Positions 1 to 25,072 of a stretch of DNA of 25,072 bases are shown in pieces. Numbering within the stretch: position 1 is the stretch's first letter; every line of letters begins with the position of its first letter. The stretch comes from an uncultured virus (IMG/VR IMGVR_UViG_3300020190_000031). Lineage: Duplodnaviria > Heunggongvirae > Uroviricota > Caudoviricetes. A program made the translations under genes and the position numbers. Location of the stretch: IMG/VR virus record IMGVR_UViG_3300020190_000031, one strand, 5' to 3'. The notes under the pieces were generated by a model. That model was not told the DNA's origin, searched no databases, and saw nothing but the letters and a program-made list of their open reading frames with translations.

Positions 1-2
1 AA

Positions 3-365
3 TCCGGTATTGCGATCAATGATAGCTTAATCAATAAACCGTTGGGGGCCAGTGAGATTGCCCAATTGGTCAACCTGTTCTCTCAAGGCATTCTTTCCAA
101 AAGGACAATTCTTGACGAACTGCAACGTGGAGGTATTCTTGATCCTGATTTAAAAATTGACGAAGAAATTGCCAGGACGGAAGAGGATCGTCAAGAAATT
201 TTAAATCAGTCAATCGAAGAAACCATTAAAAAACAGGAAACTTTCGGGTTATCACAACAAGATTCTGATGATAACCTCACCAACAACAATCAAAATCAAC
301 GGGATTCTATAGAGAATCCGCAATCTCCCAAAAACTTACAATCAGCCGCTCAAAGGGCTCAATAA
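3..365 (+). CDS. C-terminal part of probable phage portal protein (DUF4055-like), 5'-truncated by window
   Basis: Frame is open from position 3. LFSQGILSKRTILDELQRGGILDP..DEE resembles C-termini of DUF4055-type portals and is followed by a polar low-complexity tail. Family recalled from memory. Confidence 0.55.
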   Translation, partial: SGIAINDSLINKPLGASEIAQLVNLFSQGILSKRTILDELQRGGILDPDLKIDEEIARTEEDRQEILNQSIEETIKKQETFGLSQQDSDDNLTNNNQNQRDSIENPQSPKNLQSAAQRAQ

Positions 366-396
366 AAGCATAGATTGTAGTAACTAATGTCAGATC

Positions 397-594
397 ATGG
401 TTTTAGCACGTTTTGAATTTTACCCAGACAAGGCAGAACAGTTTGCCTGGCACAGTGGGCAACAGATTGTTGAGGTTTTGTTCGATAATGTATTTGACCT
501 GATTAAAACCTGTCAAGAATATGAAGATGCGATTGCAAATTGCACTGCTATGATGGATGGTCAAATTATCGACTTACGAGCATTTTCTGCTTGA
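397..594 (+). CDS. hypothetical protein
   Basis: 65-aa ATG ORF; stop overlaps the next start (TTGA). Confidence 0.6.
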   Translation: MVLARFEFYPDKAEQFAWHSGQQIVEVLFDNVFDLIKTCQEYEDAIANCTAMMDGQIIDLRAFSA

Positions 595-977
595 AACACC
601 CATTGCAAAATGGTAAATTTTACCGTTCCTATGGTGGATCTTTCGCCTATCAAATCATAGCGCCAGTTTGCCGTTTGTACGATCGGGAAGAACTGCCTTG
701 GCCCTCTTGTTCGACTGCTTGGAGAGGTAAGCAACCAAGCTGGAATCGTATAGGAGTGCGATTTGTCCCCGACCTAACAGCTTCGAGGTGTCCTTCATAT
801 GTAGTGCATGGGAGCGATTTGCAAGGAGCGGGCTGGACTCAAATTTTAACATTTTACTGGGTTCGTCTTGACGACAAAACAAAACAATGGTGGTATTATA
901 AGGGTCCAAGGTCAAAAGAGCCGCCAACCCATCCATGGGAAACAAACTTGAACCTGGATTCTGGAGTAGAGTCTTAA
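591..977 (+). CDS. hypothetical protein (Trp-rich)
   Basis: Part of ORF 540..977; TTG at 591 overlaps the upstream stop, suggesting translational coupling. Confidence 0.6.
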   Translation: MKHPLQNGKFYRSYGGSFAYQIIAPVCRLYDREELPWPSCSTAWRGKQPSWNRIGVRFVPDLTASRCPSYVVHGSDLQGAGWTQILTFYWVRLDDKTKQWWYYKGPRSKEPPTHPWETNLNLDSGVES

Positions 978-1117
978 ACGAAAAAGGGCTCGAAAGCCCT
1001 GGCCGCGACAAAGCCGTCGAGGATACTCTTCTTTATATACAAAATAAAAAACAAGCGAAAGATGATACAAGAAGGGAAAAAACTGAGAAAAAACAAACTC
1101 GGAAAAAAAAGAAATGA
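935..1117 (+). CDS. small hypothetical protein with basic C-terminus
   Basis: WSRVLNEKGLESPGR resembles a small cyanophage hypothetical family; K-rich tail. Confidence 0.55.
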   Translation: MGNKLEPGFWSRVLNEKGLESPGRDKAVEDTLLYIQNKKQAKDDTRREKTEKKQTRKKKK

Positions 1118-1172
1118 TCCCATTCAGTGCAGTTGTTTTTGCTTTAAAATGGAGGCATTATAAAGCATTAAA

Positions 1173-1400
1173 ATGGAAGATTTTAAAAAGGTTCAAAGTA
1201 ACGCTTATGGTGAAGCAACAAAGAAACTTTCTACAATTGCGAATCTTACGCCCATGAAAGCATTTCTCTTTTCTGTAGTTGCTTTTGGCGTATACGGATC
1301 CTTATTTTCATTGTTCGCTTGGCTAATATCAACAATGTTTGGCCAGCCCTTTTGGGCCTGCCTAGGACTTGTCTTTTTAATGAGATTGTGCTTAACTTGA
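1173..1400 (+). CDS. small membrane protein
   Basis: Two hydrophobic segments in the C-terminal half. Confidence 0.6.
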   Translation: MEDFKKVQSNAYGEATKKLSTIANLTPMKAFLFSVVAFGVYGSLFSLFAWLISTMFGQPFWACLGLVFLMRLCLT

Positions 1401-1408
1401 CAAACTAC

Positions 1409-1481
1409 GGGCGCGTAGCATAATGGATAATGCAGCATCCTTCTAAGATGCCTCATGGGGGTTCGAGTCCCTCCGCGCCTG
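1409..1481 (+). tRNA. trnR: tRNA-Arg(TCT)
   Basis: Acceptor GGGCGCG/CGCGCCT, D-arm GCAT/ATGC, anticodon arm GCATC-CTTCTAA-GATGC, T-arm GGGGG-TTCGAGT-CCCTC, discriminator G. Confidence 0.95.
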
Positions 1482-1484
1482 CCT

Positions 1485-1557
1485 GCTCCCTTAGCAATCT
1501 GGTGAATGCAGCGGACTCATAATCCGCCTTAGGCGAGTTCGATCCTCGCAGGGAGCA
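1485..1557 (+). tRNA. tRNA with CAT anticodon, most likely tRNA-Ile2 (lysidine-modified, reads AUA); elongator Met not excluded
   Basis: Acceptor GCTCCCT/AGGGAGC, anticodon arm GCGGA-CTCATAA-TCCGC, T-arm GCGAG-TTCGATC-CTCGC. G1-C72 is paired, so not an initiator. C4-G69 and C5-G68 match E. coli Ile2. Confidence 0.9.
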
Positions 1558-1563
1558 CCTTAG

Positions 1564-1636
1564 GCCCGAGTAGCCCAGCGGAAGAGGCAAACGACTTAAA
1601 ATCGTTTCAGCGTGAGTTCAAGTCTCACCTCGGGTA
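1564..1636 (+). tRNA. trnL: tRNA-Leu(TAA) with short variable loop
   Basis: Acceptor GCCCGAG/CTCGGGT, anticodon arm AACGA-CTTAAAA-TCGTT, 5-nt variable loop TCAGC, T-arm GTGAG-TTCAAGT-CTCAC, discriminator A. Confidence 0.9.
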
Positions 1637-1688
1637 TTGAATCATATGATGTTTATACCGCTAAACTGGACCGAGTGACCTTACAGTT

Positions 1689-1865
1689 ATGGAATGCATT
1701 AAATGTGGTTCAATTAGCAATTTAGTTGGGTCTGAATCGCTTAATGTCACCATTAGAAGGATCAGGGTTTGTCCCAAGTGTGGCCATAAATTTTTAACAT
1801 ACGAGATTCCGCAAGTGGATTTGGGACGTGCTGAAGCATTTGTCAGGACTGGACACACCCGGTAA
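1689..1865 (+). CDS. NrdR N-terminal-like zinc-ribbon protein (58 aa, no ATP-cone)
   Basis: Hand translation, not in the ORF track: MECIKCGS...IRRIRVCPKCGHKFLTYEIPQ... matches the NrdR CxxC...IRRRRxCxxCGxxFxTYE pattern. Confidence 0.75.
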   Translation: MECIKCGSISNLVGSESLNVTIRRIRVCPKCGHKFLTYEIPQVDLGRAEAFVRTGHTR

Positions 1866-1869
1866 ACTA
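1861..1869 (+). promoter_or_regulatory. putative phage late-promoter motif GGnAnnCTA (GGTAAACTA)
   Basis: The same motif precedes six other genes at 16-20 nt. Here it lies 5 nt before the first leader hairpin. Confidence 0.5.
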
Positions 1870-1874
1870 CACAA

Positions 1875-1938
1875 AGCAGTTGCTTAGCCGACTGCTCGGG
1901 CTTTGCCCGCTCTGGCATTGGAGGTCAATGTCGTTGAG
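1875..1938 (+). ncRNA. candidate structured cis-regulatory leader RNA (3 hairpins plus pseudoknot)
   Basis: Stems AGCAGTTG/CGACTGCT, CGGGC/GCCCG and GGCATTG/CAATGTC. Loop CTTAGC (1883-1888) can pair with GTTGAG (1933-1938). Confidence 0.5.
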
Positions 1939-1952
1939 TTCTGTTTTTATTA

Positions 1953-2324
1953 TTGATTAAAAAAATTTGCACTGCTGCGGCCCTGATTGGTTGCTCTTTC
2001 ACGGCTGCAGTAGAACCGGCTTATGCCGAAAGCCTGGGCTGTTCCTACGCTACTCATTACGGCGTAGGGGATGGTTACCACGGAAAGCGAACGGCCAGTG
2101 GCGAGAGGTTTGATGCTTACGCACTAACAGCAGCGCATCGACACTTGCCTTTTGGAACGAAGCTAAAAATTACAGATCAACTTACCAAAAGGTCAGTGGT
2201 CATTCGTATTAATGATCGAGGTCCATTTACACAGGAACGCACCCTCGATCTGAGCTACGGATCCTTCGCCTCAATAACAAGACCATCAAGGGGCATAACA
2301 GAAATTTGTATTGCAAAGATTTGA
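1953..2324 (+). CDS. rlpA: RlpA-family lytic transglycosylase (double-psi beta-barrel) with signal peptide
   Basis: YHGKRTASGERFD..ALTAAHRHLPFGTKLKI...VVIRINDRGPF...LDLS hallmark motifs; N-terminal signal peptide ending AYA; TTG start. Confidence 0.92.
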   Translation: MIKKICTAAALIGCSFTAAVEPAYAESLGCSYATHYGVGDGYHGKRTASGERFDAYALTAAHRHLPFGTKLKITDQLTKRSVVIRINDRGPFTQERTLDLSYGSFASITRPSRGITEICIAKI

Positions 2325-2335
2325 AATTGAGTTTT

Positions 2336-2368
2336 GGGAGCTATAATTATGTAGCTCCCTCTTTTTTT
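2336..2368 (+). terminator. intrinsic terminator after rlpA
   Basis: GGGAGCTA-N8-TAGCTCCC followed by TCTTTTTTT. Confidence 0.75.
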
Positions 2369-2884
2369 ATGATTTTTTGCTTATCTGAACAAGAAAGAGC
2401 TTTGGCCCTTAGTGAGGCTCTAAGGCGTCAAATGGTGAATGAGCAGCTTATGCTGACAGGACGCAATGGGGGGGCTTCTACGGGTGAACTAGCGCTTTTT
2501 TACCACAAGATTGGTGCTGCTGGTGAAGTGGCTGTTGCATCATATCTTGGCTTGAAGGGTCATTTGTTTAAAGATAAAAATCCCACAAGACATTCATATG
2601 ATTTACCACACAAAATTGACGTAAAAACCAGGGCAAAGCATAGTTATGATTTGATCGTGCAGCTTGATGACAAGAGAGACAAAGTTTACTGGTTGGTCAC
2701 AATAGAAAACAGGGAAATTCGGATCCAAGGGTGGATACCGCATGTAGAATGCGCCAAAGCAGAGTATGTAAAAGATCCTGCCGGAGGTCGCAGGGCCTAT
2801 TTTGTGCCACAAAAAGCCCTTTATTCACCAGAATCATCGACTTTGTGGGTCAGTAGACTGAACAGATTGACAACTGAGGCGTGA
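2369..2884 (+). CDS. phage protein with PD-(D/E)XK nuclease-like motif
   Basis: GAAGEVAVASYLG...DLPHKIDVKTR fits the E..D..DVK pattern; ATG at 2369 follows the terminator. Confidence 0.55.
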   Translation: MIFCLSEQERALALSEALRRQMVNEQLMLTGRNGGASTGELALFYHKIGAAGEVAVASYLGLKGHLFKDKNPTRHSYDLPHKIDVKTRAKHSYDLIVQLDDKRDKVYWLVTIENREIRIQGWIPHVECAKAEYVKDPAGGRRAYFVPQKALYSPESSTLWVSRLNRLTTEA

Positions 2885-2919
2885 CGTGCTATAGTTGAAA
2901 TGTTTTCAAGGGAGAACCC

Positions 2920-3423
2920 ATGCGTTCCAACAGAATGCACACCCAAAGGGCGGTCGACGCCTTACATAAATACCTCGATGGCAAACGATTCCCTCCAATG
3001 GTGTCGGCTGATACAAAGGCAGAGATCTTGGTGGATGACCATGGCAACGACCAGGGAATGCTTTTCTCTTTGTACGATCGTCCGATTATGAAGATTTTTA
3101 AAACCAAGCAAAAGATCAGTGATATTTATGTCTTCTCAGGATTCTATTATGATATTGATGGCAACCCAACCAAAACAACAAGGGAAAGATTAAACGGACT
3201 ACTTGATGCGCTGGGTACAGAAAAGATCATACCCTGTGGCGTTCGAGTTATAATCGATAGAGAATATAGCATGGTATATTTAAACCATAATGACAACAAG
3301 ATTGCATTAAACAAAAATTACTGTGATGCAATTGGGATTATCCCTGATCCCATTCAGTTGCGTTTTGGCGAACTGGATCCGACAAGAGATGAAAAGGATA
3401 AAAGCATTATTTTCATAAAATAA
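2920..3423 (+). CDS. hypothetical protein
   Basis: 167-aa ORF; TKTTRERLNGLL recalls the TTKSRLNAL phage hypothetical family. Confidence 0.65.
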   Translation: MRSNRMHTQRAVDALHKYLDGKRFPPMVSADTKAEILVDDHGNDQGMLFSLYDRPIMKIFKTKQKISDIYVFSGFYYDIDGNPTKTTRERLNGLLDALGTEKIIPCGVRVIIDREYSMVYLNHNDNKIALNKNYCDAIGIIPDPIQLRFGELDPTRDEKDKSIIFIK

Positions 3424-3432
3424 GGTAGCCTA
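3424..3432 (+). promoter_or_regulatory. GGnAnnCTA motif (GGTAGCCTA)
   Basis: 20 nt upstream of ATG 3453. Confidence 0.5.
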
Positions 3433-3452
3433 GCGTAGTTGTTATTTTCCCA

Positions 3453-3611
3453 ATGGCTAAGCCGGGTTTATACGCCAATATCCAAGCCAAGCGTGAGCGA
3501 ATTAAGGCTGGCAGCGAAGAACGGATGCGTAAACCAGGGGCCAAGGGGGCTCCAAGTGCGGCAGACTTCAGAGCTGCGGCCAAAACAGCCAAGAAGAGGA
3601 AAAAGAATTGA
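3453..3611 (+). CDS. small basic phage protein (52 aa)
   Basis: Hand translation MAKPGLYANIQAKRERIKAGSEERMRKPGAKGAPSAADFRAAAKTAKKRKKN; a widespread aquatic phage family, recalled from memory. Confidence 0.85.
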   Translation: MAKPGLYANIQAKRERIKAGSEERMRKPGAKGAPSAADFRAAAKTAKKRKKN

Positions 3612-3622
3612 AAAATAAAAAA

Positions 3623-3754
3623 ATGACAACCGCCGAAAAGTACGCTTCTTTAATGAAGCAAACAGAACAAGCGGGGATGTCTGTCAGGGAAAAAGCTGGC
3701 AAGCTAGTTGTATCTCGTAAGAAAAATGGCAAGCAAAAAAGACCCAAGACTTGA
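3623..3754 (+). CDS. small basic hypothetical protein (43 aa)
   Basis: Hand translation MTTAEKYASLMKQTEQAGMSVREKAGKLVVSRKKNGKQKRPKT. An in-frame TTG at 3608 overlaps the upstream stop. Confidence 0.6.
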   Translation: MTTAEKYASLMKQTEQAGMSVREKAGKLVVSRKKNGKQKRPKT

Positions 3755-4013
3755 GCGGGCTGGGGTTGAGGGATACAATAAACCTAAAAGAACTCCCAGC
3801 CATCCAACCAAAAGCCATGTGGTTGTTGCCAAAGAAGGCAACAAGGTCAAGACTATTCGTTTTGGCCAGCAGGGTGTCTCTGGTTCACCGGCGAGGCAAG
3901 GCGAATCCGCTGCTGACAAGACAAGGAGAGCATCATTCAAGGCTCGTCATGCCCAAAATATTGCACAAGGCAAGATGTCCGCCGCCTATTGGGCTGATCG
4001 CGTCAAGTGGTAG
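3726..4013 (+). CDS. basic phage protein (DUF6321/DUF5754-like)
   Basis: GYNKPKRTPSHPTKSHVVVAKEG..VKTIRFGQQG...RRASFKARH...SAAYWA..VKW motif; GGCAAGCTA lies 19 nt before ATG 3726. Confidence 0.8.
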   Translation: MASKKDPRLERAGVEGYNKPKRTPSHPTKSHVVVAKEGNKVKTIRFGQQGVSGSPARQGESAADKTRRASFKARHAQNIAQGKMSAAYWADRVKW

Positions 4014-4268
4014 TTATTCTGCGTTTCTGCTAAGAGATATCAATGTTGTCAATAATCCCATTAAAACAGCAATAGATCTGGTATCGGCGTCTGTACAACC
4101 CATTGGGCTGGGATCAATTTTTTCCGATTGGTCTGTACCAATATATTTGGCATACCAAGGCCAAACAGTTGGCAACACATAAAACCTGCATGATGCCCAT
4201 TGCAGTGTCGTAATCAAAGCAATAATTGTTGATAATCCAACAATTGATTTCCAAAGCCAAGCCGGCAC
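4014..4268 (-). CDS. small two-TM membrane protein
   Basis: Hydrophobic segments at both ends; GTG start preceded by GGGAAACTA at 20 nt; stop abuts the stop of the upstream plus-strand gene. Confidence 0.65.
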   Translation of the reverse strand: MPAWLWKSIVGLSTIIALITTLQWASCRFYVLPTVWPWYAKYIGTDQSEKIDPSPMGCTDADTRSIAVLMGLLTTLISLSRNAE

Positions 4269-4328
4269 AGTGCATCCCTAAGCTAGAGTAGTTTCCCCAC
4301 GGAATACTTTTTTTGTTTCTTATTGACC

Positions 4329-4430
4329 ATGGATTTGCCTTGGGGTATAATTACAGGACTTTCGATCATTCTTGCAGGGGTGATTGTTTGCATTGTTTAT
4401 ATTTTGATGCTTGATTTTTTAGAAAAATGA
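4329..4430 (+). CDS. small single-TM protein (33 aa)
   Basis: Hand translation MDLPWGIITGLSIILAGVIVCIVYILMLDFLEK; ATGA overlap with the next gene. Confidence 0.6.
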   Translation: MDLPWGIITGLSIILAGVIVCIVYILMLDFLEK

Positions 4431-4609
4431 CAACAAAAGAAGAAGCCTATGACAAATTGTTTCATGGTAAATCAAATATTTTGCAGGGTGAGCTGGGCAG
4501 CGCCAGGGCTGACGGCTCAGAAGATGAAAAAAATTTTACAGAGTACGTCAAGGCAAGACCAATAAATGATTGGGAGCTTGACATCTCCATGTCATGGCCG
4601 TATAATTAA
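4427..4609 (+). CDS. hypothetical protein
   Basis: 60-aa ORF coupled to the upstream stop. Confidence 0.55.
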   Translation: MTTKEEAYDKLFHGKSNILQGELGSARADGSEDEKNFTEYVKARPINDWELDISMSWPYN

Positions 4610-4725
4610 GATGTCCTAAAGATAATTTATGACTTTTGATTTGGCCTGCTGTCTTGACAGTGGCTGCCCTGCAAGGGAAAACTGCTTAAGATGGACTCTT
4701 AAAACTGATAGCCCGTACCAATGGT

Positions 4726-4998
4726 ATGCTAATTTTCGGAGAGGCAATGAGGAATCATGTCAGTATCAGCTACCGTTGCTACAACATGAACCACGTTCTT
4801 CGCGATAGGATTGCCAGGAAAATGTGGGAAATGTGGAGCGATGCAAACAAACCTCATTTAGATGGTTACAACTGCCCAAAGGAATTTTATCTTATGGCTG
4901 AAATAGCAATGAAATGTGTATGCAAAGAATTGGATGACATGATACTTGATTTGATTAAAAACCGATTGGAAAAACTTGTTAAAGAAGATGAATCCTGA
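4726..4998 (+). CDS. hypothetical protein (start uncertain: 4726, 4747 or 4786)
   Basis: First ORF of a run of overlapping plus-strand genes. Confidence 0.55.
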   Translation: MLIFGEAMRNHVSISYRCYNMNHVLRDRIARKMWEMWSDANKPHLDGYNCPKEFYLMAEIAMKCVCKELDDMILDLIKNRLEKLVKEDES

Positions 4999-5407
4999 AA
5001 CTAAGCTTACAAGCTTCGAAGATCTTTGTGAAATCATCTCCAAGGAATTAGCTTATTTTAATGACGGGATTGAAAATACGTCAGACGAATATCGAGCCGA
5101 AAGCGTAGCTATTGCTACCTGCGTTAAGAAGCACATCTATGAGTTGCTACATTCGGCTCCTGCCTCTACCTTACGTCAAGACCTGAAAAAAATTTTTAAT
5201 TTTCAGGCCAATTCTCAACCTTCCCAAAATGATCTTCAACCAAAGATTTTTGATCAAAGCATCCGAAGGGTATTTGACTCAGGACGCAAAATACGTCGCA
5301 GATCCTCTGCAGGCAGCGATGTATGTTACAGAGCAGACAGCCATCAGAGCCTGGCAAAGCCTCAATTCAAAAAGTTCAAAATTAAACGCAGAGTTGGTGA
5401 TTATTGA
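4988..5407 (+). CDS. hypothetical protein
   Basis: ATG overlaps the end of the upstream gene; C-terminal third overlaps ORF 5229..5450. Confidence 0.5.
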   Translation: MNPETKLTSFEDLCEIISKELAYFNDGIENTSDEYRAESVAIATCVKKHIYELLHSAPASTLRQDLKKIFNFQANSQPSQNDLQPKIFDQSIRRVFDSGRKIRRRSSAGSDVCYRADSHQSLAKPQFKKFKIKRRVGDY

Positions 5408-5450
5408 AGTCCCCCGCGAAGCCTGCAAATGGGCCAAAATGTCAGCATGA
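5229..5450 (+). CDS. hypothetical protein
   Basis: Protein-like 73 aa; ATGA coupling to the 5447 gene. Confidence 0.55.
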   Translation: MIFNQRFLIKASEGYLTQDAKYVADPLQAAMYVTEQTAIRAWQSLNSKSSKLNAELVIIEVPREACKWAKMSA

Positions 5451-5617
5451 AGAATAAATCACTATGTATAGCTTTTGTTGCTGGTTTTTTAGCAGTATCC
5501 GGCATGCATTTTGCTGAGATTCATCATAAAGATGATTCACATGAGAAATTCATGATTAGATATTGCAAAATAGCATCAGAACCAATCCCTTCTTTCTGTA
5601 AAAAATATGTTAACTGA
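5447..5617 (+). CDS. small membrane-anchored hypothetical protein
   Basis: N-terminal hydrophobic helix (SLCIAFVAGFLAVSG). Confidence 0.5.
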   Translation: MKNKSLCIAFVAGFLAVSGMHFAEIHHKDDSHEKFMIRYCKIASEPIPSFCKKYVN

Positions 5618-5906
5618 GCAGCACCTTATTAATCAATGGCTTCAGCTCAAATCTCAGTTTTCAGAATCCTCAACGGAGGAACTGGTTCCCCTGTTTGCGA
5701 TTGAAATTTTAAGAAAATATGGATGGCCTTATAAGCCTTCTAAGATTCAAGATTCTTTGCCACCTCTGAACCAAACATTTTTAGGCTACTACCCAGAGGT
5801 TGGCTGGTTACTTGATTTTTGGCGACCCGATTATGTACCGCTAGACATTGACACACCTACACATTGGCTGTCAATGAATGTATTGCCCAACCCCTCTTTT
5901 TTATGA
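5607..5906 (+). CDS. hypothetical protein with DUF551-like C-terminus
   Basis: LPP...PTHWLS..LPNP motif. Confidence 0.55.
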   Translation: MLTEQHLINQWLQLKSQFSESSTEELVPLFAIEILRKYGWPYKPSKIQDSLPPLNQTFLGYYPEVGWLLDFWRPDYVPLDIDTPTHWLSMNVLPNPSFL

Positions 5907-6130
5907 CTTTACCAAGTCCGGGCTCTGCTTTTGCGGTCAAAATTGGCTGCACTTGCCCAATTCGTGAAAATCATTATGGTGCCGGGGCATATGGCGAAAA
6001 AAATTTATTTTTTATTAACCATCTTTGCCCAATTCATGGCATATTCGCTTCGCGACATGGCTTGCAAAATTTTGCAGGCCTGCTAAATTTTGACCAGCAG
6101 CAAGGCTGCAAAACTTACGCAAAACCATGA
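5903..6130 (+). CDS. small Cys/His-rich putative metal-binding phage protein
   Basis: PSPGS..A...GCTCP..N..G.G...CPIHG motif; ATGA overlaps at both ends. Confidence 0.7.
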   Translation: MTLPSPGSAFAVKIGCTCPIRENHYGAGAYGEKNLFFINHLCPIHGIFASRHGLQNFAGLLNFDQQQGCKTYAKP

Positions 6131-6579
6131 ACTCCTTCCAGTTTTCAAAAGTAAATCTGCTCGAAATGAGCAAAGGCGATATGCCTCATTTTTTCGTTCA
6201 TGATGGTTTTTTAACCATCACAGCTAAGCGCCAAAATGAAACTATTATGATCAAAATGCCATTTGATCCTAAATGTTTTACATTCTCAAAAGTAGTTGAG
6301 CTACCGCAAAGGCCAGCTATTGACATCAAAAAAGCTACGGATGCTCCGAAACGGCGTAATAGATCTAGTGCCAGCATTCGCAGGGGTGATAGCCATCCTT
6401 TTTCTTTACTTACTGAACGTAAGGTCAGAGAAATCAAAGAGCGCTTGAGTAGTAAAGTTTTTATGGCGCAATTTCGGTGTGTTTCGGCGGCGTATGATGC
6501 CATTGGCAAAGAATATAATGTATCAGGGGCGTGCATTTCGCATATTAATGCTCAACGAACGTGGAGGCACGTTGTGTAA
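6127..6579 (+). CDS. protein with C-terminal HTH-like DNA-binding module of the type fused to HNH endonucleases
   Basis: RGDSHPFSLLTERKVREIK...IGKEYNVSGACISHINAQRTWRHV; no HNH catalytic motif seen. Confidence 0.65.
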   Translation: MNSFQFSKVNLLEMSKGDMPHFFVHDGFLTITAKRQNETIMIKMPFDPKCFTFSKVVELPQRPAIDIKKATDAPKRRNRSSASIRRGDSHPFSLLTERKVREIKERLSSKVFMAQFRCVSAAYDAIGKEYNVSGACISHINAQRTWRHVV

Positions 6580-6587
6580 TTATTGAG

Positions 6588-6610
6588 GCCACCGATCAGG
6601 TGGCTTTTTT
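6588..6610 (+). terminator. intrinsic terminator
   Basis: GCCACC-GATCA-GGTGGC-TTTTTT just after the stop. Confidence 0.8.
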
Positions 6611-6803
6611 ATTGTTACCTTTATAGGTTAAGGACTTATAAAGGCCCTGCCATATTGTTGTTATCGAAACTCATTTTTCGCAATTTATGTTTAATACTCC
6701 TAAAGCATAAAAAGAGGGCAAATCCGTCAAAAATCTGAATTTTATTACCGCTCGGTGTATGGCACTAAATAGCTAGATATACTGCCTTTGAATCCATAAA
6801 AAT

Positions 6804-7199
6804 ATGGACCTAACCAAGTCTGCCAGGCGCCTCTACAAACCATCTGAATTGCAGGAGAAAGAATTGATAGCATACAATATGCTGATGAGGGCGCGTAAAA
6901 GAGCAAAAAGGGAGGGCTATGCCTGTACCATTGGGTTAGAAGATATTATAGTACCCGAAGCTTGTCCGATTACAGGTGAGATTTTGGTGGCTCATAAGGG
7001 TAGATTTTTTCATAACTCGCCAACTTTGGATAAAATTATTCCAGAATTGGGCTACATTCCTGGCAACGTTGCAGTTATCAGTTTTGCAGCGAACAATATG
7101 AAATCAGGATATTCGTTTGATGATTTAAGATTTTACTGTTTAAATATGATCGAATGGATTGATGATTACCATTCCTTAAAAGCCCCCAGACGGAATTGA
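6804..7199 (+). CDS. HNH-superfamily (His-Me finger-like) endonuclease
   Basis: RARKRAK...CPITG...SPTLDKIIPELGYIPGNVAVISFAANNMK matches the common phage SPSLDRI..GY..GNV..IS..AN..K family. Confidence 0.75.
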   Translation: MDLTKSARRLYKPSELQEKELIAYNMLMRARKRAKREGYACTIGLEDIIVPEACPITGEILVAHKGRFFHNSPTLDKIIPELGYIPGNVAVISFAANNMKSGYSFDDLRFYCLNMIEWIDDYHSLKAPRRN

Positions 7200-7302
7200 A
7201 CCATCCTCTCCGCTTTACAAGAGCGGTACATCGCCACTTAATGCTTTGGGGGCCGACTATATGTCTAGTTTATAGTTAAACTAAATAAAATGCATATTAC
7301 AA

Positions 7303-7581
7303 ATGGATCCCTTGGAAGAATACCAAGAATTTTACCAAAAAGATCCACTATCTTTCAACAAAGGCTTTGCACGCTTTTGTGAACATTTAAATCTGCTGTA
7401 TTCCGATTTTATAGACAGGCATCCAGAAAAATCTTCCTATGCTTATGGCTACAAATTTGCTGCTAGCTCTGCATATACTCATATACAAAACGTAATTAGG
7501 CAAGCATTTTTGGCAGCAAAGCTCGAAGAGCTTGAGCAAAGGAAGATTCGGGAAGATCTTGAACGCTTGTTCAAGATGTGA
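7303..7581 (+). CDS. hypothetical protein
   Basis: 92-aa ATG ORF, probably helical. Confidence 0.6.
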   Translation: MDPLEEYQEFYQKDPLSFNKGFARFCEHLNLLYSDFIDRHPEKSSYAYGYKFAASSAYTHIQNVIRQAFLAAKLEELEQRKIREDLERLFKM

Positions 7582-7592
7582 TAAATTTTAGC

Positions 7593-7901
7593 CTATCCAA
7601 GAAGGATGCGAACCAGTCTCTTACGGGGAGACAATCTTTTTGTCATGATTCGACCAGATGGTTGCAACGAAAGAGCTTCGCGCTTTTCGGGATCGACAAT
7701 GAAAGCGACCTGATTAGCACTAGTAGCTTTCTTCAGAAAGCCCTTGCGATAACACCAGTTCATGGTTCGATGCTGCACATGCCATTCTTCCCTAAGGCTC
7801 AGATACTCACGAGGAGTATTGCCAAAAGAAGTGTAAGCATCAAAACGCTCAAGAAAACGTCGTTGAGCAGGGGTCAGCTTTAGCTGGGACGAGGAAGTCA
7901 T
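7593..7901 (-). CDS. hypothetical protein (possible winged-helix)
   Basis: LKLTPAQRRFLE...KGFL..; has its own sigma70-like promoter. Confidence 0.6.
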   Translation of the reverse strand: MTSSSQLKLTPAQRRFLERFDAYTSFGNTPREYLSLREEWHVQHRTMNWCYRKGFLKKATSANQVAFIVDPEKREALSLQPSGRIMTKRLSPRKRLVRILLG

Positions 7902-7927
7902 GCCTGTTTGTTAGACACTGCACACAT

Positions 7928-7957
7928 AAGCTAACCCAACTGCCAGGAAGGTGTCAA
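7928..7957 (-). promoter_or_regulatory. sigma70-type promoter
   Basis: TTGACA-N18-TAGCTT on the minus strand, 26 nt upstream of ATG 7901. Confidence 0.55.
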
Positions 7958-8046
7958 TCCCAAAGGTTCTTTTAATAAAGCAATAAAATAGATTAAGAAA
8001 ACACGCATTTAAAGAACTTATTGCTAAAGGCTAGGGGGTTTTCTTC

Positions 8047-8055
8047 GGCATTCTA
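8047..8055 (+). promoter_or_regulatory. GGnAnnCTA motif (GGCATTCTA)
   Basis: 19 nt upstream of ATG 8075. Confidence 0.5.
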
Positions 8056-8074
8056 GGTTACTGACTGTGCCGCC

Positions 8075-8257
8075 ATGGCCCTAACTAAGGCAGAGTTAAT
8101 CAGCGAAGCCGCCCTAGATGATGCAATGGGTAATGTCCTAGAGGCCGGGACAAACATCACAATTACCCATAATTCACAGACAGGCAAGGTGATTGTTCGA
8201 GCGCCGAATGTACCGTCTGCGGCTATGGTTATTGCATTGTCCATCGCTCTTTCGTAA
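8075..8257 (+). CDS. small tail-fibre-associated protein
   Basis: MALT start, AGTNITIT fibre repeat, and C-terminal VIALSIALS motif typical of phage fibre ends. Confidence 0.7.
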   Translation: MALTKAELISEAALDDAMGNVLEAGTNITITHNSQTGKVIVRAPNVPSAAMVIALSIALS

Positions 8258-8263
8258 TCTGTC

Positions 8264-11200
8264 ATGGCAAAAGTTAGGATTGCTGATTATCAGGTAAACA
8301 AGGAGAACAACACAATCATTCTGTCTGGCAAGCATAGTCCAGAAAGCATCCTCCTGATTACTAATGTAACGGATGGAATTATCATCTATAATTTTGCTGA
8401 TCCCGCTTTGGGTGCTTCATGTGCCTATACGGAATCTATCAATAAAACATATTTAGTACTTGATTATGATATGTCGGCAATGAGCAATGCCGACAATTAT
8501 CAAATTCTTGTAGATCAGCTTCAAGCATCGGTTGATTTAGTAGAACCATTAATTGATCCAGTTAATAAAATCAGGGTTTCAACTCCGCAAAACTTGATCG
8601 ATACCGATTTTGAATATGGTCTTCAGTCTTCTAAGTGGGAGACATTGGAGCTCGTTAACAATATTCCATCCTTTTATCCGGCTCAGACAAATACAATTCT
8701 CTTGAATGTTGTTTCTGTTTCTGCATTAAATAATTCTAATCTTATTACTGTAATAACTGAATCTGATCATGGTTTGTCTATTGGCACTCCACTGGACATT
8801 AGGGGTCTTAGTTCGCAGACTGCAGAAGGTAAATATCTGATCTTTAGTATTCCCAGTAATACTTCATTCACCTATCAAGCCAAAGCAGTACAAAACAGCA
8901 CTGGAGTAATTTCTGGTTCATATACATCAATTATTCCTGGAGAATTTTATACTTCTAGCAATTTAAATTATAGTATTGATACAGGCATCATCACTGACGA
9001 GCAGGAGCCCTCAGCGCTGACCGTATCGACAGATTATGTTCATGGTTTGAAAAATGATACAAGTGTATATTTAGTAAACTCGGTTGCAAATAGACTTCTT
9101 ACAACAAGCTTTACCAGTTCTGATACAGCACCCGATGGCAGGCCATTTGTAGATTTTGAGGATACTCTTAACCAAGCAGTTAATAGTACCTCTTCATTAA
9201 ATGAAACCAAGGAGATGCAAGGTATATATAGCTATAAATTTAATGCATCAAATGTTGACGTTACAGCAAATCAAATTCTTTGGCCAAATAATAATTTGGT
9301 AGCTGGTGATGCCTTATTATATATACCTCCTGCTGGTGATGCTATAATTGGAGGTTTAACAAAATTCGAGATTTATTACGTCAAATCTGCATCCAGCACA
9401 GCCATTACATTATGTGAAACGACTAATGGTGATTTTACAAATAATGCTGTTATTGATATAACAAGCCCAGGAACTTATAATTTTGGACGTGGAGAGCTGG
9501 TATTGGTGTATGAATTAAGCAGGTTGCGTAGAGGATTTAGTACTTATCAGTGCAATTGTACTTCTGTCTGCCAAGGTGGTTTTTATGGTCCTTGGTGTTT
9601 TGGGGGGTTCGTAACGGTATGTCAAACATGTGTCCAATCAAATGCCACTACCTTCTTAGACACAAGAGCATTCCTTAACGGTGGAGTTGGCTCCGGTAGA
9701 GACTTGATGAATTTCGGCGCTACAAATGCTTTTAATACTGGAACATCTGGCCATTGGGGCTTATCAGGCAAAGAGCCACAATATTACATATTGGCTGGTA
9801 AAACTACTGGGTTACCATCAACGAATGTTTGGGATGGTTTGATTTATTCTTCTTCTTATAATTCTAATTTTACTTTTAATAAAAGCGACCCGGATCCTGA
9901 TGGCTATGATTTTATTGAGGACTGGTCAAGATATCAACATGCTGGCATTCATACTCAATCAACATCATCCAATAGGATGCTGGCCGATACTTCGGGTTTA
10001 TATCAAATTGATAATGTTGGAGCTGGTAATTTTAGTGGCATATATTCCGTACCAGGAGGATATAGCGAAACCTATGCTAATGGAACAAGATTTCTAGTGC
10101 CATTAGAGTTCGACCAAGAACGTGATACTATTTACATTGGCGACCATGGATTAATGGATGGGACTGCGATATCCTTAACAACCAGCTCAGGAACTGCTCC
10201 TGTTGTGCAACAAGCTGCAACAGATGTCAACTCTGTTCCAATATTTAGCACATTAACTAATCCACAGACAATTACAGTATCAGCAGTTACATCCAATAGA
10301 ATTAGAATCAGAGTCAACAATGCTGAAACGCGAGTAAGGACATTAAAAGGAAATTATTCTTTTGCGGCAAGTGTTACCAATCCAACTAGAAATAGTATAT
10401 ATCTTCAGAATCATGGATTTGCGTTAGGACAAACAAGTAGTTTTGCTGCTGGGGCCAATGGCATCTTGCCAACCTTAAGTACAACAACTCCGAAACCAAC
10501 TAAAGACGGCGACCTGGCGGTGGCTATATTTACAGCAACAAACCAAGCAATGTCTGCAATAAGGGGCATTTTGGGCGCAGATGCTGTAAATCTTTATATG
10601 AATGGTACAACTGCTAAGCAGCCATTCATCTCTTCAGATTATACTTTTAATACTGGCACCTACGGATTTAGCTATGGCTTAGATTCAGTAACAGTTAATG
10701 TCCAAAACAATTTCTTTAATTCAACAACTGCCTTGCCCTCTATTAACACTTGGTCTCAAGGCCAAGCATATAACTATCTTGCATCTACTTCATTATATAA
10801 TAAGGGCTATAATTTAGTGCAAACCCCATTTTCTCAGGCACAAGAGACACCCTTTTTTGTAACAGTTTTCGAAATACCTGATCCAAATAATGTTGGTGGA
10901 TTGTATAGCGAAGTCTACGGTAACTTTATTACCTCTGTCAATAACATGCCATATGCAGGTCAGCGCACAAATAATGGCAATGGAACTAGCAGTTTTATTT
11001 CTTTGGCTAATGGATGGCGGTATACGTTTGATGGCGCATATTATAGACCCGCAACAACAGCAAATGGTCGCCACGGATTCTTTCAACTTTCAATGATTAT
11101 TGATAATTCAGGTTATGATGGTTATGTGCCAACATATTCTACTAATATTGTAGACCAGGGGGCACTGGGGCACACAATTAGCGGTTTTGGTGGTGAGCGA

Positions 11201-14023
11201 TATCAAATTCATGTATTAATACCAATCAAAGCTGGCTCTGATATTAACGGCACTGATTATGGTTTGACTTCTGGCTCTAAAGCTCACATTGATTTAATTG
11301 CTTCAACGATAGCATCTGTGATTTCAACTAACCTTGCCGCTGCTGCCTATAGCGGAGCATCTACAATCGTTAAAATAAAACCAATTGATTCCAACAGATT
11401 TACGATAGTAAACACCAATAATATTCCTTATAACTTCACGAATTCCGGCACGTCCCCATTCATGGTGGACCTTGGCGTGTCACTGGGTGCGCTTGATGGG
11501 GCCTACACCATAGTCAATTCAAATAATTATACCTTTAAATTAAATGCACCATATAAAGTGCCCAAAAGGCCAATGATTTTTGCTAATAGCGAGGTATCTA
11601 AGACCAATAATATCACATATTTTAAGATCCTTGATCACAAACTTGATTTTGGTCAAGCAATCTTATTTACAGTCGCTTCCGGTTCATTCACCGGTCTTAC
11701 TAATAATACAACATATTTTGCGATACCGCGTGATAAAAATTATATCTCAATTGCTACAACAAGAGCGAATGCCTTACTTGGTGTATCTGAGAATCCAAAC
11801 GTACCTGGTAGCGGAAGTTTTTCTTTCGAAACTAATTCAATAAATGGCTTAACGGCTGGACCTGGCTTAGTTAATATTACATCTGGTTCTAAGGTCGTAA
11901 CCGGTAACACTGGTGTTCTATTTAAGCAATATTTTAAATCTGGTGATAAATTATTTGTTAATGATAATTCTACAACGCCAGGTAAAATTTATACCTTAGA
12001 GATCGCTTCTATTGTCTCTGATACAAAGTTAAATCTTATTGCACAAGCGCCTTTTACCTCAGTATCAACTGATTATTTTATTCGCACAGCAGTGTATCTC
12101 AGGCCTGATGGCGCATACCAACATCGCCCATTTGACGGTGGTGTTGAGATTACCTGTGGTAAATCTCCAAATTCTAAGATCATACGACAAACAAGAAAGT
12201 ATTTTAGATACCAGTCGGGTAAGGGCATCCAATGCTCAAAGGCTATTAATTTCAATCCCTCTAGATTATTCAAAACTGTTGAATCTGCCGGCACAACCGC
12301 TACTGTAACCACGTTCTACCCACATGGCTTTAAATCAAATGATCAAGTTAACATTTTTAATTCCACAGATCCTGTTTACAACGGACAATTTAACGTAACA
12401 AAGGTTGATGAGTTCACTTTAACCTATACGTTGCCATCGACGCCCTCGACTTCAAAGCCAAGCGGTACAATTGAATATTCGCCTGTCGGCTGGACCAATT
12501 CTGCTATTCGTTGTGGTATGTTTGACGACCAAAACGGATTTTTCTATGAGTATAATGGTCAAACACTATTTGCCGTTAGAAGATCTTCCGTTCAGCAATT
12601 ATCGGGAACATGTAATGTAACTTATAATAGCAATATTATAACGGGTACGAATACCAATTTCACTGGGCAATTGAGTGCCGGTGATTACATTGTTGTTCGG
12701 GGACAAAGCTATAAGGTTACGGCAGTTGAAAATGCAACCTCACTACATATTCAACCAACTTATAAGGGCACTAGCCAAGCCGCGATAACAATAACTAAGA
12801 CTATAGATACTAAGGTTCCACAATCCAATTTCAGCATTGACAAGGCTGACGGGGAGGGTGCAAGCGGGTTTAATCTTGATCTTACAAAGATCCAAATGGC
12901 TTACATGGATTATTCCTGGTATGGCGCCGGTAAGATTAGATTTGGTTTCAAGGATGACCGTGGAAGAGTTAATTATTTCCATGAATTTATTCATAACAAT
13001 AAGAGTCTTGAATCCTACATGAGATCTGGTAACTTACCAGCTAGATATGAAATTGAAAATCAAAACGCACCATCTTACGTTCCAAGCCTTTTCCATTGGG
13101 GTACATCTATTATTATGGATGGTCGTTTTGATGATGACAAGGCTTATCTGTTTACGGCATCAGGGAAAAATCTAATCTATACGACTGGTGTGCCGATATC
13201 AGCAACAACCAACGCTGGTTCAGCATTGTTGAACTTTAGTATTCAAGGTAGCAGACTTCGTGATTATTATGTGAGGATTCCATTTTCTACTGCTGATGCG
13301 GCTAAGTTTAGATCAGGAATTCCCTTATATGGCACAGGTCTTAATGGGCAATTAATTAATTATACAGATTATTCAGGTGGTGCTTTCAATGTGTATATAT
13401 ATATTGGTCGATTTAGCAGCCCTCCCAGCTCTGCTGCATATCCAATAGTCGCTAGCGGCACAGTAGTTTCAATCGGTGCTCCTTCGGGGGGCTCAAGCAT
13501 CGATTTAAATTTACTGAAGGAGTTTGTTCCTATTGTCAGCATCCGTCTTGCTCCTTCTGTTGACAGCAATCTCAGTGGCGCTCTTGGTGAAAGAGACATC
13601 ATAAATCGCATGCAATTACAACTAAAACAACTGGGTCTTACTCTAAGCCATGATTGCAACATTCAATTAATTCTGAATGGTTCTTTAAGTACAACCAACT
13701 ACCAAACCGTTCAATCTCCGTCCCTGTCCCAACTAATTGAGCACGACAAAGGTGATACTATTGTTGGCGGTATTCCTCTATTTAGCTTTGCAGCATCTGG
13801 AGGTAATGAGGATGGTAGTGGGAAGAGACTGTCAAACACTATTGACTTTGATCTCAAGGACATTACTGACCTTGGCAACTGCATCCTTGGCGGCGATGGG
13901 GTGTTCCCGAACGGGCCAGACCTGTTGACAATTGCCGCTAAAGTGGTTGATACGGCTGAAGTGACAATTGCGGCACCGTTTAAGATCACTGGCCGTTTGA
14001 CTTGGACTGAATCGCAAGCCTAA
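8264..14023 (+). CDS. large virion structural (tail/baseplate-associated) protein, 1919 aa
   Basis: T/S/N/G-rich beta repeats. Motifs LLITNVT..IIYNFADP, RVSTPQNLIDTDFEYGLQ..KWE, IRQTRKYFRYQSGKG, YSWYGAG, MRSGNLPARYE, IRLAPSV, PNGPD and WTESQA recall large cyanophage structural proteins. Confidence 0.8.
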   Translation: MAKVRIADYQVNKENNTIILSGKHSPESILLITNVTDGIIIYNFADPALGASCAYTESINKTYLVLDYDMSAMSNADNYQILVDQLQASVDLVEPLIDPVNKIRVSTPQNLIDTDFEYGLQSSKWETLELVNNIPSFYPAQTNTILLNVVSVSALNNSNLITVITESDHGLSIGTPLDIRGLSSQTAEGKYLIFSIPSNTSFTYQAKAVQNSTGVISGSYTSIIPGEFYTSSNLNYSIDTGIITDEQEPSALTVSTDYVHGLKNDTSVYLVNSVANRLLTTSFTSSDTAPDGRPFVDFEDTLNQAVNSTSSLNETKEMQGIYSYKFNASNVDVTANQILWPNNNLVAGDALLYIPPAGDAIIGGLTKFEIYYVKSASSTAITLCETTNGDFTNNAVIDITSPGTYNFGRGELVLVYELSRLRRGFSTYQCNCTSVCQGGFYGPWCFGGFVTVCQTCVQSNATTFLDTRAFLNGGVGSGRDLMNFGATNAFNTGTSGHWGLSGKEPQYYILAGKTTGLPSTNVWDGLIYSSSYNSNFTFNKSDPDPDGYDFIEDWSRYQHAGIHTQSTSSNRMLADTSGLYQIDNVGAGNFSGIYSVPGGYSETYANGTRFLVPLEFDQERDTIYIGDHGLMDGTAISLTTSSGTAPVVQQAATDVNSVPIFSTLTNPQTITVSAVTSNRIRIRVNNAETRVRTLKGNYSFAASVTNPTRNSIYLQNHGFALGQTSSFAAGANGILPTLSTTTPKPTKDGDLAVAIFTATNQAMSAIRGILGADAVNLYMNGTTAKQPFISSDYTFNTGTYGFSYGLDSVTVNVQNNFFNSTTALPSINTWSQGQAYNYLASTSLYNKGYNLVQTPFSQAQETPFFVTVFEIPDPNNVGGLYSEVYGNFITSVNNMPYAGQRTNNGNGTSSFISLANGWRYTFDGAYYRPATTANGRHGFFQLSMIIDNSGYDGYVPTYSTNIVDQGALGHTISGFGGERYQIHVLIPIKAGSDINGTDYGLTSGSKAHIDLIASTIASVISTNLAAAAYSGASTIVKIKPIDSNRFTIVNTNNIPYNFTNSGTSPFMVDLGVSLGALDGAYTIVNSNNYTFKLNAPYKVPKRPMIFANSEVSKTNNITYFKILDHKLDFGQAILFTVASGSFTGLTNNTTYFAIPRDKNYISIATTRANALLGVSENPNVPGSGSFSFETNSINGLTAGPGLVNITSGSKVVTGNTGVLFKQYFKSGDKLFVNDNSTTPGKIYTLEIASIVSDTKLNLIAQAPFTSVSTDYFIRTAVYLRPDGAYQHRPFDGGVEITCGKSPNSKIIRQTRKYFRYQSGKGIQCSKAINFNPSRLFKTVESAGTTATVTTFYPHGFKSNDQVNIFNSTDPVYNGQFNVTKVDEFTLTYTLPSTPSTSKPSGTIEYSPVGWTNSAIRCGMFDDQNGFFYEYNGQTLFAVRRSSVQQLSGTCNVTYNSNIITGTNTNFTGQLSAGDYIVVRGQSYKVTAVENATSLHIQPTYKGTSQAAITITKTIDTKVPQSNFSIDKADGEGASGFNLDLTKIQMAYMDYSWYGAGKIRFGFKDDRGRVNYFHEFIHNNKSLESYMRSGNLPARYEIENQNAPSYVPSLFHWGTSIIMDGRFDDDKAYLFTASGKNLIYTTGVPISATTNAGSALLNFSIQGSRLRDYYVRIPFSTADAAKFRSGIPLYGTGLNGQLINYTDYSGGAFNVYIYIGRFSSPPSSAAYPIVASGTVVSIGAPSGGSSIDLNLLKEFVPIVSIRLAPSVDSNLSGALGERDIINRMQLQLKQLGLTLSHDCNIQLILNGSLSTTNYQTVQSPSLSQLIEHDKGDTIVGGIPLFSFAASGGNEDGSGKRLSNTIDFDLKDITDLGNCILGGDGVFPNGPDLLTIAAKVVDTAEVTIAAPFKITGRLTWTESQA

Positions 14024-14112
14024 TAAACAGGTAAGCTTCATCGCATATTATAAGACCTAAAGCTATTTATTTACCTTGGTGAGGTCAAGGACCATTTAAA
14101 TTTTATTTTTCT

Positions 14113-14121
14113 GGAAATCTA
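14113..14121 (+). promoter_or_regulatory. GGnAnnCTA motif (GGAAATCTA)
   Basis: 18 nt upstream of ATG 14140. Confidence 0.5.
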
Positions 14122-14139
14122 ATCTAGCCTCAGCAGATC

Positions 14140-14325
14140 ATGGCCCTCACACAAGTATCTACTGGTGGTATTAAAGATGGCACAATAGTTGATGCTGACA
14201 TCAACGCCTCAGCGGCCATTGCTGCATCTAAATTGGACCTTCCAGGAAACTTAGCAGGAAACTTAGATTATGGACTAATAAGTGGTTCTGTAACCGGTAC
14301 CTTAGATTACGGGAGTCTGACCTGA
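14140..14325 (+). CDS. small tail-fibre-associated protein
   Basis: MALTQV..GIKDGTIVDADINASAAIAASKL fibre repeat, two LDYG motifs; TGATG overlap with the next gene. Confidence 0.75.
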   Translation: MALTQVSTGGIKDGTIVDADINASAAIAASKLDLPGNLAGNLDYGLISGSVTGTLDYGSLT

Positions 14326-14900
14326 TGGCACAACAAGTACAACTTCGTCGTGGTTCGACTGCAGAACACTCTACTTTTACCGGTGCTGTCGGTGAAATAA
14401 CGGTTGACACTACAAAGGATACGGTAGTTGTCCATGATGGAGCATTAGCGGGTGGTTATCCGTTAGCAAAAGAATCAGCACTATCGGGCTTTGTGACCAC
14501 TAGCGACATCGGAAGCACTGTGCAAGCCTATGATGTAGATACTGCTAAGACTGATGTAACGCAAACTTTTACTGCCGGCCAACGCGGTGAGGTGACGGCG
14601 CTGACGAGTGCCAGCAGTATAACGATTGATATGGCAGATAGTAATAACTTTAGTTTGTTGCTGGCCCATAACGTGACATTGGCAAACCCGACTAACCTCA
14701 CGGCAGGGCAATCTGGTGCGATTGTGATAACACAAAGTAGTGGAGGCAGTAATACGGTAAGTTATGGAAGCTACTTCAAGTTTCCGGGTGGCACGGTGCC
14801 AACGAAAACCACCACGGCCAACAGTGTTTGCGTGTTGCTGTATTACGTGGAGAGCGCAACTAGGATCACGGCACAACTGCTCAACGACGTGAAGGTTTGA
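14325..14900 (+). CDS. tail fibre protein with Mtd_N (major tropism determinant N-terminal-like) domain
   Basis: QVQLRRGSTAEHSTFTGAVGEITVDTTKDTVVVHDG..AGGYPLA; C-terminal TLANPTN..AGQSG.I...YFKFPGGT.P fibre-end domain. Confidence 0.8.
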   Translation: MAQQVQLRRGSTAEHSTFTGAVGEITVDTTKDTVVVHDGALAGGYPLAKESALSGFVTTSDIGSTVQAYDVDTAKTDVTQTFTAGQRGEVTALTSASSITIDMADSNNFSLLLAHNVTLANPTNLTAGQSGAIVITQSSGGSNTVSYGSYFKFPGGTVPTKTTTANSVCVLLYYVESATRITAQLLNDVKV

Positions 14901-14903
14901 TCG

Positions 14904-17900
14904 ATGGGAGTACCTGGAAGCGCAAACGCTCTGCTGCTTGCATCTACAGCCGCTGGTGGATATACCATTTCACGTTCCCTGCGCTTCAACAGTAGTGACA
15001 GTGCCTTCTTGTCTAGAGTTTTTGGTAGCCCGACAAACCAAATCAAGTTTACGTTCTCTGTTTGGGTAAAACGTAGCACCCTTGGCGGGAATCAGCAGTT
15101 ATTTCAAGGAGGAGCCTCGGATTATTCGGACAGTTCAATTTACTTTGAATCAGACAATACTCTTGCTTTTAGGGTATACAATGGATCTAATGCGGAAATT
15201 GGTGCGTTAAAAACAAGTCAAGTTTTTCGGGATACTGGAGCCTGGTTTCATGTGCTCGCTGTGTATGACTCTGCAAATGCAACAGCAGCGGACAGGATGC
15301 AGTTATATGTAAATGGGTACAGAATAACCACATTTACAACGCAAACAAATCCTTCTCAAAATGCTATTGCGTACAGCCTAAATACAAACGGTGTAACGCA
15401 TTACATTGGGTCTTATCGCGGCACGAGCAACTATTTCTCCGGCTACCTAGCCGACATCCACTTCATCGACGGCCAAGCCCTAACTCCCAGCAGCTTCGGG
15501 GAGTACGACACCAACAACGTCTGGCAGCCCAAGGCATACAGCGGTGGCAGCTACGGAACGAATGGTTTCCACCTCGACTTTGCCGACAATAGTGCAGCAA
15601 CCGCCACCACACTAGGGAAGGACACTTCTGGCAACAGCAATAACTGGACGCCGAACAATTTGAGCGTCACTCAAGGCACTGGTAACTGGAGCACGCAGAT
15701 TACGTCCAGCAGCGGATTTAACGCTAGCTTTCCTCCTCTCAACGGTTTTGATGGTGACACCAGCAGTTACTGCCAAGCCGTAAGTGACGGCTCAACGCTG
15801 ACTTTTTCGCCTTCGCCAGGCATTGCTTATACAAGTTCAATCAAGATATTGATGCCTGCTGCCGGTGCTACAGCATCAGTAAACGGTGGCAGCGCGGTTT
15901 CTGTTGGCAATAATGTTGAGACAACTATTGCATCAGGCTCCGGCACACTGACCTCATTGATACTGACTGCTAGTAATAAGCCGGGATTCCAGTACATCAA
16001 GATTGACGATAATCTCTTGCTGGATTATCGAGCTGTTGCTGCAGGCAACGACAGCCTCGTAGACTCCCCCACTAATGGCACCGCCAGCAGTGGAGGGGAC
16101 GCTGGTGGCGTCACGGTGGGAAATTATTGCACATTTAATCCCTTAGATACGGAATCTGGATGTACGCTTTCCAATGGAAATCTTGAAGTAAGTACAAACG
16201 GTGGAAGAGTAGCTGTTGCTTCGTTTGGTATTCCAACTTCAGGCAAATGGTACTGGGAAGGAACCTTTCTTGGCGGAACAGGTACAGACGGATGGATTGG
16301 CGCAATACCTGTTGCAAACAGAAGTGATGGCAGCGGACGTTTTTACAGAACAAACGGCCAGCAACTTTCAGGTGCTTCTTGGACGGCTTACGGTGCTTCC
16401 TACGGGCAAAATGATGTAATTGGCGTTGCGCTAGATCAAGACAATAACACAATTACTTTTTACAAGAATAATACTTCTCAGGGTGCTCAAACTTCTGTGC
16501 CGTTACGAGAGCGTTTTGCTGCTTGCAACAATGATGGGGCTACTGGCTGGGCGTTCAACTTCGGCCAACGCCCCTTCGCCTACACCGCCCCCAGCGGCTA
16601 CAAAGCACTCTGCACGGCCAACCTGCCGACGCCGACGATTGCCAACGGTGCCACGGCGATGGACGTAAAGCTCTACACCGGCAATGGTTCAACACAGACC
16701 ATTAGTGGGCTGAACTTCTCGCCTGACTTTATTTGGTTGAAATCTAGAAGTTCTGGTTCCTATAGCCACAATATTTATGACATTGTGCGTGGAGCGACAA
16801 AAATTATTTATAGCGACAGCGGTTCAGCAGAAAATACAGATGCTAGTGGCCTGACTGCTTTCAACTCTGATGGTTTTAGCCTTGGAAGCACCGCTGCTAC
16901 TAACGCAAGTAGTACAACTTATGTCGGCTGGTGCTGGGACGCCGGCGCCAACAGCAGCAAGACCTACACCGTCACCGTTGTTAGCGGTGCGTTTTACATC
17001 GACGGCAAACAGCAACCCACGCTGAACCTAGAAGAAGGCAGCACGTACACCTTTGACCTATCTGCTGCGTCTAACTCTGGGCATCCATTCCGGCTATCAG
17101 AATCAGCCAATGGACCGACGCAATACACAACAGGTGTGACGACTAGCGGTACTGCCGGCAATGCTGGCGCTACTTTGACAATCGCCGTTGCATCAGGCGC
17201 ACCCACGCTGTACTACTTCTGCACCAACCACAGTGGGATGGGCGGGCAGATCAATACGAACACCACCGCAGGCGCGTCCAACTTCGCAGGCAGCATCACT
17301 TCTCAGGTGAGGGCTAATGCTAGTGCGGGGTTCTCGATTGTTACTTATACAGGGAATGGATCTAATTCCACGGTTGGGCATGGGCTAGGTGTCGCCCCAC
17401 GTTTAATCATCATCAAAAATCGAAGTGTTTCGCAGAACTGGTTGGTGGGGCATTTTGCTTTATCAAACATGAATAACGGTTATTTGTTCCTTAATTCCAC
17501 CGGAGCGTTGACGACAGGACGTTCTGATATTTGGAACGATACCAATCCAACTTCTACCGTTTTCAGTCTTGGGACCGACTCTATTGGAAATGGCAATGGC
17601 AATAATCACGTTGCCTACTGCTTCGCCCCAGTAGCCGGCTACTCTAGCTTTGGCAGCTACACCGGCAACGGCAGCGCAGATGGTCCGTTCGTGTTCACCG
17701 GGTTTAGGCCGAGGTGGGTAATGATCAAGCGTACTGATGCGGCTTTTGGCTGGTATATGTATGACACTGCCCGTGATACTTACAACATCGTAGGCAAAGA
17801 AATTTTGGCAAACGAATCTAGCGCAGAAGTTAGTGACAGCGATCTTGATATTTTGTCCAATGGATTTAAGCCACGTCGTTCCTCAAATGCGTTTAATGCG

Positions 17901-17966
17901 TCTGCGGGCACTTTTATCTACGCCGCCTTCGCGGAATCGCCCTTCGCCTATGCCCGCGCTAGGTGA
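14904..17966 (+). CDS. tail fibre tip / receptor-binding protein (LamG/concanavalin-like, SPRY-like, cupredoxin-like insert, YTGNG repeats)
   Basis: YTISRSLRFN..., FTFSVWVKRS, GKWYWE...IGVALD...FYKN...NFGQ (SPRY-like), YTGNG repeats, GHPF...YYFCTNHSGMGG. Confidence 0.8.
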   Translation: MGVPGSANALLLASTAAGGYTISRSLRFNSSDSAFLSRVFGSPTNQIKFTFSVWVKRSTLGGNQQLFQGGASDYSDSSIYFESDNTLAFRVYNGSNAEIGALKTSQVFRDTGAWFHVLAVYDSANATAADRMQLYVNGYRITTFTTQTNPSQNAIAYSLNTNGVTHYIGSYRGTSNYFSGYLADIHFIDGQALTPSSFGEYDTNNVWQPKAYSGGSYGTNGFHLDFADNSAATATTLGKDTSGNSNNWTPNNLSVTQGTGNWSTQITSSSGFNASFPPLNGFDGDTSSYCQAVSDGSTLTFSPSPGIAYTSSIKILMPAAGATASVNGGSAVSVGNNVETTIASGSGTLTSLILTASNKPGFQYIKIDDNLLLDYRAVAAGNDSLVDSPTNGTASSGGDAGGVTVGNYCTFNPLDTESGCTLSNGNLEVSTNGGRVAVASFGIPTSGKWYWEGTFLGGTGTDGWIGAIPVANRSDGSGRFYRTNGQQLSGASWTAYGASYGQNDVIGVALDQDNNTITFYKNNTSQGAQTSVPLRERFAACNNDGATGWAFNFGQRPFAYTAPSGYKALCTANLPTPTIANGATAMDVKLYTGNGSTQTISGLNFSPDFIWLKSRSSGSYSHNIYDIVRGATKIIYSDSGSAENTDASGLTAFNSDGFSLGSTAATNASSTTYVGWCWDAGANSSKTYTVTVVSGAFYIDGKQQPTLNLEEGSTYTFDLSAASNSGHPFRLSESANGPTQYTTGVTTSGTAGNAGATLTIAVASGAPTLYYFCTNHSGMGGQINTNTTAGASNFAGSITSQVRANASAGFSIVTYTGNGSNSTVGHGLGVAPRLIIIKNRSVSQNWLVGHFALSNMNNGYLFLNSTGALTTGRSDIWNDTNPTSTVFSLGTDSIGNGNGNNHVAYCFAPVAGYSSFGSYTGNGSADGPFVFTGFRPRWVMIKRTDAAFGWYMYDTARDTYNIVGKEILANESSAEVSDSDLDILSNGFKPRRSSNAFNASAGTFIYAAFAESPFAYARAR

Positions 17967-18019
17967 GTAGTGAACAAGCCTAGCCACCCTGCCTAAACTC
18001 AAACCAACGCCCTAGACCC

Positions 18020-18532
18020 ATGTTTATCCTTCGTAACCAACCCCTTTCACCTGATGTTGCGTTCATCGACATCAACGACATCCAGCGCCCGGCTAACTGG
18101 CTCCGTCTTGCCAGCCCGGAGGAACGCGAAGCCGCCGGCGTCACCGAAGTCCCCGACCCACCGACCTACGACCAACGCTTCTACTGGGGGTATGACGCCG
18201 AGGGTCACCTGATCCCCAAAGATCACGCCCAACTCGTTACTCAGTGGACAGCCCAGACGCGCACCACAGCCAACACGCTGCTGACTCCAACCGACTGGAT
18301 CATCATCCGCGAGGCCGATAACGGCAAACCGGCTGATCCGCTGCTGAAGACTTGGCGTGAGGATATCCGCCTGGCTGCTGGCATTAAGATCGCTGCCATT
18401 GTAACCACTGTTGATACAGATGAACTTGCTGCTTATGTAACCGGTTCAGAATACTCGGAGTGGCCTAGCGACCCAAATGCTTTTGTCCCGCCGGTTCCTG
18501 TTGCATATGATGAAGACAATGCCGATGAATAA
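18020..18532 (+). CDS. putative tail fibre assembly chaperone
   Basis: PANWLRL.S.EER.A.G and LL.PTDW.IIR..D...WREDIR motifs; directly downstream of the fibre tip gene. Confidence 0.7.
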   Translation: MFILRNQPLSPDVAFIDINDIQRPANWLRLASPEEREAAGVTEVPDPPTYDQRFYWGYDAEGHLIPKDHAQLVTQWTAQTRTTANTLLTPTDWIIIREADNGKPADPLLKTWREDIRLAAGIKIAAIVTTVDTDELAAYVTGSEYSEWPSDPNAFVPPVPVAYDEDNADE

Positions 18533-18582
18533 TAACTATACGACCCCAAACTAAAGTGTTTTCGTAAAAGATCCCATCATTG

Positions 18583-18591
18583 GGGATTCTA
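18583..18591 (+). promoter_or_regulatory. GGnAnnCTA motif (GGGATTCTA)
   Basis: 16 nt upstream of ATG 18608. Confidence 0.4.
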
Positions 18592-18607
18592 ATAGTGGGG
18601 TCTTTTT

Positions 18608-18832
18608 ATGACAAAACGAGAATTCAATACACCCCATCGTGAGAACTGGAATGCTCACATCCATCAATGTCTAAAGGCAATTGACGAACATATGCGACTA
18701 TATTTTGAGTCATATAACCCATGGCATATAGAAAAAGCTGAAATGTTACGTGTTTATTTACATGAATTAAAAACATTCATTCATACCCAGGAGGGTAAGA
18801 TCAATGGCCAACAACGACACGATATGGAATGA
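18608..18832 (+). CDS. conserved cyanophage-type hypothetical protein
   Basis: REFNTP.RE.WNA.IHQ.LKAID.H...WH..KA..LR.Y..ELK..I motif, recalled from cyanophages. Confidence 0.7.
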   Translation: MTKREFNTPHRENWNAHIHQCLKAIDEHMRLYFESYNPWHIEKAEMLRVYLHELKTFIHTQEGKINGQQRHDME

Positions 18833-19130
18833 TGTAGAATCAACGCCAACAAAGTTAAAATTAAATATTTTTAAGGGTATTTATGATACCTGTAAAACAC
18901 CAAACCCAGTTGTTAATTTTTTAATTTTTGGTTTCTTGGTTTGGCTTGAAGAGCGTTATATCGATTACAAAACCGATCTTGCTATTGATCTAGCAGAACA
19001 AGAATTTCATGCTGAAATGGATCGCCAAGAGCTCGATTGGAAAGAAGGTGCTGTCATCAAAGAAAAACCATCTGCAATTCCTGACTTACCTGAGATGCAA
19101 ATTAGTAACCCCAATATAAAATTTGACTAG
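18804..19130 (+). CDS. hypothetical protein with one TM segment
   Basis: VVNFLIFGFLVWL hydrophobic stretch. Confidence 0.65.
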   Translation: MANNDTIWNDVESTPTKLKLNIFKGIYDTCKTPNPVVNFLIFGFLVWLEERYIDYKTDLAIDLAEQEFHAEMDRQELDWKEGAVIKEKPSAIPDLPEMQISNPNIKFD

Positions 19131-19145
19131 ACTGAGCTGTTGCTA

Positions 19146-19349
19146 ATGACCATCATGAATGAAGATTCCAAACTTGGTAGAACTGCATGGCTTCGGGATG
19201 AATATGCCATGAAGGCCTATGAATTTTTCTTAAAAAAATATTTTGATAAAGATTTTGAGAAATTTGCTGCTGATTGCGAACTTGAAATCACAGAAACTAT
19301 TGCAACCTTAAGCTATATGCTTGCTGATGAAATGATTAAGTTGCGATAA
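19146..19349 (+). CDS. hypothetical protein
   Basis: LRDEYAMKA...SYMLADEMIKLR resembles the common phage LRDYFAAKAM...AYxxADAMLxxR family; start uncertain. Confidence 0.65.
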   Translation: MTIMNEDSKLGRTAWLRDEYAMKAYEFFLKKYFDKDFEKFAADCELEITETIATLSYMLADEMIKLR

Positions 19350-19395
19350 CTCTCCAGATCGCCTCCGCCAGGAGCTTTACCGCTACTCGAAGGTA

Positions 19396-19602
19396 TCAGT
19401 CATCATCAGGCTCCACCAAGTTATCAGGTGGCCATACTAAGTCTAATGATGCAAGCTCATACTCTCCTTGGCAACGCCAATAACCAGCTTGATATGCTTG
19501 AACCAACATCAAACTGAGATCTTTTTCTTGGTCAAAAAAACCATGCTCCCATTCTTTTAGTTCTTCAGGTGTTGGGAAAATCACTTCACTTGTCAGTTTC
19601 AT
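19396..19602 (-). CDS. hypothetical protein
   Basis: 68-aa ORF with upstream TGnTACAAT extended -10. Confidence 0.6.
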   Translation of the reverse strand: MKLTSEVIFPTPEELKEWEHGFFDQEKDLSLMLVQAYQAGYWRCQGEYELASLDLVWPPDNLVEPDDD

Positions 19603-19664
19603 TAGTAATTATGCAATGAAAGGATTGTAGCATATCAATAAGAGGTGCCTTCGTTTTTTTGTGA

Positions 19665-19976
19665 TCATTTGTCCAATAACTCCTTATAAATTGGATGTAC
19701 CTTTGCTTGCTCAAATTCCAGTCCAACTAACGCTAAGGGCCAGCCAAATCGAGTGGTTTTATACATCGTACCATTCTTCCATCGAATAAAAGTTATTCGA
19801 TCCATTGGCCATGTCACCCCAGTTGGGGTTGAAACCACCTCATCGGTAACTGTTGCTGCACAATAAATGTGCCCGTAACGCGGATACCAATCCTCGCAAA
19901 CCGTTTCACAGGGATGCGGATCATCAACAATAAAAGAAGGCATTGGATTACTGAAATGAGTAACTAAATTTGCCAT
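19665..19976 (-). CDS. hypothetical protein
   Basis: 103-aa ORF in a minus-strand operon. Confidence 0.6.
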   Translation of the reverse strand: MANLVTHFSNPMPSFIVDDPHPCETVCEDWYPRYGHIYCAATVTDEVVSTPTGVTWPMDRITFIRWKNGTMYKTTRFGWPLALVGLEFEQAKVHPIYKELLDK

Positions 19977-19978
19977 AG

Positions 19979-20131
19979 TTAACGATAATCATCGATGAAA
20001 AGAATATCATCATGACTTTGCAACCTCAACACAAGACGTTGCAAATTTGACCTGTGGAAACATGCCCGATCATATTCGATCTTGGGCACATAACCTAACT
20101 TCAACATTACATAATCAACAATCGTTCTCAT
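19979..20131 (-). CDS. small hypothetical protein (50 aa)
   Basis: Hand translation MRTIVDYVMLKLGYVPKIEYDRA...; ATGA overlap with the upstream gene and a 2-nt gap to the downstream gene. Confidence 0.55.
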   Translation of the reverse strand: MRTIVDYVMLKLGYVPKIEYDRACFHRSNLQRLVLRLQSHDDILFIDDYR

Positions 20132-20418
20132 GCCTTTACATCCTTGAATTCGATCACCCTGTTCAATAACGCCAGCCGAAACACTCGCCGACAGTCAAAG
20201 CTGCGCCATACTGTTTCACCTTCTTTATTGATTTCACAGTACCGAAAAATATTGGGATCTTTACATGGCGTACCCGTTCCAAGCGTTTCTAAAAAATGCT
20301 TTGGATTGAATCGAGCTCGACGCTCTTCACCATTCTTCTTGATGTGGTCAACACAAACATAGTGTGACCCATTCTCTTCGATCATCTGACGGATGATCTC
20401 GTGACGCGGTTTGATCAT
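20128..20418 (-). CDS. SH3/Sm-like fold phage protein (DUF2693/WYL_2-like)
   Basis: V.V..IKKNGEER.ARF...WRSF...RV motif; ATG 20418 preceded by GAGGA and an upstream TATGAT. Confidence 0.65.
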   Translation of the reverse strand: MIKPRHEIIRQMIEENGSHYVCVDHIKKNGEERRARFNPKHFLETLGTGTPCKDPNIFRYCEINKEGETVWRSFDCRRVFRLALLNRVIEFKDVKA

Positions 20419-20506
20419 GTGAGGTTCTTCCTCGTTTACCAATCAATCATACTTCATCCCACACCCTTGTCCAGCCCTGATATGCACCATGATTGATAAT
20501 GATTAC

Positions 20507-20665
20507 TTATTGAAACCTATTGATTTTTTCGATCTTCATAATCTTTTGATCTTTCTGTTTACTTTTGGTAACAAAAATAACGCATTCCTCTTCATTTATG
20601 CATCCAAGAACTGTCATTGTTGTAACACTTCCTGCTGCATTGTCAAGTGATACCCGAAAACTCAT
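20507..20665 (-). CDS. small hypothetical protein (52 aa; alternative start 20683)
   Basis: Hand translation MSFRVSLDNAAGSVTTMTVLGCINEEECVIFV...; same orientation as its neighbours. Confidence 0.4.
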   Translation of the reverse strand: MSFRVSLDNAAGSVTTMTVLGCINEEECVIFVTKSKQKDQKIMKIEKINRFQ

Positions 20666-20825
20666 TGGTTTAGTTCTTAGCATGTCTAAAACCGTTGACC
20701 GTTGGATATTACACTATCTCACCCTCGGGTCAACCCCTCATATTATTTATTAATGAGTATTTATACCTATTGTCTAACAAGCATTATTAGCACATGATGC
20801 GCCCGTCTAAACGTGGTTTACCACC

Positions 20826-21023
20826 ATGAATCCCCCTGAATCTGTCGAAGATGCAATCTCTTACATCGAAGCAATCGGCGGTCATGTTTATCGAGATTCG
20901 ACCAGTAAATATGTTTGGGTTATTGTTTGCCCAATGATTCTTGGACGCTTTACTTATGGTTGCAGTACAGGCCTATCTTTAATTAACTGGGCTAAAGATA
21001 TCTACTCTCAAGCACAAATTTAA
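20826..21023 (+). CDS. hypothetical protein
   Basis: 65-aa ATG ORF; stop overlaps the convergent gene. Confidence 0.5.
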   Translation: MNPPESVEDAISYIEAIGGHVYRDSTSKYVWVIVCPMILGRFTYGCSTGLSLINWAKDIYSQAQI

Positions 21024-21331
21024 TTATTACCTCTAAACCATTTCCTTTTGTTCGTAAACCATTGAGCCAAGGTAACAGGATCCTGAGGCCCTGAGAGGTG
21101 CTCAGAAGGGTCTGGATCCCCTATGTCCATGTCTTGGCAGAATTGATCCATAGGACTGATTTCATCGCCCTGTACAGCCGCTCTACGGGCCTGACGCAGC
21201 ATCTTATCAACTGTTGGGTTAATATTAGCCCATTTTTGTATCCATATCATATCTGAGTATTCGACAGAAGCACCAACTTTTATTCGTTCACAAATAAATT
21301 CAACTCTTAAACGGGTTTGTGTTGAAATCAT
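21020..21331 (-). CDS. conserved cyanophage-type hypothetical protein
   Basis: M.ST..RLR...IC..I..G..V...DMIW..K.A..N.....ML.QARR...GDPDPS.H...WF motif, recalled from cyanophages. Confidence 0.75.
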   Translation of the reverse strand: MISTQTRLRVEFICERIKVGASVEYSDMIWIQKWANINPTVDKMLRQARRAAVQGDEISPMDQFCQDMDIGDPDPSEHLSGPQDPVTLAQWFTNKRKWFRGNN

Positions 21332-21502
21332 TCCCGCTTTACCGCTTGCATATTGTTCCTGATTACCAGTTTAAAATGATTTAAAATTGTAAAATCATCA
21401 GTTAAATATTTAGCACTTTTGCGGTCATTGTCTGTCTCATAGCGATTGGTTTCTATCTTCTTTTTATGCTATTTCATCATGATTTAATATGCCCGAGAGG
21501 GG

Positions 21503-21608
21503 GGTAACATAATGTTACCTGGGGGTAACATAATGTAACCCTAGAGGTAACATAATGTAACCCCCTAGGGTAACATAATGTAACCTTTAGGGGTATCATA
21601 ATGTAACC
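21503..21608. repeat. five 17-bp iteron-like repeats GGTAACATAATGT(A/T)ACC
   Basis: Copies start at 21503, 21524, 21546, 21569 and 21592 (periods 21, 22, 23, 23 bp). A degenerate sixth copy GGTGACAAAATGTAACC is at 22387-22403. Confidence 0.95.
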
Positions 21609-21760
21609 CCCCTTTATTAGTTAATATATTAATTATATTATTTATATAATAAATCCAAGATTATAAATCCAGATTATAAATCCAAGATTATTCCCCCCTT
21701 ACCCCCCTTATTTTTTTTTGAAAAATATTTTTTTTGATCTGTTTGTTGAAAAAATTATTT
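21503..21760. other. putative replication origin (iterons, AT-rich unwinding element, triple 13/14-mer)
   Basis: Iteron array followed by an almost pure A/T tract (21613-21655), TAAATCC(A)AGATTA x3 (21650-21690) and T/A tracts. Confidence 0.6.
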
Positions 21761-22244
21761 TTTGTCCGGTTGCAGTTGTTGTATTGCTGTAATGTTGCGT
21801 CAGCGGTGTCTGTGGGGCTTTAGAAGGCCTGTTTGGGGTGCCTTGGCTACGTTTCCCCATCCGTTACCTTGGAGGCCTGTTGTGGGGCCTTGTAGCCCTT
21901 TGTTTTACTTTTTGCGCCTGTTGCTTGCCTGTCTCATATATGTCTCATCTGAGACACTCATACGTCTTCCCTATATCCGCCCCTCATACAACTATCCCAT
22001 ATCCCTTCCTAACACTACCTCCCTCACACACTTCACCCCCCTTACCCCCTACCTTCAACACCACTTACCCCCTCATGCTCCACTCCTCACTAATCTTCAT
22101 TTATCCCCTGAAAGGAGGGCCTTCGGCCCCTATCTTAGCACAGTTTTAAAACACAAGGATAAGTCTGTTTCAATTCGTAACACGGCCCTATATAATAATA
22201 TATATATTATATAATATATATTATATTAATAACTACTAGTTATA

Positions 22245-22273
22245 GACAATTAATAACTCTGTTATTAATTGTC
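22245..22273. repeat. perfect 13-bp inverted repeat
   Basis: GACAATTAATAAC-TCT-GTTATTAATTGTC. Confidence 0.9.
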
Positions 22274-22489
22274 CTATTACTTATCTAGTAATAATCTAGT
22301 TATAAGAAGAGTTTAGCTACTTTACAGGGGGTAAATCCGGCTAACAGAATGTCATTGACCCGTTTGCAATGGATTACTCTTAGGGGGGTGACAAAATGTA
22401 ACCCCTACTGTCTCGTAGTTTCGATTGCTAATAGTACTAAATTAGTTGTCTCAAAGTGAGACTCAAATAAGACTGCCCTAGCATTTCGC

Positions 22490-22512
22490 GTACCTGTGCA
22501 TGACACAGGTAC
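22490..22512. repeat. 9-bp inverted repeat
   Basis: GTACCTGTG-CATGA-CACAGGTAC. Confidence 0.85.
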
Positions 22513-22595
22513 TCTGGCCCAAATGTTTCATTTTGTTTAGCAGACTTGACAAAAAGACCTGGATCGGGGCAGAAAAAAAAATTTCGCGCAAGCGC

Positions 22596-22637
22596 GATCG
22601 TGAATGAAGGCCGCAACGCGGCTCATTCACGCTCACC
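22596..22637 (+). repeat. structured element copy 1 (GATCGTGAA...TTCACGnTCACC)
   Basis: CGTGAATGA/TCATTCACG stem with apical GCCGC-AAC-GCGGC; homologous to the reverse complement of 23913-23956. Confidence 0.75.
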
Positions 22638-22648
22638 ATATTAAATAT

Positions 22649-22673
22649 AAAAAAAGGGGGGCAATCTGCCCCC
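22649..22673 (-). terminator. intrinsic terminator
   Basis: Minus strand GGGGGCA-GAT-TGCCCCCC-TTTTTTT, just after the stop at 22681. Confidence 0.85.
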
Positions 22674-22680
22674 GTAAAAA

Positions 22681-22866
22681 CTATTTAACTTTGCATAACC
22701 TTTCAGATAATTCAGATATCTTATCGGGCTTGAAGAAGAACTTCAGGCTATCTAAAACATCCTCATTGATCGGCTGATCGGTAACAAGAAACTCAAGGCT
22801 ATCGAGTGCGTTGATAATAATTTTCCACTCCTGATTTGTGACTTCAATGTGTTTGTTTGGTTTCAT
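22681..22866 (-). CDS. small hypothetical protein
   Basis: 61 aa; ATGA overlap with the DUF932 stop. Confidence 0.6.
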   Translation of the reverse strand: MKPNKHIEVTNQEWKIIINALDSLEFLVTDQPINEDVLDSLKFFFKPDKISELSERLCKVK

Positions 22867-23831
22867 CGTGCTAGCTCCAGGGCAGATTCGTGTGCCTTTT
22901 TGATGATCAATGAACCGCCGCCGAATAGAGCAGAATGCATGCGACGCTTGCCAGCACCTTTACTGTATTGAGAGGATTCAACCTCAGTTACAGCGTTCAG
23001 GCCGTGGTACACCGTACCGCGAACGCCGGCGATATCCATACCGATACCGTTATGCCAGGCATCTTCAAGATCTTTCCATTTACGGGGGAGATCTTCAATA
23101 CGGCCAGGGCGGCCACCTTTAGCGGGAACAGAGTAAACACTTTCCAGCCAATGGCGGTAGAGATCAAGCGACATGGGAGTAGATTGCATTGCCCGATAAT
23201 CATCGACCACGCTGGCAAACGATTGCCGCGCCATATCAATGTTCTCCAGAACATAGTCAATCTGTGCAATGTCGTTGGCGGTATGCTTAATGGTGAACTG
23301 TTTACCTGTACGGTTTGCATCGGATTGAGCGAATCCGAGGGTGTTGGCACACACTACGCGAACGTTAGTGAACATACCGCCGAAGGCTGTTTTGCCATCA
23401 TGGCCGAGGTACCCCACAATATTGCGGTGGATCTTGTCACCGGGAACGACCTCGTGATCACTACCCCGTAGGCGGGCGGTGAATGCAACTTTGGCGCCAC
23501 CGCGCAACACTACAACCGTATCCATATCAACTTCCTCACGGATCGCCTCAGCAAATCGGAGCAGTTGAGTGTTTTGAATCGGCTTGTAGTGATCAGAGGC
23601 AACACCCAGAATAGTGCGGTTGTCGGGGCGCCAAATAGCACGGCGATCTTCAATCTCGATGAATTCATCATCGCTGACTTTGGCGTAGAGACCAGTAACG
23701 CCGACCGGGAACAGAGCTTCGGCACGAGTGAAAGCTTCACCTGCAGGCAGGGTGCCTTCGATAACTTCACCAAGACCATGCCATGCGGCCTGGTCATTCA
23801 TCATGATGCCGGAGGTAAATTCGTGAGCCAT
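22863..23831 (-). CDS. DUF932/DUF945-family phage/plasmid protein
   Basis: MAHE...AWHGLG..., LGV.S..Y.PIQN, LRGG.KV, HDG..A......T.VRVVCANTL, GT..HGLNAVTE motifs; best start ATG 23831. Confidence 0.88.
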   Translation of the reverse strand: MAHEFTSGIMMNDQAAWHGLGEVIEGTLPAGEAFTRAEALFPVGVTGLYAKVSDDEFIEIEDRRAIWRPDNRTILGVASDHYKPIQNTQLLRFAEAIREEVDMDTVVVLRGGAKVAFTARLRGSDHEVVPGDKIHRNIVGYLGHDGKTAFGGMFTNVRVVCANTLGFAQSDANRTGKQFTIKHTANDIAQIDYVLENIDMARQSFASVVDDYRAMQSTPMSLDLYRHWLESVYSVPAKGGRPGRIEDLPRKWKDLEDAWHNGIGMDIAGVRGTVYHGLNAVTEVESSQYSKGAGKRRMHSALFGGGSLIIKKAHESALELAR

Positions 23832-23857
23832 GGGTGAGAACCCTTCAGGACCTCCTA

Positions 23858-23908
23858 AGAATACAACAGAATCAGCCAAACGACAATGGAATCACAAAAC
23901 TTTACAAA
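23858..23908 (-). promoter_or_regulatory. sigma70-like promoter with upstream HLR1-like direct repeat
   Basis: Minus strand TTGTCG-N17-TATTCT; plus strand ATCACAAA-AC-TTTACAAA at 23891-23908. Confidence 0.5.
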
Positions 23909-23912
23909 GACG

Positions 23913-23956
23913 GGTGACCGTGAACAACGTCGCTTCGCGAGGCCTTGTTCACGATC
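23913..23956 (-). repeat. structured element copy 2 (GATCGTGAA...TTCACGnTCACC)
   Basis: CGTGAACAA/TTGTTCACG stem with apical TCGC-N3-GCGA. Confidence 0.75.
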
Positions 23957-23963
23957 TTCCTGC

Positions 23964-23995
23964 AAAATATAAAATAGGGGGCTAAATCGCCCCCC
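23964..23995 (-). terminator. intrinsic terminator
   Basis: Minus strand GGGGGC-GATTTA-GCCCCC-TATTTTATATTTT after the stop at 24004. Confidence 0.75.
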
Positions 23996-24003
23996 AAATT
24001 AAC

Positions 24004-24726
24004 TCAAACTAGTTGCACATGTTTCTTACCTGAACCGTGTGCCTCTACAAAAATATTTTGTTTGGCACCATCGCATAATTTGCAGGTGATACATTGTGCC
24101 TCTGAGTTATCAACAGTGGCAGGGCATTGTTTGCCAAGAGATGTATTCTTTACACCTACAGGTAGGACCGCAAACGTCTTCCAACCGTGTGCAGTTGCTT
24201 CAAGATAATCCTGAAAACCATCGCAAGACGCCTGAAAATAATTTTTATAAAGCTGAGCAAACTTTGTGCGCCATTGATGCGTGTAACCGGTGTGCGCTTT
24301 AGAGAAATCATTGAAGAATTCAAAAACAGAGAACGGAATCAACGCAGGGTCACCATAAGCTCCCCAGCGAATTGAGCGACCTTTAAGCATCTTCCGCACT
24401 GCCTCAATATTATCAAGGGCGGAAAGATAGCAGCCGCGTTGGTATGCTTTCCAGATGCTATTCGGCGACTGGCCAACGTTAACGTAGCAGGAACGTGTAC
24501 GGGTCAGTGGATTCTTTCTGTGGACACAATTGCCGCAGATAGAATAATCTAAACCTAGTTCAATCGCCTCCACAGGGTTAACATCTTTCAGCATAATCCA
24601 GACCTGGCACATGTTGCCCGTCTTGCGGTTATCGCTCTCTAAAGTAAGAATAGCAACGCATTCTTTACCGTCAAGAGGTGAATCAAACGTTGAAAGAATG
24701 AAACCCTTAACCTTTTTGTTCTTCAT
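24004..24726 (-). CDS. conserved Cys-rich phage protein (possibly GP88/radical-SAM-like Fe-S protein)
   Basis: SPLDG...N.KTG.M.Q.WI, SICGNC.HR...CYV, RWGAYGDPA, TGYTHQW, CPA...C..C.LCDG...AHG; GGAGG before ATG 24726. Confidence 0.7.
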   Translation of the reverse strand: MKNKKVKGFILSTFDSPLDGKECVAILTLESDNRKTGNMCQVWIMLKDVNPVEAIELGLDYSICGNCVHRKNPLTRTRSCYVNVGQSPNSIWKAYQRGCYLSALDNIEAVRKMLKGRSIRWGAYGDPALIPFSVFEFFNDFSKAHTGYTHQWRTKFAQLYKNYFQASCDGFQDYLEATAHGWKTFAVLPVGVKNTSLGKQCPATVDNSEAQCITCKLCDGAKQNIFVEAHGSGKKHVQLV

Positions 24727-24967
24727 CGTAAGCCTCCAGGTTAGCAATAAGTTTGGGAATGTTGAATGTGAATGGAATTCCGTTAAGCTTACAAGCTATA
24801 AAAGCTGTCGGCAAAAAGAACACGATAACAGCCGGAAAAATTGCTAAAAATAGCAAAAATGGCACCAGTAGAATTATCCAAAATCCGCCAAAATTGGGCA
24901 GGTTTTGGTTACTTTCGACCGGGTAAAATAGCGTTACCGGTTCAGGCGTGGGCCTGGGAGGTGGCAT
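24707..24967 (-). CDS. small membrane hypothetical protein
   Basis: Long hydrophobic segment; upstream TGnTATGAT extended -10 at 24993-25001. Confidence 0.5.
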   Translation of the reverse strand: MPPPRPTPEPVTLFYPVESNQNLPNFGGFWIILLVPFLLFLAIFPAVIVFFLPTAFIACKLNGIPFTFNIPKLIANLEAYDEEQKG

Positions 24968-25072
24968 GGGTCAAGCCCTTGGTTGCTCGCCCATCATAGC
25001 ACCTTGTCGAGAGCGGGCGACAAGAAAATGCAACAAAACGTAACACGAAAAATGTAAAATTATTGCGTGAGA

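Follow-up and report, generated by a model that had tools for sequence, protein, structure and literature searches.

RNA hairpins in the start regions of the T4 genes e (lysozyme), soc, 49, and I-TevI reportedly restrain translation. In the gene e type, the hairpin covers the gene's own Shine–Dalgarno sequence (SD) and AUG, and an internal late promoter yields an open transcript. The translational operators of T4 genes 32 and 43, like RegA sites, combine a structured element with an A/U-rich run that extends to the start codon, and the start region is conserved in a sequence-specific manner. The ydaO/c-di-AMP riboswitch and other orphan motifs occur upstream of wall hydrolase genes. The cis-regulatory RNA motifs catalogued for cyanophages include wcaG, manA, PhotoRC-II, and glnA (PMC2864571; PMC9964418). 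None of them matches the window or the rlpA leaders of S-PM2 and S-CREM1, and the “abiF” match in S-CREM1 (10531–10567) lies away from its rlpA leader (38067–38178).

The leader considered here comes from a lake cyanophage and comprises the 87 nt that separate a Zn-ribbon ORF from an rlpA-like gene. The window, i.e., the whole stretch of DNA analyzed, is 25,072 nt long, and all features named below lie on its plus strand. The Zn-ribbon ORF (1689–1865, stop codon 1863–1865) encodes a 58-aa protein of the NrdR type (Pfam PF22811, E 2.4e-8), and the rlpA-like gene (1953–2324) encodes a lipoprotein signal peptide with LIGC and a DPBB domain (PF03330, E 3.9e-20; phrog_7930). A scan of genome contigs for RlpA gave 26 loci, none of them cyanobacterial. 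Since an in-frame TGA is located at 1935–1937, the TTG at 1953 is the first canonical start of rlpA; no SD is found close to it. A scan placed a terminator-like hairpin of 10 bp (2336–2359) with a T-run (2336–2369 in total) 3' of the rlpA stop. Eleven distinct leader variants of the window type were found, all from lake phages: ten close variants and the divergent L499. The rlpA start is TTG in all eleven.

In the window, as in the T4 gene e type, a phage gene for a wall-degrading enzyme has a leader that contains an RNA hairpin. Unlike in gene e, the hairpin in question (P3) ends at 1933, 20 nt before the UUG at 1953, and covers an upstream AUG (uAUG) instead; it excludes rlpA's own start, which argues against start sequestration of the gene e type. 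No late-promoter-like motif was seen by eye in the leader, and the window phage is not T4-like (genomes of 76–84 kb, no RegA). The leader resembles the gene 32/43 operators and RegA sites in having a structure followed by an A/U-rich stretch and a conserved start region, but it has no known cognate repressor. With the ydaO/c-di-AMP riboswitch it shares the genomic link to cell-wall enzyme genes. It differs from that riboswitch in having no Rfam match at E up to 10, in being far smaller, in its unconserved junction nucleotides, and in a structured domain that is not conserved over homologous genes.

Structure and conservation of the leader

P1 (1875–1896; 8 bp, loop CTTAGC at 1883–1888) is present in the minimum free energy fold of 10/10 variants. 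Across the variants it has 7–12 bp, is built from four unrelated helix sequences, and closes an unconserved loop of 3–16 nt. P2 (1897–1909; 5 bp, loop UUU) has 96% of its cells paired and shows two-sided, compensatory changes at three of five pairs. The P1/P2 hairpins start 8–9 nt past the stop codon of the Zn-ribbon ORF and a putative -10 element; both are conserved in shape only, with loops and junctions that vary among variants. P3 (1913/1914 to 1932/1933; 8 bp including two G-U) has a stem that is invariant in ten variants, and its loop varies while its arms and the tail behind it are fixed in sequence. In L499, the P3 stem carries three substitutions, and all three positions still pair (U-G to C-G, G-U to G-C, U-A to U-G). 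The SD-like GGAGGT at 1920–1925 comprises the last stem G of P3 and the loop. A sequence-only reading of this DNA had placed GGAGGT in the P3 loop region. The same reading's positions for P1, P2, P3, and the SD-like loop were recovered, as were the ATG at 1928 in the 3' arm of P3 opening a 10-codon uORF over the rlpA start (1928–1960), the weak TTG start without an SD, and the gene's own terminator.

Comparison of the variants indicates that the three-hairpin element upstream of rlpA is a real, conserved, structured non-coding RNA leader. This comparison carries the conclusion, as the folding energy alone is unremarkable: the window gives z = -1.67 against shuffles (13/200 equally stable) and z = -2.12 in a second test (5/200 equally stable), and values across ten variants range from -0.64 to -2.38, weak singly. 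The covariation score of the leader alignment is 0.168 vs. 0.063 for shuffled alignments, and 92.1% of helix cells are paired vs. 85.7%; neither value was reached in any of 500 shuffles. Six of the eleven variants were retrieved via proteins, independently of the leader sequence. A pattern scan of metagenomes returned 104 stretches with 16 real loci (10 distinct variants, including earlier ones), and a 15-mer scan of viral contigs returned 119 stretches, in which the real ones were the same five variants only and the remainder were chance matches. A blastn search of the leader region against phage records hit tRNAs only, with no leader match.

In the two complete window-type genomes (G002 and G003), the model of the window-type leader (R2) matches once each, i.e., the leader is single-copy. 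The core 17-mer has no second copy within the window, and P3-like palindromes occur there at chance level (4 seen vs. 3.5 expected); for these reasons, a repeated operator or promoter was rejected. A scan for an intrinsic terminator or attenuator showed no site within 1866–1952. The outer extension of P3 before the U-rich run was also considered as a terminator and rejected because it pairs fully in the window only; relatives have a C-A mismatch (eight variants) or a 3-bp extension (L011).

The start-region module and its relatives

The stretch from P3 through the TTG (1912–1955) forms a near-invariant 44-nt module, with a mean pairwise identity of 0.93, a figure inflated by the five of eleven variants whose retrieval pattern fixed 18 of the 44 nt. 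Elsewhere, the identity is 0.64 in the Zn-ribbon coding sequence, 0.67 in the 5' leader, and 0.70 in the rlpA coding sequence (0.45 at its third codon positions). Downstream of P3, the module contains GAGUUC (1936–1941) and an 11-nt A/U-rich spacer (1942–1952) that abuts the start codon. The uAUG (1928–1930) sits within the 3' arm of P3 and is present in 11/11 variants. In the window it opens the uORF MSLSSVFIID, 10 codons that overlap the TTG at 1953; the uORF has 6 codons in 7/10 variants, 10 codons in 3/10, and at least 27 codons in L499. In all ten close variants it finishes either 4 nt upstream of the TTG or 8 nt beyond the first base of that codon. The predicted mean unpaired probability is 0.17 for the uAUG (mostly paired) vs. 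0.52 for the UUG. However, predicted UUG accessibility is too erratic across variants (0.06–0.96) to support an “open start region.” The SD-like run lies 3 nt upstream of the uAUG in the window and 0 nt upstream in T4-like leaders, a poor spacing for a real SD.

The most conserved part of the leader is a start-region module that it shares with an undescribed leader found before the exported wall-cutting enzymes of many cyanophages. Among 80 phage rlpA loci, which were ascertained by protein, G[AT][GAT]TTC followed after 10–12 nt by an in-frame start was found at 76, with a spacer of exactly 11 nt in 65 of these. The window carries the module as AUGUCG-UUG-AGUUC, 11 nt, UUG (pattern: uAUG, U[AC]G, GA[GA]UUC, 10–12 nt, start). 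The 5' domain is exchangeable. At the same 80 loci, R1, a model of the T4-like cyanophage leader, matched 62 strongly and 7 weakly, the window type (R2) was found at 6, and 5 had neither. A 5' structured domain is absent from L434, L480, and L437, the first two of which have the 3' module only, directly after an ORF stop, and in L313 the inner domain has been removed by a natural deletion.

Leaders of the R1 type are carried by the Kyanoviridae S-PM2, S-CREM1, S-SRM01, DSL-LC02, and DSL-LC03 and by more than 100 IMG/VR variants. Like the window leader, they stand directly before the sole gene for an exported peptidoglycan enzyme, occur in one copy per genome (5/5 T4-like genomes), and share the start-proximal module with a helix abutting or containing the uAUG. 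Unlike the window, they have a covarying two-part stem around a GAGA-loop hairpin (8/12 pairs compensatory) and not P1-P2-P3. Most T4-like leaders have a bare AUG-UAG 17 nt upstream where the window type has a uORF of 6–10 codons, and an AUG or GUG start after a terminator, whereas the window has a UUG start after the Zn-ribbon ORF. The genes behind the R1-type leader also differ: at 112 loci, they are PF18013 lysozyme (97), RlpA (11), and other signal-peptide proteins (4), whereas the window leader precedes rlpA. R1 matched neither the window nor nine variant loci at E up to 10, and with filters off it gave only a 2.7-bit match, on the minus strand, within 1700–2100; R2 gave two weak cross-matches on T4-like leaders, correctly placed (E 0.012 and 0.033). 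For T4-like leaders, a switch in which UAGAG pairs with the 3' arm of stem A was rejected, as this pairing is not kept where stem A covaries. The R1-type leader is absent from Rfam 15, and the cyanophage literature searched on RlpA, lysozyme, and cis-regulatory RNA held no description of it or of the window leader.

Proposed control of rlpA expression

At the 5' side, a promoter-like site was found by scan at 1840–1868 (TTGTCA, 17 nt, TAAACT, G at -14; match 9/12). It overlaps the end of the Zn-ribbon ORF, which terminates at a GGTAR stop in 9/10 variants; also in 9/10, the GGTAAACTA motif noted in the sequence-only reading consists of the last codon (NGG) and the stop of this 58-aa ORF plus 4 nt. 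TA[AG][AC]CT preceded by GG is present in 10/10 variants, and a -35-like TTGnnn at 17 nt in 7/10, being absent from the other three; L499 lacks the -10-like element. GG-TAnnCT at the ORF end may be an extended -10 element, and the promoter-like site would then place the RNA start at about 1874–1876, the base of P1.

We consider it about an even chance that the leader acts in cis as a translation-control element for an exported wall enzyme, by a putative mechanism that would have two layers. The lineage-specific 5' part, with P1 and P2 kept by shape only, would most likely act as a shield or insulator at the 5' end of the rlpA message. In the sequence-constrained 3' part (1912–1955), P3 would keep the SD-like purine run and the uAUG paired, and GAGUUC with the 11-nt A/U-rich spacer would deliver ribosomes to the SD-less UUG. 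The paired upstream start may serve as a ribosome loading site or as a decoy, its use being limited by P3. As a result, the exported peptidoglycan-cutting enzyme would be made only at a low, set level. Coupling by termination and reinitiation is unlikely to be the common mechanism, because the position of the uORF stop varies (6, 10, or at least 27 codons, or AUG-UAG). The translation-control model offers no reason for the fixed GAGUUC.

The sequence-only reading had proposed a riboswitch-like element that might time a lytic enzyme, with a pseudoknot between the P1 loop and GTTGAG (1933–1938). A conserved structured leader tied to rlpA was indeed found, and the pairing is possible in the window, where all of the P1 loop can join with GTTGAG in six contiguous pairs. 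In the nine other variants, however, the best contiguous pairing falls to 2–3 pairs. The H-type pseudoknot was therefore rejected as window-specific, the P1 loop being unconserved and 3–16 nt long. Covariation among homologous leaders, which that reading had put forward as a check, is present in P1 and P2, and the P1-loop/GTTGAG pairs are not kept. The same reading had recognized no named Rfam family and had suggested an Infernal search, which agrees with it: in a cmscan of the window against Rfam 15, only tRNAs reach the gathering threshold. At E up to 10, the best match within 1780–2050 is the XIST A-repeat (16.4 bits vs. 33 needed, E 0.19), and the rlpA regions of S-PM2, S-CREM1, and S-CBS4 gave nothing relevant at either cutoff.

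A sensor of a small ligand, its aptamer formed either by all three hairpins or by the invariant P3 together with the tail, would nonetheless account for a conserved structured leader that matches no Rfam family. The invariant 44 nt also falls within the size range of the smallest known aptamers, and a wall enzyme gene lies downstream, as it does for some c-di-AMP riboswitches. Yet the loops and junctions of P1/P2 showed no ligand pocket in which covarying helices enclose invariant unpaired bases, since their unpaired nucleotides are not conserved; the invariant bases are located in P3 and the linear tail. No mutually exclusive alternative structure recurs among the single folds of the variants, and since the P1/P2 arms vary and the tail is invariant, a conserved alternative pairing between them is impossible. 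The P3 loop could form four weak pairs with UUCU, which show no covariation. Most rlpA relatives have a different 5' domain or none while keeping the gene and the 3' module, which also argues against a conserved aptamer. Together with the unconserved pseudoknot, this makes a riboswitch very improbable. That the leader is not a ligand sensor belongs to the best explanation, which as a whole we regard as equally likely to be right or wrong, and the annotation is corrected: no pseudoknot and no demonstrated riboswitch. An ordinary spacer between genes, with hairpins that arose by chance and have no function, would agree with the folding energies, which lie within the shuffled range. This reading is already contradicted by the comparative data (the covariation of P1/P2, a 44-nt module whose conservation far exceeds that of the coding sequence on either side, and its recurrence at 76/80 homologues), and we regard it as barely credible.

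Two further explanations concern the role of the hairpins. P3 and the tail could be an operator that the Zn-ribbon protein or a host factor binds, either in the RNA or as an inverted repeat in the DNA, to repress rlpA; this is rather unlikely but would explain why sequence, and not just shape, is held constant in the P3 arms and the tail, with a variable loop. The Zn-ribbon gene lies directly 5' of all P3-bearing leaders (11/11), the divergent L499/L500 included, its product carries the nucleic-acid-binding ribbon of NrdR, and both P3 and this gene are missing from leaders of the T4-like and L434 types. Against an operator, the L499 substitutions in P3 are one-sided, keeping RNA pairing and breaking DNA symmetry, and rlpA is downstream at only 9/62 loci of Zn-ribbon homologues. 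NrdR boxes are paired AT-rich 16-mers, unlike P3, which is a single-copy site. Moreover, the most widely conserved part (GAGUUC-N11-start) is found in phages without the Zn-ribbon protein, and no known phage translational repressor is common to both groups: RegA is present in 5/5 T4-like cyanophages with the related leader and in 0/2 complete window-type genomes, which rules it out as the common factor. A CsrA-like GGA-hairpin was rejected because CsrA is absent from all five phage genomes examined; cyanobacteria are not known to have it either. Alternatively, the hairpins may act as 5' or intercistronic protectors, or as an RNase site, and set the half-life of rlpA apart from that of the tRNA/Zn-ribbon transcript. 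The shape-only conservation of P1/P2, their position 8–9 nt downstream of the stop codon and of the putative -10 element, and the terminator of rlpA, which with the leader brackets a one-gene message, are consistent with such a role. However, it leaves the near-invariance of 1912–1955 and the constant 11-nt gap before the start codon unexplained, and 5' hairpins are missing altogether from leaders of the L434 type; we regard control of stability as quite unlikely.

For the translation-control reading, the wider question is how phages restrain exported wall-cutting enzymes, which endanger a cell that the phage still needs alive. One conserved design of the start region appears to be kept in at least three cyanophage lineages and before two unrelated families of wall enzymes. 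A more speculative and on the whole unlikely extension is that the start-proximal module with swappable 5' domains is an undescribed, cyanophage-wide RNA class for peptidoglycan hydrolases, in which the window P3 is the RNA operator of the Zn-ribbon protein. If so, a DNA-binding fold would have been co-opted to repress translation and thereby time the attack on the wall. P3, the uAUG, GAGUUC, and the 11-nt spacing are mutable targets for studying how cyanobacteria and the viruses that infect them control translation independently of an SD. According to phage records, culturable carriers of the related leader are S-PM2 with Synechococcus WH7803 and S-CREM1 with CB0101.

Gene order and hairpins of the window leader

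The window derives from a lake-water phage: its positions 1400–2900 match an IMG/VR record at 100% identity, and the stretch was found in 24 lake or freshwater DNA runs. Complete genomes related to the window phage are 76–84 kb long. On the plus strand, the last part of the portal gene is followed by a tRNA-Arg (TCT), tRNA-Met (CAT) and tRNA-Leu (TAA) cluster (1409–1636), a 58-aa NrdR-type Zn-ribbon ORF (1689–1865), the 87-nt leader and an rlpA-like gene (1953–2324; TTG start, LIGC lipobox, DPBB domain), after which come a terminator-like hairpin with a T-run (2336–2359) and virion genes. A tRNA-Thr (TGT) gene lies on the minus strand (7180–7254); the rlpA leader of S-CREM1 is likewise located directly 3′ of a tRNA gene. 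The Zn-ribbon ORF corresponds to the N-terminal Zn ribbon of NrdR alone (CxxC...RRxRxCPxC..F.TYE), with the ATP-cone absent, and such a mimic could disturb host ribonucleotide reductase control. In one variant (L006:1330–1410), this gene carries a ~50-nt tandem duplication near its end that cuts the ORF short; both GGTAAACTA and the following leader are retained.

The leader elements listed in the sequence-only reading are all in place, among them hairpins P1 (1875–1896), P2 (1897–1909) and P3 (1913/1914–1932/1933), and no Rfam 15 family matched the leader, whether at the gathering threshold or with E relaxed to 10. The folding energy is unremarkable (z = −1.67 for 1861–1960 and −2.12 for 1867–1955). 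For comparison, 11 distinct variants of the window form were available, ten close ones and the divergent L499; six were obtained via proteins, without use of the leader sequence, by RlpA searches and a Zn-ribbon search (the latter contributing L499/L500), and five by a metagenome pattern. Conservation and covariation among these homologous leaders bear out the hairpins. P1 is present in the minimum free energy fold of all ten close variants (7–12 bp, loops of 3–16 nt) and is built from four unrelated helix sequences; three of these helices are placed out of register by MAFFT and by the covariance model, so P1 covariation is under-counted. P2 shows compensatory, both-sided changes at three of five pairs. 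Taken over the full structure, 92.1% of cells are paired (shuffled, 85.7%) with a covariation score of 0.168 (shuffled, 0.063), neither value being reached in any of 500 shuffles; slid controls gave scores of 0.002 to 0.095. P3 is unvaried among the ten close variants, and in L499 it carries three stem substitutions, each one-sided and each pair-preserving, which hints at an RNA helix rather than a DNA palindrome. The proposed pseudoknot between the P1 loop and GUUGAG (1933–1938) did not survive this comparison: six contiguous pairs are possible in the window and two or three in the other nine variants, and it was rejected as window-specific.

Mean pairwise identity, computed on nine variants and biased by the metagenome pattern, which fixes 18 of the 44 module bases, is 0.64 for the Zn-ribbon coding sequence, 0.67 for the 5′ leader (P1–P2), 0.70 for the rlpA coding sequence (0.45 at third codon positions) and 0.93 for the 44 nt from P3 to the TTG. 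Thus, P1 and P2 are preserved by shape and 1912–1955 by sequence. The leader core is unique in the window, and the leader is single-copy in both complete genomes. The GGTAAACTA motif forms the final NGG codon and stop of the Zn-ribbon ORF in 9/10 variants and also fits an extended −10 element (G at −14, TAnnCT) in all ten, with TTGnnn 17 nt upstream in seven. Such a promoter would start the RNA where P1 begins, on a conserved AAG, and since L499 does not contain the −10-like element, it stays putative.

A shared 3′ module behind exchangeable 5′ domains

The RlpA proteins of S-PM2 and S-CREM1 are 59% and 55% identical to the window protein, and the last ~30 nt of their rlpA leaders are similar to those of the window. 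The same T4-like leader, with a different 5′ domain (stem A and a GAGA-loop hairpin), precedes a signal-peptide PF18013 “phage tail lysozyme” in S-SRM01, DSL-LC02 and DSL-LC03. It was located at L238:624–731 (S-PM2), L239:624–731 (S-CREM1), L240:888–995, L241:870–977, L242:875–982 and in IMG/VR loci L243–L362; a 16-mer scan of IMG/VR gave at least 106 distinct contexts, four of those listed being chance matches. Of the matches listed, 112 loci had 150 nt or more of downstream sequence; 97 of these are followed by the PF18013 lysozyme gene, 11 by rlpA and four by a gene for a different signal-peptide protein. In an alignment of 103 such leaders (A3), RNAalifold predicted 12 pairs, eight with compensatory changes (e.g., one is G-C in 74, C-G in 19 and U-A in 10 sequences). 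This comparative evidence marks the T4-like leader as a genuine structured RNA, and 5/5 T4-like phages have a single copy of it. It has no Rfam match, and no description of it was found in the accessible parts of the literature searched on cyanophage RlpA, riboswitches and cis-regulatory RNA.

In S-PM2 and S-SRM01, two small reverse ORFs separate the leader from the endolysin gene upstream. Columns ~10–40 of A3, 5′ of stem A and the structured domain, contain a nearly invariant AUGAG-NNNN-UGA, possibly a three-codon mini-ORF or a hairpin loop, and an invariant UUAGAGCC; this region mostly lies directly 3′ of a terminator hairpin with a T-run. L313 is a natural deletion variant that lacks the inner stem and the GAGA hairpin and retains the flanks and the 3′ module.

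The covariance model of the T4-like leader (R1) gave no match at E up to 10 on the window and nine variant loci, for the window also with filters off. Thus, the window leader is not a member of the T4-like family as a whole, but the 3′ module, consisting of the upstream AUG (1928), GAGUUC (1936–1941), an 11-nt spacer (1942–1952) and the start codon, is common to both. A survey covered the leaders of the 80 top-scoring phage RlpA loci, picked by protein only. In 62 of them R1 gave a match immediately 5′ of rlpA (E below 1e-11), and seven more had a weak one; the window-type model (R2) matched the six window-type loci, with weak cross-matches at the correct position on two T4-like leaders, and five loci matched neither. 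G[AT][GAT]TTC followed by 10–12 nt and an in-frame start is present in 76/80, regardless of the 5′ domain, the spacer being exactly 11 nt in 65 of these 76. L434, L480 and L437 carry the 3′ module alone, immediately behind the stop of an unrelated ORF. An AUG (GUG in L434) precedes GAGUUC in most rlpA contexts listed and is absent in L437/L440; most T4-like leaders have it as a bare AUG-UAG, whereas in the window form it opens a uORF of 6–10 codons, the difference being a frame-keeping 3-nt indel. On this comparison, the window leader represents one lineage's version of a widespread cyanophage leader design that appears to be undescribed.

A third group of rlpA phages (L434, L480, L437, L440, L461) has a conserved upstream ORF ending in ...EEAER.A.SL, whose stop leads directly into a purine run of the AGGAGG or GGGGG type and then the 3′ module; in L461 the ORF is present and the module is missing.

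Proposed control of translation and its main rival

The sequence-only reading had proposed a riboswitch-like leader. Three features argue against this: the 5′ domain can be swapped or lost, loops and junctions vary, and the leader variants share no conserved alternative fold. What stands of that interpretation is that the wall enzyme gene has a conserved cis-regulatory leader, absent from Rfam; the pseudoknot and, on present evidence, the riboswitch fall away. The fixed distance between module and start codon points to translation initiation. It is proposed that P3 would hold both the SD-like purine run and the upstream AUG (predicted mean unpaired probability 0.17) inside a helix, the GAGUUC-N11 module would serve the SD-less UUG, and P1 and P2 would shield or insulate the RNA 5′ end, resulting in throttled output of the exported enzyme. 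The main rival is that the P3 leader is an operator for a protein. The Zn-ribbon gene precedes 11/11 P3-bearing leaders; however, only 9 of 62 viral loci with Zn-ribbon homologues have rlpA downstream, and the widely shared 3′ module is also found in phages without the Zn-ribbon protein. RegA and CsrA were excluded as common factors. We commit to the translation-control leader as the favoured reading and admit its weak points: the SD-like run is poorly spaced for the upstream AUG, the uORF stop position varies among leaders, predicted UUG accessibility is erratic, and the conservation of GAGUUC itself has no account in the proposed mechanism.

The exported enzyme also varies. The window, L003, L006, L145, L171 and L011 have the lipobox Cys, and L143, L147, L008 and L203 have Ser in its place (LIGS or LTGS); therefore, RlpA appears to be a lipoprotein in some window-type variants and soluble and periplasmic in others.
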